Part shown: piece after piece, positions 1 to 64,000 of the stretch
How positions within the stretch are numbered: position 1 is the stretch's first letter
Layout of the letters: every line of letters starts with the position of its first letter
Translations under genes and position numbers: made by a program
From: Clostridiales bacterium
GTDB taxonomy: Bacteria > Bacillota > Clostridia > Christensenellales > UBA3700
DNA: 64,000 nucleotides
Assembly (NCBI GenBank): GCA_015055975.1
Contig: SVHF01000005.1
Location: 2,676-66,675 of the forward strand
Reading direction: 5' to 3'
The notes under the pieces: generated by a model
Databases searched by the model: none
What the model saw: only the letters and a program-made list of their open reading frames with translations
Told to the model about the DNA's origin: nothing

Positions 1-1
1 A

Positions 2-250
2 GAAGATGGAGCTGGAGATAAGGATGCAGTGTATACATCAATTGTAGAGACAGTTCAAATCTGGGACAATGGAAGATATAAAGTCTTCAATACATTAGAT
101 AGTTGGTATTCACCTCATATCCATGGACTCCCATTTTCTACATCTTCAGAAAACGACTATAAAACGACTTTCTATTACGATAGTTATTCTCTAAATATTT
201 CTAATTACCAATACGCAAAAGAATTTATTGAATATATTCAAAATAAATAA
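2..250 (+). CDS. 3' part of a hypothetical protein (runs in from the window start)
   Basis: Frame is open from position 2 (EDGAGDKDAVYTS...) to TAA at 248-250; no recognisable motif. Confidence 0.55.
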   Translation, partial: EDGAGDKDAVYTSIVETVQIWDNGRYKVFNTLDSWYSPHIHGLPFSTSSENDYKTTFYYDSYSLNISNYQYAKEFIEYIQNK

Positions 251-292
251 AAACATTTTTCAATTCACCTAAATAATAGTAGAATTGAGGCA

Positions 293-1642
293 ATGAATAA
301 AGATTTATCTCAAGGTCCAATATTAAAAACGTTATGGTTATACTGCTTGCCACTTTTAGGCAGTATTATTTTGCAGCAAGTATATAACCTTGCAGATTCA
401 GTAGTTGCAGGACGTTTTATCAGTGAAGCAGCATTAGCTGCAGTCGGTAACGCAACAGAAATAACACTTATCTATACTGCTTTTGCAATGGGATGCAATA
501 TGGGCTGTCAGGTAATCACTTCTCAATTATTTGGCGCTAAAAACATTAAAGGCTTAAAAACGGGCGTATCAACAGCGTGTATTGCTTTTGGTATAGTATG
601 CTTACTTTTGATGGCATTTGGTTTTATATTTACAAAACCACTTTTGGAATTAATTAATACGCCTGAAGATATCTTAGAAGATTCAGTTTTATATCTAAGA
701 ATATATACTCTTGGTATGCCATTTGTATTTTTCTATAACATTGGCATGGGAATATTTGGAGCGTTAGGTGATTCTAAAACGCCATTTATATTCTTAGCTA
801 TATCATCAATTTCAAATATAGTTGTAGACATTATCTTTGTTGCTGTATTTAATATGGGTGTTGCTGGCGTTGCTTGGGCAACATTTATATGCCAAGGATT
901 AGCGGCAATACTTGGCTGGATAGTTTTGTATAGAAGATTGCATGCAATGAAATGTGAACAATACGAAAAGTTCTCTAAAAAACTTTTGCAAAAATTGGCA
1001 ATAGTAGCAATCCCATCTCTTTTACAACAAAGTTTTATATCTGTTGGAAATATAATTATCCAAGGTATAATAAATGGTTATGGATCTTCTGTAGTTGCAG
1101 GTTTTACTGCAGCTATGAAATTAAACAACATAGCAATTGCAACATTTTTTGCAATAGCATCAGGACTTTCAGCATTCTTTGCTCAAAATATTGGGGCAGA
1201 AACTTACGATAGATTAAATAAAGGATTTAGAGCCGCAAATTATTTTGCATTTGCCATTGCTGTTCCATTTATTATTTTGTATTCATTCTTTGGAATGCAA
1301 TGCGCTCAATTATTCTTAGGAGAGGAGGCAAGTGCTCAAGCCTTTTTAACGGCAAAGCAAGTGCTACTTTTAATTGCACCATTCTATTTCATTGCAGCAA
1401 TTAAAGTTATAACAGATGGAGCCTTACGTGGCGCTGGTGCAATGAAGTTGTTTATGATAGATACTTTTGCTGATTTAATTCTTCGTGTTGGATTTGCATT
1501 CTTGTTATCTTTCCTTTTAGGAGAAAGCGGGATTTGGTGGTCATGGGGTATTGGATGGACAATAGGAATGGTCATTGCAGAGATTTTCTATTTCAAAGGT
1601 TATTGGAAAAACAATTTAGACTTTATTAAAGACGTTAATTAA
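293..1642 (+). CDS. MATE family efflux transporter
   Basis: 449 aa, about 12 TM segments, two repeats with MATE motifs (QQVYNLADSVVAGRFIS, ALAAVG, GALGDSKTP, QNIGA). Confidence 0.93.
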   Translation: MNKDLSQGPILKTLWLYCLPLLGSIILQQVYNLADSVVAGRFISEAALAAVGNATEITLIYTAFAMGCNMGCQVITSQLFGAKNIKGLKTGVSTACIAFGIVCLLLMAFGFIFTKPLLELINTPEDILEDSVLYLRIYTLGMPFVFFYNIGMGIFGALGDSKTPFIFLAISSISNIVVDIIFVAVFNMGVAGVAWATFICQGLAAILGWIVLYRRLHAMKCEQYEKFSKKLLQKLAIVAIPSLLQQSFISVGNIIIQGIINGYGSSVVAGFTAAMKLNNIAIATFFAIASGLSAFFAQNIGAETYDRLNKGFRAANYFAFAIAVPFIILYSFFGMQCAQLFLGEEASAQAFLTAKQVLLLIAPFYFIAAIKVITDGALRGAGAMKLFMIDTFADLILRVGFAFLLSFLLGESGIWWSWGIGWTIGMVIAEIFYFKGYWKNNLDFIKDVN

Positions 1643-2570
1643 AAGGAATCATTGTCAAAAGTGGAAGAGTAACAATACATGTCATGGTGCTTAGAAGCAC
1701 CATGTTTACTGATTCTTTTTGACCTTGTCCTAACATTTCAGCAAATGTTTGAATAATTACTGCACATGGAGCTGCGCATAAAATAAATACTGTTTGCTTT
1801 ATAGTTGTTTCTATTGGCAAGAAATAAACAACAAGTAAAGCAACAAGTGGGAATATAACTTGCTTAATCCCACAGAAGATGTAGTTTTTGTAGTTTGTGA
1901 ATATTGGCTTGAACTCCATTGTTCCTAATCTCATACCAATAATTAGCATGCAAAGAGGTGTTGTCATCTTAGCAAGTATCATTACGAATTCTTCAACTCT
2001 AGCACTTATTGTAATCAAATGAGTATTTGTAAAGAATAGTGGAAGAGCCACAATTAATGAAAGCACTGCTGGATTTAAAAATACTTTCTTTATTGAGATG
2101 TATTTAGTTTCTTTAGTAATTAAATAGCAGCCAATAGTCCATCCAATTATATTCATAGCGATGAAAAATACTGTTGAATAGATATATAGTGAATCTGTTC
2201 CAAAGATTGAGTGAAGTAGTGGATTCCCAAAGAACGCTACGTTTCCAAAGCAAGTGCAAATTATGTATAGTCTATTCATAATGTCATCGAAACGATTGCG
2301 CATTATGAAATAGAAGATTGTTAAAAATAGAGTCATTAAGCCAAATACTATACCAAACACAATGCCCATGTGCTTTACGGTATCTACAGTGAATTCAGCT
2401 TGATCAAAAGAATAGATGGTTAAACATGGTTGGCATACATACATTAGAACAAAAGCAAACGCAGAAATAGATTGCTCTTTAATAAGCTTCGTCTTTACTA
2501 ATATAAATCCTGGGATTGCATAAGCAAATAGCATAGCAACCGTAGCAAGTGTAATTAAAAAGTTATCCAT
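1635..2570 (-). CDS. AEC (auxin efflux carrier / malate permease) family transporter
   Basis: 311 aa, about 10 TM, motifs FGNVAFFGNP, TTPLCMLIIG, AAPCAV. Confidence 0.88.
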   Translation of the reverse strand: MDNFLITLATVAMLFAYAIPGFILVKTKLIKEQSISAFAFVLMYVCQPCLTIYSFDQAEFTVDTVKHMGIVFGIVFGLMTLFLTIFYFIMRNRFDDIMNRLYIICTCFGNVAFFGNPLLHSIFGTDSLYIYSTVFFIAMNIIGWTIGCYLITKETKYISIKKVFLNPAVLSLIVALPLFFTNTHLITISARVEEFVMILAKMTTPLCMLIIGMRLGTMEFKPIFTNYKNYIFCGIKQVIFPLVALLVVYFLPIETTIKQTVFILCAAPCAVIIQTFAEMLGQGQKESVNMVLLSTMTCIVTLPLLTMIPFN

Positions 2571-3044
2571 TTATTCCTTTATTATGTCCGCCATTTCAAT
2601 GCGGATTACTTTTTGAAGTGAAGAGAGAGGAAGTTCGACTTGGTATCCAATTTTGCCAGCACTAAAATAGATAGTTTCAAAATCTGCTGCAGTGTTGTGA
2701 ATTACAGTTTTAAATTGTTTTTTCATTCCAATAGGAGAGCAGCCTCCATGAACATATCCAGTAAGTGGTAATAAATCTTTTTGATGTAACATCTCAAGAG
2801 ATTTTTCGTGAACTGAAGCAGCAGCTTTCTTTAAGTCTAACTCTTCTGCAACTGGTACCATAAAAACATAATGATTGTTAGATTTTGCAACAGTAACTAA
2901 TGTTTTAAAAACACGATTTACATCTTGGTGTAAAATGTTAGCAACTTCAACGCCAGATATAGCGTTTTTATCATCGCCTAAAAAATGCTCATTGTGCGTA
3001 ATTTTAAGGCTATCTAATTTTCTCATTACATTTGTCTTTTCCAT
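2571..3044 (-). CDS. ybaK: Cys-tRNA(Pro) deacylase, YbaK family
   Basis: KTNVMRKLD, VFKTLV, LDLKKAA, TGYVHGGCSPIGMKK, SAGKIG motifs; start placed at MEKTNV (3044). Confidence 0.9.
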   Translation of the reverse strand: MEKTNVMRKLDSLKITHNEHFLGDDKNAISGVEVANILHQDVNRVFKTLVTVAKSNNHYVFMVPVAEELDLKKAAASVHEKSLEMLHQKDLLPLTGYVHGGCSPIGMKKQFKTVIHNTAADFETIYFSAGKIGYQVELPLSSLQKVIRIEMADIIKE

Positions 3045-3134
3045 ATAAATAATTTTAATTTTTAAATTAAGATTTGACAAGCAAGTAAATTGACCTTTTA
3101 TTATTATTAATATAAAATATTTGCAAGAGGCCGT

Positions 3135-3626
3135 ATGAAGAAAACTATCTTATTATCTTTAATCATAATAATCGTTTTATCTTTATCTCTATTTGGCTGT
3201 GCTCCAAAGTCTGTAAAAGTCATTGTGGAAGACAGGGAAGTAGGATCTATTGATTTACTTGTTTTCGACGATACTGCAAAGTCTATAAAATATACGCTAA
3301 ATGGCGAAGAACAATCTCAATTAATACAAATGCTAGATAACCTTGGCTATATGGATAGATATATTGTTCCAAACGCAATTGCTTCAGAATCTTTTGAATA
3401 TGCTTTGACTATAAATGTTAATAAAAAAGGTTTGAAAAAAGCTTATTCATATTATGTTTATATCGATAAGACTGAAACATACACAATAGCAGGCAAAGAT
3501 ATAACAAATAGAAAGGAAAAGTATTTAAGAATTGTAACTGATTCTAAAAAATACGAGGGCGAAGCAAATCAAGAAGTAATAAATTATTTAAAGCAGTTAA
3601 AAGAAACTGCAATTTCTAGAGGATAA
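3135..3626 (+). CDS. Lipoprotein, unknown function
   Basis: Basic N-terminus, hydrophobic stretch and lipobox LFG-C. Confidence 0.75.
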   Translation: MKKTILLSLIIIIVLSLSLFGCAPKSVKVIVEDREVGSIDLLVFDDTAKSIKYTLNGEEQSQLIQMLDNLGYMDRYIVPNAIASESFEYALTINVNKKGLKKAYSYYVYIDKTETYTIAGKDITNRKEKYLRIVTDSKKYEGEANQEVINYLKQLKETAISRG

Positions 3627-3628
3627 AT

Positions 3629-4885
3629 ATGGAAAAGAAACCTTTTGTAACAAAAGAACAAATCGAAGAGATTGTTAAAACTTACCCAACTCCATTCCAC
3701 ATCTATGATGAAAAGGGAATTAGAGAAAACGCAAGAAGATTGAAGAAAGCTTTTTCTTGGAATAAAGGATTCAAAGAATACTTTGCCGTAAAAGCTACAC
3801 CAAACCCATATCTAATGCAAATTTTAAGAGAAGAGGGATGTGGAGTTGATTGCTCATCTTTAACGGAACTTATGCTTTCAGATACAGTTGGATTTTCTGG
3901 AAAAGAAATTATGTTTTCATCAAACGTAACTCCAGAGGCAGATTTTATATTAGCAAGAAAGCTAAACGCAATTATTAACTTCGACGATTTAACTCATATT
4001 GAATTTTTTAAGAAGTTAGCTCCATTTGCAGAAACAATGTGCTGCAGATATAACCCAGGTGGCGACTTTACTTTGAATAATGCAATTATGGATACTCCAA
4101 AAGATGCTAAATATGGTATGACAAAAGATCAAATGAAGCAAGCTTTCAAGAAGATGAAAGAATATGGCGTTAAACATTTCGGTATCCATGCATTTTTAGC
4201 TTCAAACACAACAGATAATGGATATTATCCAAAGCTTGCAAGAATACTATTTAATTTGGCAGTTGAATTAAAGAAAGAATGCGATGTTCATATTGCATTT
4301 ATTAATTTATCTGGTGGTGTTGGTATTGCTTATAGACCAGATCAAAAACCTAACGATATTGATGTTATTGGACAAGGCGTTAAAGAAGCTTATGAAGAAA
4401 TCTTGGTTCCAGAAGGTATGGATGATGTTGCTATCTTTACAGAACTTGGAAGATTTATGCTTGCTCCATATGGACATTTAATTGCAAAAGTTATTCATGA
4501 AAAGCATATCTGGAAAGAATATATTGGGCTTGATGCTTGTGCTGCAAATCTTATGAGACCAGCTATGTACAAGGCATATCACCACATAACAGTTTTAGGA
4601 AAAGAAAACGCTCCAAAAGATCATATCTACGATGTAACTGGTGGTCTTTGTGAAAACAATGATAAATTTGCAATTGATAGAGAATTGCCAAAGATTGATA
4701 TAGGAGACTATGTAGTAATTCATGATGCAGGCGCCCATGGTTTTTCTATGGGATATAACTATAACGGCAAACTAAGATCAGCAGAATTATTATTAAAAGA
4801 AGATGGTTCAGTTAAGCTTATTAGACGTGCTGAAACACCTGCAGATTATTTTGCAACACTAGATTTAACACCATTTAAAAAATAA
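3629..4885 (+). CDS. lysA: Diaminopimelate decarboxylase
   Basis: YPTPFHIYDE, FAVKATPN (PLP lysine), NLSGG, ELGRF, GGLCENND, AGAHGFSMGYNYNG motifs. Confidence 0.93.
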   Translation: MEKKPFVTKEQIEEIVKTYPTPFHIYDEKGIRENARRLKKAFSWNKGFKEYFAVKATPNPYLMQILREEGCGVDCSSLTELMLSDTVGFSGKEIMFSSNVTPEADFILARKLNAIINFDDLTHIEFFKKLAPFAETMCCRYNPGGDFTLNNAIMDTPKDAKYGMTKDQMKQAFKKMKEYGVKHFGIHAFLASNTTDNGYYPKLARILFNLAVELKKECDVHIAFINLSGGVGIAYRPDQKPNDIDVIGQGVKEAYEEILVPEGMDDVAIFTELGRFMLAPYGHLIAKVIHEKHIWKEYIGLDACAANLMRPAMYKAYHHITVLGKENAPKDHIYDVTGGLCENNDKFAIDRELPKIDIGDYVVIHDAGAHGFSMGYNYNGKLRSAELLLKEDGSVKLIRRAETPADYFATLDLTPFKK

Positions 4886-4906
4886 TGGAAATACATTGAA
4901 ATAGCG

Positions 4907-4933
4907 AGCTGGGATATATGTCCCAGCTTTTTT
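4907..4933 (+). terminator. Intrinsic terminator after lysA
   Basis: AGCTGGGA-TATATG-TCCCAGCT followed by a T run. Confidence 0.85.
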
Positions 4934-5022
4934 AATGTCCCTAATTTTGCCAAAGTATTGATTTATTGTAAATAAAAAATATACTTAAAGTAGGGGAATT
5001 ATTCTGATAAGGAGGATTATTT

Positions 5023-6174
5023 ATGGAGGATTACAGCAAATTTATTGCAAAAGAAAGAAGAGCTATTCCAACACCAAAGAGTATGGTAAATGAGGATGGC
5101 ACATGTGTCTTTGGAACTTTTGACAAAGAATTTGAAGAGATGGATTTATTGAAGATTAAGAATCCAACTCATTTCCCAGATTTTCTAAACAGATTCAAAT
5201 TAACTCTATGGGAAGCAACAGAAATACACTTTAAAGAAGGTGTGCTTTTAGCTGTTGTTTGCGATATGGGTATATTTGGTAAATTAATGAATGTCTTTTA
5301 TGATAAAGAAACTCATTATGTTTATTGCTGGGATACACAAATAAAATCTAAAGATACAAAAATTGCGCCAAATCTAATCAACGGCTCAATTGCCGAAGGA
5401 AGATTAGGCGAAACATTTGTTAAATACGTTAACAATTTTGAAGTAGGCAAGGCAACGCTTGATGGTAAGGCTGTTGGTAAATGCTTAGTAACAAAGCCAA
5501 GAAAAGATAAAACCGCAGTTCAAGCTATGAAAGAAAACATGGAAGAAGCAACTATTGAATATTCTCTAAAGCTAGATAGATTATCTAAGCCTTGTGTTGT
5601 TTCTATTCCATTTGCAACAGATAGACCAAGACCTTTATATAGCCAAAAGGACTTCTTTAAAGTTGAAGGTAGCTTAACAATTAATGGAAAAACCTATACA
5701 TCTGACGATTTTACTACAGGTATTATCGATGATCATAGAGGTTATTATCCAAGAAAAGCTCATTACGATTGGGTAACAACAATGGGCAAATATGAAGTTG
5801 ATGGCAAAAAGCAATATATAGCTTTCAACCTAACAAGAAACCAATCTATAGATCAAGATAAGTACAACGAAAACTTGATTTGGAAAGTTGGTGAAACATC
5901 ACTTCTAACCCCAGTTACTTTTGAAAGAAGTGTATCATCTTGGGACTTTAAAGATTTTTCTGAATGGAAGATTAAAGATGAACATGACATGGTAAATATA
6001 ACATTCAAAGTATATGGCATCAACCCAATGATTGTGCATGTCGACCATATTGTAAGAATAGATTACTACATAACATTTGGAGAACTAGAAGGATATTTGC
6101 GTGATGAAAAGGGCAACAAGATCGTTTTAGATGGAATGTTAGGTATGGGCGAAGATAAGAGCTTATTGCTATAG
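5023..6174 (+). CDS. DUF2804 family protein
   Basis: 383 aa; pattern YSQK...G-L-ING, IIDDHRGYYP..AHYDW, FNL, NENLIW, C-terminal GMGEDK recalled for DUF2804. Confidence 0.7.
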   Translation: MEDYSKFIAKERRAIPTPKSMVNEDGTCVFGTFDKEFEEMDLLKIKNPTHFPDFLNRFKLTLWEATEIHFKEGVLLAVVCDMGIFGKLMNVFYDKETHYVYCWDTQIKSKDTKIAPNLINGSIAEGRLGETFVKYVNNFEVGKATLDGKAVGKCLVTKPRKDKTAVQAMKENMEEATIEYSLKLDRLSKPCVVSIPFATDRPRPLYSQKDFFKVEGSLTINGKTYTSDDFTTGIIDDHRGYYPRKAHYDWVTTMGKYEVDGKKQYIAFNLTRNQSIDQDKYNENLIWKVGETSLLTPVTFERSVSSWDFKDFSEWKIKDEHDMVNITFKVYGINPMIVHVDHIVRIDYYITFGELEGYLRDEKGNKIVLDGMLGMGEDKSLLL

Positions 6175-6188
6175 AGCAAAATGAGGCG

Positions 6189-6219
6189 AAAAAATCCAGG
6201 TTTTGGCCTGGATTTTTTT
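6189..6219. terminator. Bidirectional intrinsic terminator between convergent genes
   Basis: AAAAAATCCAGG-TTTTGG-CCTGGATTTTTT. Confidence 0.85.
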
Positions 6220-6235
6220 ATGCAATAGTTATAAT

Positions 6236-7903
6236 TTATGAAAGCATTGCAACAGCAAGCAAGCAATATAAAATTAGTGATAGTGCATCAACAATAGTTG
6301 TTATAAATGGTGATGCTACAACTGCTGGGTCTAGTTTTACTTTCTTTGCTAAAAGTGGCAATGAACATCCAACAAATTTTGCGATGATTACGGTTAAGGC
6401 AAGTGCTAAAGAAACAATAAAGCTTCTAAAGAACGTATAGCCTTCATATCCAAATAGAAGGTTATCTATAAGCATCAATTTTGCAAAGCATGCAATAGCA
6501 AGCGTTACGCCAATTAATATAGATACTCTTATTTCTTTCCACATAACTTTAAATACGTCTTTCGTAGTAAGTTCATTTAAAGCAAGCGAACGAATAACAG
6601 TAACTGATGCTTGAGAGCCTGCATTGCCACCTGTGTCCATAATCATTGGAACGCATGCAAATAAAACTGTTGATATAGCATTTAATCGCGCTTCGAATGT
6701 GTTTATAATAAGGCCAGTGAATGTGGCGCTTATCATTAATACTAAAAGCCATGGGATTCTATTTCTCCAAATCTCAAATACGCTTCTTTTTAAATATGGC
6801 TTATCTGATGCTTGGATACCTGACATCTTAGCGATATCTTCTGAGTTTTCTTCTTTTAAGACGTCCATAGCGTCGTCAACAGTTACGATACCAACTAATC
6901 TTTTTTCATCATCTACAATTGGGATAGCGATAAAGCCATAGTCTGAAATCTTTCTAGCAACATTTTCTTTATCGTCGGTTGTTTGCGCATAGATGACATT
7001 GTCTGTCATGATATCTTTTATTAATGTTTCTTTATCTGCGAGCATTAAATCTTTTGCAGTAACTAAGCCTAAAAGCTTGTTATCTTTATCTACAACATAG
7101 CAGTTGTAGATTGTCTCTTTATTGATAGCATTCTTCTTAATTTTTGCAAAAGCTTTTTCAACTGTCATATCAGGACGAAGATATACATATTCGACGGTCA
7201 TGATAGAGCCAGCTGAATCAGCAGGGTATTTTAGAATTTCATTTACATATTTTCTTGTTTCATCGTCGCTTTGTGCAAGAATTCTTTTTACGATATTAGA
7301 AGGCATTTCTTCTACCAAATCTACCATATCGTCGACGAATAGCTCGTCCATTAAGCTCTTTAATTCAACGTTATTGAACTTTGAAATTAAAAGTTCTTGC
7401 TTATCTGAATCCAATTCAACGAATGTGTCTGCAGCCAAATCTTTTGGCATTAATCTAAACACAAGTGGTAAATCATCATCAGGTAGGTTTGAAACAATAG
7501 CAGCTAAGTCAGTAGGGTTTTCTGCTGCAAGCAATGGTTTTAAAACGGCAAAGTTTCTATTGTTGATTAAAACTTGTATTTCTTCTTCTTCGGCAATCTT
7601 TAAAGCAGTATTTTCTGGAAGATCCTCAATAAGGCCTACAGTTTCTTGAGGAGTCATTTCTTCAAGGACGTTTTCTAGTTCTTCTTCTTTAAGACCATCG
7701 ATTATTCTTTTTTGTAAATCTGTATCTAACTCAAGAATAATGGCTGCTAAAAAATCACTTGGCAATTCTCTACAAAATGGAATTAGTTTATTCTCTTCAA
7801 TTGAAGGGAATATAGTAGCTAAGTCTTTTGGAGAAAACTCTTGTGCAACCTCAACAGCGCTTGAGAATTGTTCATTCTTTAATAAATCTAAAATCTTATT
7901 CAT
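6236..7903 (-). CDS. mgtE: Magnesium transporter MgtE with duplicated N domain
   Basis: MgtE N domain, CBS pair (SAGSIMT, IPIVDDEKRLVGIVTVDD) and TM region with RIPWL, MDTGGNAGSQ, DPAVVASPFITTIVD. Confidence 0.95.
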   Translation of the reverse strand: MNKILDLLKNEQFSSAVEVAQEFSPKDLATIFPSIEENKLIPFCRELPSDFLAAIILELDTDLQKRIIDGLKEEELENVLEEMTPQETVGLIEDLPENTALKIAEEEEIQVLINNRNFAVLKPLLAAENPTDLAAIVSNLPDDDLPLVFRLMPKDLAADTFVELDSDKQELLISKFNNVELKSLMDELFVDDMVDLVEEMPSNIVKRILAQSDDETRKYVNEILKYPADSAGSIMTVEYVYLRPDMTVEKAFAKIKKNAINKETIYNCYVVDKDNKLLGLVTAKDLMLADKETLIKDIMTDNVIYAQTTDDKENVARKISDYGFIAIPIVDDEKRLVGIVTVDDAMDVLKEENSEDIAKMSGIQASDKPYLKRSVFEIWRNRIPWLLVLMISATFTGLIINTFEARLNAISTVLFACVPMIMDTGGNAGSQASVTVIRSLALNELTTKDVFKVMWKEIRVSILIGVTLAIACFAKLMLIDNLLFGYEGYTFFRSFIVSLALALTVIIAKFVGCSLPLLAKKVKLDPAVVASPFITTIVDALSLILYCLLAVAMLS

Positions 7904-7943
7904 TATAAAAATGAGTCGAACTTAAAAATAGAGAGGAATTAAA

Positions 7944-7997
7944 TTAAAAAGGGCGAGCCCTATTAATCATCCCGTTACTACTTCGCGGTTTATCCAT
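7944..7997 (-). CDS. Putative 17-aa leader peptide of mgtE (MDKPRSSNGMINRARPF)
   Basis: Full SD AGGAGGT 7 nt before the ATG, just downstream of a sigma-A promoter; ends 40 nt before the mgtE ATG. Confidence 0.65.
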   Translation of the reverse strand: MDKPRSSNGMINRARPF

Positions 7998-8031
7998 GAC
8001 TCGCACCTCCTATAATTATTTTTTCCCTTAA

Positions 8032-8060
8032 ATATTATTTATTATTTCAGTGTTTGTCAA
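8032..8060 (-). promoter_or_regulatory. Sigma-A promoter for leader-mgtE
   Basis: TTGACA (8060-8055), 17 nt spacer, TAATAT (8037-8032). Confidence 0.7.
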
Positions 8061-8170
8061 ACGCTTGGTTAACTTTTAAGAAAAAAATACAAGATAAAAT
8101 ATGGGGAACTAATATGCGCGTGTATTTTCGCGTAATATATGATACTATTTAATAGATAGAAAATTTAAAA

Positions 8171-9445
8171 GTGGGGATTATTGTGGCTCAAAATAGTATA
8201 TTCAATTTAACGATATGTTTAATGGGAATAATGATATTGACAATTCACGTTGCTAATATTCTGTTCCAAAAAGACATAAGATGGGAAGAAAAAATCCTTT
8301 TATACTTTTTCGTCTTTACAATAATTCACTTTGCAACATATCTAACATTTACGCTTCTAAAAGATTCTCACCAAACAAACGGCTTTATAATGACGTTCTA
8401 TACAATATTCTACATAATAAATAATATTGAAGTTTTATTACTATTTTGGTATGCAAGAAATTACATAAAGCTGGATACGCAGTTGGGAAAGGCGCTATCA
8501 ATTATTAACATTACAATATTTAGCATGTTTGTATTGTTAGACATAATAAACATTTTTACAGGCATTTTCTTCACTGCTCAAGATGGTGTATATCAAAGAA
8601 GCAAGACAATGATAATATCTCAAGGATACCAATTTATCATGTTTGGTATAATCATTGTTATCGCTTTGAAAAATAAGAAATTATATGTTCGTGAAAAGGT
8701 GGCTTTTTGTGTATATTGCATTTTGCCATTAATTGCGATTATTCTACAAAACATATTTAAAGGCTATGCAATAGCATATGCATCAATAATTGTAGCAATT
8801 GAAGTTCTATTCTTATTCTTAAGCGTTCAAAATAGCATTGAACTTGCAAAAGTCGAGGAAAAGAATAAAGATGCAAAAATTAAGCTGATGTTATCTCAAA
8901 TACAGCCACATTTTATGTATAACTCACTTTCTGCTATATCAACTTTAATTACGATTGATCCAGAAAAAGCTCAAGAAGCATTAGATCGTTTTACAGCATA
9001 TCTTAGAGCAAATTTATCTTCTTTATCTGCGGAAAAATTGATTCCATTTGAAGATGAATTGCAACACATCGAAACATATGTGGCTTTAGAGAAGTTAAGA
9101 TTTAATAATAGAATTAATGTTGTTTACGATATACAAACAAAGAACTTTAGCGTGCCACCATTAACGATTCAGCCACTTGTTGAAAATGCAGTAAAGCATG
9201 GTATATTAAAGAAGCTTGAAGGCGGAACAGTAACGATAAGGACGTTAGAAGTTTCGGAAGCGTTTATTGTAGAGATTGTCGATGATGGCGTTGGATTTAA
9301 TATGGCAGATGTAGATTTTAATAGTAATATACATTTTGGGATGAATAACATTAGATATCGTCTAAACACTATGTGTAGAGCCGATGTTGTTATAAATAGC
9401 GAACTTGGAAAAGGAACAAAAATAAGGGTTATCTTATATAAATAG
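8171..9445 (+). CDS. LytS/YehU-type sensor histidine kinase
   Basis: About 7 N-terminal TM; SQIQPHFMYNSL, ELQHIETYVALEKLRF, IQPLVENAVKHG, DDGVGF, HFGMNNI, GKGT. Confidence 0.92.
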   Translation: MGIIVAQNSIFNLTICLMGIMILTIHVANILFQKDIRWEEKILLYFFVFTIIHFATYLTFTLLKDSHQTNGFIMTFYTIFYIINNIEVLLLFWYARNYIKLDTQLGKALSIINITIFSMFVLLDIINIFTGIFFTAQDGVYQRSKTMIISQGYQFIMFGIIIVIALKNKKLYVREKVAFCVYCILPLIAIILQNIFKGYAIAYASIIVAIEVLFLFLSVQNSIELAKVEEKNKDAKIKLMLSQIQPHFMYNSLSAISTLITIDPEKAQEALDRFTAYLRANLSSLSAEKLIPFEDELQHIETYVALEKLRFNNRINVVYDIQTKNFSVPPLTIQPLVENAVKHGILKKLEGGTVTIRTLEVSEAFIVEIVDDGVGFNMADVDFNSNIHFGMNNIRYRLNTMCRADVVINSELGKGTKIRVILYK

Positions 9446-9455
9446 AGGTTACGGC

Positions 9456-10223
9456 ATGAGAATATTATTAGTTGATGATGAAGAATTGCAATTATTGCGT
9501 TTGAAAGATACCGTTATAAAGGTACTATCACAAGATAATGAATATTTAATATATTCAAATCCAGTGAAAGCATATGAAGAAAACAAAGATAAAGTTATAG
9601 ATATCGCGTTTTTGGATATAGAAATGCCAGTAATGAACGGAATCCAATTGGCAAAGAAATTAAAAATAGCAAATCCGCAAGTAAATATTATATTTGTAAC
9701 CGCTTATGATGGTTATGCACTTGAAGCGCATAAAATGCACGCTTCTGGCTACATTACAAAGCCTGTCAATGAAACTTTAGTTAGAAACGAAATCGAAGGT
9801 TTAAGATATCCAGTTGCACTTCCAGAGAAGGAAGGGAATTTGTTGGAGGTTAAATGCTTTGGAAACTTTGAGGTGTTCAAGGATGGAGAACCTCTACGTT
9901 TTGCAAGAAGCAAGTCTAAAGAATTGTTCGCATATCTTATCGATAGAGAAGGAGCTGCTGTTAGCTTAAACGAATTAAACGCGATATTATGGGATGAGGA
10001 TAAAAGTTCATATTTAAGAAATTTAATAGTAGATATACAAACAACATTAAAAGAAGTTGGAGCGGAGGATGTATTCGTAAAAAGACACAGCGAATGTTTC
10101 GTAAATGTAGACAAAATTAACTGCGATGCATATGAGTACAAAAAGAACAATCCAACAGCTATTAGAATGTATCGCGGAGAGTACATGGCACAGTATTCTT
10201 GGCCAATATTCAAAAACGATTGA
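9456..10223 (+). CDS. Response regulator (REC plus winged-HTH/SARP-like output)
   Basis: VDDE, FLDIEMP, FVTAY, YITKP; then VKCFGNFEV, SKSKELFAYLIDR, YRGEYM..YSW. Confidence 0.9.
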   Translation: MRILLVDDEELQLLRLKDTVIKVLSQDNEYLIYSNPVKAYEENKDKVIDIAFLDIEMPVMNGIQLAKKLKIANPQVNIIFVTAYDGYALEAHKMHASGYITKPVNETLVRNEIEGLRYPVALPEKEGNLLEVKCFGNFEVFKDGEPLRFARSKSKELFAYLIDREGAAVSLNELNAILWDEDKSSYLRNLIVDIQTTLKEVGAEDVFVKRHSECFVNVDKINCDAYEYKKNNPTAIRMYRGEYMAQYSWPIFKND

Positions 10224-10259
10224 TTTTTTGGCATTTTACGGGGAATAGACCCCTTTAAA

Positions 10260-10277
10260 TGTTGCAGTTTTGTTGCA
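10260..10277 (+). promoter_or_regulatory. Heptamer direct repeat TGTTGCA-N4-TGTTGCA, candidate response-regulator site
   Basis: Two exact copies with 11-bp period between the regulator gene and the downstream operon. Confidence 0.5.
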
Positions 10278-10285
10278 TATGAAAG

Positions 10286-10311
10286 AGTACCATTAAAGTG
10301 GTACTTTTTTT
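10286..10311 (+). terminator. Hairpin plus T run after the two-component operon
   Basis: AGTACCA-TTAAAG-TGGTACT then TTTTTT. Confidence 0.55.
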
Positions 10312-10346
10312 ATATTACTATAAGCACGCGATATTTAGGGGTAATT

Positions 10347-10793
10347 ATGAAGATAAATGCAAGAAGTAATCGACACATTGTACTACTAGTTGTTTTGGTA
10401 AGCGTATTTGTTGCGCTATCTATTTTGGCATTAAACGCAATCCAAGTGCAAGATGAGGTATATGCAGATGGAAACGAAGCCAATTTGGTTGCCAATGAAA
10501 TGGAACAAAATGTAAGTCAAGTTAATTATGTAGCTGTGTATCAAGGGGTTGAGAGCTGGGCTGTTTCTATTATTGTTTCAGCATCAATCTTAGTGATATT
10601 AATCATAACTTACCTAATAATGTTTTTTGCGTTGAATAAGTACATTGTAGAAGACGGCAAAGTGGTTAGAGCATTTAGAGTAAGTACACACGAAGGACAA
10701 ATTCATTTGTTAACATATAAGTTTTCTATGGTTTATAGGATCCCAGAAGAAGTATATGAAACAAAACAAAAAGCAAAAGAAATAAACAATTAA
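10347..10793 (+). CDS. Small membrane protein (signal/TM, second TM, short cytoplasmic domain)
   Basis: 148 aa, two hydrophobic segments, directly upstream of the giant protein gene. Confidence 0.7.
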   Translation: MKINARSNRHIVLLVVLVSVFVALSILALNAIQVQDEVYADGNEANLVANEMEQNVSQVNYVAVYQGVESWAVSIIVSASILVILIITYLIMFFALNKYIVEDGKVVRAFRVSTHEGQIHLLTYKFSMVYRIPEEVYETKQKAKEINN

Positions 10794-10826
10794 TTGAAAT
10801 TGAGGAAATACAGAACGGAGGGCATA

Positions 10827-13800
10827 ATGAATATTAAAACAAGAAATTGGATTTTCGTCATGATACTAGCTATAGTCGTAATCGCTAGTTCATTTATGAT
10901 GATCCAAAGTATAGAAAAAGCAACAAACGATAATGTCGCTTATGCAGATGCAACTTTAAGAGGAAGCGGAACTAAAGTAGATCCATATCAAATCGGGGAT
11001 GCTGAAGAGTTAGGCGCATTTAGAGACATTATTAACGGCTTGAGCGCAGTTACTGAAAAACATGCTATTTTAACAAAGGATATTGTTTTTGATACAGAAA
11101 CAAAATGGACACCAATTGGTACAGATACTAAGCCATTCAAGGGTACATTTGATGGAAATGGATACACAATTAAAGGATTAACAATAAATGCGGATGATGG
11201 AGAAAGAGGAGGCCTTTTTGGAAATATTACAGGTGGGGCTACAGAGGATGCCGCTTCTATCATTAAAAATGTAATACTAGAAAAGAATGGTGAAATAGGA
11301 AGTATTTCAGTGTTTTCAGATTCTGGTTCCATAGTTGGTTATGCATATAATGACTATATTAAAATCATCAATTGTCATAACTATCTTCCAATTTACGCAC
11401 TATCCACAACTGGAGGAATCGTAGGTCAAGCGGGACCAAATACTACAATCGAAGAATGTAGCAATCATGGAGATATAATAGCAGTATATACATTTGAAGG
11501 TGCTCCAAGAAAGCTTGGTGGAATTGTAGGATACGCAAATGGGCTTGCGCCATTATCTGGTGACATAACTCGTAACGTAACAATTAAAAATTGCTATAAC
11601 GAAGGAAATATTACAGGGGAACCTTATAGCGATACATATATATGTCAAATGTTTGGCGGAATTGCAGGAAATGTTCAGGATTATGCTGTAATTTCAAATT
11701 GTTTTAGCTTAGGAAGTGTTACAGCTGTAATAAGGTTTGAAAAGATACAATCATTGTTTGGTTATGTTGGTGATTTAACAGGTGATAAATATACACCAGC
11801 AACAGCTGTTAGTATTTCAGAGTGTTATTATCTTGAAGGCAAAGGGACAGATGAAAAAGTTCCAGCAGAAACAGGAAGTAAAGATGCTGCATGGTTTGAA
11901 GACGAAAGCAATTTTGATTCAACAAAAGGTTGGGATTTTGATACTATCTTTGAAATGGGTGCAACAAATTACCCAGTAATTAGAACAAGTAGATTGATAA
12001 TCGGTGGACACTTAGTAGGTCCAGGGTCATATGAAAGCCCAACAACAACGGATGATTCTACTACTCCAATGTTTGAATACGATATTAAAACTAACACATT
12101 AATATTGAATAGGTTTAATTACGATCCAATAAGAGCAACTGATAAATATGAATATAGCCCATATTATGGATATAATGTTGAAGCAGCTATAGATTATGTT
12201 GGCGAAGATGATTTTACTATAACGATAGCTGACCTAATCGATATTTATAACATGTCATATAGTTCAAATACATATGATTGGTATGGCATTAGATCTACAG
12301 GAAAATTAATTATACAAAAACAAGGCGCTTTTTCTGACTACTTAACATTACTACGTATTGGCTTTGAAAGTTCTGTCGTTGGAGGAGCTGTTTATGACGG
12401 GGTAGGTCATTCTAGTTATGGTATTTATTGTGAAAAAGGAATTGAATTTAAAGGTGGCAGTATAGATATAAGGGGCGGAGATAGTGTTAATGCTTCTCGT
12501 TATACAGATGAAAGTATAGGTATCTATAGCAAAAAAGATATTATAGTAGCTGCAAATACTCTAGATTCAAAGGATTTAAGAATTAAGTTTGTAGCAAGAG
12601 GGGCTACTCAAGCAATTAAATTTGACGATGATAGTGATAAGCTAACTTCTGGATGCTCTGGTATTGCTTCACCATATTGGACGGGCATTGATGAAAAAAC
12701 AACTAATGCTGTAGTTATTAATAAAAATACGGCATATGACAATACTACGTTGGGTAAAGATGTGGATAGCTCGTTTACTCCATACAGAACAATATTCTTA
12801 TGTGGTATTCCAATTGCTTTAATGCCAGATAGTAAAGAAGTCTTTTTCGGAGACCCAATTCCAGATTACACATATACAGCAAAATATATGAATAGTAGCG
12901 TATCTACTACATTTAAGGCATTCTTGGATGAAAACTTCTACGCAAATTCAAATTATAATCCTCAAACTTCGACTGTAGGTGATAAATATATTAATATGTA
13001 TAATAAAACAGAAGGAAGCTTCAGTCATTTTGTATTTGGATATCAGGCTTCAGGTATGGACTCAGCTCAAGATTTTTATGTTGAGAATAATAGAACAGGA
13101 ACGCTTAAAGTTAAGCCGTCTTTACCTCAATATACAGAGCCTGAAGCTGTAGAAGGATTAAAGTATACTGGTCAAGCCCAAGCGTTGGTAACAGCAGGCA
13201 CAGTAAGCAGTGCTGGCGCAACAATGTACTATAGTACAGACGATGGGGAAAATTGGACAACAACTGTTTCAACAGGTACAAATGTTGGTACATATAGTGT
13301 ATGGTTTAAAATCAATGGTGGATTGAATTATTCAAATGTTGAAAAAACATTGGTTTCTAATAGTATTTCAATTGTGGCAAATGATAAAGCTGCATTAAAA
13401 GCAGCAATCGATGCAGCAAATGAATATAAGAATTCTATTGCGGATAAGTATGCAACAAGAAGAACAACACTAGAAGGAATTATCAACGACAAAGATACTA
13501 ATGTATATCAAAACGATGATGTAACTGAAGCTCAAATTGCACAAGCAATTACTGATATTGAAAATGAAGTTAAGGATGCTAAAAAAGGTATCTTTAGTGA
13601 TAGCGTTGATGCAATTGGCACTGTTACATATCCTACTTCAAAAGACGATATCGATTATGCATTAAGTGTATATGATGCATTAGATGATGATTTAAAGCAA
13701 GATACAGCTGTAGTTGCAGATAAGGCAGAGCTTGATAAAGCACAAGAAGATTACTTCAGCTCTATTATTAATGCTTTAAAACCATTAGAAGATGTAAAGC

Positions 13801-16649
13801 ATATAGATGAAGTTTTCCAAAAGATAAACGATGCTTTTAATTATTTTGGATACGAATTAGATGATACACAAAAAGGAAATGTAGCCGACGATTATGACTA
13901 TCTATTAAAAGCTTACGATAAATATATCGCAGAAGGAGTTGTAGATTTAATTAAAGATATCGGCAATGTTGAAGATGTAAAGCACACTGATGAATACAAA
14001 GAAAAGATTCAAAAGGCTAGGGATGCATACGATGATTTAACAGATGATCAAAAAGCATATGTTACAAATATTAAAGATTTAGAAGATGCTGAAGATAAAT
14101 ATGCAGCTGAAGGTGTAATCGACGAGATTAACGCAATCGGTGAAGTAGAATTGACTGATGAATCAAAAGAAAAGATTCAAAAGGCGAGAGAAACATATGA
14201 TGCTTTAACAGACGAACAAAAAGATTTAGTTGATGACGATACTTATAAAAAATTAACAGATGCAGAGGCAGAATATTATAGATTAGCAGCTGAATCTGTT
14301 AAAGACATGATTGATGCAATTGGCACTGTTAAGTATCCAACATCAAAAGATGCTATTAAAGCTGCAAGAGATGCATATGATGCTCTAACAGGTGATCAAA
14401 AAGCATTAGTTTCTGAAGAAACATATAACAAACTAGTTGCTGCAGAAAAGGAATACGATAAGCAAGAAGACGATGCAACAAGAACTATTGTTGAAGATGA
14501 AGATTCTGGCGTTGCTGTTGAAACTGATGGCGAAACAGGTATTCCAAGAGATATTGAACTAAGAGTTGAAGTAAGAACAGAAGTTTCTTCTAAAGAAGGT
14601 AAGATTGATATTGATTCAATTCAAGCAAATCTTGCAAAGACACAAAAGATTGCAAAGGTATTTGATGTTAAGTTAATTCAAATCGTTGCAGGCGAAGAAA
14701 AAGAAATTCAACCATCTGACATTAAGCCAGGAATGAAGATTAAGATTCATATGAACATTCCTCAAGGCGTAAACACAAAGGACTTAAAGGTATTGCATAT
14801 CCACGACAATGGTTCTATTGAACTAATCGAAAATGTTGCTATTGATGGCGAGGATGCAATCATTGAAGTTGATTCATTATCTCAATTCGCTTTAGTAGAA
14901 AAAACAGGACATGGATTCTGCATTGGATGGATTTTATTAATCTTTGGAATCCTTGAAATGATTTGGTTAGCTTTATATATCTTGGCAAGATTCGGATTAT
15001 GGAGCAAGTTAGAGTTTATTGCACGCAAGATTAAGACAGCAGGATTCATTAGCTTATTAGTTTCTGATGCATTATTTATCCTTGCGCTAGTTGCTATATG
15101 CTTACATGTATGCGCATTGACAATTATATTCTTTATCTTGTTACTTCTAATGAATATCGCAGTTAGATTATTGTTCTTAGAAGACGTAGGTGTAATTAAA
15201 CTACCAAAATCTAAGAAAGCTCAAGAAAAGGAAAAGGCTCATGAAAAAGCAAAAGCCGATGAAACAGCAAAGGCAAATGCAAAAGATGAGCTTGAAAGAA
15301 AGAAACTTTCAGAATATAAGCATATGAGCAAATGGGGCTTAGAAGCTTCTAAGAAGATTGCAAAAGAAGAAGATGAAAACGGTATTTTGGCTGTAGGTAT
15401 TATCCAAAACAGAAAGGGCAAAGTTTACATGTTCGATCCAAACGGATACGAAGTCACTCCAGGCGATATCGTAGAAATTACAGATTTAGCAGGAGAAAAG
15501 AAAGCTGTAGCTGTTGTAATTGGTAACCATATGGCACCAAAAGAAAGAATAGTAGACCCATTCAAGCCAATTAACTGTGTTCTATACACACAAGATGCTG
15601 CTGCAGAAAAGGAAGCAGAAGAACAATCTCGTAGAGAAGAAGAGGCTCGTATTGCGGCAGAAGAAGCAGCAAAGAAGGAAGCTGAAGAGAAAGCTAGAAT
15701 AGCGGCTGAAGAAGAGGCAAGAAGACAAGCAGAACAAAAAGCGGCCGACGAAGCAGCCCTAAAGGCTGCAGAGGATAGAGCTAAGGCTGAACAAGAAGAG
15801 AAGGCTAGAAGAGAAGCCGAGGCTCTATCTCTAAAGGAAAGTCTTGCTAAAGCAAAGGCTACAGAATCTTCAAATAAGTTCTCTAAAGCTTACATTTGTG
15901 ATTATCTAAGTAAAAAGAGCAATGTGGAAATTAATACTAGAGGTAATTTGACTTCTACTGGATTGCCACTTGCAGATACTCACTATGTGGTTGCAGAAGA
16001 TAAAAAGACATGTTTTATCTATGTTTATGAAACAGAAGGATCAGTAATTATCCTTGGTAAGATGAGTGATGAATATGCAAATACTCTAAAGCCAAATCAT
16101 AAGCAAGTACATCTATCTGCATTCCCTAAGCAAAAGGATACTTGGTATAGCTTGATCTTAGATGATTCATATACAACAGATGATGTAAACAAGATTCTAG
16201 ATGATTTAGTTAACCAAACAAAGCAAGATTTAGGATTGCCATTGGAAGAAGGTATTACTCTAAAAGAATCAATTAAACTTGCTAAAGCAACTACATCATC
16301 TCACAAGTTCACAAAAGCTTATGTATGTGATTATCTAAACACAAAAGAAAACGTAGAAGTAAACACAAGAGGTAACCTAACATCAACAGGTCTTCCACTT
16401 GCAGATACTCACTATGTTGTAAATGGAGATAAGAAAGAATGCTTCGTTTATGTATACGAAACAGAAGGCTCTATCATCTTGCTTGCAAAGATGAAGGAAG
16501 ACTACGCTAAAGAATTACAAAAGAAACATTCTCAAGTACATCTATCTGCATTCCCAAAACAAAAAGATACTTGGTATAGTTTAATCATTGACGATTCATA
16601 TTCTAAAGAAGAATTTGAAAAGATAATTGATGACTTAATTAAAAGATAA
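10827..16649 (+). CDS. Giant membrane-spanning protein: GLUG-like beta-helix, MBG-like, helical repeats, 3 TM, cytoplasmic RicT-like, coiled-coil and 2x YjbR-like domains
   Basis: Start moved to ATG 10827 (SD GGAGG); N-terminal TM; DPYQI..EEL, WTPIG, FKGTFDGNGYTIKGL; repeated (I/V)DAIGxV..ARDAYDALT helices; TM cluster near 14910-15180; duplicated 143-aa C-terminal domain. Confidence 0.85.
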   Translation: MNIKTRNWIFVMILAIVVIASSFMMIQSIEKATNDNVAYADATLRGSGTKVDPYQIGDAEELGAFRDIINGLSAVTEKHAILTKDIVFDTETKWTPIGTDTKPFKGTFDGNGYTIKGLTINADDGERGGLFGNITGGATEDAASIIKNVILEKNGEIGSISVFSDSGSIVGYAYNDYIKIINCHNYLPIYALSTTGGIVGQAGPNTTIEECSNHGDIIAVYTFEGAPRKLGGIVGYANGLAPLSGDITRNVTIKNCYNEGNITGEPYSDTYICQMFGGIAGNVQDYAVISNCFSLGSVTAVIRFEKIQSLFGYVGDLTGDKYTPATAVSISECYYLEGKGTDEKVPAETGSKDAAWFEDESNFDSTKGWDFDTIFEMGATNYPVIRTSRLIIGGHLVGPGSYESPTTTDDSTTPMFEYDIKTNTLILNRFNYDPIRATDKYEYSPYYGYNVEAAIDYVGEDDFTITIADLIDIYNMSYSSNTYDWYGIRSTGKLIIQKQGAFSDYLTLLRIGFESSVVGGAVYDGVGHSSYGIYCEKGIEFKGGSIDIRGGDSVNASRYTDESIGIYSKKDIIVAANTLDSKDLRIKFVARGATQAIKFDDDSDKLTSGCSGIASPYWTGIDEKTTNAVVINKNTAYDNTTLGKDVDSSFTPYRTIFLCGIPIALMPDSKEVFFGDPIPDYTYTAKYMNSSVSTTFKAFLDENFYANSNYNPQTSTVGDKYINMYNKTEGSFSHFVFGYQASGMDSAQDFYVENNRTGTLKVKPSLPQYTEPEAVEGLKYTGQAQALVTAGTVSSAGATMYYSTDDGENWTTTVSTGTNVGTYSVWFKINGGLNYSNVEKTLVSNSISIVANDKAALKAAIDAANEYKNSIADKYATRRTTLEGIINDKDTNVYQNDDVTEAQIAQAITDIENEVKDAKKGIFSDSVDAIGTVTYPTSKDDIDYALSVYDALDDDLKQDTAVVADKAELDKAQEDYFSSIINALKPLEDVKHIDEVFQKINDAFNYFGYELDDTQKGNVADDYDYLLKAYDKYIAEGVVDLIKDIGNVEDVKHTDEYKEKIQKARDAYDDLTDDQKAYVTNIKDLEDAEDKYAAEGVIDEINAIGEVELTDESKEKIQKARETYDALTDEQKDLVDDDTYKKLTDAEAEYYRLAAESVKDMIDAIGTVKYPTSKDAIKAARDAYDALTGDQKALVSEETYNKLVAAEKEYDKQEDDATRTIVEDEDSGVAVETDGETGIPRDIELRVEVRTEVSSKEGKIDIDSIQANLAKTQKIAKVFDVKLIQIVAGEEKEIQPSDIKPGMKIKIHMNIPQGVNTKDLKVLHIHDNGSIELIENVAIDGEDAIIEVDSLSQFALVEKTGHGFCIGWILLIFGILEMIWLALYILARFGLWSKLEFIARKIKTAGFISLLVSDALFILALVAICLHVCALTIIFFILLLLMNIAVRLLFLEDVGVIKLPKSKKAQEKEKAHEKAKADETAKANAKDELERKKLSEYKHMSKWGLEASKKIAKEEDENGILAVGIIQNRKGKVYMFDPNGYEVTPGDIVEITDLAGEKKAVAVVIGNHMAPKERIVDPFKPINCVLYTQDAAAEKEAEEQSRREEEARIAAEEAAKKEAEEKARIAAEEEARRQAEQKAADEAALKAAEDRAKAEQEEKARREAEALSLKESLAKAKATESSNKFSKAYICDYLSKKSNVEINTRGNLTSTGLPLADTHYVVAEDKKTCFIYVYETEGSVIILGKMSDEYANTLKPNHKQVHLSAFPKQKDTWYSLILDDSYTTDDVNKILDDLVNQTKQDLGLPLEEGITLKESIKLAKATTSSHKFTKAYVCDYLNTKENVEVNTRGNLTSTGLPLADTHYVVNGDKKECFVYVYETEGSIILLAKMKEDYAKELQKKHSQVHLSAFPKQKDTWYSLIIDDSYSKEEFEKIIDDLIKR
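15825..16646 (+). repeat. Tandem duplicated ~143-aa C-terminal domain
   Basis: Copies begin at 15825 (LSLKESLAKAKAT) and 16254 (ITLKESIKLAKAT); shared NTRGNLTSTGLPLADTHYVV and HLSAFPKQKDTWYSLI.DDSY. Confidence 0.9.
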
Positions 16650-16673
16650 CACAAAGTTATTTTTATTGGGCAA

Positions 16674-16709
16674 GGGAGCTGCTTTGAGTTAGGGCAGCTC
16701 CCCTATTTT
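16674..16709 (+). terminator. Intrinsic terminator of the giant-protein gene
   Basis: GGGAGCTGC-N11-GCAGCTCCC then CTATTTT. Confidence 0.8.
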
Positions 16710-18299
16710 ATTAGAGATAGAAAGTAAAAAAAATCCTCGACAATATTGAAACATCGAGGTATTCGGCGGAAGGGCGGTGTCCACTTGCGCACTAATGTCT
16801 TTAAAGACATTTCCTCCCGAATCAAGCTTTAGTTTTTCTGTGAATTCTTCTAATTCTTTTTTAGTAAGTTTATTGCCTCTTGGTTTTGTATCATCAGGCC
16901 CATTAAATACAATTACTATTTCGTTGTCATAAACAATAATCACTCTAATAAATGTTCTGATTAATTTTAATCTTGTTTCAGGAGTATCGGTATCAACATC
17001 TAGAATTCGATTGAAAAACTCTAGCACAGATGCTTTAGATATTATTTGTTCAGATGCGCTTTCTTCTTTTGAAATAGCAACATCTATCTTTTCTAATTCT
17101 TCTTCTAGTTCTATTAACTTTGTTTGTGTAGATTTTGTTACAACACCAAGAGATATAGCATTTAACATATTATCTATTGCGTTTTGTGTGGTTTTCTTTC
17201 TTGTGTTTAGCATAGATAATACGATGTTTTCTTTCTTTTGTTTTAAAGAATATTCATATAAGGCATTTGCTAATTTTTCGATTATGTTTTTGTTTTTTAA
17301 TGAATTATACAAAACATCTGCAACTAAATCTTCAAGCTTTTCTTTTGGGATAGATTTGTTATGGCATCCTTTATGATAAGGCGCTGTTGATCTACAAGAA
17401 TAATAATGGTATTTTCTTCCTGTGCAGCTAGTGCTAGTTGCTCCTATTAATGGGGAATTACAATTGCCACAATATACCAATCCATTAAGCAAATAATCAT
17501 AGATGTTGTATCTATCTCCATGAGCTTCTACATTTCTTTCGTGAATAGCATTAACTGTATTCCATAATGAATCATCAATAATCTTTGGATATATATTAGT
17601 GTAAACAGTACCATCATTTTCCCATTTGCCATTGTATTTGCTATTGCATAAGGTTTTATAAATCATCTTCTTATAGAATGGTTTGCCAGTCTTTGTTCTA
17701 TATCCTTGAGCATTTAATTCATTTGCGATATGCTCAGCGGTATATCCATCTTTATACATTTCAAACATCTTCTTAACAACTTGCGCTTCAAGCGGATTAA
17801 TGACGCATTTTTGATTAACAATGTCATAACCATATAATTGCGCTCCGCCAGTAAATAATCCTTTGCTATAAGACAATTTCAAGCCACGTTTAACCTTTTG
17901 AGAAAGCTCAGCAGAGTAGTATTGGGCAAAACCTTCTAAAACAGATTCGAAAATAATAGCTTCTGGAGTATCTGGAATGTTTTCGGTTGCAGATATAACT
18001 TTTATGCCATTTTGTTTTAGAGTATGCTTGTGTACTGCTGAATCATATTTGTCTCTAGAAAATCTATCTAACTTATATACTAAGATATAATCCCATTGTT
18101 TACGAACACATTCTTTCATCATAAGTTGAAAAGAAGGTCTAGCATCATTTGTTCCAGATTTTGCACGATCAATATATTCTTTTACAACAGTGATGTCATT
18201 TCGTTTAGCATATTCATAGCAAACACGTAATTGACCTTCAATAGATTGTTCTGTTTGAGAACTACAAGAGAATCTTGCGTATATAACAGCTTTCTTCAT
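16689..18299 (-). CDS. Large serine recombinase (integrase)
   Basis: AVIYARFS (catalytic Ser), SIEGQ, RPSFQ, LVYKLDRFSR; recombinase domain; Zn ribbon VYCGNC...YYSC...C; coiled coil. Confidence 0.95.
   Translation of the reverse strand: MKKAVIYARFSCSSQTEQSIEGQLRVCYEYAKRNDITVVKEYIDRAKSGTNDARPSFQLMMKECVRKQWDYILVYKLDRFSRDKYDSAVHKHTLKQNGIKVISATENIPDTPEAIIFESVLEGFAQYYSAELSQKVKRGLKLSYSKGLFTGGAQLYGYDIVNQKCVINPLEAQVVKKMFEMYKDGYTAEHIANELNAQGYRTKTGKPFYKKMIYKTLCNSKYNGKWENDGTVYTNIYPKIIDDSLWNTVNAIHERNVEAHGDRYNIYDYLLNGLVYCGNCNSPLIGATSTSCTGRKYHYYSCRSTAPYHKGCHNKSIPKEKLEDLVADVLYNSLKNKNIIEKLANALYEYSLKQKKENIVLSMLNTRKKTTQNAIDNMLNAISLGVVTKSTQTKLIELEEELEKIDVAISKEESASEQIISKASVLEFFNRILDVDTDTPETRLKLIRTFIRVIIVYDNEIVIVFNGPDDTKPRGNKLTKKELEEFTEKLKLDSGGNVFKDISAQVDTALPPNTSMFQYCRGFFLLSISNKIGELP
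16726..16759 (-). terminator. Probable native tRNA-Ser terminator, now separated from the tRNA by the element
   Basis: Minus strand CCTCGA-TGTTTCAATATTG-TCGAGG-A-T8, 5 nt beyond the att core on the host side. Confidence 0.65.
16765..16794. other. Recombinase-proximal att junction
   Basis: Core GGCGGA (16765-16770) shared with the tRNA-Ser 3' end; element-side arm carries GCGCACTA (16787-16794), the inverse of TAGTGCGC at the other junction. Confidence 0.75.
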
Positions 18300-18330
18300 T
18301 TATTATTCATTTCTCCTTAGTATGTAATAT

Positions 18331-18611
18331 TTGTCTTTCGACACCTTCGAAAAATCAAAAAGGAATGAATTGGTCAAGGGGTAAAAGAGACTGAACCTTT
18401 ACCAAAAAGGGAATTTTTGATACCCACTTTTCGAAAGACAATTTGATGCTAGCATGTGAAAGGGTGAGATTGCGTGGTAGTAAATGGGGAGTAGAGGTGA
18501 GTAGAATAGTGGTGGATAGCGATAAGTGCACTAAAAGTATACCTAAATCTCACCTTTACCTCACCTTTGTACCCATTTGTCTCACTTTTACTCCCCCGAA
18601 AACTCACCTTT
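18331..18611. repeat. Structured intergenic region with nested inverted repeats and CTCACCTTT iteron-like repeats
   Basis: TTGTCTTTCGA (18331)/TCGAAAGACAA (18431) with inner arms; CTCAC(C/T)TTT at 18549, 18560, 18581, 18603; inverted GGTGAG copies near 18463 and 18496. Confidence 0.7.
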
Positions 18612-18665
18612 AAAACCTATATATTAAATATGGCAATTGACGTTGCTAAAAATAATAGGAGGTCA

Positions 18666-19433
18666 ATGATGGGTGGTAATGCTATACAAATAGTTGAAAG
18701 GCAAAAGAAAAAAGAAGAAAGACGTAAGAAATGGCTTGAATATATTCTTCAAGAATCTATGCATGCTGCAAAAAGTATTGGGGATGTAGATTTAAGAATA
18801 TTATGTGTAAAGACAATGCTTATTGAAAAAGGTATGAAAGATATAGATGCAGATGTAGCAGCTAAATGTGCTATATATAAGCAAGAAAAAGAAAGAACTA
18901 AAAGACGGTTAACTTTTTGTAAACATAGATATTTAGAAGAGTTCAATTATTATGCAACATTTACTTATGATGAAAACAAGTTAAGTGAGAAAAGATTTAA
19001 AAGAAAGTTATTAAGAAAACTAAAGGGATTTTCAAAGCGAAAAGGATGGAAATATTTAGGAGTATGGGAAAGAACAAAAGAATCTAAAAGATTGTATTTC
19101 TATGGTCTTGTATATATTCCAGATAAAAAGCTTGTTGGAAAATTCATAAAAGTAAACGATTTTAATTTCAAAGCGCATAAGCCTAAAGAGGTCATACAAA
19201 ACACATATTTCAATAAAAAGTTTGGACGATGTACATTTGAAGAAATAAACGCTCAATATTTGCCTAAGACTATGGTAAGAATGGTAAAGCATTTAATGGA
19301 TGCAAAAGATAGCCCTGTATCTTCAAAGAATATCCCAAGCTCAACATTAAATGATCTAAGCTATACAACATTTAAATGTTTAAAAGAAGGGGATGAATAT
19401 ATAGGGCAATTAGAAAAGCGTTTTAAATGCTAA
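18666..19433 (+). CDS. Rolling-circle Rep (HUH)-like protein with degenerate catalytic motifs
   Basis: SD AGGAGG before ATG 18666; YYATFTYD (motif I), KYLGVWER..KRLYFYG (motif II with H to Y), NTYFNKKFGR, MVRMVKHL where YxxKY is expected. Confidence 0.65.
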   Translation: MMGGNAIQIVERQKKKEERRKKWLEYILQESMHAAKSIGDVDLRILCVKTMLIEKGMKDIDADVAAKCAIYKQEKERTKRRLTFCKHRYLEEFNYYATFTYDENKLSEKRFKRKLLRKLKGFSKRKGWKYLGVWERTKESKRLYFYGLVYIPDKKLVGKFIKVNDFNFKAHKPKEVIQNTYFNKKFGRCTFEEINAQYLPKTMVRMVKHLMDAKDSPVSSKNIPSSTLNDLSYTTFKCLKEGDEYIGQLEKRFKC

Positions 19434-19450
19434 ATATTTAAATATATATT

Positions 19451-19969
19451 CTCGTATCAAGACAAGCGACACGCCCATCACCACTTGGAGGTAAAAATGA
19501 AATTTAAAGAGAAACTTATTAAAGCAAAAAAATGGTTAAAAGAACAACAAAAAGAATATGATGAAGGATTACTTCGAAGATACAATCGAGGCTATGTTGA
19601 AAGTAGGAACATGAATTGGTTTGAATTACATAGAGCAAAGAAACTTGCAAGAAGAGAATTCAGACAACAACTAAAAGTCTTATTTAAAGATATGGCAAAA
19701 GATATTAAAGACGTATGGAAACATCGGAAAGGTAAATAACTACTTGTATCAAGACTAGCACGCGCACTAAATGATTTTGCGAAATCCCGACTAAATATTT
19801 AATCGACTCAACCCATACCTAAAACAAAAAGAATAGATATAGAGCGCGAAAGTGGAAAAAAGGCTTTTCTACTCGCGTCTCCTACACCCAGGGCGAGCGA
19901 GAAATTTAGCGGGACGCGTGCTTGTCGACGACGAGCGAAGCGAGGCGCTTGTATCAAGACAAGCACACG
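19451..19969. repeat. Three copies of GTATCAAGAC in hairpins (minus strand TCTTGATAC), candidate double-strand origins
   Basis: Exact 10-mer at 19454, 19746, 19951; third copy in perfect stem GCTTGT-N6-ACAAGC; further hairpins at 19842-19880 and GTGCTTGTC/GACAAGCAC. Confidence 0.75.
19497..19739 (+). CDS. Small basic hypothetical protein (80 aa)
   Basis: SD GGAGGT before ATG 19497; K/R-rich helical sequence lying between repeat copies 1 and 2. Confidence 0.65.
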   Translation: MKFKEKLIKAKKWLKEQQKEYDEGLLRRYNRGYVESRNMNWFELHRAKKLARREFRQQLKVLFKDMAKDIKDVWKHRKGK

Positions 19970-20049
19970 TCTCATTACCATTTGATTTAGATATCGTAAA
20001 AATCGAGACTCATCGATGCTAATTGTTGGTTGGGTTTGTAAACACCATG

Positions 20050-20124
20050 TAAGTGTATAAAATATACAGTTATTGTTGACTTGAAATAAATAGAGTGTTA
20101 ATATAAGTGTATAAAATATACAGT
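20050..20124 (+). promoter_or_regulatory. Promoter flanked by a 21-bp direct repeat operator
   Basis: TAAGTGTATAAAATATACAGT at 20050-20070 and 20104-20124, each with palindrome TGTATA-AAA-TATACA; TTGACT-17-TAATAT between them. Confidence 0.75.
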
Positions 20125-20133
20125 AGGTGTAAT

Positions 20134-21282
20134 ATGCTAAAGAAACTTGTAATTAAAAATGTTAATTCAATTAAAAAATGTGAAATAGATTTTGTGAAAG
20201 GCAATTATAAATTTGCAGAAGAAAATGTGCATAATGGAGTTGTTAATCCTATAGCTATTTATGGTCATAATGGTAGCGGTAAATCTGCTGTTATGAATGC
20301 AATAGGTCATTTTGTTGCATTAATGTCATATCCTGCTGAGTCGTTAGCTCCTTTCACTGTTAATCAAATATTGTTTGATGAATATACCTTAGAAGTGGCA
20401 AAAAATTCAAGCAAGATAATTGCTAGTATTCAATTGCTATTTGATATTGACCACGATGAATATGAGTATTATATCGAGACAAGTGCGCTTGGTTATATTA
20501 CAAATGAATATTTGAAAAAGAATGGCATATGTTATTTTGAAAGAGATAAAGAAAAATTTAGTTATGAAGATAAAGAGTCAAAGATTTCTAATATTTCAAG
20601 ATTAATTCCTCAATTAAGATCATTGGCAAGTTCTGAGATTAATGATGCGACTATACAAGTTGTGTATGCATACATTAGTTCAATTACATTTGTAAACTTA
20701 CCATATATTAATAGAGGCGCTTTTGTAACTTCAAAATTGTTTTTAAATACAAACATTAATGATTTGTTAGTACAAAAATCTAAGACAATTAGAGATATGT
20801 TATCAGAAGACAATTGCTTCCCAAGGTATACAATTGAAAAGAACAATAAAATTTTTCCAAACGGTTTGCAAGCATCGCAATATAGCCTTGTGTTAGAAGA
20901 TAAAGATTTTAAAAAGAAATTGCCTTTAGAGATGATATCTGTCGGCATGAAGAATTTAAGCATATTGCTTTCTTTGTTACTTTCTGTTCCAAAGAATGGT
21001 GTAGTCTTTATTGATGAGGTTGACGCAGCTTTGCATCCTTCAACTTTAAATATGTTCTTAAAAATTATTAGGAAAAACAGTATACAAGTAGTTTTTACAA
21101 TACATAATACAAATGCATTGCAATCTATGAGGCCAGATCAAGTGTATTTTGCGAAATGGGCAAAAGGCTTTTCTAATTATTATAGATTATCAAAGATATA
21201 CCCAAATATTCGAGAAATTAATAATATAGAAAAGATGTACTTATCTTCAACTTTTGATGAGGAAATGAAAGAAGATGAGTAA
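20134..21282 (+). CDS. ABC-type ATPase (AAA_21/AAA_15-like), AbiL/RloA-like component
   Basis: Walker A GHNGSGKS, signature ISVGMK, Walker B FIDEVDAALHP, H-loop FTIHN; start at MLKKLVIKN. Confidence 0.85.
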   Translation: MLKKLVIKNVNSIKKCEIDFVKGNYKFAEENVHNGVVNPIAIYGHNGSGKSAVMNAIGHFVALMSYPAESLAPFTVNQILFDEYTLEVAKNSSKIIASIQLLFDIDHDEYEYYIETSALGYITNEYLKKNGICYFERDKEKFSYEDKESKISNISRLIPQLRSLASSEINDATIQVVYAYISSITFVNLPYINRGAFVTSKLFLNTNINDLLVQKSKTIRDMLSEDNCFPRYTIEKNNKIFPNGLQASQYSLVLEDKDFKKKLPLEMISVGMKNLSILLSLLLSVPKNGVVFIDEVDAALHPSTLNMFLKIIRKNSIQVVFTIHNTNALQSMRPDQVYFAKWAKGFSNYYRLSKIYPNIREINNIEKMYLSSTFDEEMKEDE

Positions 21283-22054
21283 AAACTATTTGCTTATAGT
21301 TGAGGGAAAGAAAACGGAGCCCAATGTATTTGAATGCGCATTTGAGCGGTATGGTTTTCGCGTTGAAAAAGGTAAAGAGCCGTTAAACATAACTGATGTT
21401 GGGCAATTTGAAAAAATTGAGTTTTCTTTAAATCAAAACAATGTGGTAATTATTCAAGGACCTAGAAATAGAATACATGATTTTTTATTACTTATAGAAA
21501 ATGAAGATGTAGTTGTAGAAAAGTTGTTTAAGTATCAATATGCGTTCTTTAATTCAATTTTCTTAATATATGATGTTGATCATAATGATTGTGAAGATAT
21601 TGAAAAAATGTTTAATTATTTTAACGATGAAACGACGTCTGGTTTATTACTATTAAGTTCTCCTTGTATTGAGGTATTAGAAGACTATAATAGAGAAAGG
21701 CGTGAAGAGACTTATCATAAAATAGAAGAATATAAAAAAGATATAAATATATATTGGAATGGGCTTGCGCAAGATAATCTATTAGCTAATTTTGAAAGCA
21801 CGATGTTACATTTTTTAGAAAAGAATCAAAAAGATTTTGCTGAAAACAACATAATGGAACATCCAAGACTTATTATAGATAAAATCAATAAGTTAAATGA
21901 GAGGGTTAATTGTTCGGATAAAGAAAAGTCTTATGTAAGATATAGATATTTTTCTACAGTAGTATATGTCGCAATAGCAAATGCTAATGGATTGACAAAA
22001 GAAATTGATAACTATTCAAAGGCATGTGAGTTCTTTGAGAACAAAAAGCAATAA
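21275..22054 (+). CDS. RloB-like TOPRIM-domain protein
   Basis: LIVEGKKTE, IFLIYDVD (DxD), SSPCIE motif; overlaps the ATPase stop by 8 nt. Confidence 0.7.
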   Translation: MSKNYLLIVEGKKTEPNVFECAFERYGFRVEKGKEPLNITDVGQFEKIEFSLNQNNVVIIQGPRNRIHDFLLLIENEDVVVEKLFKYQYAFFNSIFLIYDVDHNDCEDIEKMFNYFNDETTSGLLLLSSPCIEVLEDYNRERREETYHKIEEYKKDINIYWNGLAQDNLLANFESTMLHFLEKNQKDFAENNIMEHPRLIIDKINKLNERVNCSDKEKSYVRYRYFSTVVYVAIANANGLTKEIDNYSKACEFFENKKQ

Positions 22055-22176
22055 AATTTTTGTTTGTATAATTTAATCTTTTGACTTTTCGGAGAAGGTT
22101 CTTGTTGATTTTTTTTAGATTAATATTGAATTTATATCTGGATCTTTGACATAATAATATTAAAGGAACTAAACAT

Positions 22177-22584
22177 ATGACTATAGGTGAAAAGATTAAA
22201 CAATTGCGTATATCAAAAGGGTTATCTGTTTCTGAATTTGCACAACAAATCGAAGTAACAGAGCGGACTATTTATAGATGGGAAAGCAATAAAAATATCC
22301 CATCTAATTCATATTTAGCGAAAATAGCAATTTCCTGCGATGTCAAGATAGATTATTTCAAAAGTGAAAAAGCAAAATTGTCTATCGTCAAGCTATTATC
22401 TATAATCTCAATAGTTATTCTTTCTTTATTAACATTAATATCGTTAATAGGGTTTATAGCATATTTGGCCACAGGGCAAAGAGTTTTATTTGGTCTATCT
22501 TTTGATTTTATTATAGCAATGCTAATATTTTCTTTTAGCCTTTTATCTTTTGCAATAGTGTTTTTGTCTTTAAATAAATACTAA
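22177..22584 (+). CDS. XRE-family HTH regulator with two C-terminal TM helices
   Basis: IGEKIKQLRISKGLS..EFAQQIEVTERTIYRWESNKNIP followed by two hydrophobic segments. Confidence 0.88.
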   Translation: MTIGEKIKQLRISKGLSVSEFAQQIEVTERTIYRWESNKNIPSNSYLAKIAISCDVKIDYFKSEKAKLSIVKLLSIISIVILSLLTLISLIGFIAYLATGQRVLFGLSFDFIIAMLIFSFSLLSFAIVFLSLNKY

Positions 22585-22596
22585 TTGTCTTAAAAA

Positions 22597-22644
22597 GTCA
22601 TGAAATGTCACGAAATGTCAGTAGATAAATTATATATAATGTCA
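22597..22644 (+). promoter_or_regulatory. Phased (T)GTCA repeats upstream of the cargo operon
   Basis: GTCA at 22597, 22607, 22617 (10-bp period, GAAATGTCA twice) and AATGTCA at 22638. Confidence 0.5.
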
Positions 22645-22672
22645 TAATCTTTTAGTAGGAGGTTATGATATT

Positions 22673-23398
22673 ATGAAAAATAAATTATTTATTATTTTGA
22701 TGCTTATTTTGACGATTTGTGTTTCAACAGCATATGTAACATCAATTGCTTATGCGGAAAGCACAAATAGTGAAGAGGCTTTTAGTAGTGACCCAACAAT
22801 AGTACATCTTTCAGATGATTATCAAGGATGGAATAATTCGTCGCGTTGGTATTCTCAGCCATTATGGTATTGCGATAATAATTCATATTCGCCAACATCA
22901 CATGATTACAAATATTGCGAATATAATACTTCTGTAATAAGCAATTTGCCGTACTATAAAGTAATGGCAACTGATAGTTATGAAACTATAGAATTGTCGC
23001 AAGTTGAGACTCTTTCGTCTCCGGATAATAGTGAAACAAACTCTGGTGTATTTGTTACATTCCAAAGCAATAACATTTCATATGCTTCGGGAATATATTT
23101 GAATGGAGATGAATACATATTAGGAGCATTAACTTCAGAATTGCAAATATTCGGCTCTACGACAAAGGTTGGAGCTGGAAAAGTGTTATATAGACAAGGG
23201 GCTTTAGTGAACGGCGGTACTTGGGGAGGTTGGTCATACGCTGATTTAGGGACTAATACTTCAATTTATTTTCCAGCTAATGTTGCTGTTCAATTGGCTG
23301 TTATTTATGAGGTTAAAGAAGAAAAATTACATTGGTATCAAAGTCATAAATATTATAGATGCTTGGGATACTATAGATTTAACACGGGAGTTGTTTAA
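22673..23398 (+). CDS. Secreted hypothetical protein (Tyr/Trp/Ser rich)
   Basis: SD AGGAGG, signal peptide ending AYA-E, no recognised domain. Confidence 0.75.
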   Translation: MKNKLFIILMLILTICVSTAYVTSIAYAESTNSEEAFSSDPTIVHLSDDYQGWNNSSRWYSQPLWYCDNNSYSPTSHDYKYCEYNTSVISNLPYYKVMATDSYETIELSQVETLSSPDNSETNSGVFVTFQSNNISYASGIYLNGDEYILGALTSELQIFGSTTKVGAGKVLYRQGALVNGGTWGGWSYADLGTNTSIYFPANVAVQLAVIYEVKEEKLHWYQSHKYYRCLGYYRFNTGVV

Positions 23399-24312
23399 TG
23401 TTAGAATTGATAAAACAAAACAAGAATAAACTTACTTGCATCCTAATAGCATTTGTCACAATTATAGCAATTGTTCTTTTGTTATTAGGCAGTCAAACTT
23501 ATACAACGAATTCAGATGATGATTCATCTATTGATTCATATAAAGTCCTATATGAAGAAGCGAAAATGAATTATGAGTGCAAAATTGGAATAAGAGAGTG
23601 GCCTGCCGGTGTTATGCAAGATCCAAAAATGACAGCTAAAGATTATGAAGCGAAAATGAATTATTATGAAGAATTAATGGATAATAATATTTCTAAATCA
23701 GATTATTTTAATATAGATAATCCTCTGCAAAATAAAGAAACAATGAGGCATGCAACAATAGGATATATGATGTTATATATCATGAGCTTTTTTGTTATAA
23801 TTGCAGCGCTTAGCATTCCTTATGTTTTTGCTAATGACGATAAGCATAGCAAATTAGTAGCATTAGGAGCTTCATATTGTAGTGTATTTGTTTTGAATTT
23901 AATAGTGTTCATCTTTGGTATTCCATTTGTGTTAAATAATATGTCAGCGCCAGTAATTCAGCAGTTTGGAATAAATACAATTACAACAACGATATCTATA
24001 TATTATTTTGTTAGAGCATTGGGATTGTTGTGTATATCTCTCTTAATGTGCACAATAGGAAGTATTATTGCGAATGCAAGAAAGATGAGCTTCGCTAAAT
24101 ATTTATCTGTATTTATGACATATTTCATTTTCTGTATTCCATTTGTTTTAGAGTTGGGATTAAAGTCTAACAATTATGCAATTATTCCTATTACGCATAT
24201 ACAATTTGCAAACAATATAATAAATAATCCGATTTATTGGATTGGCGTTATTATATGCATTATGTTGGGAATATGTTATTATGCATGTTTGAGGTTTAGA
24301 AAGCAATTATAA
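23398..24312 (+). CDS. Multi-pass membrane protein, ABC-2 permease-like topology
   Basis: TM1, ~85-aa extracellular loop, five further TM; TAATG-coupled to the upstream gene. Confidence 0.65.
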   Translation: MLELIKQNKNKLTCILIAFVTIIAIVLLLLGSQTYTTNSDDDSSIDSYKVLYEEAKMNYECKIGIREWPAGVMQDPKMTAKDYEAKMNYYEELMDNNISKSDYFNIDNPLQNKETMRHATIGYMMLYIMSFFVIIAALSIPYVFANDDKHSKLVALGASYCSVFVLNLIVFIFGIPFVLNNMSAPVIQQFGINTITTTISIYYFVRALGLLCISLLMCTIGSIIANARKMSFAKYLSVFMTYFIFCIPFVLELGLKSNNYAIIPITHIQFANNIINNPIYWIGVIICIMLGICYYACLRFRKQL

Positions 24313-24390
24313 ATATGTTTAGCTATATTAAATCGGAGGTGGTGCTAAAAATAATAAGAATCAACAACATAATAGATTAGGAGGTTATTT

Positions 24391-25758
24391 ATGAATAAAA
24401 GTAGACAAAAAATCAAATTAGTTGCAATCACTAGCATTTTGCTCTTAGCATTAATCGCAGTAGCAGGAGCGACTTTAATATTAGGCATAACAATGCAAAA
24501 GGCTCAGCATAACATAGAATCGTTTAATTCGGACCCAATTGCTTCATATGAGAAAACATACTGTGAAGAGTTAATGTCATATAAATTGGATCAAAATTAT
24601 ATCTGTACTTTAACAAAAGAAGTATATGATTTTTCTGGCAATGCAAATTATATGCTTTGTTATGATGAAAATTTAAATTGGTATGCGATAATAAATAGAA
24701 CAAGCGGTGATGTTTTAGAACGAAAAGAATCAAAATCCCCATATAATGATTATTTGGAATACAAGTGTTTCTATTTGGGATATGGTAATTATTACTTTTT
24801 AGAAGGCAATAGGATTGTTTCTATTATGGATACAACTACTATATTTGAAGCAGATGATATCCCACAAGAGCTTATTGAAGGATCTATAAATCTAAACAAC
24901 AAAGCGATCACCGATGGAACTTTTAAATCTAGGGAAGAGATAGAAGAATTTGTAAAAGAGCAAGAAAAATCTATTGTTTCGTTATGTGGAGCATCAAATA
25001 GAAATAATACACATTATTGTGACAATCTATTGTATTTTTTAGAAATGTGCAACGCTTTAGTGCCAAAACGATTTGTAATCTCGACTGAACCATATTATGT
25101 TACGATTGGCTGTGGGACTTTTACAAGATATAATGGGGCTCAATATGATGATATTTTGTTTGCAAAAAATACAACAGGAACATGTGGAATAGTATCTTCT
25201 GCAATGCTATTACAGTATTATGAAAGAAATGGGATATTAAACGTTATTCCAAATAGTATATATAACAATAGTATAATTAGTTTTCCTTCTGGTTCAACAG
25301 TGTCAAGTGTTGGCTTAGAGTATACCGTTGCCCAAAAAGTTCATAATGCAATAAATGCTCATCATAGTGAGATTTTGGGAGGTTCTACTTATGTATCGGC
25401 AAAAGATGCAATAAATGGGTATTTCTCAACATACGGGATAACTGGAGTTAGTGCATCGTCAAACGTTTTAGATGCTGGCATGAAGTCCACAATTAACAAT
25501 GGAGATCCAGTAGTAGTATTTATAAGTGGAGGAACAGGATATAGCGCTTATATTGATTCTAGTAGCAATAATTATTATTCGGAGTATATTAGCTCACATG
25601 CAATGTTAGCATTTGGGTACACAACTGGGTTATTCGGACTGGTTGATGAGTATATTTGCAATAAAGGATGGCCAGAAGCGTATAATAATTACTATACATA
25701 TGGCGTAACATACATTTCGCACATTTCTATCGTGGGTAATGTAAAATTATTATATTAA
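24391..25758 (+). CDS. Secreted or membrane-anchored papain-fold cysteine peptidase (C10/C39-like)
   Basis: N-terminal TM, prodomain-like region, N..GTCGIVSSAMLLQY (Cys), SHAMLAFGY (His), ICNKGW (as in streptopain-like NxGW). Confidence 0.7.
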   Translation: MNKSRQKIKLVAITSILLLALIAVAGATLILGITMQKAQHNIESFNSDPIASYEKTYCEELMSYKLDQNYICTLTKEVYDFSGNANYMLCYDENLNWYAIINRTSGDVLERKESKSPYNDYLEYKCFYLGYGNYYFLEGNRIVSIMDTTTIFEADDIPQELIEGSINLNNKAITDGTFKSREEIEEFVKEQEKSIVSLCGASNRNNTHYCDNLLYFLEMCNALVPKRFVISTEPYYVTIGCGTFTRYNGAQYDDILFAKNTTGTCGIVSSAMLLQYYERNGILNVIPNSIYNNSIISFPSGSTVSSVGLEYTVAQKVHNAINAHHSEILGGSTYVSAKDAINGYFSTYGITGVSASSNVLDAGMKSTINNGDPVVVFISGGTGYSAYIDSSSNNYYSEYISSHAMLAFGYTTGLFGLVDEYICNKGWPEAYNNYYTYGVTYISHISIVGNVKLLY

Positions 25759-25768
25759 GGAGAACGCT

Positions 25769-26248
25769 ATGAGGAAGCATAAATATATAATAATTGCAGT
25801 CGTTGCCATTGTTGTTTTGATTGTTATTGCGTTTCTTGTTAATTTGTGTTTATTTAATGCGCTTAAAAACAATAAAGTAAACATCCTTGAACAGCATGGT
25901 GTGAAAACTACAGAAATCCTAAAACTTGAAAAATTAGAGCATTCGCCGGAGCAGCAGTATTTGAAATATACAACATTTTGCTCTAAAACAAAATTTATGT
26001 ATGGAATATATTCGTTGGGATATAAGGTACATTGTTTATATGATGATGGTAACAAACAGATTGAATATGACCTATATGAAGTAGATTGGGCTAGAACGTA
26101 TGCAGAAGATGAATCATTTTATATTTTTTCGGCAGAAACCTTGTTTGAAACAAAGCATATTTTAGTATTAGATAAAAGCGACAAGGATAATTTGGAACTA
26201 GTTTGGCGAGATTTGGGGTTGTTAATTGATTATCAATTTGCCCTATAG
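25769..26248 (+). CDS. Single-pass membrane hypothetical protein
   Basis: SD AAGGAG, N-terminal TM, 10 nt after the peptidase stop. Confidence 0.7.
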   Translation: MRKHKYIIIAVVAIVVLIVIAFLVNLCLFNALKNNKVNILEQHGVKTTEILKLEKLEHSPEQQYLKYTTFCSKTKFMYGIYSLGYKVHCLYDDGNKQIEYDLYEVDWARTYAEDESFYIFSAETLFETKHILVLDKSDKDNLELVWRDLGLLIDYQFAL

Positions 26249-26349
26249 AGCAGTAGTAGATTGTCAAATCAAGTGCAATCTTGGTTATGTATAAGTCACT
26301 AAAGAAAAATATAATTGATTTGATATATCAAAGACAATAGAGCACTAAA

Positions 26350-26389
26350 GATAGAGCCAACTCAGTTTAAATATTGAACTGGCTCTATC
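26350..26389 (+). terminator. Hairpin after the cargo operon
   Basis: GATAGAGCCA (26350) / TGGCTCTATC (26380); weak T tail. Confidence 0.45.
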
Positions 26390-26502
26390 AATTTACGCGA
26401 CTCTAGCTAGTCCACCTCTATATTTTATTCTTTTGATGAAATCTTTTTGTATTTTAATGAATTAAAAGAAGTCGAAAATTAGTTTATATTATGCAATTAG
26501 TT

Positions 26503-26531
26503 AAAAAGAAAATAGAGTACAAAGTACTCTA
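26503..26531 (-). terminator. Element-borne terminator (serves tRNA-Ser when integrated, recombinase when excised)
   Basis: Minus strand TAGAGTAC-TTT-GTACTCTA-TTTTCTTTTT. Confidence 0.7.
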
Positions 26532-26580
26532 CTTTTCAAAGATTAGTCTCAAAGCAAAACTGTTTTTATATACTAACCAA

Positions 26581-26607
26581 TAGTGCGCTTGAGACCCTTG
26601 TGGCGGA
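26581..26607. other. tRNA-proximal att junction
   Basis: TAGTGCGC (26581-26588) and core GGCGGA (26602-26607) overlapping the tRNA acceptor end. Confidence 0.75.
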
Positions 26608-26691
26608 GAGTGCGAGATTTGAACTCGCGCTACGGTTTCCCGTACTACACCCTTAGCAGGGGCGCCCCTTCGGCCTCTTGGGTAACTCTCC
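26601..26691 (-). tRNA. tRNA-Ser(GCT)
   Basis: GGAGAGT...ACTCTCC-G-CCA, anticodon loop CT-GCT-AA, long variable arm, GTTCAAATC T-arm. Confidence 0.97.
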
Positions 26692-26754
26692 AAACCGAAG
26701 TTATATGCTCATTTATATTAACACACGTTACGCGTAATGTAAATGAAATATTTA

Positions 26755-26829
26755 TGGTGACTCCGTCGGGATTCGAACCCGAGTAGCAGCCGTGAGAGGG
26801 CTGAGTCTTAACCGCTTGACCACGGAGCC
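26755..26829 (-). tRNA. tRNA-Glu(CTC)
   Basis: GGCTCCG...CGGAGTC-A-CCA, anticodon stem CAGCC/GGCTG with loop CT-CTC-AC, GGTTCGAATCC. Confidence 0.97.
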
Positions 26830-26880
26830 AAAAGCATAAGATATATTATCATAGAAATATATTCTTGTCTAATTATTTAA

Positions 26881-27804
26881 TTAAATTTCGCCCTTTATTA
26901 CTTTATTTGCAAAATCTAAGAATAATTGGTTAGCTTTAACCGCATCTTTTCCTTTCCAAGTGCTTTGGAAGGTGTGGTTAGATAAGAACTTTGTAGAGTA
27001 GTACACTTCGTTATAAACTCCAAGTTCATTTAGTTTATCAACTAAATCCTCACCTTGACCACCACAGAAGAAATCTTGTTTTGCATATACGACGCAAGAT
27101 TTTGGGAAGTCTTTTGTTATATTTGGAAGTGAAGATATAACATCAATGTATGGATTAGATTTTATATCCTTAATATCAGTTCCAGTGAAGTGCTTACAAA
27201 TTTGTCCAGATAGATTAAATAATACTTTCACAGACAAAGCTCTATCAATATCATAAATACCGCAATTTAGCATCAAAGCTGTTATGTTTAATTTAGATTT
27301 TAGGCCTAACTTTTCTTGCATTAATTTGCTGCCTTGAAGGGCTGCAAGTTCAGCTACATAATAGCCGCCAGAAGAATCTCCTGTTGCAATTACTTTAGAT
27401 AAATCTAAATTGTATTTTTCTGCGTTATCATAAACCCAATCCAATGCTTTAACAAGATGTGCTAGGGGAGCTGGGAATAAATATTTTGGTCCAAGTCCAT
27501 TATTAACGTTAACAACAAAAGCATTAGTGTTTATTGCAAGCCATGAAGATAGACATCTTCTATACTTTTTATCACCAGCAATAAAGCCGCCGCCATGAAC
27601 ATTGAATATAACGGGATGCTTTTCGTTTGGTGCTGTTTTTGAGATGTAAGTATCTAGTCTGCAAGTTTTAGAATCTGATTCGTCATAAACGATATCTTTT
27701 TCTACATCAATTTTGCCTTTGAATTTTCTCATCATACTTGGTCTATTTTGAAAATAATTAAAACCGAAGTCGATTGCTCTAAATACAACATAATCAAAAC
27801 TCAT
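26881..27804 (-). CDS. Alpha/beta hydrolase, HSL-type esterase/lipase
   Basis: HGGGF oxyanion motif, GDSSG nucleophile, C-terminal D and H (QDFF, NHTF). Confidence 0.88.
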   Translation of the reverse strand: MSFDYVVFRAIDFGFNYFQNRPSMMRKFKGKIDVEKDIVYDESDSKTCRLDTYISKTAPNEKHPVIFNVHGGGFIAGDKKYRRCLSSWLAINTNAFVVNVNNGLGPKYLFPAPLAHLVKALDWVYDNAEKYNLDLSKVIATGDSSGGYYVAELAALQGSKLMQEKLGLKSKLNITALMLNCGIYDIDRALSVKVLFNLSGQICKHFTGTDIKDIKSNPYIDVISSLPNITKDFPKSCVVYAKQDFFCGGQGEDLVDKLNELGVYNEVYYSTKFLSNHTFQSTWKGKDAVKANQLFLDFANKVIKGEI

Positions 27805-27924
27805 AATTCACCTCTAGACATACATAATTTTATTAAAAATAAAACAAAAACGCAATATGTTCGCGCGCACCTTGATTTTATTAAATCGCGTATGTTATAT
27901 TTTTAGTAGTTCAAGGCACTAAAA

Positions 27925-29442
27925 ATGTTAAAAGGATTACTATCGAAATTAAGAGAATCAGCAATTTCAGTAGCACCAGTTGCTATTATCGTTTTTGTGC
28001 TTGCTTTAACACCAATTACAGATTTTACAACAACAGAAATAATTACATTTGCTATATGCTCTGTATTTATGATTATCGGCATCACTCTATTTAATTTAGG
28101 TGCAGATATGGCTATGACACCAATGGGTGAGCAAATAGGTTCTGGTTTGACAAAGCAAAGAAAAGTAACACTACTTGTAGCAATTGCTTTTATGATGGGC
28201 CTTTTAATTACTATGGCTGAGCCAGATCTATCAGTTCTAGCTGAACAAGTAAGTGCAGTTGTAAATCAAACGGTTTTAATAGTTTTGGTTGGAATCTCTG
28301 TTGGCTTATTCTTGATGATTGCCGTAATTAAAGTTGTATTCAAAAAAGATTTAGCCACGCTATTATTTTTTGCATATCTTTTAACATTTGCTCTTGCTGC
28401 ACTTTTAATTGAAAGAGGAAAAGGGGATATGATACCACTTGCATATGATTCCGGTGGTGTAACTACAGGCCCAATTACAGTTCCATTTATAATGGCACTC
28501 GGCGTTGGTGTTGCAACGGTTGTCGGTGGTAAGCATGCAGATGAAAACAGTTTTGGTCTTATTGCGCTATGTTCTGTAGGCCCAATGATAGCCGTTATTA
28601 TTTTGGCGCTTGGATCATCTGGCGAGCTTACATATATGCTTCCAGATTATTCTTTGAATCTATCTGCAATAGGTCATGTATTTTTACAGACTCTTTGGGA
28701 TGTATTTAAGGCATTAGGTTTAATAATTTTGTTTTTCTTAGTTTTGCAATTCACAATTTTGAAATTGCCAAAAACAAGATTAATCAATATGGGAATTGGC
28801 GTTGCATTTACATTCGTGGGATTAATCATATTCTTAATGGCAGTAGAAATTGGATTTATGCCAATAGGTTTTAAACTAGGACAGGAATTAGCAAGATTAG
28901 ACAATTGGGTAATAATTATTGCAGGCGTCGTACTAGGAGCCGTAGTAGTTTTGGCCGAACCTGCTGTACACGTATTAAATAAACAAGTTCAAGATATAAC
29001 AGAAGGCACGGTTACAAAGCGTTCAATGATGATGGCTCTATCGCTTGGTGTAGGTATTTCAATTGGGCTTTCTATGATTAGAATTATATTTAAGTTCTCA
29101 ATCTTGTATTACCTAATCCCTGGATATATATTATCGCTAGCATTGTCTTTCTTTGTTCCAAAGATGTATACAGCAATTGCGTTTGACTCAGGTGGCGTTG
29201 CATCAGGTCCATTAACATCAAGTTTTATATTGCCATTTGCAATTGGCGCATGTTCTGCCCTAAATGGAGAAGAAAGCGTATTATCTTTAGGATTTGGTAT
29301 TGTAGCAATGGTTGCAATGACTCCACTTATTACAATTCAAGTTCTAGGTTTTAGAGCAATTATGGCAAAGACGGTTCGTGCAAAGCTTACAATGAAGAGA
29401 ATCTTGGAAGCAGATGACGAACAAATTATAGATTTTATGTAG
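27925..29442 (+). CDS. DUF1538 family membrane protein (two repeats)
   Basis: Two halves each with AEP and DSGGV(T/A)(T/S)GP motifs. Confidence 0.85.
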   Translation: MLKGLLSKLRESAISVAPVAIIVFVLALTPITDFTTTEIITFAICSVFMIIGITLFNLGADMAMTPMGEQIGSGLTKQRKVTLLVAIAFMMGLLITMAEPDLSVLAEQVSAVVNQTVLIVLVGISVGLFLMIAVIKVVFKKDLATLLFFAYLLTFALAALLIERGKGDMIPLAYDSGGVTTGPITVPFIMALGVGVATVVGGKHADENSFGLIALCSVGPMIAVIILALGSSGELTYMLPDYSLNLSAIGHVFLQTLWDVFKALGLIILFFLVLQFTILKLPKTRLINMGIGVAFTFVGLIIFLMAVEIGFMPIGFKLGQELARLDNWVIIIAGVVLGAVVVLAEPAVHVLNKQVQDITEGTVTKRSMMMALSLGVGISIGLSMIRIIFKFSILYYLIPGYILSLALSFFVPKMYTAIAFDSGGVASGPLTSSFILPFAIGACSALNGEESVLSLGFGIVAMVAMTPLITIQVLGFRAIMAKTVRAKLTMKRILEADDEQIIDFM

Positions 29443-29450
29443 GGGGAAAG

Positions 29451-29879
29451 ATGGCTGAGACTAAGCAAAAGAAAGTAACTGCACAAAAGCCTGAAAAGAA
29501 AAAGGCAGCAACAAGAAGCAAAGTTGAATCAAATAAGCTTGAGCTTTTAGTTACTATTGTCAATAGACAAAAAGCAGAGTTTTATATGGATCTTATCCAA
29601 TCATATGAAGCAAATATGCAAATGGCTTGCCAAGCTCAAGGAACAGCAACTCCTGACATGAGAAAGATATTAGGATTAGTTGATATAGATAAGACTGTTA
29701 TCTTTAGTGTCGTTCAAGAATCTAGAGTATCTGATATTATGTATCAACTATCTAAAAGATTTAGAACAATCAAAAATGGTGGAGGTATAGCATATACTAT
29801 TCCACTAGCAAGCGTAATTGGCGTAGCCGTATATACATTTTTATCTAACAACAAAGATGCCGTAAAGGAAGGTAATTAG
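29451..29879 (+). CDS. P-II-like protein
   Basis: LLVTIVNR, QGTA T-loop-like, GGGIAYTIPL. Confidence 0.75.
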   Translation: MAETKQKKVTAQKPEKKKAATRSKVESNKLELLVTIVNRQKAEFYMDLIQSYEANMQMACQAQGTATPDMRKILGLVDIDKTVIFSVVQESRVSDIMYQLSKRFRTIKNGGGIAYTIPLASVIGVAVYTFLSNNKDAVKEGN

Positions 29880-29880
29880 T

Positions 29881-30243
29881 ATGAAGAAAATAGAGCATGA
29901 ATTAATCGTTTGTATTGTAAATGAAGGAATGAGTGAAACTGTAATGGACGTTGCAAAAGAAGTTGGTGCAACGGGCGGTACAGTTATAAGAGCTAGAGGA
30001 ACTGCAAATAAAGAAGCAGAAGCATTCTTTAAAATCACGATTGACCCACAAAAGGAAATCGTCATGATTTTAGCTCCTATCGCTCTAAAAGAACCTATTA
30101 TGCACGCTCTATACAACAAAGCTGGATTGAAAACTCCAGGACAAGGCATCACATTCTCTCTTCCTGTAGATAATGTTGCAGGATTGAATAAGCAAATATT
30201 AGAAACAGAGAAGAAGGAAGACCAAAAAGAAGAAAACAAATAG
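29881..30243 (+). CDS. P-II family protein
   Basis: LIVCIVNEG, GATGGTVIRARGT, KEIVMIL, PGQGITFSLPV. Confidence 0.85.
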   Translation: MKKIEHELIVCIVNEGMSETVMDVAKEVGATGGTVIRARGTANKEAEAFFKITIDPQKEIVMILAPIALKEPIMHALYNKAGLKTPGQGITFSLPVDNVAGLNKQILETEKKEDQKEENK

Positions 30244-30248
30244 CATTT

Positions 30249-30323
30249 GCTCTCTTAGTTAAATGGATATAACAAGTCCCTCCTAAGGACTAGTTGTGGG
30301 TTCGATTCCCGCAGGGAGTGCCA
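30249..30323 (+). tRNA. tRNA-Arg(CCT)
   Basis: GCTCTCT...AGGGAGT-G-CCA, anticodon stem AGTCC/GGACT with loop CT-CCT-AA, GGTTCGATTCC. Confidence 0.96.
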
Positions 30324-30340
30324 TTTTTTTTGCAACGAAT

Positions 30341-30378
30341 GCAATTGTATTGCTTTTGTGCGCACAATCCATCATAAT
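30341..30378 (+). promoter_or_regulatory. relB promoter with palindromic operators
   Basis: TTGCTT-17-CATAAT; GCAAT-TGT-ATTGC over the -35 and perfect palindrome TTGTGCGCACAA (30356-30367) in the spacer. Confidence 0.6.
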
Positions 30379-30407
30379 ATGTGTAATAACCAAAAGGAGT
30401 TTATATT

Positions 30408-30704
30408 ATGGCATCAAAGTCTGCAAATTTATATGCGAGAATAGAGCCGGAAGTTAAAGAACAAGCAGAGAGAATTTTGTCTTCGCTAGGCATTCCTGCT
30501 TCAAGCGCAATAAATATGTTTTACAAGCAAATAATATTACAAAACGGATTGCCATTTGATGTAAAGCTTCCTAAAGAGAAGCCTATTTCTGTTGGCAGTT
30601 TGACAAAAGAAGAATTAGAAGGAGAATTGGGAAAAGGATACGCAGATGTTCTTGCGGGTAGGGAAGAATCCGTAGATAAGGTGTTTTCTGATATTAGAAA
30701 ATAG
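30408..30704 (+). CDS. RelB/DinJ family antitoxin
   Basis: ARIEPEVKEQAERILSSLGIPASSAINMFYKQIILQNGLPFDVKLP. Confidence 0.9.
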   Translation: MASKSANLYARIEPEVKEQAERILSSLGIPASSAINMFYKQIILQNGLPFDVKLPKEKPISVGSLTKEELEGELGKGYADVLAGREESVDKVFSDIRK

Positions 30705-30764
30705 TTAATGTTATTCGCGTGATTTATGGACCGAGATATTGATGAAGTTTTAGGAAATAAATGA
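30701..30764 (+). pseudogene. 3' remnant of a RelE/ParE toxin gene
   Basis: Reads IVNVIRVIYG, then after a frame slip RDIDEVLGNK-TGA; that TGA overlaps the next ATG (ATGA); no 5' part or start. Confidence 0.6.
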
Positions 30765-31462
30765 AATTAGATAAAGAAATATTTGCAAAGTGTAAAGTAT
30801 ATTTTGACAAGCTTGTCCCATATGGATTTATTGAATCCAATGATGGGGCTTTTTCTTTTAGAAAAGATATTCTAAATGGAGATTTTGTAATCCATGTAGA
30901 TATAGATGCTAATGGAAACATTATTTGCAAGATAATCGAAGTTGCGTTCAATGAAGAATTCAAGGGACTAGATATAGAAGACTATGTTGGAAGCTTTATT
31001 GGCGAAATGAAAGACGAATGTGAAAGAGTACTTTTAGATATAAAAGACAAGTGCTGCTATGTTGAGCCATTTAGGTTTGACCAATCAAATAGAATCACAA
31101 AAGAATTGTTCAAATTATATAATGAAGCTCCAGATTATCCATTTGATGACGGCAAAAACGATGAAGATGCAGTGTTTAGATGTAAAGATAATCAAAAATG
31201 GTATGGCATATTAATGCCAATAAAACGATCTTGTATTTCAAAAAACAAAGAAGATGAAGACATTATAGATGTATTAAATGTGAAGGTTGACGAGAATAAA
31301 CTTGAAGATATTTTAAAGCTTCCTAGTGTATATCCTGCTTATCATATGAATAAGCAAAAATGGATAAGCATAGTTCTTGACGGAGGGCTTGACGACAAAA
31401 CGCTTATGAACCTTATATGCACCTCTAGAGATTTGGTAATAGCAAAGCACAAAAAGAAATAG
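30761..31462 (+). CDS. MmcQ/YjbR family DNA-binding protein with N-terminal extension
   Basis: AVFRC..NQKWYGILM, LNVKVD, YPAYHMNKQKWISIVLDG. Confidence 0.88.
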   Translation: MKLDKEIFAKCKVYFDKLVPYGFIESNDGAFSFRKDILNGDFVIHVDIDANGNIICKIIEVAFNEEFKGLDIEDYVGSFIGEMKDECERVLLDIKDKCCYVEPFRFDQSNRITKELFKLYNEAPDYPFDDGKNDEDAVFRCKDNQKWYGILMPIKRSCISKNKEDEDIIDVLNVKVDENKLEDILKLPSVYPAYHMNKQKWISIVLDGGLDDKTLMNLICTSRDLVIAKHKKK

Positions 31463-31486
31463 TGTATAATAAAAGAGAGGTGTGCT

Positions 31487-32053
31487 ATGGAAGAATTAGA
31501 AAAAGTAGAACAAGTTCCAGGAGAAGATTTAAAACCTCAAAGCCCAAAAAGTGTATCTAGAACTCTTGCAATTACTTCATTGTCTATAGCTATCTTTATG
31601 ATTTTTCTTTCAGGGCTTTTTGATTTTCTCGCGTTCAAAGATGCAATATTAACATTTATTGCAGGATTATTAGTAACTGCAGTGGCAACTGTAATTATTT
31701 TTATGGCGTTTTTTGCAAGCCTTGTTTTGATTTTTGGTATTATTATTCTCCAAAACAATGGATTCTGGCCAATTAATGCTATAAAGAATGTGTTTATAGA
31801 GATTATGGGAAGTGTAGAGATTCTACCAGAGCAGTTAGCTGCATTTAGAATTTATAGAATCATTTTATTGGTATTATTTGTTGGTAATATTATTTTGGCG
31901 TCAATCGCAGTAGTGAAATACAAAAAAGAAAAAGCACTAAAACTTGTAAAGCCATTTGATAATACAAAACCTATGGCCATTACAGCATTAGTATTTGCTT
32001 GTATCGGCGCGGCAATATCAATAGCTTCGATATTCTTAACTACTATATTATAA
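31487..32053 (+). CDS. Four-TM hypothetical membrane protein
   Basis: 188 aa, four hydrophobic segments, SD GAGGTG. Confidence 0.7.
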   Translation: MEELEKVEQVPGEDLKPQSPKSVSRTLAITSLSIAIFMIFLSGLFDFLAFKDAILTFIAGLLVTAVATVIIFMAFFASLVLIFGIIILQNNGFWPINAIKNVFIEIMGSVEILPEQLAAFRIYRIILLVLFVGNIILASIAVVKYKKEKALKLVKPFDNTKPMAITALVFACIGAAISIASIFLTTIL

Positions 32054-32479
32054 ATATAGCTCTTCTAATTTATCACAAAGATATTTATATCTATTGAATT
32101 TATCTTCGTCTGCAAAATGATCTTTTCTATCTTGCTTTATTACATTTACATAATCTAAAACTTCATCGCCAAATTGTTCTGAAGCTAAATCGAATTTATG
32201 ACCATCAACTATGTTGAAGCAGTGAACTCCACCAGTTTTTAGAGGGATTCCGTATACTTCGCCTCCAAAAATATCTTGAACTAAAAATGCTGTAATAGAG
32301 CATTGACCTACTGTCTTATTATCTTTTGACCAATTGCTTCTTAATCTTGGCGCACATGAGTATTCGCACCAGATGTTATCTAGCATATCATATAAAACTC
32401 TAGGATTCTCAACCTTTAGGTATTTCTTGTTAATAGGAGATACAAGTGTATCTTGCCATCCGTAAAAATTGTATTTCAT
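32048..32479 (-). CDS. YunG-like protein (Cys-His-Asp triad)
   Basis: WSKDN..GQCSITAFLVQDIFGGE, HCFN, FDLASEQF. Confidence 0.7.
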   Translation of the reverse strand: MKYNFYGWQDTLVSPINKKYLKVENPRVLYDMLDNIWCEYSCAPRLRSNWSKDNKTVGQCSITAFLVQDIFGGEVYGIPLKTGGVHCFNIVDGHKFDLASEQFGDEVLDYVNVIKQDRKDHFADEDKFNRYKYLCDKLEELYL

Positions 32480-32585
32480 ACTTCACCTCACATGAATATA
32501 ATACAACTAATATTTACATTTTGGGAATAATATTATATTATTCAATTAAGCGATTGCTAGAAAAATAAATAATTTGGGGTTTTAA

Positions 32586-34439
32586 ATGAATGATTTAACA
32601 AAAGGCCAAAAGGCATATTTAATTACGCATTCAATATTATCTGCAATTGGATTAGTGCTAATTTTGTTTTTGCTAGATATAGCAAATCTAAAAGTGTTCG
32701 GGACTGTATTGACACTAATTTTTTATGTTGCGTTTGTTGCTTCAATATTCTTTATTGTGAAGAAGAAATGGTATGTAAAATGCGCCGCAACATTATTGTT
32801 AGTTATTCTAACAATGGTTATGTTCTTTGCAGCAGCTCCAGGTAAAGCGTACTTAGATGCAGTTCAAGGAAAGAATTTAGAATCAACAGCTATTTTGGAA
32901 GTTGAAGGTGGTAAAATTCAAGGCGTTAAAACTCAAGATGGAAAAGTTGAAGTATACGCAGGAATTCCATATGCAAAAGCCCCAATTGGAGATCTTCGTT
33001 GGAAAGAACCACAAAATGTAGAGCCATGGGAAGGAGTTAAAGACTGTACTAAATTTGCAAATAGAGCAATGCAATCATCTACATCATTTATGATGAATAC
33101 TCTTCAAGATATGTATCTTGAGGGCGGCTGGCATATAGATTTGAAATATCAACCAGATTTACCAATGAGCGAAGACTGCTTATATCTAAATGTGTATAAG
33201 CCAGTTGATGCTACAGAAAATACCCCAGTTCTTATTTATTATCATGGTGGTTCATTAATGTCTGGAACTACAGCAAGTAAAGATATCTACGGAGTAGAGG
33301 TTGCTAAAAAGGGAGTTATCTTTGTAACTGTCGCGTATAGACTTGGTGTATTTGGATATTTAGCACTTCCAGAACTTAAGGAAGAATCTCCAAATGGAAC
33401 TACAGGAAACTATGGTCTTTTAGACCAAGTTAAAGCTTTGGAGTGGGTTAATAATAATATCACGAAATTTAATGGTGATAAAACTAACATAACAATTGCG
33501 GGTGAATCAGCAGGTTCATCATCAATTTCGGCACTTTGCTCAACCCCACTTGCAAAGAATCTATTTAAGCAAGCTATTGGCGAATCATCATCAGTTGTAT
33601 TGCAAGTTCCACCTCATACATTTAGAACTTTAGATAAAGCGTATAAGATGGGTGCAGATATTAAGAAAGAATTTGGTGTAGAAACTCTAGAACAAATGAG
33701 AGCTATGCCAGCAGAAGAGCTAATAAAGACAAAGTATGAAAATTCAGCAATGACAGTTGATGGATATGCGTTGCCAAAGACTCCATATGAAATATATCTT
33801 GCTGGAGAAAATAACGAAAAAGCACTTTTAAATGGTGTAAATGCTGGAGAAGCTGATCCATTCATCTTCTTGCAGTATTTATTTGGAAAACAACCAAATC
33901 TAGATAACTACAAAGAAAGATTGCAATCTGTCTTTGGCGAAGATACAGATGCGCTTTTAGCAATGTATGAAGGAAAGATTAATTCAAATAAAGATGCAAG
34001 CAAAGTGTTTAATGAAATTATTTCTGCATATTGGTTTATCTATCCACATCAATCTTGGTCAACAATGGCATATAACAATTCAGAAAAAGTGTATAGATAT
34101 GTATTCACAAAAGAAAACGGATATATGAGCACATGGCACTCTGGAGAAATTATCTACGCTTATGGAAATGTAAAGAACGAAGGAAAGTCTTATAGATATG
34201 ACGAAAGCGATTTAGCACTATCTGATACGATGCTAAATTATTGGATTAACTTTGTTAAAACAGGAAATCCAAATGGTGAAAATCTTCCTCAATGGGATGA
34301 ATGGAATCCAATTAATAATAGAATTATTGAGCTAGGATCAAAGGTAGATATGATTGATGATCCATATCAATTCCTATATGATTTCATGAAAGCATTTGAT
34401 GAAAAGAGGGCAGTAGATCCAAATAATGCTTTTAACTAA
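32586..34439 (+). CDS. Type-B carboxylesterase with N-terminal membrane anchor
   Basis: GIPYAKAPIGDLRW, SEDCLYLNV, YHGG, GESAG, E (NAGE), H (WHSGE); three N-terminal TM. Confidence 0.92.
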   Translation: MNDLTKGQKAYLITHSILSAIGLVLILFLLDIANLKVFGTVLTLIFYVAFVASIFFIVKKKWYVKCAATLLLVILTMVMFFAAAPGKAYLDAVQGKNLESTAILEVEGGKIQGVKTQDGKVEVYAGIPYAKAPIGDLRWKEPQNVEPWEGVKDCTKFANRAMQSSTSFMMNTLQDMYLEGGWHIDLKYQPDLPMSEDCLYLNVYKPVDATENTPVLIYYHGGSLMSGTTASKDIYGVEVAKKGVIFVTVAYRLGVFGYLALPELKEESPNGTTGNYGLLDQVKALEWVNNNITKFNGDKTNITIAGESAGSSSISALCSTPLAKNLFKQAIGESSSVVLQVPPHTFRTLDKAYKMGADIKKEFGVETLEQMRAMPAEELIKTKYENSAMTVDGYALPKTPYEIYLAGENNEKALLNGVNAGEADPFIFLQYLFGKQPNLDNYKERLQSVFGEDTDALLAMYEGKINSNKDASKVFNEIISAYWFIYPHQSWSTMAYNNSEKVYRYVFTKENGYMSTWHSGEIIYAYGNVKNEGKSYRYDESDLALSDTMLNYWINFVKTGNPNGENLPQWDEWNPINNRIIELGSKVDMIDDPYQFLYDFMKAFDEKRAVDPNNAFN

Positions 34440-34572
34440 ATATAAGGCGCTTTTATGCGCATATAACATACATGCGTAATTTTACTTGCGAAAAATATGC
34501 ATTATTGCTAAAATACTAAACGAGTTAAAAATTTAACGAAAAATTTTATAAATATATGGAGGACATATTATT

Positions 34573-35631
34573 ATGGCAAATGTAAGAGTTGCAATTAATG
34601 GTTTTGGACGTATCGGTCGTTTAGCATTCAGACAAATGTTTGGTGCTGAAGGTTTTGAAATTGTTGCTATCAACGATTTAACAAGCCCAAAAATGTTAGC
34701 ACACTTATTAAAGTACGATTCAACACAAGGTAACTATGTAAACATGGGACACACAGTTGAATCTTGCGAAGCTGTTCTTAACGAAGATGGAACAGTAAAA
34801 GAAGATGGATACATCGTAGTTGATGGAAAGAAGATCACAATCTATGCTAAAGCTAAGGCTGCTGAACTTCCATGGAAAGCTCTAGATGTAGACGTTGTTT
34901 TAGAATGTACAGGTTTCTATACATCTAAGGCTAAGGCACAAGCTCATATCGATGCTGGTGCAAAGAAAGTTGTTATTTCAGCTCCAGCTGGTAACGATCT
35001 TCCTACAATCGTTTACAACGTTAACCACACAACATTAACAAAAGATGACAACATCATTTCTGCTGCTTCTTGTACAACAAACTGCTTAGCTCCAATGGCT
35101 AAGGCTTTAAATGATCTAGCTCCAATCGAAGCTGGTATCATGACAACAGTTCATGCTTATACAGGAGACCAAATGATCCTAGATGGCCCACAAAGAAAGG
35201 GTGATTTAAGAAGATCAAGAGCTGGTGCTATCAACATCGTTCCAAACTCAACAGGTGCTGCTAAGGCTATCGGTTTAGTTATCCCAGAATTAAATGGTAA
35301 GTTAATCGGTTCTGCACAAAGAGTTCCAACTCCTACAGGTTCTACAACAATCTTAGTTGCTGTTGTAAACAAGGCTGTAACAAAGGATGATATCAATGCT
35401 GCTATGAAGGCTGCTGCTACAGAATCATTCGGATATACAGAAGAACAATTAGTTTCTTCAGACGTTATCGGTATGAGATTCGGTTCATTATTTGATGCTA
35501 CTCAAACAATGGTTATCCCAATGGGTGACAAGACTCAAGTTCAAGTTGTTTCTTGGTATGATAATGAAAATTCTTATACATCTCAAATGGTTAGAACAAT
35601 CAAGTATTTCGCTAAGTTATTAAACAAATAA
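34573..35631 (+). CDS. gap: Glyceraldehyde-3-phosphate dehydrogenase (type I)
   Basis: [26 protein letters not shown]; strongly biased codon usage. Confidence 0.98.
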
Positions 35632-35656
35632 TTGATTAATTAATCAAAGATACCAA

Positions 35657-35694
35657 AGGCTGGTAGAACAAATAAGTTTTACCAGCCTGTTTTT
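35657..35694 (+). terminator. Intrinsic terminator after gap
   Basis: AGGCTGGTA / TACCAGCCT stem then GTTTTT. Confidence 0.8.
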
Positions 35695-35748
35695 ATAATT
35701 GACAATTATATTTATCTAATATAAAATGTTGATTATTATTGAGGATAT

Positions 35749-37344
35749 ATGTCACAAACAAGGAAAGAAAAACTAATAGCCGATTTAAAATATATGGGTA
35801 AGAATATAACGGAAGTTATATTACCTGTTATTGGGCTTTGTGGTTTATCTGGAATTATCGTAGGACTTTTGGTAGGCTTTTTCAATTATGCTATGAAGTG
35901 GCTCGTTATATGGAGTAAGCAAATATATGCATATGTAGGCGAGCATTTAGCATTTTTACCACTTCTACTTTTAGGTCTAGGCGTTTTAGCAATAGCTATG
36001 GCATATATTCATAAATGGGCCCCAGAAACCAGGGGAAGTGGCGTTCCTCAAACAGAAGGTATGATGAGAGGAATGGTTGGCTTTAAACCATTTAGAATGA
36101 TGGCCGGTATGATAGCAGGTTCTGCAATAAGTTTCTTTGCAGGGTTACCACTAGGAACTGAAGGTCCATCTTTACAACTTGGTGCTTCTTCATCTCAAGC
36201 TGTATCAAACGTATTTAAATCTAAACTTGCTTGGCAAAGATATGTAATATCTGCCGGTGCTGGTGCAGGTTTTGCCGTAGCGTTCTCAGCTCCTTTATCT
36301 GGTCTTATTTTCGTTTTAGAAGAAGGGCATAGAAGATTTTCTCCAGTTTTATTATTATCTACTGTTGTTTCTATAACCCTAGGCTTTATGACATATAGAT
36401 TAATGGGTAATGTAACAGGACTTTGGAATGCTGATTCAGCACACTTCCAATTTGCAGAATTTGAAGCTGTAACATATCAACAAATTTGGGTATTATTAGG
36501 CATTGGTGTAATATGCGGCATTTTAGCAGTTATATTTAACTATGTTATGATGAATTCTCAAAAGGTCACTGATAAATATGAAAAATATCTACCTGAGTGG
36601 GCAAGATTGTTATTTATATTTATAATAGTTGGAATAACGGGCGTGTTCTTTGGATATGTTAATTATTCTGGCCATGATTTAATCGAGATGATATCTACAG
36701 GCTCGTTCCCAACATGGATGCTAATCATAATGCTTGTTGTTAAATTTATAATGGTAATTCTTTGCTATGATTCAGGATCAACAGGTGGCTTATTTGTGCC
36801 AATGCTAACAATTGGTGCACTAATTGGTGGCATCGTTGGAGATATTGGTATCGCTCTAAATCTTCTTGATCCTAAATATTATATATCTATTATATGTATC
36901 GGCATGACAACATTCTTTGGAGCAGCCGTTAGAGCTCCATTGACAGCAATTGTTCTTATTGTCGAATTATCTCAATACGAAGCAAGATTCTTGCCTCCAA
37001 TGATTTCTATAATTACCGCATTTTTAGTTGCAGAATTATTCGGTTCTAAGCCTCTATATGATTCTATGCTAGAAAGATTAAAGAAAATCTTTGCAAACTA
37101 CCATAAGGTAGAAATGGAAGATATCGATTTGCAAGTAGAGGATGGAGCATTTATTTCTGGCAAGAAGATTTCAGATATTTTATGGCCTATAGATACTTTG
37201 ATTGTAAGTATTACAAGAGGCAACGAAAAAATAGTTCCAAACGCTGGAACAATTGTTGAAGTTGGAGATGTTTTAACTATTCAAGTTGAAACAGGTAATA
37301 AAGAAAGAACAACAAGATATTTGAATCACTTAATTTCAGACTAA
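35749..37344 (+). CDS. ClC family H+/Cl- exchanger with C-terminal TrkA-C domain
   Basis: GSGVP, GTEGP (gating Glu), GGLFVP, C-terminal RCK_C (SITRGNEKIVPNAGT). Confidence 0.9.
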   Translation: MSQTRKEKLIADLKYMGKNITEVILPVIGLCGLSGIIVGLLVGFFNYAMKWLVIWSKQIYAYVGEHLAFLPLLLLGLGVLAIAMAYIHKWAPETRGSGVPQTEGMMRGMVGFKPFRMMAGMIAGSAISFFAGLPLGTEGPSLQLGASSSQAVSNVFKSKLAWQRYVISAGAGAGFAVAFSAPLSGLIFVLEEGHRRFSPVLLLSTVVSITLGFMTYRLMGNVTGLWNADSAHFQFAEFEAVTYQQIWVLLGIGVICGILAVIFNYVMMNSQKVTDKYEKYLPEWARLLFIFIIVGITGVFFGYVNYSGHDLIEMISTGSFPTWMLIIMLVVKFIMVILCYDSGSTGGLFVPMLTIGALIGGIVGDIGIALNLLDPKYYISIICIGMTTFFGAAVRAPLTAIVLIVELSQYEARFLPPMISIITAFLVAELFGSKPLYDSMLERLKKIFANYHKVEMEDIDLQVEDGAFISGKKISDILWPIDTLIVSITRGNEKIVPNAGTIVEVGDVLTIQVETGNKERTTRYLNHLISD

Positions 37345-37350
37345 TTTCTA

Positions 37351-37962
37351 TTATTCTAATAAAGACTCAGGATCACACATTAACGCTTTTGAAAGCATAA
37401 TGAGATATTCGCTTCTTGCGCCATTTATATTTTTCTGCTTTTGCTCATATTGTTGAATTGTTCTTAGTGGTACTCCGCTAAGCAAAGCAAGTTCGCTTTG
37501 AGATATGCCCACTTGTTCACGTATTCTTTTTAGATTTGACTTTGTTGAAGAAATAGATAGTAACTCATCCATTTTGTCGCAAAATTGCAATATATCCATT
37601 TCGTGGTAAGGATTATATAAATCTCTTATATCTAAAATAGGAACGGTAATAGCTTTAAAAGAAATATTTCTTAACCATTGATAATAAGCAAGAGCCCAAC
37701 CTGTCCAATATTCTCGCGTACGCCCATTTTTATATGTTTGATTGGTATCGCAGCAAATTATAAGACGAGCAAGCTCAACTCCAGATTGCCCAGCAATTGT
37801 TGACGAATCTCCTGTCTCAAAAGCTTTAGATATTGGAGATTTTAAAAATGCTGTCCAAAAATCTTCGAGTAAGACGTGCGCATCATTTACGGCATAATCT
37901 AACATTGTTCCTAAAGATGTTTGCGCTATTTCTAAATATGTTTTATCGTAAGCGGGTATCAT
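37351..37962 (-). CDS. XRE-family regulator with N-terminal DUF3791-like helical domains
   Basis: C-terminal LKRIREQVGISQSELALLSGVPLRTIQQYEQ HTH; start set at MIPAY (SD GAGGAG). Confidence 0.8.
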   Translation of the reverse strand: MIPAYDKTYLEIAQTSLGTMLDYAVNDAHVLLEDFWTAFLKSPISKAFETGDSSTIAGQSGVELARLIICCDTNQTYKNGRTREYWTGWALAYYQWLRNISFKAITVPILDIRDLYNPYHEMDILQFCDKMDELLSISSTKSNLKRIREQVGISQSELALLSGVPLRTIQQYEQKQKNINGARSEYLIMLSKALMCDPESLLE

Positions 37963-38620
37963 CTGGTTTAATCTCCTCATCTAAGATTGTGGTAATGTAG
38001 ATATCACCTTTTTGCCTTGTGTTCTTTCTAGAATTGAAATAATCGTTTCTTGCCATTTTGTCACGGATCTCTTTTTTAGGATACCATTCTAAAGCGCTTG
38101 CTTTTTCGCTACCTAGATATTCAATTTTGTCAAAGGCTCTTTTGCTTATAATTACGAATTGTTGTCCAAGTTTTCCAAGCGTTAGAGCATTGCATAATTG
38201 TCTATATGAAATTGTGCCATTGATGAAATCTTGAGCATAAGAAAAGTAGCTATCGTCAGCTCTATATCCTAACACTATATCTATCCCGTCTAACGATACT
38301 CTAAAATTTTTTATTAAAAAATCTCTGGCTTCGTTTGCTAGTGGAGATAAAATGTTGAATGTTCTATATGTCAATAGAATTGTTAACCAATGAAGAAAAG
38401 TGTATTTTGAGTCATTTAAATCTAGAATATTTAATCCTTCGGTAGAGATTTGATATTTATTTGCGTATCCATCTCTATCTTTTTCAACGGCCCATTCTTT
38501 TGCCATTTCTAAAGATTGCGTACAATAAAAACCTCGGCCGTAGTCGTTATAGGGTTTACCCGCGCCGTATATAGGTGTTTTTATGATGTCTTTTGATCCA
38601 TGGTAAATGATTTCGTTCAT
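37943..38620 (-). CDS. DUF3990 family protein (predicted ADP-ribosyltransferase fold)
   Basis: IYHGS, DYGRGFYCT, AKEWA, LGQQFV; start at MNEII (SD GGAG). Confidence 0.8.
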   Translation of the reverse strand: MNEIIYHGSKDIIKTPIYGAGKPYNDYGRGFYCTQSLEMAKEWAVEKDRDGYANKYQISTEGLNILDLNDSKYTFLHWLTILLTYRTFNILSPLANEARDFLIKNFRVSLDGIDIVLGYRADDSYFSYAQDFINGTISYRQLCNALTLGKLGQQFVIISKRAFDKIEYLGSEKASALEWYPKKEIRDKMARNDYFNSRKNTRQKGDIYITTILDEEIKPDDTRLR

Positions 38621-38651
38621 ACACACTCCATAGCTATTTATATTCAATAGT

Positions 38652-38705
38652 ATTATACTCCAATCGGAGTAGTGTGTCAATTTACTATACTCCAATCGGA
38701 GTAGT
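38652..38705 (-). promoter_or_regulatory. Consensus sigma-A promoter with two palindromic operators
   Basis: TTGACA (38680-38675)-17-TATAAT (38657-38652); 20-bp direct repeat at 38654 and 38686, each containing TACTCC-AATC-GGAGTA. Confidence 0.85.
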
Positions 38706-38706
38706 A

Positions 38707-40251
38707 TTAAAACTTAATATCAAAAATATCTGTGCAAATTCTATTTGCGTATTCTGGTTCGTGGGTAACTAATAATATGGCGCCTTTATAGTCTTGTAGA
38801 GCGTCAAATAGGGCATCTTTTGCATTGACGTCTAAATGATTAGTAGGCTCGTCTAAAATAAGCAAATTTGAAGACTTTTGCATAATTGCACAAAGTTTAA
38901 TCTTTACTTGTTCTCCACCAGATAGGTTTCCAACTGGTTTTGTAGCAAGTTCTCCGCGAAGGCCAACCTTTGCAAGTTCGCTTCTTATTTCTTTTGCATT
39001 CATTTTAGGGAACATTTCGTTCATAAATGTCGTTGCAGATATTGTTTTAGATCTAAACTCCAAATCTTGTTCAACATAGTTGATTTTTGTTTGAAGGTGG
39101 AAATCAAATGTGCCTGAGATTGCTGGAAGCTTATGCATCAATGTCTTTAAAAGAGTAGTCTTTCCAAGACCATTTGTTCCTCTAATCCACATCTTTGTAT
39201 CTGATGTCATAGATAAATCTATAGGGGGCAAAATAGCATGTCCATCGTATCCAATTTCAAGATTCTTAACTTCAAGTAAGTGTCTTGCTAGTATTTGAAC
39301 GTAAGGGAAGTTGAAAACTGGTTTTACAGTAGATACTGGCTTTTGCATAACATCAATTCTATCTAACATCTTTTGACGAGAATTCGCCATACCTGCAGTT
39401 GCTGCACGTGCTTTATTTTTAGCGATGTATTCTTCCATACGCTTAATTTCTCTTTGTTGACGTTCATAATCATCTTGATATTGTTGAGCTTTTTGCTCAT
39501 GTTGTAGTAGGTATTCATTATATGAGCACCAATATTTTGTGATTTGTCCGTTTTCAATATTGATGATTATCTTGCAAGTATTATTTAAAAATTGAGTATC
39601 GTGAGAAACAAGAATGAATGTACCCTTGAAAGAATTCAAGAACTTGTTTAGCCAATCGATTTGCTCCAAATCCAAAAAGTTAGTAGGCTCATCAAGTAGC
39701 ATTACATCTAAATCTTGAAGCAATAGCTTTGCTAGCATTAACTTTGCACGTTGACCACCAGAAAGCGTAGCAATTAAAGTATCATAACCATAGTTATTAA
39801 CGCCAAGGCCTGTTGCTACCTTTTTGATTTCAGATTCTAAATCGTAAAAGTTCGCGTGTTCTAATCTTTCTTGCATCTTTGCTGTTTTTTCGATTAGGGC
39901 ATTTAGTTGCTTTTCGTCCGCTTCTCCCATTTTCTCATAAAGAGAATTAAGTTCTGCTTCTAAATCAAATAAATGTTGGAATGAAGTTTTTAAATATTCC
40001 ATGACAGTTAAAGATCTGTCTATATTTGCATGTTGATCTAAATAACCCCATCTAATTCCGTTTAACCATTTAACTTCGCCTTCATCTTGAGAAAGGTTTC
40101 CTGCAATTATATTCATAAATGTAGATTTTCCTGCGCCATTTAAGCCAACAACACCAATGTGCTCACCATTATTTACGGTAAGATTTGCATTGTTGAATAA
40201 CTGCTTTTCATCAAAGACATGAGATAAATTAGTAATTGTTAAAACGCTCAT
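38707..40251 (-). CDS. ABC-F family ATPase (YfmM/YkpA-like translation factor)
   Basis: Two NBDs (GLNGAGKST/LSGGQ/LLDEPTN and GTNGLGKTT/LSGGE/ILDEPTN), PtIM linker, no TM. Confidence 0.92.
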   Translation of the reverse strand: MSVLTITNLSHVFDEKQLFNNANLTVNNGEHIGVVGLNGAGKSTFMNIIAGNLSQDEGEVKWLNGIRWGYLDQHANIDRSLTVMEYLKTSFQHLFDLEAELNSLYEKMGEADEKQLNALIEKTAKMQERLEHANFYDLESEIKKVATGLGVNNYGYDTLIATLSGGQRAKLMLAKLLLQDLDVMLLDEPTNFLDLEQIDWLNKFLNSFKGTFILVSHDTQFLNNTCKIIINIENGQITKYWCSYNEYLLQHEQKAQQYQDDYERQQREIKRMEEYIAKNKARAATAGMANSRQKMLDRIDVMQKPVSTVKPVFNFPYVQILARHLLEVKNLEIGYDGHAILPPIDLSMTSDTKMWIRGTNGLGKTTLLKTLMHKLPAISGTFDFHLQTKINYVEQDLEFRSKTISATTFMNEMFPKMNAKEIRSELAKVGLRGELATKPVGNLSGGEQVKIKLCAIMQKSSNLLILDEPTNHLDVNAKDALFDALQDYKGAILLVTHEPEYANRICTDIFDIKF

Positions 40252-40359
40252 GCCATTATTGTAAGATTTTAATATTGAATTATGCAACCAATAAAGTATG
40301 AAATATCTCCATTGAATAAAATATTATATTATGTTAATATTTTAACAGGAGGCTGTAAA

Positions 40360-41118
40360 ATGGCAAATAAGGTTATCGCTTTCGCAGGAAAAGGCGGAGT
40401 AGGAAAAACAAGTTTATCTGCGCTAACTGTTAAGTTATTGTGTAGCAAATTTAAAGATAAAAAGATTTTGGCAATTGATGCCGATCCAGCAGTTGGGTTA
40501 TCTACAGCATTAGGAGTTGAAGTAACACACACTGTTAATGATGTTAGATTAAATTTTATCGACGAATTAAAAAAACCAGATAGATTATCTACAATGGAAA
40601 TTTTAAATGAAGCTCATTTTGAATTATCTGACATAATGATTGATTGTAAAGATTATGCGTTTTTGGCAATTGGAAGACCAGAAGGAGCCGGTTGCTATTG
40701 TTCAATAAATAGTTTCTTAAAAGATATTATTTCAGAAATTGCATCCAATTTTGATTATGTAGTTATTGATGGCGAGGCTGGAATTGAGCAAGTTAATAGA
40801 AGAGTAATGCAAACCGTTACAGATTTAGTTTTAGTTTCTGATGGAAGCGCTAAAGGTATAAATGTAGCGAGAACTATTCAAGATGTAGCTAAGAATTTAC
40901 AAATGTATAATAACTCAGGAATTATAATAAATAGAGTGAAAGAAGACAAGTTCAAGGATTTAATCAATCTTGATGGATTGAGCTTATATGGATTTATTGA
41001 TGAGGACCCAAATCTTCAACTATTAGATATTCAAGGAAAATCTCTATTTGAATTAGAAGATAACTCAATTACAGTTAAAGGATTAGAAACAGCACTTAAA
41101 AAGGCAGGAATTATATAA
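40360..41118 (+). CDS. cooC: CooC/AcsF-like nickel-insertion ATPase
   Basis: GKGGVGKT, DADP, GRPEGAGCYC (CxC), IDGEAGIE; SD AGGAGG before ATG 40360. Confidence 0.8.
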   Translation: MANKVIAFAGKGGVGKTSLSALTVKLLCSKFKDKKILAIDADPAVGLSTALGVEVTHTVNDVRLNFIDELKKPDRLSTMEILNEAHFELSDIMIDCKDYAFLAIGRPEGAGCYCSINSFLKDIISEIASNFDYVVIDGEAGIEQVNRRVMQTVTDLVLVSDGSAKGINVARTIQDVAKNLQMYNNSGIIINRVKEDKFKDLINLDGLSLYGFIDEDPNLQLLDIQGKSLFELEDNSITVKGLETALKKAGII

Positions 41119-42326
41119 TGCGTGATTTAAAACATATCCATTTTTATGAAGATTTGCTAGAACAAGCAAACAATGAATTGGTGCAAAAAGCGAAAAAAGA
41201 AGGAAAGGCTTGTGTTGCATATACCTGTTATTATATGCCAGAAGCGCTATTAAATTTAGACAATAGCTTTTCTGTTAGACTTCGCGCTCCACATACAGGG
41301 TCATTAGATATTAGCCAATATTATATGTCTAGTTTTATTTGTGGATATTCAAGAGCACTTTTAGAGAGAGCATTTGAAGGTGGATTCAATTTCGTTGATT
41401 GTTATTTTTCATCAGACACATGCCAACAAATGGTCAGAGTTGTTGAAAACATCCACGAAATGAATCTAATAGACAACAAACGATTCTATTACAACATTAT
41501 CGATGCGCCATTGAAGATAACAGAACATGGCACTGAGTTTTACACAAATCAAGTTAAAACAAGATTTTTAGAACCACTTAGAGATAAGTTTAATTGTGAT
41601 ATATCAGAAGAGGCCTTAAGAAAAGCGGTTGAAATGCATAATAGAATGTGTGCAATTTTTGAGGAAATCTCTGAAATGAGAAAGGAAGAAAATCCAAAAA
41701 TCACACCAAGAGAATTCCATATTTTATGTTTGGTTAGTTATGCTTGTCCTACATATTTAATATTGCCATATCTTGAAGAAACTCTTGAGGATTTAAGACA
41801 TCGTCAAAAGGATGAAAAAAATAGATGGAGAGCAAGAGTAGTTGTAGTTGGTTCTGAAATAGACGATTATACATTCTCAGAAATTTTGGAATCTTGTAAT
41901 TGTTATGTAGTTGCAGATAGATATTGCTATGGATCAATACCTGGAAGACAACAAATTGTATTAAATGACAAAGAGCCTGTATTAGATCAAGTATGTAGAA
42001 ACTATTTAGTTACTAATCAATGCCCAAGATTTATGGCACAAGATAAGATTCAAGGAAGAAGGGAACTTATTAAGAGACTTGTAGAAGATTATAAGGCAGA
42101 TGGCATTATATATGAACAAGCAAAGTTCTGCGATTTCTGGGGATATGAAAGAATGCTTGCATCAAGAGTATTGCAAGATGAATACCATATTCCAACAACG
42201 CAAATCGATAGAGAATATGTAGTATCTGGATCAGGTCAGTTAATGACAAGAATTCAAGCTTTTGTTGAAAGCTTAGAAATAAAGAAAATACAAGCAAAGG
42301 AGGCAGCAAAGCATGGCAAAGACTAA
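41118..42326 (+). CDS. 2-hydroxyacyl-CoA dehydratase family subunit (beta/BcrC/DCCP-like)
   Basis: YTCYYMPE, ICGYSR, DTCQQ, RYCYG, CPRF, KFCDFW; C-terminal TRIQAFVE. Confidence 0.85.
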   Translation: MRDLKHIHFYEDLLEQANNELVQKAKKEGKACVAYTCYYMPEALLNLDNSFSVRLRAPHTGSLDISQYYMSSFICGYSRALLERAFEGGFNFVDCYFSSDTCQQMVRVVENIHEMNLIDNKRFYYNIIDAPLKITEHGTEFYTNQVKTRFLEPLRDKFNCDISEEALRKAVEMHNRMCAIFEEISEMRKEENPKITPREFHILCLVSYACPTYLILPYLEETLEDLRHRQKDEKNRWRARVVVVGSEIDDYTFSEILESCNCYVVADRYCYGSIPGRQQIVLNDKEPVLDQVCRNYLVTNQCPRFMAQDKIQGRRELIKRLVEDYKADGIIYEQAKFCDFWGYERMLASRVLQDEYHIPTTQIDREYVVSGSGQLMTRIQAFVESLEIKKIQAKEAAKHGKD

Positions 42327-43857
42327 GCATATAGCAGATAATTATAAGCCAAAAACTTGTATTTATAAACGCCGTGAATGGCGAGGCTTTAAAGATACTT
42401 TCTATGATTTTTTCCAATGGTTAAAATTGTGGGGGATTTTGGCAGGCTGGCTTCTTGCCCATCCAATCCAAAATATAAAGGCATTATTTAGATATCGTTG
42501 GATGTACACATATCTAACGGTTGTTTCATTCTTTGATAGATTAATGAGCCAAATGAAAGGAGCTGCTCTTAGAGCTGCTAGAAACAATATGAATACTCTA
42601 GCAAAAATAGTAACAAAGCATTTAACAATACTATTTTCAGCAGATGAGCATTTGCATCCTCATTCTAAAAAGGCTAAAGAAAAATCTGAGCATATCATTT
42701 TGATTGATGAATTATTACCGGGCATTTTCTGCGCAGGATTTAAGGGATATAACACAATTTTATATCAAGTAGCTCCTGTATATTTGCCATCATTAATTAA
42801 TCAACATACGCCAGTTCATTATATCAGCCAAACTGAAAGCTATGGATTGCCGGCAGATGTATGTCCGCTTCCATCATATGAAGCAGGCGTTGCGATTGAA
42901 GATGATTTCTGCAAAGTTGGTAAATGCTTTATCTCATGCAATATGCCATGTGATGGCAGTATCATGACATCAGCTGTACAAGATAGACGACATGGACTAC
43001 CAACAATGCCTTTAAATGTTCCACTTCGTTGGAAAAGAGAAGAGGTCATGGATTATGCAGTAAAAGAATACAAATCTGTAATTAAGTTCATTGAAGATCA
43101 AACTGGTGCAATATTTGATTACGATGAATTGAGAAAAGCTTGCGAAATTTGGAACGAACAAACAAGAATGAAGATGGAAAAGTGGGAATTAAATAAAACT
43201 GACATTCCACCACACACAGGCTCTACATCTTGGTTGTATAGAATATTTGAATATCAATTTGCATGCGGAAATGCTCAAGCTCTAAAGAACGATAAAAAGG
43301 TCAATGCAATATTGAGAAAGCAAGTAGCTAAAGGAATATTCCCAAAGACTGTAAAGCATCGTGCAATTATTTGGAATACGCCATGTAACAATTATGCAAA
43401 CTTTAACGAATGGTTATTGGACTGTTGGGGTATTGATTCTGTTTGCGAAATGATTGATTTCCAAGGATCTGAAATAATTGATACATCTACACCAGAAACT
43501 ATGTTATATGGTATTGCTAAGATGGCACAAGGAGCTACCATGAGAGTTCATACAAAAGGTGGCTATGAAGTTATCTTAGATGATTTATGGGTTAAGATGG
43601 AAGAATTTAATGCCGATATGGTAATTATGTTTGAGCAAATTTCTTGCAAGGGCGTAGCGGCTATAAGCGGCTTATTTGAAGAACAAGCAATGAAGAGGGG
43701 CGTTAAGTTTGTTTGGGTTAAACAAGATTTGATGGACCCAACCTCAATATCTAGAAGAGATATGAGAGACGACATTAATAAATTTATGAAGACAGTAATG
43801 AGAGAAGAACCACTAGATGAATCTCTAGTTGATTTCGACGATAGTGAATGCTGGTAG
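42313..43857 (+). CDS. 2-hydroxyacyl-CoA dehydratase family alpha subunit with N-terminal amphipathic extension
   Basis: YGLPADVCP, NMPCDG, QISCKG, D.MDP motifs; about 100 extra N-terminal residues rich in W/F/K/R. Confidence 0.8.
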   Translation: MAKTKHIADNYKPKTCIYKRREWRGFKDTFYDFFQWLKLWGILAGWLLAHPIQNIKALFRYRWMYTYLTVVSFFDRLMSQMKGAALRAARNNMNTLAKIVTKHLTILFSADEHLHPHSKKAKEKSEHIILIDELLPGIFCAGFKGYNTILYQVAPVYLPSLINQHTPVHYISQTESYGLPADVCPLPSYEAGVAIEDDFCKVGKCFISCNMPCDGSIMTSAVQDRRHGLPTMPLNVPLRWKREEVMDYAVKEYKSVIKFIEDQTGAIFDYDELRKACEIWNEQTRMKMEKWELNKTDIPPHTGSTSWLYRIFEYQFACGNAQALKNDKKVNAILRKQVAKGIFPKTVKHRAIIWNTPCNNYANFNEWLLDCWGIDSVCEMIDFQGSEIIDTSTPETMLYGIAKMAQGATMRVHTKGGYEVILDDLWVKMEEFNADMVIMFEQISCKGVAAISGLFEEQAMKRGVKFVWVKQDLMDPTSISRRDMRDDINKFMKTVMREEPLDESLVDFDDSECW

Positions 43858-43867
43858 GAGGCTAAAG

Positions 43868-44677
43868 ATGAAAAAATATTTTTGTGGATGTGACGTAGGT
43901 TCAACATATGCTAAATGCGTAATAATGGATGAGGAAGGCAAAATTCTTGCTCACTCAACAATTCGTTCAAAGATAAATCCAGTGCAATCGGCAACAATAG
44001 CTCTAGATGAAACAATTAAACAAGTAGATGGGCTAAATAGTGCACAAGAATTGACATATCTTGTAGGAACAGGATATGGAAGAAATAAGGTGCCATTTGC
44101 TGATGAAAATATATCTGAAATCTCTTGCCATGCGATGGGCGTACATGTAGTTGATCCAACTATAACTGGTATTATTGATATCGGTGGACAAGACGTTAAA
44201 GGTATTAGAATAGATAAAGATGGAACTGTTTTGAACTTTGCTATGAACGATAAATGTGCAGCAGGCACAGGAAAGTTCTATGAAGCTATGGCAAGAGCTT
44301 TCGAAATGCCACTTGAAGAATTTGCAAAGTTATCTTTAAAGGCTAAAAATGTTATTCCAATTACAGCTCAATGTACAGTATTTGCTGAATCAGAAGTAAC
44401 ATCGCTTGTTGGTGAAGGAAAACCAATGGAAGAAATTGCAGCTGGTCTTCAAGTATCTATTGCAAAAAGATGTTTTGTAATGGCTAAAAAAGCAGGCACT
44501 GATGGAAAGATTACATTAACGGGTGGTTGTGCTAAAAATGAAGGATTGAAAAAGGCAATTGAGCAAGTTCTAAGAATTAAAGTAACAGAACTTCCTCTAG
44601 ATCCTCAACTTATGGGCGCACTAGGAGCTGCAGAATATGCAAGACAAAAGGGATTGGCAGAAGGAGCGAATAAATAA
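43868..44677 (+). CDS. Acyl-CoA dehydratase activase (HgdC/BcrAD ASKHA ATPase)
   Basis: GCDVGST, GTGYGR, EISCHA, IDIGGQD, NDKCAAGTG, CTVFAESE, LTGG; start at MKKYF. Confidence 0.92.
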   Translation: MKKYFCGCDVGSTYAKCVIMDEEGKILAHSTIRSKINPVQSATIALDETIKQVDGLNSAQELTYLVGTGYGRNKVPFADENISEISCHAMGVHVVDPTITGIIDIGGQDVKGIRIDKDGTVLNFAMNDKCAAGTGKFYEAMARAFEMPLEEFAKLSLKAKNVIPITAQCTVFAESEVTSLVGEGKPMEEIAAGLQVSIAKRCFVMAKKAGTDGKITLTGGCAKNEGLKKAIEQVLRIKVTELPLDPQLMGALGAAEYARQKGLAEGANK

Positions 44678-44790
44678 TGATTACATTGTTTTTGATTTAT
44701 TATTTTAACCTAGATACAAAACTTATCTATCTTTTGCAAAAACCAATGATGAAGCATTATGACAACATAAAGAGAGATAGAAAACTATAA
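44677..44790 (+). CDS. Unannotated 37-aa small membrane protein (MITLFLIYYFNLDTKLIYLLQKPMMKHYDNIKRDRKL)
   Basis: Fills the whole gap; TAATG overlap with both neighbours; SD AAGGAG upstream. Confidence 0.75.
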   Translation: MITLFLIYYFNLDTKLIYLLQKPMMKHYDNIKRDRKL

Positions 44791-45506
44791 TGAATTTGTA
44801 TGATGGATTAATAAAAGACATTTTCAAGGTGTTAGCTAATTATCCAATGAAAAAATTGGATAGCAAGCCTTTGGCTTGGGATATTAATAACAAGAACGTT
44901 TTTCTTTTAGATAAGGAAATGGCATATGAGCTTGGTGGATATCCTAAAGATAGTGTTAATATTATAATCCAATCGGACAACCAATTTATTGACGATGGAA
45001 TATATTTTATATGCCCAAATGATTTTGACATCAAATTGCTTGAAAAACAGCGTCATTTATCATTTGGGAAAATCGTTTTATTAAAGACAAAAAATCTTGA
45101 CGAAAATAATATCTATGATTTCACGCAAAAAACTTTAATTAAAGATACGAAAGCTTATTTTAATGACGTTATGACAAGAGCGTCTTCAAAGCACTATTTT
45201 ATAAATTATAAAGTGTCCAAAAAGGCTATAAAAGATGGCTTTGATATCTATAAGATGGCAAGCTCAATACATTCTTCATATCTAGAAATAGATGAAGTTG
45301 TTAATTGTGCTGTTATAATATTATTGGGCGATATGAATATTTATAAAGAGCTTTTGCCATTGGCGGAAAAGAATAAGGAAATATCTATAGCTCTAAATCA
45401 CATATTTGATGGCGTAAATATGGATTGTAAGTCCTGTGATATGACAGATATATGTGATGAGATAAAAGAGCTGCGTGCAATACACAAAAAACAACAAAAG
45501 GAGTAA
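44790..45506 (+). CDS. Acetyl-CoA synthase (AcsB/CdhC) middle-domain-like protein with C-terminal CxxC-x5-C
   Basis: YELGG, SFGKIVLL, VMTRAS...YKVSKKAIKDG resemble the ACS/CdhC region; ends DCKSCDMTDICDEI. Confidence 0.55.
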   Translation: MNLYDGLIKDIFKVLANYPMKKLDSKPLAWDINNKNVFLLDKEMAYELGGYPKDSVNIIIQSDNQFIDDGIYFICPNDFDIKLLEKQRHLSFGKIVLLKTKNLDENNIYDFTQKTLIKDTKAYFNDVMTRASSKHYFINYKVSKKAIKDGFDIYKMASSIHSSYLEIDEVVNCAVIILLGDMNIYKELLPLAEKNKEISIALNHIFDGVNMDCKSCDMTDICDEIKELRAIHKKQQKE

Positions 45507-45511
45507 TTACT

Positions 45512-47212
45512 ATGGGGGAAAAAATAATAGTTAATCCAAAGACAAGATGGTATAAAGACGCCGTCGTTTATCAAATTTATCCAAGAAGCTTTTGCGATTC
45601 AAATGGTGATGGCATTGGCGACTTGAGAGGAATTATTTCAAAACTAGACTATATCAAATCTTTAGGAGTTAATGCCGTTTGGCTATCTCCAATTTACAAA
45701 TCTCCAAATGATGACAATGGATATGATATCTCAGATTATAGAGACATTATGGATGAGTTTGGCACAATGGCAGATTTTGACGAAATGATTAAAGGTATGC
45801 ATGATAGAGGCATCAAGCTTATTATGGACCTTGTCGTTAACCATACGTCAGATGAACATAAGTGGTTCTTAGAATCTAAAAAATCTAAAGATAACCCATA
45901 TAGAGATTACTATATCTGGAGAGAAGGAAAGGGCAAAAAACCTCCAAACAATTGGATGAGTAACTTCGTAGGACCAGCTTGGGAATACGATGAAACAACA
46001 GGTGAGTATTATTTGCACCTATTTTCTAAAAAACAGCCAGATCTAAATTGGGAAAATCCAAAGGTTAGACAAGAGGTTGCAGATATTTGTAATTTCTGGT
46101 TCGAAAAGGGCGTAGATGGCTTTAGATGCGACGTTATCACATATATATCTAAAGTTCCAGGTCTTCCTGATGGGAATTTCTTAAAGGATGCGCCTTTAAT
46201 GGGGCAACATAACTATGTTATGGGACCAAGATATCATGAATATATGCACGAGCTAAATGAAAGAGCATTTTCTAGATATGACACAATGACAGTTGGTGAA
46301 GCTGCCGGTATTACATTTAAAGATGCATATAAGAGCATTGATGAATCAGTAGGAGAGCTTGATTCTGTATTTACATTTGAACATGTTAATGCGGATATGT
46401 ATATTCAAGTGTTCCCACATAAATTATCTCTTCCAAAATGGAAGAAGATCTTATCTAATTGGCAAAGTTTGCCTCTAACATCACAACCAACCCTATTTTT
46501 AGAAAATCATGACCAACCACGTTCTTGGCCAAGATTTGTTATGTATGAAAAGAACAATAAAGAGCTTGCTTGTAAGATGTTACTTGTTGCTATGCAAATG
46601 ATGAGAGGAACAGGATATATTTACCAAGGACAAGAAATCGGTATGACAAATATCGAATTAAAGCAAGAAGAATATATAGACATCATGGCAACTCGTATCT
46701 TCGATACGCTTAAAAAGACAGCGCCATTTTTGATGCCTATTGCAAGAAGCGCTATGGCAAAAAGAGCAAGAGATCACGCAAGAACTCCAATGCAATGGGA
46801 TTCAAGTGAGCTTTGCGGATTTACTACAGGAAAGCCATGGATGAAGATAAATCCAAATCATGTAGATGTAAATGTCGAAAAGCAAGAAAATGATGTAGAT
46901 AGTATCTTGAATTTCTATAGAAAATTCTTACATTTTAGAAAAGGCAAGGACGTCATAATCTCGGGTTCATATGTTCCATATTACGAGAAAAATAGAAGCT
47001 TGTTCGTATACAATAGAGTTTTAGGTAATAAGGCATATTTCACGATTTGTAATTTCAAGAATAAGCCAATTAGTTTCAAGGTTCCAAAAGACTTGAATAT
47101 CAAGTCTTCAAAAGTGGCAATTACAAACTATAAAGAACCGGTTTCAGATGTATTAATGTCAAGAAAGATTGCGCCATTTGAAGCAGTTGTTTATGAATTA
47201 GAATTGAAATAA
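45512..47212 (+). CDS. GH13 oligo-1,6-glucosidase / alpha-glucosidase
   Basis: YQIYPRSF.DSNGDGIGD, DLVVNH, DGFRCDV, VGE, ENHDQPR. Confidence 0.92.
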   Translation: MGEKIIVNPKTRWYKDAVVYQIYPRSFCDSNGDGIGDLRGIISKLDYIKSLGVNAVWLSPIYKSPNDDNGYDISDYRDIMDEFGTMADFDEMIKGMHDRGIKLIMDLVVNHTSDEHKWFLESKKSKDNPYRDYYIWREGKGKKPPNNWMSNFVGPAWEYDETTGEYYLHLFSKKQPDLNWENPKVRQEVADICNFWFEKGVDGFRCDVITYISKVPGLPDGNFLKDAPLMGQHNYVMGPRYHEYMHELNERAFSRYDTMTVGEAAGITFKDAYKSIDESVGELDSVFTFEHVNADMYIQVFPHKLSLPKWKKILSNWQSLPLTSQPTLFLENHDQPRSWPRFVMYEKNNKELACKMLLVAMQMMRGTGYIYQGQEIGMTNIELKQEEYIDIMATRIFDTLKKTAPFLMPIARSAMAKRARDHARTPMQWDSSELCGFTTGKPWMKINPNHVDVNVEKQENDVDSILNFYRKFLHFRKGKDVIISGSYVPYYEKNRSLFVYNRVLGNKAYFTICNFKNKPISFKVPKDLNIKSSKVAITNYKEPVSDVLMSRKIAPFEAVVYELELK

Positions 47213-47931
47213 TGCAAGACATAGAAAAATTACAAGAATTAATAGACAAATCAAATAAAATAGTTTTCTTTGGAGGAGCAGGAGTTAGCACCGAATCTGG
47301 CATTCCAGATTTTAGAAGCCAGGACGGATTATATAACCAAAAGTATAAATATCCTCCAGAGGAAATAATTTCTCATACATTTTTTGTCCATAAAACAGAA
47401 GAATTTTATGAGTTTTATAAAGATAGAATGCTTTATTTAGACGCAAAGCCAAACATTACACATAAGGCTCTAGCAAAGCTAGAAGAGAAGGGAAAATTGC
47501 TTGCAATTGTTACTCAAAACATAGATGGGCTTCATCAATTAGCAGGCTCTAAAAAAGTCTTTGAATTACACGGAAGTGTGCTTAGAAATTATTGTACAAA
47601 GTGCAGAAAATTTTACGATGTGAATTTTATTAAAAATTCAGTTGGTGTTCCAAAGTGTTCATGTGGTGGTATTGTAAAGCCAGATGTTGTTTTGTATGAA
47701 GAAGGACTTGATGAGGATGTAATTGTCGGCTCTATTAAAGCTATCGAAAATGCGGATTTATTAATCATTGCTGGAACGTCTTTAGTTGTTCAACCAGCAG
47801 CAAGTTTAATTAACTATTATCGTGGCAAGGACATAGTCCTTATTAACAAGTCTGAAACCTTTGCAGATAGTCGTGCAAGCCTATGTTTTCACGACTCTTT
47901 GGGCAGTGTTTTTGAAAAGTTGAATATTTAG
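47212..47931 (+). CDS. cobB: NAD-dependent protein deacylase (sirtuin)
   Basis: GGAGVSTESGIPDFRS, TQNIDGLH, CTKC/CSC zinc site, GTSLVV. Confidence 0.93.
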   Translation: MQDIEKLQELIDKSNKIVFFGGAGVSTESGIPDFRSQDGLYNQKYKYPPEEIISHTFFVHKTEEFYEFYKDRMLYLDAKPNITHKALAKLEEKGKLLAIVTQNIDGLHQLAGSKKVFELHGSVLRNYCTKCRKFYDVNFIKNSVGVPKCSCGGIVKPDVVLYEEGLDEDVIVGSIKAIENADLLIIAGTSLVVQPAASLINYYRGKDIVLINKSETFADSRASLCFHDSLGSVFEKLNI

Positions 47932-47975
47932 TCCTAGATTTTCCATATATTTATATAATATTTTAGGAATGCGTA

Positions 47976-48005
47976 TTGAAAACGCGTGCGCTCAAATGCT
48001 ATAAT
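47976..48005 (+). promoter_or_regulatory. Extended -10 promoter of the glycogen operon
   Basis: TTGAAA-18-TATAAT with TG at 47997-47998. Confidence 0.6.
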
Positions 48006-48038
48006 TTGGGTATTAAGATTAAAAGGAGTTAGTGCACG

Positions 48039-49937
48039 ATGATTGATACAAAGCAACCGGTTTATTTATTTCACGAAGGAACAAACCACGAAGCGTACAA
48101 ATTATTGAGTCCTAGCCAAGTAGTTGAGGGGGGAAAGAAAGGATGGGTGTTCAGAGTATGGGCACCACACGCAAAGACAGTTTCTGTTGTAGGCGATTTC
48201 AATTACTGGGATAGATCATCTAATCCAATGTATAAGATTAGCGATGGTATCTGGGAAGTATTTGTAGAAGGTCCAAAAATTTATGATAACTACAAATACA
48301 GCATAGAGGCACAAGATGGAAGAATTATCATGAAGTCTGACCCATATGCACTTCATACAGAAACAGCTCCACAAAATGCATCAAAGCTTTATGAATCTTC
48401 ATATAAGTGGGGAGATGCTAAGTGGATGAAGGCAAGAGAAAGCGTTAATCCATATGAAGCACCAATGAATATTTACGAACTTCATTTGGGCAGCTGGAGA
48501 AGACACCAAGATGGAAACGTTATGAACTATAGAGATATAGCAAATGACCTAGTTTCTTATGTCAAAGATATGGGTTATACACATGTAGAAATTTTGCCAA
48601 TTACAGAATATCCATTTGATGGTTCATGGGGATACCAAGTAACAGGTATGTTTGCTCCAACATCAAGATATGGAACTCCAGACGATTTTAGATATTTAAT
48701 AGACACTCTTCATAAAAACGGTATCGGTATTTTCTTGGACTGGGTTATTGCCCATTTCCCAAAGGATGAATATGGCTTATATGAATTCGATGGACAAAAG
48801 ACATACGAATATGAAGAAGGTTGGAAATGTGAACATAAAGAATGGGGAACAAGAATCTTTGACTACGGTAAGAACGAAGTTAAATCATTCTTAACATCAT
48901 CTGCAATGTTCTGGACAAAAGAATTCCACATCGATGGCATTAGAGTTGATGCCGTTGCTTCAATGCTATATTTAGATTATGGTAGAAAAGATGGAGAGTG
49001 GAGACCAAACTGCTTTGGTGGAAATTACAACCTTGAAGCAATTGATTTCTTAAAGATGTTAAACACAACAGTTCTATCTGAAAACAAGGGCGTGCTAATG
49101 ATTGCTGAAGAATCTACTGCATTCCCAATGATTACAAAGCCAGCATACGATGGCGGTCTTGGATTCAATTTCAAGTGGAACATGGGATGGATGAACGATA
49201 TGTTAAGATATGTATCTGCTGATCCATTCTTTAGAAAAGACATGCACAACAATGTAACCTTTGCTATTACATATGCATATAGCGAAAACTATATATTACC
49301 AATTTCTCACGACGAAGTTGTTCACGGAAAAGCATCACTTTTAAATAAGATGCCAGGTGAATATCAACAAAAGTTCGATGGAGATAAGGCATTCTTGGGA
49401 TTCATGATGGCTCACCCAGGAAAGAAGTTATTATTCATGGGATGCGAATTTGGTCAATTTATTGAATGGGATTATAAAAAGCAATTAGATTGGTTCTTGC
49501 TAGATTATGATTCTCATAGAAATTTAAATAAGTTCGTTAAAGATTTGAATAGATATTATCTTGACCACAATGAAATGTATCAACAAGATACAACATATGA
49601 TGGATTCAAGTGGATATGTGCAGATGATAACACACAAAACATCGTTTCATTCAAGAGATTCAATAAAGAAGGCGACTATACAATCGTAGTTGTTAACTTC
49701 TCACCAATCGCAAGAGGAAACTATTCAATTGGTGTTCCAGATGATGCAACATATCAAGTACTTCTAAATTCTGATTCAGAAAAATATGGAGGTGCAGGAA
49801 ATACTCCTACATCATATAAAGCACATGCAGGCGAAATGCATGGTGAAAAGTATGCAATCGATTTAGAGATTCCAGCAAACTGCGTTCTATATCTAAAACC
49901 AGTTCAAGGAAAGAAAGCTAAAAAAGGAAAAAAATAA
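48039..49937 (+). CDS. glgB: 1,4-alpha-glucan branching enzyme
   Basis: FRVWAP, IYELHLGSW, SWGYQ, DGIRVDAV, AEES, SHDEVVHGK. Confidence 0.97.
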   Translation: MIDTKQPVYLFHEGTNHEAYKLLSPSQVVEGGKKGWVFRVWAPHAKTVSVVGDFNYWDRSSNPMYKISDGIWEVFVEGPKIYDNYKYSIEAQDGRIIMKSDPYALHTETAPQNASKLYESSYKWGDAKWMKARESVNPYEAPMNIYELHLGSWRRHQDGNVMNYRDIANDLVSYVKDMGYTHVEILPITEYPFDGSWGYQVTGMFAPTSRYGTPDDFRYLIDTLHKNGIGIFLDWVIAHFPKDEYGLYEFDGQKTYEYEEGWKCEHKEWGTRIFDYGKNEVKSFLTSSAMFWTKEFHIDGIRVDAVASMLYLDYGRKDGEWRPNCFGGNYNLEAIDFLKMLNTTVLSENKGVLMIAEESTAFPMITKPAYDGGLGFNFKWNMGWMNDMLRYVSADPFFRKDMHNNVTFAITYAYSENYILPISHDEVVHGKASLLNKMPGEYQQKFDGDKAFLGFMMAHPGKKLLFMGCEFGQFIEWDYKKQLDWFLLDYDSHRNLNKFVKDLNRYYLDHNEMYQQDTTYDGFKWICADDNTQNIVSFKRFNKEGDYTIVVVNFSPIARGNYSIGVPDDATYQVLLNSDSEKYGGAGNTPTSYKAHAGEMHGEKYAIDLEIPANCVLYLKPVQGKKAKKGKK

Positions 49938-49968
49938 ACGGGGACATATTAAGGAGGAGATAGTTTAA

Positions 49969-51159
49969 ATGTTATCTTTGAAAAAGGAAACTGTAGCAAT
50001 GCTACTTGCAGGCGGACAAGGGACAAGATTATACGCTCTAACAAGAGACGTAGCAAAGCCAGCCGTATCATTTGGTGGAAAGTATAGAATCATTGACTTC
50101 CCACTATCTAACTGTGTTAATTCAAATATTGACACAATCGGTGTTTTAACACAATACAAGCCATTTGACTTAAACCAATATATTGGCAACGGACAACCAT
50201 GGGACTTAGACAGATTATCTGGTGGTGTATTTGTATTACCTCCATATTCTAAGGGTGGCGAATCAGGCGACTGGTATAAAGGTACAGCAAACGCAATTTA
50301 TCAAAACATTGAATTCGTAGATAAGTTCTCTCCAGAATACGTTTTAGTATTATCTGGCGACCACATCTACAAGATGAACTACGACAAGATGCTAGATTAC
50401 CATAAAGAAAAGGGAGCAGATTGTACAATCGCCGTTATCAATGTTCCTCTAGCTGAAGCTTCAAGATTTGGTATCATGAACACAAATCCAGATAATTCAG
50501 TTTATGAGTTTGAAGAAAAGCCAAAGCAACCAAAGAGCACAAACGCTTCTATGGGTATCTATATTTTCAATTGGCAAAAACTAAGAAAATATTTAATCGA
50601 AGATGAAAATGATCCAAATTCATCTAACGACTTTGGTAAGAATATCATCCCAAATATGTTGAAAGACGGACAAAAGTTATTCGCATATAACTTTAAAGGA
50701 TATTGGAAAGACGTTGGTACTATCGCAAGTTTGTGGGAAGCAAACATGGATATCATCAACGAACAAAGCGGTATTAATCTTGCAGACAACACTTGGAAGA
50801 TTTATGCAAGAAATACAGCAGAGCACCCTCACGTTACAGGGCAAGATGCAAGAATTATCAATTCTCTAGTTACTGAAGGTTGCGAAATCGATGGTACAGT
50901 TATCAACAGCGTTATTTCTTCTGGCGTAAAGATTGAAGAAGGCGCAGTTGTAGAAAACAGTGTAATTATGCCAAATGCAATCGTTGAAGCAGGTGCTGTT
51001 ATTAAGTACTCAATCGTAGGCCAAGGCGCAGTTGTTGGAAAGTGTGCTAAGGTTGGCGAAACTCAAGATGGCAAGGACGGATGGAAGATTGCCGTGGTTG
51101 GACCATATGGCAAGGTTGCAGATAAGCAAATCGTCAAGATTGGCGAAATGGTAGACTAG
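49969..51159 (+). CDS. glgC: Glucose-1-phosphate adenylyltransferase
   Basis: [39 protein letters not shown]. Confidence 0.97.
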
Positions 51160-51170
51160 GAGGTGCAGAT

Positions 51171-52286
51171 ATGAATAATATTATTAGCGTTATTTTTGCA
51201 AGTGACCAAGAAACAAAATTAGATAACTTAGCTTTACATAGAACTGCTGCATCTTTACCATTTGCAGGCAGATATAGATGTATCGACTTTACATTATCAA
51301 ACTTAGTAAATAGCCAAATCACATCAATCGGTATCGTTACAAGATCAAATTATTCTTCTTTAATGGACCATATCAGAATGGGTCGTGATTGGGATTTAAA
51401 TAGAAAAAATGGTGGTATTACAGTATTCCCACCTTATGCTTCAAATACATCAAGAAATGTATTTAAAGGAAAGATTGAGGCTTTATATGGTATTTTGGAA
51501 TTCTTCACAAAGGCTCCAGAAGATTATGTAATCGTAACAAACTCTAATATTATTGCAAGTATCAACTTTGAAGATGTATTTGATGAACACATCAAGAGCG
51601 GTGCAGATATTACTATTGTTTCATACACAGCAAAGCCAACAACATCAAAGAGATTGCTTCTTGAGCTTGATGATAACAATAAAGTTATTGGCACAAGAAT
51701 CACTCAAACAGCATCAGATGAAGAAACAGAAATTGGCACAAATATTTACTTAATGAAGAAAGATATCTTAGTTGAACAAGTTATAGACAACTTCGAAAGA
51801 GGATATATCGACTTTGAAAAGAATATCATTCAACAAAATATCGACAAACTAAATATTCATGCATATCATTTAACACAACATTGTGCAATTATTGATGATG
51901 TTAAGTCTTACTATAGTGAATCAATGGCAGTATTAAATGCAAAGATTAGAAGCGAATTATTCGATGGCCCAGGCGGAAACGTATACACAAAGGTAAAAGA
52001 TAGTGTTCCAACAAGATATAGAGATAAGGCAGTTGTACAAAATTCATTAGTTGCCGATGGTTGTGATATCAACGGAACAGTTATAAATAGTATCCTATTC
52101 CGTGGCGTTGTAGTAGAAGAAGGCGCTGAAATTAGAAATTCAATTGTAATGGAAGGTGGCGTCGTTAAGAAGGATGCAACTCTAGATTACACAATAACAG
52201 ATAAAAACGTAACAATTACAGAAGACAAGCATATGTCAGGTACAGAATTGTTTGTAGCTGTAATACCAAAGAACAAAAAAGTTTAA
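51171..52286 (+). CDS. glgD: Glucose-1-phosphate adenylyltransferase subunit GlgD
   Basis: ASLPFAGRYR.IDF, WDLNRK; follows glgC. Confidence 0.93.
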   Translation: MNNIISVIFASDQETKLDNLALHRTAASLPFAGRYRCIDFTLSNLVNSQITSIGIVTRSNYSSLMDHIRMGRDWDLNRKNGGITVFPPYASNTSRNVFKGKIEALYGILEFFTKAPEDYVIVTNSNIIASINFEDVFDEHIKSGADITIVSYTAKPTTSKRLLLELDDNNKVIGTRITQTASDEETEIGTNIYLMKKDILVEQVIDNFERGYIDFEKNIIQQNIDKLNIHAYHLTQHCAIIDDVKSYYSESMAVLNAKIRSELFDGPGGNVYTKVKDSVPTRYRDKAVVQNSLVADGCDINGTVINSILFRGVVVEEGAEIRNSIVMEGGVVKKDATLDYTITDKNVTITEDKHMSGTELFVAVIPKNKKV

Positions 52287-52305
52287 TTTAATTGGAGGCT
52301 AACCC

Positions 52306-53970
52306 ATGGCAGAAAACAAAAAGACAACAAAAAAAGTTGCGCAACCAAAGGTTGAACCAAAAAAGGAAGTAGAAAGTAAGGCTCCAAAAGCTGCACCAGC
52401 TGCAAAGAAAGCCCCAGCTCCAAAGGTTGCACCAGCACCTAAAGCTGCTCCTGCTCCAAAAACAGAAGTTAAAAAGGAAGAAGTTAAACTAGAAGTTAAG
52501 AAAGAAGAAGTTAAGGTAGAAAACCCAGCTCCAAAGAAAAATGAGCCAATGAAGGTATTGTTTGTAGCAGGCGAAGCAAATCCATTTATTAAAACAGGTG
52601 GACTTGCTGACGTTGCAGGCGCACTTCCAAAAGCATTGGTAGATAAGGGAATTGATGCAAGAGTTATGATTCCTCTATATCTAGGAATCCCTCAAGAATT
52701 CAAGAACAATATGCAATATATCGGAAATTGCTTTGTTCAATTGTCTTGGAGAAGCCAATACTGTGGTGTGTTCAAATATGTTTACCAAGGAGTTACATAT
52801 TACTTCATTGATAATGAATTCTATTTCAAGAGACATGGAATTTATGGACATTATGATGATGGTGAAAGATTTGCGTTCTTTAGCAAAGCAATTTTAGAGA
52901 GCTTAAAGATTATTGATTTCACACCAGATATTATCCATGCAAACGATTGGCATACAGCTTTAGTTCCTGTATTTTTGGATTGCTTCTACAGAGGCGAAGA
53001 ACATTGCAAGAACGCAAAGACTGTTTATACAATTCATAACATCGAATTCCAAGGACAATATGGAGACGGCCTAATCGAAGATATCTTAGGATTTAACTAC
53101 GATCAATCTCTATTAGTTCGTTACGCAGGATGCGTAAATTATATGAAGGGTGGTATTGAAAGCGCTTCAAGGGTAACAACAGTATCTCCATCATATGCAA
53201 ACGAAATCCTTGATCCATATTATGGATATGGAATGCAAGATATCTTAAATGCAAGAAAGTTCAAGCTATCTGGTATTATTAACGGTATCGATGAAGAAAA
53301 GAATAATCCAGCAACCGATAAGTCTTTGTTCAAAAATTATGACATTAACACAATTGAGAATAAGAAGTTCAATAAGATTGGATTACAACAATTACTTGGC
53401 TTGCCAGTAAATGAAGATGTTCCAATGATTGGTATGGTTGGAAGATTGACACATCAAAAGGGAATCGATTTGGTAACAGCTGTTATGGATAGAATCTTGG
53501 ATTTAGATGTGCAAGTAGTTATTCTAGGTACAGGCGATTGGAAGTATGAAAACATCTTAAAGGATATGCAAAATAGATATCCAGGTAAGTTAAGAGCTAT
53601 TATTAACTTCTCATCAGATATGGCAAGTAAAATTTATGCTGCATCAGATATGTTCTTAATGCCATCTAAGTTTGAACCATGTGGATTATCTCAAATGATA
53701 GCAATGCGTTATGCATCTGTACCAATCGTAAGATTAACAGGTGGACTAAAAGATACAGTTATGGCTTATAACCATGAAACTGGCGAAGGTGAAGGATTTA
53801 CTTTCCTAACATATAACGCAAGTGATATGCTATATGCTATAGAAAGAGCAGTTGGACTTTATAGAGACTATAAAGAAGACTGGAACAAGGTTGTGCATAA
53901 CGGCATGAAGAAAGACTTCAGTTGGAAGACAATCGCAAATCAATACATAGACTTATACAAGAGTATTTAA
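52306..53970 (+). CDS. glgA: Glycogen synthase with ~80-aa K/A/P/E-rich N-terminal extension
   Basis: KTGGLADV, HANDWH, SKFEPCGL; core begins at MKVLFVAGE. Confidence 0.96.
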   Translation: MAENKKTTKKVAQPKVEPKKEVESKAPKAAPAAKKAPAPKVAPAPKAAPAPKTEVKKEEVKLEVKKEEVKVENPAPKKNEPMKVLFVAGEANPFIKTGGLADVAGALPKALVDKGIDARVMIPLYLGIPQEFKNNMQYIGNCFVQLSWRSQYCGVFKYVYQGVTYYFIDNEFYFKRHGIYGHYDDGERFAFFSKAILESLKIIDFTPDIIHANDWHTALVPVFLDCFYRGEEHCKNAKTVYTIHNIEFQGQYGDGLIEDILGFNYDQSLLVRYAGCVNYMKGGIESASRVTTVSPSYANEILDPYYGYGMQDILNARKFKLSGIINGIDEEKNNPATDKSLFKNYDINTIENKKFNKIGLQQLLGLPVNEDVPMIGMVGRLTHQKGIDLVTAVMDRILDLDVQVVILGTGDWKYENILKDMQNRYPGKLRAIINFSSDMASKIYAASDMFLMPSKFEPCGLSQMIAMRYASVPIVRLTGGLKDTVMAYNHETGEGEGFTFLTYNASDMLYAIERAVGLYRDYKEDWNKVVHNGMKKDFSWKTIANQYIDLYKSI

Positions 53971-54022
53971 TTACTTCGTGATAACGGGGAAAGCGAAATA
54001 ATTAAAAGGAAGGCAATTATAA

Positions 54023-56452
54023 ATGGAAAAAATTACCGCAAAAGAAGTTAGAGAGATCGTTGACAACAAGTGTCAAAGATATTTCGGAAAGACTGTTGAT
54101 CAAGCAAGTAAACACCAAATCTATAGAGCAATCTGTTATTTGGTAAGAGATCTTCTAACAGAAGAAAGACTAGAATTTAAGAGAAAAAGAGTACAACAAG
54201 AAACAAAGCAAGTTTACTATATGTCAATGGAATTCCTACTAGGAAGATCATTAAAGAACCACTTATTCAATATGGGTTTGACAGAAGTATTTGAAGAAGC
54301 TTGCAAAGGTCTTGGTGTAACTTTGGAAGAAATCGAAGAATTAGAACCAGATGCAGGATTAGGAAACGGAGGTCTTGGAAGACTTGCTGCTGCATATATG
54401 GAATCTTTGACAAATTTAAATTATGTTGCTTCAGGTTTCTCAATTAAATATGACTATGGCATATTTAAACAAAAGATTAACGATGGTTGGCAATTAGAAT
54501 TAGCTGACGATTGGTTACAAAACGGTGACGTTTGGTTAGCTCCACGTGAAGAAGATACATTCAGAATCAAGTTCGGGGGAACAATTAACCAAAGATGGGA
54601 AAATGGCAGACTATATGTTGATCAAGTAAACTGCTACGAAGTAGATGCTATCCCATACGATATGAACGTATCTGGATATCAAGTTCCAGCAGTTAACAAG
54701 TTAAGATTGTGGACAGCTAAAGCTCCAAACGATTTTGATATGCAATTGTTCTCTCAAGGTGAATACGTAAAATCTCTTGAGCAAAAGGCACTTGCAGAAT
54801 CTATTTGTAAGGTTCTATACCCAGCTGACCACCACGTAGAAGGTAAGATGTTGAGATTAAAGCAACAATACTTCTTCGTATCAGCATCAATGCAATCTAT
54901 TTTCAAAAAGCACATAAGAGATTATGGTTCTTTGGATTCACTTCCAGATAAGATTGCAATTCACATCAACGATACTCACCCAACACTATGTATTCCAGAA
55001 ATGATGAGATTGCTTCTAGATGAGTATGGATATTCATGGGATAAGGCTTGGGATATTGTTACAAAGACAATTTCATACACAAACCATACGGTTATGGCAG
55101 AAGCTCTTGAAAAGTGGCCAGAAGATATCTTCAAGCAATTATTGCCAAGAATTTATCAAATTGTTGTAGAAATTAACCAAAGATTCTGTAATGATCTATG
55201 GGCATTCTATCCAAACGATTGGAATAAAGTTGCATATAATGCAATTCTATCTCACAACCAAATCAAAATGGCTAATTTGTGCTTAGCTGCATCTCATACA
55301 ATCAATGGTGTATCAGCACTTCACTCACAAATTTTGAAGGACGATATCTTCCACGATTACTATGTAATGAACCCAATGAAGTTCACAAACGTTACAAACG
55401 GTATTACATATAGACGTTGGTTATCTCAAGCTAATCCAGAATTGAGTGATTATATCAAGACATTAATTGGGGATGGATTCTTGAAAGATGCTAACGAATT
55501 AAAGAAGTTAGAAAAATTCCAAGGCAACAAGGAAGTTTTAAATAACTTCATGAAGATTAAAAAGCACAATAAAGAAAAGCTTGCTAAATACATCTTAGAT
55601 AACAATGGTATAGAAGTAGATCCAAATTCAATCTTCGATGTTCAAGTAAAGAGATTGCACGAATACAAGAGACAACTTCTAAACGCTCTTCATATTCTAG
55701 ATTTGTATTATCAATTAAAAGCAAATCCAAATATGGATATCAATCCAAGAACATTTATCTTTGGCGCAAAGGCAGCTCCAAGCTACTACATGGCTAAACA
55801 AATTATTAAGTTAATTTGTTGCTTAGGAGATCAAATTAACAACGACCCAGATATCAAGGGTAAGATAAAAGTAGTATTCTTAGAAAACTATAGAGTATCT
55901 TTAGCTGAAATCGTTATGCCAGCATCAGATGTTTCAGAACAAATCTCTATTGCAGGTAAGGAAGCATCAGGTACAGGTAACATGAAGTTCATGATTAACG
56001 GCGCTGTAACTATGGGTACAATGGATGGTGCAAACATCGAAATCCATGAAAGAGTTGGAGACGAGAACATCTTCATCTTTGGTATGAGAGCTAATGAAGT
56101 AGAAGAATTAAATAAGCGTGGATATGAACCAGCTAGCTTCTATAATTCAAATCCAAGAATTAAGGCAGTTATCGATGGATTACGTTCAGGTATCGCTGGT
56201 GTTCAATTCAATGAAATTGCAGATTCACTAGTTATGGGTTCAGATCACTATAAAGTACTTGCAGACTTTGCATCATATTGTGATGCTCAAGATAAATTAG
56301 ACAAGGCATATTCAGATAAGATGCGTTGGGCTAGAATGTCTTTGATGAACACAGCTAATGCAGGATTCTTCTCATCAGATAGAGCTGTACAAGAATACGT
56401 TGATAGAATCTGGCACTTAACACCAGTTAAATTCACACAAAAGAAGAAATAA
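54023..56452 (+). CDS. glgP: Glycogen phosphorylase
   Basis: GLGNGGLGRL, EASGTGNMK, KRLHEYKRQ. Confidence 0.97.
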   Translation: MEKITAKEVREIVDNKCQRYFGKTVDQASKHQIYRAICYLVRDLLTEERLEFKRKRVQQETKQVYYMSMEFLLGRSLKNHLFNMGLTEVFEEACKGLGVTLEEIEELEPDAGLGNGGLGRLAAAYMESLTNLNYVASGFSIKYDYGIFKQKINDGWQLELADDWLQNGDVWLAPREEDTFRIKFGGTINQRWENGRLYVDQVNCYEVDAIPYDMNVSGYQVPAVNKLRLWTAKAPNDFDMQLFSQGEYVKSLEQKALAESICKVLYPADHHVEGKMLRLKQQYFFVSASMQSIFKKHIRDYGSLDSLPDKIAIHINDTHPTLCIPEMMRLLLDEYGYSWDKAWDIVTKTISYTNHTVMAEALEKWPEDIFKQLLPRIYQIVVEINQRFCNDLWAFYPNDWNKVAYNAILSHNQIKMANLCLAASHTINGVSALHSQILKDDIFHDYYVMNPMKFTNVTNGITYRRWLSQANPELSDYIKTLIGDGFLKDANELKKLEKFQGNKEVLNNFMKIKKHNKEKLAKYILDNNGIEVDPNSIFDVQVKRLHEYKRQLLNALHILDLYYQLKANPNMDINPRTFIFGAKAAPSYYMAKQIIKLICCLGDQINNDPDIKGKIKVVFLENYRVSLAEIVMPASDVSEQISIAGKEASGTGNMKFMINGAVTMGTMDGANIEIHERVGDENIFIFGMRANEVEELNKRGYEPASFYNSNPRIKAVIDGLRSGIAGVQFNEIADSLVMGSDHYKVLADFASYCDAQDKLDKAYSDKMRWARMSLMNTANAGFFSSDRAVQEYVDRIWHLTPVKFTQKKK

Positions 56453-58254
56453 TGGAAATTTATTTCGACTCGAAAGACTTAAAGTGTAAGACACCTTTTG
56501 GCGCAGTAGGCACGGATAAAGTAATAACTTTTACGGCCTATTGCAAGGATGGTGTTTTCGTTCAAAGGGCATACCTTGTTATATATCAAGACGGAAACGA
56601 TGTTCCTCTAGAATATCCAATGTCTTATATAGAAACTACAGCAGGTATGTCTTCTTTTTCGGTCGATGTAGATGATTTAGAAGTAGGTCTTTATTGGTAT
56701 CACTTTGTTTTCTATACAGAAGAAGGCGAATTTAGAAAAGATAAAGATGGCTACGGATTCCAATTAACAATTTTTGATGAAGACTATAAAACCCCAGATG
56801 ATGTAAAAGGTGGCGTTATATATCACGCCTTTGTAGACAGATTTGCAAAGGGCAAAGACAAGAATGCTATATTTATTAAAAAAGGCGTTCTAAAGGCCTG
56901 GGATGAGCCTCTAACGCTATGCGATCCAGATGGAGTATATAGAGCAAACGATTTTTATGGTGGAAACTTCCAAGGTATCATAGATAAATTAGATTATCTA
57001 AAAGATTTGGGAGTTACGCTTTTATATCTATCTCCGATTTTCAAATCATCATCAACTCATAGATATGATACAGGAAACTATTTAGAGGTAGATGAATTAT
57101 TAGGAACAGAAGCTAAATTCAAAGAACTTATCGATAAAGCAAAAGATAAAGGCATAGATATCATGCTAGATGGTGTATTTAACCATACTGGAGCGGATAG
57201 TATCTATTTCAATAAATTTGGTAATTACGATTCTATCGGCGCATATCAATCTATGCAAAGCCCATATTTTAATTGGTATACTTTCTATGACTTCCCAGAT
57301 AATTATCATTGTTGGTGGGGCGTTACTGTTTGTCCAACTATAAAACCAACACCAAATGGTTTTAGAGATTTAATTACAAATCCAATTAATGGCGTTATAA
57401 ACAAGTGGACATCTTTAGGCGTTAAAGCGTGGAGATTGGATGTTGTTGATGAACTTGCCGAAGATTTCGTAAAAGACATTAGAAAAGCCGTAAAACGCGG
57501 CGGAAAGGACAAACTACTTATTGGAGAAGTTTGGGAAGACGCTTCGAATAAGATAGCATATGATACACGTCGTCATTACTTCCAAGGAGAAGAACTTGAT
57601 GGCGTAATGAATTATGTATATAAAAATGCAATACTAGCATACACTATGGGAGGAACTCCAAAAGCATTTAAAAATGCAGTGTATGAGCTAGTTGAAAATT
57701 ATCCAAAACAATCTTTAGATTGTTCTATGAACTTAATTGGCACTCACGATACGGTTAGAGCTTTAACAATTTTGGGAGGAGCTACACAAGAGAATTATAC
57801 AAAATCTGAAAAGAATGCATATAGATTAACTCAAGAAAACTATGCGCTTGCAGTAAAGAGATTGAAGATTGCTTCAGCGATTGAATTTATGCTTCCAGGT
57901 ATACCATCAATTTATTATGGCGATGAAATTGGTATGCAAGGATTTGAAGATCCAATGAATAGAGAGCCAATGAAATGGGATGACATAAATGAAGAAGTGC
58001 ATTCTCATTATGTGGCTTTAGGGAAGATTAGAAAGGACTATAAGGCAGAAATGTGTGGCTCAATTGAGATTGAAGATGATGATATCTTGATTATGAGAAG
58101 AAAAGCTAAAAAGACTATTACTTTAATTGCAAATACTTGTGATTATAGACGTACTTATCCACTAGATACAGATAAATACGATTTATTGACAGGAAAGCAT
58201 ATAAAGGGAAGATTAATCTTAGAGCCAAACGAAGTATATATTATTGAAGAATGA
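56452..58254 (+). CDS. GH13 neopullulanase/amylopullulanase-type debranching enzyme
   Basis: YGGNFQGII, LDGVFNH, WRLDV, GEVWE, GTHDT, YYGDE. Confidence 0.88.
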   Translation: MEIYFDSKDLKCKTPFGAVGTDKVITFTAYCKDGVFVQRAYLVIYQDGNDVPLEYPMSYIETTAGMSSFSVDVDDLEVGLYWYHFVFYTEEGEFRKDKDGYGFQLTIFDEDYKTPDDVKGGVIYHAFVDRFAKGKDKNAIFIKKGVLKAWDEPLTLCDPDGVYRANDFYGGNFQGIIDKLDYLKDLGVTLLYLSPIFKSSSTHRYDTGNYLEVDELLGTEAKFKELIDKAKDKGIDIMLDGVFNHTGADSIYFNKFGNYDSIGAYQSMQSPYFNWYTFYDFPDNYHCWWGVTVCPTIKPTPNGFRDLITNPINGVINKWTSLGVKAWRLDVVDELAEDFVKDIRKAVKRGGKDKLLIGEVWEDASNKIAYDTRRHYFQGEELDGVMNYVYKNAILAYTMGGTPKAFKNAVYELVENYPKQSLDCSMNLIGTHDTVRALTILGGATQENYTKSEKNAYRLTQENYALAVKRLKIASAIEFMLPGIPSIYYGDEIGMQGFEDPMNREPMKWDDINEEVHSHYVALGKIRKDYKAEMCGSIEIEDDDILIMRRKAKKTITLIANTCDYRRTYPLDTDKYDLLTGKHIKGRLILEPNEVYIIEE

Positions 58255-58652
58255 TAGAGTATAAGGAAACTAAACTATTTTCAAAAGACGATGTTGTCGA
58301 ATTATTCGAATCTGTAAATTGGCCAGAAGCAAAATATCCAGATAAATTATTTTCTGCGCTTCAAAATTCTCAAACTGTTATTTGCGCGTTTGATGATAAA
58401 AAACTTGTAGGGCTAATTAGAGTGCTATCTGACGAGAGTGTTTTTGCAATAATTCATTTCCTTTTAGTAAATCCAAATTACCAAGGAATGCACATTGCTT
58501 CAACTTTAGTTGAAAAAGTAAAAGAAAGATATAAAGATATTATGTATTTAAAAGTAGTTCCAATTGATGAAAATGCTAAGAAATTCTATTTAAAACAAGG
58601 ATTTGAAGTTGCTCCAACTTCAGATTGTTTGATTATTCAGAATAAAATATAA
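58251..58652 (+). CDS. GNAT family N-acetyltransferase
   Basis: LLVNPNYQGMHIA, FYLKQGF. Confidence 0.85.
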   Translation: MIEYKETKLFSKDDVVELFESVNWPEAKYPDKLFSALQNSQTVICAFDDKKLVGLIRVLSDESVFAIIHFLLVNPNYQGMHIASTLVEKVKERYKDIMYLKVVPIDENAKKFYLKQGFEVAPTSDCLIIQNKI

Positions 58653-58696
58653 TTGTGATATAATATTCATAGAGTAAAAAACTTGAGGGGGTTTCT

Positions 58697-59092
58697 ATGA
58701 ATAAAAAAATCTTAGCAATTAGCGTTGCAATATTGTTGCTTATTACGAGCGTTTTATTAATTGCATGTGCAAAAATTAGTGATGATCCAAAAGAACAAGC
58801 AAAGTCTTTAGAAGATAAAGGTTGCACTGTTAGTGTTCTTGATTCTGAAGAAGCATTAAAAGAACAAACTGAATATTTAGAAAGTAATGGCATAATCGTA
58901 TTTAATGACATTCAAGCAGTACTAGTAATCAAGAAAGATAGTGACACGGGATATATCTATTATATGGGTAGTATTTCAGATGCAGAAAGATTAATGGATG
59001 GCTTGTCATTCTTGGGAGATTATGAATCAAATATGCAATCAACTAATATTGTATACTTTGGATCAAAAGCTATTTATGATTTAATGAAATAG
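58697..59092 (+). CDS. Lipoprotein, unknown function
   Basis: Lipobox LIA-C. Confidence 0.75.
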   Translation: MNKKILAISVAILLLITSVLLIACAKISDDPKEQAKSLEDKGCTVSVLDSEEALKEQTEYLESNGIIVFNDIQAVLVIKKDSDTGYIYYMGSISDAERLMDGLSFLGDYESNMQSTNIVYFGSKAIYDLMK

Positions 59093-59110
59093 CGCTAAGG
59101 AACAAAATTA

Positions 59111-59148
59111 AAGTGAGTCTCAAATCCGTTTGAGATTCACTTTTTTTT
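59111..59148 (+). terminator. Intrinsic terminator
   Basis: AAGTGAGTCTCAAA-TCCG-TTTGAGATTCACTT then T run. Confidence 0.88.
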
Positions 59149-59318
59149 GTGGCGCTATGAATTTTACACAAAAGCTTTAAAACAAGAATTTACTTTTGCA
59201 AATTTTTTTTGGACTTCCGCTTTATACTGGAATTTGCTTTTACAATTAACTTGCTTATCAGTTTTGCAAATAAACCATTGAGAAAAACAAAAAAAACAAA
59301 TATAATAGTATTACTATT

Positions 59319-60080
59319 ATGGAATTTGGGTTTATAAGCGGAGATTTTCATACACACACTGTTTTTTCTCACGGAAAAGGCACAATTGAGCAAAATGTTC
59401 AAGAAGCAATAAAGCGTGGGCTTAAAGCTATTGCTATAACTGACCATGGATTTGGTCAACCTTTTGCAGGTATTACTCCTAAATCTTTTGAAATAATGAA
59501 AACACAAGTTGCAGATCTTCGAATTAAATATCCGGAGATTAGAATATTGCTTGGTGTTGAAGCAAATATTATTAAAAAAGATGGAACAATCGATTTAACA
59601 GATGAGCAAGAAAAACAAATGGATATTATTTTAGCTGGATATCATTTATCTGCTACAAAAAGAACTGTCCCAAGTCTATTAAGCCTTGCTGTGCCTGCGG
59701 TATTTGCTCAAATGGGAGTTTGTTCAAAAGGGCAGAAAAGACGCAATACAAAGACATATTTAGACGCCGTAAAGAAAAGAAAGATTGATGTTATAACTCA
59801 CCCTGGATATTTAATGCCAATAGATTATGTTGAGCTTGGGAAAGCGTGCGCAGATTTAGGAACTTATTTAGAGATTTCGTCACGCCATGTTATTCCAAAC
59901 GAAAGAGGACTTGAAGAGCTATTAAAAACGGATGTTAAGTTTATTATCAATTCTGATGCGCATGAATTGTATCAAATAGGGCATGTGAATTATGCACTAA
60001 GATTGATTGATAAATATCATATAGAAGATAGAGTTGTTAATCTAAATTCAATAGATTTTCCATTGAGGTCTAAATCTTAA
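59319..60080 (+). CDS. PHP domain phosphoesterase
   Basis: DFHTHT, ITDHG, GVEAN, THP, NSDAH. Confidence 0.88.
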   Translation: MEFGFISGDFHTHTVFSHGKGTIEQNVQEAIKRGLKAIAITDHGFGQPFAGITPKSFEIMKTQVADLRIKYPEIRILLGVEANIIKKDGTIDLTDEQEKQMDIILAGYHLSATKRTVPSLLSLAVPAVFAQMGVCSKGQKRRNTKTYLDAVKKRKIDVITHPGYLMPIDYVELGKACADLGTYLEISSRHVIPNERGLEELLKTDVKFIINSDAHELYQIGHVNYALRLIDKYHIEDRVVNLNSIDFPLRSKS

Positions 60081-61042
60081 TGAATTATACAGATGATGTT
60101 AAGAGGGAAATATATGCACAAGTGTTATCTGAAAGCTACGACAAAAAGTTTTCATATTTAACAGGGGTTACAAAGTCTTTAGCTCAAATAAATGCATTTA
60201 AAAAGGATGATAAAATCTTAACATATGAAATTAAAGATGCAGCGCTTGCAAATGTAGTTAGCAATCTTTTAATAGAACTATTCAATATTGAGCACGAAAT
60301 TGAATATGTAAATATTGATCCAAAGATGTATGTAATTACTCTTTTTGGGGACAAGGCTAATTCTATGTTAAAGTCAATGCATTTATCTCATTATGAAGGT
60401 GATAAGTTCGTTGAGATGGCGAATTCGTCACACATAGAGAAGATTTCAAACATGGAAAAGGCAGAAGGCTATCTTCAGGGTATCTTTAGCGCGTTAGGTA
60501 GTGTATACTATCCTCATCTAGATGAAAATCTAGAAAAGAAAGATAGGGGATATCATCTTGAGATAATCTTTTTAGAAAAAGAGCACGCCCTATCTACTCA
60601 GACAATGCTTGAAGAGTGCAAAATACCATTAACGTATATAGAAAGAGAATCAACATTTGCTCTATATTCGAAAAATAGTGAAAGAATATCTGATGTATTA
60701 GCATTCTTAGGCGCAAGCAACGCGGTATTGCAACTAAATAATATAAGTGCTCAACTATACATGAATAATGAAATAAATAGAGTTTCAAATATAGAAGCTG
60801 CAAACATGGATAAAGTTGCTATAGCAAATGCAAAATATATTGAAGCTATAGAACAAATAGATAAAAAGATAGGAATAAAACACATTCAAGATGAAAAGAT
60901 AAGGCTTGTTTGTGATGAAAGGTTGAAAGATAAATTGTCATCATTAAGTGCACTTGCAACAAAGCTTAATATGACAAAGAGCTCATTAAATAGAATATTT
61001 GCTAAGATATTAAAACTTAGAGATTCATTGGAGGATAAATAA
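60080..61042 (+). CDS. whiA: DNA-binding protein WhiA
   Basis: LAGLIDADG-like GYLQGIFSALGSV, YHLEI, LYSKNSERISDVLAFLGA, NRVSNIEAANMDK, C-terminal HTH. Confidence 0.88.
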   Translation: MNYTDDVKREIYAQVLSESYDKKFSYLTGVTKSLAQINAFKKDDKILTYEIKDAALANVVSNLLIELFNIEHEIEYVNIDPKMYVITLFGDKANSMLKSMHLSHYEGDKFVEMANSSHIEKISNMEKAEGYLQGIFSALGSVYYPHLDENLEKKDRGYHLEIIFLEKEHALSTQTMLEECKIPLTYIERESTFALYSKNSERISDVLAFLGASNAVLQLNNISAQLYMNNEINRVSNIEAANMDKVAIANAKYIEAIEQIDKKIGIKHIQDEKIRLVCDERLKDKLSSLSALATKLNMTKSSLNRIFAKILKLRDSLEDK

Positions 61043-64000
61043 TGGCAGATTTGAAATGCAAAGTAAAACCAGAAGACATGCTAGATACTGTACCTTTTGT
61101 GCATTTACATTTACACACTGAATATAGTTTGTTGGATGGTGCTGCAAGATTGACACAAGGTAGCTGTTCTCCATTATTTGATGAGTGTCTAAGATTGGGT
61201 ATGCCAGGTGTTGCTATAACTGACCACGGAAATATGATGGCTGCATATCCAGCATATACAACATGGAAAGCATATAAGAAATTCGTTCCTGAAGGAAAAG
61301 AGTTCAATGTTATATATGGTAATGAGTTCTATACAGTTGATGACATGCATAGACAAGAATCAACAAGAAGATATGATTATAACCACTTGGTAATTTTAGC
61401 AAAAACAAAGAAGGGCTTAGATAATTTAAGCGCGCTAACGAGTTTGTCTTATATTGAAGGTTATTATGGAAAACCAAGAATCGATTTGCAAACAATAAGA
61501 AAGTATTCAGAAGATTTAATTTGCTTATCTGCATGTTTAGCTGGTGTTATTCCACAATATCTTGTTCATGATGAATATGAAAAGGCAAAGGCATATGCGC
61601 TAGAACTTCAAAGTATATTCGGAAAGGAAGATTTCTATATAGAACTTCAAGATCATGGAATTCCTGAAGAAAGAAAGATACTTCCACTTTTATATAAAAT
61701 TGCACAAGAAATTGGGGCCAAAGTTGTTGCAACAAACGACGTTCACTATATTAAAAAGTCTGACGCTGAAGCTCATGACGTAATGTTATGTATTCAAACA
61801 GGTGCTAAGGTTTCTGACGAAAAGAGAATGAGATTTGATACTCAAGAGTTCTATCTAAAGAGCTACGAAGAAATGCAAAAGCTATTTTCATGGTGTCCAG
61901 AAGCTTTAACAAACACTGTTGAAGTAATGAATAAGTGTAAGGGCGTTGTATTTAAAGAAAGAGATATTGAAAGATTATATCCAACATATGTTCCACCAAC
62001 AGGGTTTACTCCTGAAACATATTTAAGAAAGCTTACAGAAGAAGGCTTAAAGAGAAGATATGGAGATAAATTAGGCCCAGAACAAATAGATAGAGCTAAT
62101 ATGGAATTGAAAGTAATTCACGATAAAGGGTTCGATTCTTATTATCTAGTTGTATGGGATTTTATTAACTATTCAAAGTCTGTAGATATTCCAATTGGAC
62201 CAGGAAGAGGTAGTGGTGTTGGGAGTATTGTTGCTTACGCAATAGGTATTACAAACGTAGAGCCATTGCAATACGATTTATTCTTTGAAAGATTCTTAAA
62301 TGTTGAAAGAAACTCACCACCAGATTTCGATATTGATATTTGTACAGAACGTCGTGGCGAAGTTATTGATTACGTAGTAAATAAATATGGTCGTGAAAAA
62401 GTTTGTCAAATTTTGACACTTGGAACTTTGAAGCCAAAGAATGCTATTGCCGATGTTGGTAGAGTGTATAACGTTCCTCTAGATTTAGTTAATAAGACTA
62501 AAAAGACATTGCCAAACGATCCAAAGCTAACACTTCCACAAGCACTTGGAAAAGCTTTTGATAAACAAGGCAACCCAATCCCTGGTATTCCAGAGTTTAT
62601 AGAGATATACGAATCAAACGAAGAAATGCGAAGAACAATAGATATGGCATGCAAGCTAGAGGGTATGCCAAAGAACATGTCTAAGCACGCAGCAGGTGTT
62701 GTTATCTGTAATGTTCCTGTCATTGATGCAATTCCAGTTTTAATTCAGAAAAAGGGCGATAAAGTTGATGTTGTAACTCAATTCCAAAAGACAGAAGTTG
62801 AAGAATTGGGACTTTTGAAGATGGACTTTTTAGGCCTTATCACTTTGACCGATATTCACCATGCGATTAAATATGTAAAAGAAGACCATGGTGTTGAGAT
62901 TAATTTTGATAATATGGGCGTTGATGACCCAGGCGTTTATAAAATGATTTCAGAAGGTGATACAGACTTTGTATTCCAACTTGAAAATGGTGGTATGCGT
63001 AAATTTATGACTCAAATGCAGCCAAATAACATTGAAGACTTAATAGCTGCCATTTCTTTGTATAGACCAGGCCCTATGGATTGTATTCCACAATATCTAG
63101 AGGCAAGAAAGCATCCTGAAAAGATTGTTTATCAAGACCCATGTTTGGAACCAATTTTAAAGATGACATTCGGCGTATTCGTATACCAAGAACAAGTTAT
63201 GAATGCTGCAAGAACAATGAGTACTTATTCTCTTGGAGAAGCTGATAATCTTCGTCGTGCTATGGGTAAAAAGAAAGCAGACGTTATGGCAAAGGAAAGA
63301 GAAAAGTTCTTAAAAGGTGCAGTTGAAGTTAGACATATTTCAAAAGATGCAGCAAATGCAACATTTGATATTATGGAAAAATTCGCAACTTATGCGTTCA
63401 ATAAATCTCACGCCGCAGCTTATGCATATATAGCATACCAAACTGCATATCTAAAGAAATATTATTATGTAGAACTTGCTTGCGCCATCTTAAATAACAG
63501 AATTACGAAATCTGACCAATTATTGAAATATATTAATATTGCTAAAAACCATGGCGTTGAAATCTTACCAGCAGACGTTAATAAGTCTCACGTCAAATTC
63601 AAGGTTGAAAATGGTGGTATAAGATTTGGTCTTACAGCTATTAAAAATATTGGGGAACAAGTTGCTGAAGAAATCGTAAAAGAAAGAGAAGCAAATGGTG
63701 AATATAAGTCTTTAGCAGATTTTGTTTCAAGATTAGATCAAGGCGTTGCAAATAAGACAACAATTGAAAACTGTACAAAAGCAGGAGCTATGGATTGTTT
63801 TGGACACACTAGAGCTACAATAATGCAAAATTATCCAGCAATCATAAAGAAGGCTCAAGAAGATAAAAAGAGAGCTGTAAATGGCCAAATGTCTCTATTT
63901 GATATGGGTGGAATGGATGATCCTGCATCTGTAGATAACATGATTGAAGTAAAAGAGTTTGCGAAACTAGATTTGCTTGCTCAAGAAAAAGAAGTTTTAA
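61042..64000 (+). CDS. dnaE: DNA polymerase III alpha subunit (partial, runs off window end)
   Basis: Not in the ORF track. ATG overlaps the whiA stop; FVHLHLHTEYSLLDG, ITDHG, GRGS, LFFERFLN, PDFDID, KMDFLGL, AFNKSHAAAY. Confidence 0.96.
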   Translation, partial: MADLKCKVKPEDMLDTVPFVHLHLHTEYSLLDGAARLTQGSCSPLFDECLRLGMPGVAITDHGNMMAAYPAYTTWKAYKKFVPEGKEFNVIYGNEFYTVDDMHRQESTRRYDYNHLVILAKTKKGLDNLSALTSLSYIEGYYGKPRIDLQTIRKYSEDLICLSACLAGVIPQYLVHDEYEKAKAYALELQSIFGKEDFYIELQDHGIPEERKILPLLYKIAQEIGAKVVATNDVHYIKKSDAEAHDVMLCIQTGAKVSDEKRMRFDTQEFYLKSYEEMQKLFSWCPEALTNTVEVMNKCKGVVFKERDIERLYPTYVPPTGFTPETYLRKLTEEGLKRRYGDKLGPEQIDRANMELKVIHDKGFDSYYLVVWDFINYSKSVDIPIGPGRGSGVGSIVAYAIGITNVEPLQYDLFFERFLNVERNSPPDFDIDICTERRGEVIDYVVNKYGREKVCQILTLGTLKPKNAIADVGRVYNVPLDLVNKTKKTLPNDPKLTLPQALGKAFDKQGNPIPGIPEFIEIYESNEEMRRTIDMACKLEGMPKNMSKHAAGVVICNVPVIDAIPVLIQKKGDKVDVVTQFQKTEVEELGLLKMDFLGLITLTDIHHAIKYVKEDHGVEINFDNMGVDDPGVYKMISEGDTDFVFQLENGGMRKFMTQMQPNNIEDLIAAISLYRPGPMDCIPQYLEARKHPEKIVYQDPCLEPILKMTFGVFVYQEQVMNAARTMSTYSLGEADNLRRAMGKKKADVMAKEREKFLKGAVEVRHISKDAANATFDIMEKFATYAFNKSHAAAYAYIAYQTAYLKKYYYVELACAILNNRITKSDQLLKYINIAKNHGVEILPADVNKSHVKFKVENGGIRFGLTAIKNIGEQVAEEIVKEREANGEYKSLADFVSRLDQGVANKTTIENCTKAGAMDCFGHTRATIMQNYPAIIKKAQEDKKRAVNGQMSLFDMGGMDDPASVDNMIEVKEFAKLDLLAQEKEVL

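Follow-up and report, generated by a model that had tools for sequence, protein, structure and literature searches.

To our knowledge, DCCP and BzdN are the only two solved proteins in which the [8Fe-9S] double cubane has been observed. BzdN is a subunit of BzdNO from Aromatoleum sp. CIB (PDB 8S02), the catalytic dimer of the Bzd-type class I benzoyl-CoA reductase, and its [8Fe-9S] ligands are C36, C73, C100, C263, C293 and C327; the single cluster of BzdO occupies the place of the proximal sub-cluster of BzdN (PMC11971306). BzdNO is also reported to show an absorbance shoulder at 600-900 nm and to take up several electrons in titrations. The double cubane of DCCP, which is the partner of DCCP-R in Carboxydothermus hydrogenoformans (6ENO, 7YYL; PMC9351452), is held by six cysteines out of a seven-cysteine motif, to which Cys94 belongs (PMC7317905). 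Two heterodimers of the same superfamily are also described: HadBC, the (R)-2-hydroxyisocaproyl-CoA dehydratase with its activator HadI (PDB 3O3M), and MbdON, the 3-methylbenzoyl-CoA reductase of Thauera chlorobenzoica (PDB 9G87, 9GAI).

In this study, we analysed a 64,000-nucleotide stretch of clostridial DNA, hereafter the window, from a genome of 1.59 Mb that is 98% complete. The original prediction for this DNA was that one gene encodes a dehydratase-family subunit which may hold two cubanes while pairing with an alpha-type subunit. We found this gene, beta, in a six-gene operon, in which the genes overlap or are tightly packed and have ribosome-binding sites upstream. Our reading is that beta encodes a BzdN-like subunit of a heterodimeric, ATP-activated Fe-S enzyme of the BCR/2-hydroxyacyl-CoA dehydratase superfamily, and that this subunit is a predicted [8Fe-9S] carrier; we put the probability at about 0.72. 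We assign the cluster ligands, the fold and the type of each subunit by homology. The beta reading frame (41118-42326, + strand) runs uninterrupted from an ATG and codes for 402 amino acids, and the opposite strand is rich in stop codons. The product has a full-length HGD-D domain (PF06050), with 291.1 bits against a Pfam gathering threshold of 28.4. Its scores for the models of the described families were all below the cut-offs, namely 129.5 bits for the DCCP model double_cubane NF040772 (cut-off 350), which was the best-scoring NCBIfam model, 81 bits for the HadC model NF052456 (cut-off 700), 74.7 bits for the BzdN model TIGR03190 (cut-off 453.8) and 66.8 bits for the BcrC model (cut-off 421).

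Beta contains 15 cysteines in total, and the six that had been picked out by their motifs were all present: C37 in YTC (codon at 41226-41228), C75 in ICGY (41340-41342), C102 in DTCQ (41421-41423), C270 in YCYG (41925-41927), C302 in CPRF (42021-42023) and C338 in FCDF (42129-42131), all on the + strand. HMMER pairwise and profile alignments placed C37/75/102/270/302/338 one-to-one on C36/73/100/263/293/327 of BzdN (8S02_B), and the HMMER alignment with DCCP (6ENO) placed the same six on six cysteines of that protein. The extra cysteines of beta, once aligned to cluster ligands, coincided with the ligand positions of both proteins, to which beta is about 20-22% identical.

The discriminating columns were read from a profile of 63 beta-family members against the solved relatives, in which BzdN scored 289 bits, DCCP 246, HadC 236 and MbdN 194. 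At the columns of C75, C102 and C338, cysteine was found in BzdN, DCCP, HadC and MbdN, and C75 was kept in all five solved relatives; in the alpha subunit described below, the corresponding residues are C184, C213 and C445. The triad C37/C270/C302 was complete only in BzdN and DCCP among the solved relatives, while HadC has one of the three and MbdN none. C37 is absent from HadC and MbdN, the column of C270 holds Ala in HadC, and the three columns hold Gln, Phe and Ser, respectively, in MbdN. As judged from this alignment, the triad C37/C270/C302 separates the double-cluster proteins (BzdN, DCCP) from the single-cluster ones (MbdN, HadC). We infer by homology that C75, C102 and C338 would hold the proximal cubane and C37, C270 and C302 the distal one, because only the former triad survives in the alpha-type subunits and the BzdO cluster sits at the proximal position; the assignment is based on the survival of this triad in BzdO, the alpha subunit, MbdN and HadC. 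The picture of one cubane for each terminal set of cysteines, with which the analysis began, does not hold in this arrangement, as each predicted cubane mixes N-terminal and C-terminal cysteines.

Conservation of the six cysteines was followed at several depths. All six, together with C293, were invariant in 73 of 73 beta orthologues (72 from related loci and the window itself), and the other eight cysteines varied. In the 63-sequence alignment, which extends to sequences of 24% identity, only the columns of the six cysteines, P41 and R378 were invariant. This conservation, taken over the family alignment, is well beyond chance. Among 57 full-length sequences, i.e., beta and its 56 nearest representatives, 47 carried all six, and most of the exceptions, which have gaps at ligand columns, look truncated or broken. 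We rejected C293 as an equivalent of BzdN C288 and as a candidate ligand, because it is Ser or Ala in the relatives at 50% identity and the alignment puts it on BzdN A284.

The surroundings of the distal site are less well kept. Four basic residues (R53, R267, R290 and H330) surround the distal cubane of BzdN; beta keeps one, R53 as R54, and the pairwise alignment shows I274, T299 and W341 in place of the other three. This loss would suit a beta that, like HadC, carries a single [4Fe-4S] or [4Fe-5S] cluster, and in which C37, C270 and C302 serve a structural or redox-regulatory purpose or are remnants of a lost distal cubane. HadC itself has a cysteine at one of the three distal positions and yet binds no second cubane (PMC7317905). 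However, the distal cysteines are all invariant across the 63 sequences whereas non-ligand cysteines vary freely, and both solved proteins with the full triad bind [8Fe-9S] (PMC11971306, PMC7317905). We therefore consider a single-cluster beta unlikely.

The fold of beta pointed in the same direction as the cysteines. The AF2 model, which was built with the 63-sequence alignment, had a pLDDT of 94.5 and a pTM of 0.93. In the Foldseek search against the PDB, BzdN (8S02_B) was the top match with TM scores of 0.85/0.90 and an rmsd of 2.2 A, followed by DCCP, HadC and MbdN, with the alpha-type chains lower in the ranking. The TM scores of the model to BzdN, DCCP, HadC and MbdN were 0.81-0.90, and the model has the two-domain alpha/beta fold of these proteins.

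The alpha-type partner is encoded directly downstream. Its gene (42313-43857, + strand) overlaps beta by 14 nt and is preceded by AGGAGG, and the product is an HGD-D subunit of 514 amino acids (Pfam HGD-D, 140 bits) with a conserved N-terminal extension. The only invariant cysteines of alpha were C184, C213 and C445, in 58 of 58 full-length and 23 of 23 diverse homologues, and their counterparts in MbdO and DCCP are the cysteines of the proximal-type triad. Alpha is thus predicted to have a single three-cysteine site for one [4Fe-4S] cluster. The top folds for its AF2 model (pLDDT 82) were MbdO, HadB and BzdO, and all beta-type chains ranked below them; the alpha family profile gave only 25 bits with BzdO. 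The proposal that beta may hold two cubanes while pairing with an alpha-type subunit is supported, at the level of homology, because the six cysteines fall on known ligands and are invariant, the fold is closest to BzdN, and the gene for a three-cysteine alpha subunit overlaps that of beta.

The presence of alpha also bears on whether beta could itself be catalytic as DCCP is, reducing a small molecule at the double cubane, with alpha as an accessory or a second, independent site. The top NCBIfam score of beta was indeed that of the DCCP model (129.5 bits). The genome, 98% complete, gave no match to PF01144 or PF02515, the domains used in the search for CoA-transferases of family I or III, and a CoA-ester substrate is not obvious for this reason. 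On the other hand, the column of DCCP Cys94 is A57 in beta and Ala or Gly in most relatives, so that the seventh cysteine of DCCP has no counterpart; alpha retains its invariant, predicted open-site three-cysteine cluster and the conserved extension; and profile and fold both match best with BzdN, whose cluster is an electron relay (PMC11971306). We regard a catalytic beta as very unlikely. A classical 2-hydroxyacyl-CoA dehydratase pathway fed by a CoA-transferase was likewise unsupported, since the window's genome contains neither a CoA-transferase of family I or III nor, as far as the search of this genome found, an OYE-type reductase.

The first gene of the operon encodes a CooC-like ATPase of the MinD/ParA family with a GAGCYC (CXC) motif (40360-41118, + strand). 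The reading frame opens at 40282, and translation probably begins at an ATG at 40360 that follows AGGAGG; the start and the CXC motif were kept in 11 orthologues. Its best solved relative was CooC1 (PDB 3KJE, E 1.6e-16), whose CXC motif lines up with this one. The stop codon overlaps the start codon of beta in the sequence TAATG, and from this overlap the two genes are predicted to be translationally coupled. An ABC-F protein is encoded divergently at 38707-40287 (- strand); for the ribosomal-protection-like model NF000355 it scored 378.2 bits, slightly less than the cut-off of 380 bits.

Behind alpha lies the gene for an ATP-dependent activase of the HgdC/DCCP-R type (43868-44677, + strand), which scored 193.9 bits for PF01869 and 220 bits for TIGR00241 (cut-off 125). 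The reading frame opens with a TTG at 43829 inside the alpha gene, and translation probably begins at 43868, with an ATG that stands behind GGAGG just past the alpha stop codon. It is the one activase over the cut-off in the window's genome, which likewise has one HGD-D pair.

Two further small genes complete the operon, and each overlaps the preceding gene by one base. A conserved mini-protein of 37 amino acids is encoded at 44677-44790 (+ strand), overlapping its neighbours at both ends, and has the motif FNLDTK...KPMxKHY that is common to loci L001 and L002. Elsewhere the mini-protein is about 51 amino acids long with a hydrophobic N-terminus; the window copy is without most of this segment, and no longer in-frame start was found for it. 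By tblastn, the mini-protein was located behind alpha in most of the related loci. The last gene (44790-45506, + strand) encodes a protein of 238 amino acids that resembles the acetyl-CoA-synthase/CdhC domain (ACS-like protein), with an E-value of 9e-4 for PF03598, below the cut-off. It has a C-terminal CxxCx5C, and the three cysteines of MDCxxCx5C were kept in six of six sequences. Its atlas neighbours are small proteins of the 'CO-methylating acetyl-CoA synthase family', about 240 amino acids in length, with PF03598 in 64-86% of the members, and the counterpart in locus L079 is annotated with PF03598.

Because the window's genome (98% complete) had no match to PF03063 (Prismane/CODH), we rejected a CODH as the client of the CooC-like ATPase, and the client must be something else. 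Most simply, it is the ACS-like protein of the same operon, as a candidate for maturation by a CooC/AcsF-type ATPase. It is possible, though unsupported, that the ATPase takes part in building the beta cluster.

To see how this arrangement is distributed, we turn to the 78 related loci, all of which are from MAGs of Oscillospiraceae, Mogibacterium/Anaerovoracaceae, Lachnospiraceae and other Clostridia. The unit of beta, alpha and mini-protein was found in nearly all of them, and the alpha-type gene was present in 73 of the 78. The CooC-like gene occurred in about 13 loci, accompanied by the activase and the ACS-like gene where the stretch was long enough. Five genomes in which the closest locus has the short form (beta, alpha and mini-protein) were examined for the helper genes. 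In three of them, a second operon on one contig carries the CooC-like gene, a beta with 50% identity, an alpha with 36% identity and the activase (L082, L083 and L084, in the genomes of loci L007, L011 and L028), with the ACS-like gene adjacent in one genome and elsewhere in the other two. The fourth has an activase beside an ACS-like gene and a CooC relative of only 29% identity, and the fifth showed no more than a fragment of an activase where a contig ends. Probably, several catalytic pairs share one helper set. A beta relative of 37% identity was found with the whole six-gene order together with a ferredoxin and an aldehyde:ferredoxin oxidoreductase. In distant relatives, a second HGD-D gene lay directly downstream of the six-cysteine gene in five of five informative contexts, which suggests that the pairing of a six-cysteine beta with an alpha is common and largely uncharacterised.

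Other neighbours recurred in about 15 of the 78 loci (e.g., L001 3193-13197, L064 597-3602 and L080 417-3227). These are an EamA transporter, a tocopherol-cyclase-like protein, an Fe-ADH, a 2-hydroxyacid dehydrogenase and a fusion of about 1000 amino acids that joins an OYE-type flavin reductase, Pyr_redox_2 and SDR. They were not found in the window's genome. As a weak lead, they may point to a pathway that reduces an acid which is unsaturated or hydroxylated and perhaps lipophilic.

A further alternative concerns what the six-cysteine site holds. That it carries a non-standard cluster (heterometal or otherwise modified), built or inserted by the CooC-like ATPase and the ACS-like protein, would fit the coupling of a CooC-like gene with a conserved metal-binding CXC motif to beta, the genome without a CODH to be served, and the presence of both genes at 37% beta identity and elsewhere in four of the five genomes whose closest beta-alpha locus is without them, but it is the least probable of the alternatives, as BzdN and DCCP were obtained in holo form from E. 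coli and no CooC was reported there (PMC11971306, PMC7317905), and the ACS-like protein of its own operon is the more natural target for maturation by a CooC/AcsF-type ATPase. In a broader form, the CooC-like ATPase with its CXC motif and the ACS-like protein with its CxxCx5C motif might constitute a dedicated maturation or electron-delivery system for this enzyme family, so that the six-cysteine site or another site of the complex would have, or be assembled with, a metal centre unlike those of BzdNO and DCCP. This is a doubtful proposal; if true, it would mean a new type of metalloenzyme system that is widespread in gut and rumen Clostridia, with a substrate that is not derived from a CoA-transferase and is possibly lipophilic.

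With beta taken as a BzdN-like subunit of an ATP-activated heterodimer, a working scheme can be proposed from the mechanism of the family (PMC7317905, PMC9351452, PMC11971306). The activase dimer would take up a low-potential electron, and ATP hydrolysis would drive the electron into the beta/alpha core. In beta, the cubane of C75/C102/C338 would lie nearer the partner and that of C37/C270/C302 would be distal, with a bridging sulfide between them, and the double cubane may relay or store one or more electrons. The electrons would then pass to the three-cysteine [4Fe-4S] cluster of alpha, where the fourth iron, free for water or substrate, could start radical chemistry. The CooC-like ATPase, the mini-protein and the ACS-like protein would act as conserved helpers.

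The beta family is large, is common in Clostridia of the gut and rumen and shows a steady association with CooC-like and ACS-like proteins, and it brings the full ligand set into a predicted heterodimeric, ATP-driven enzyme. This suggests that the design of BzdNO, in which a double cubane feeds a catalytic [4Fe-4S] cluster, is a general solution for very low potentials, beyond the reduction of aromatic rings. No paper describing the present combination of genes was found in our literature searches.

Compared with the described systems, the closest is BzdNO, which likewise joins a six-cysteine beta subunit to a longer alpha subunit with a three-cysteine [4Fe-4S] site and needs an ATP-driven electron activator of the ASKHA type, and BzdN is the best match of beta in both fold and profile. 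The idea of two cubanes with an alpha partner is therefore not new, because BzdNO (Nat Commun 2025) has that design. However, beta is only about 22% identical to BzdN, and the alpha profile reached BzdO with just the 25 bits given above. In contrast to the BzdPQ pair of BzdNOPQ, there is one activase gene here, in the operon and in the genome; the operon adds the CooC-like ATPase, the mini-protein and the ACS-like protein; and the host has a 1.6-Mb gut/rumen Clostridia genome without a context of aromatic or CoA-transferase metabolism. DCCP/DCCP-R shares the six cysteines, the fold (TM about 0.8) and a single-gene activase, but DCCP is a homodimer without alpha, has the seventh Cys94 and uses the double cubane as its active site, whereas beta has an overlapping alpha gene, from which its heterodimeric state is predicted. 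HadBC with HadI is likewise an HGD-D heterodimer with a single-gene activator, but HadC has one cluster on three cysteines and no equivalents of C37 and C270, and the present genome is without a CoA-transferase of the HadA type. MbdON is a heterodimer of the same superfamily, and MbdO is the best match of alpha in sequence and fold; all three distal cysteines are absent from MbdN, in which, unlike in beta, a double cubane is not expected from the cysteine count. Taken alone, beta is a new member of the BzdN type, while the system around it departs from the described ones.
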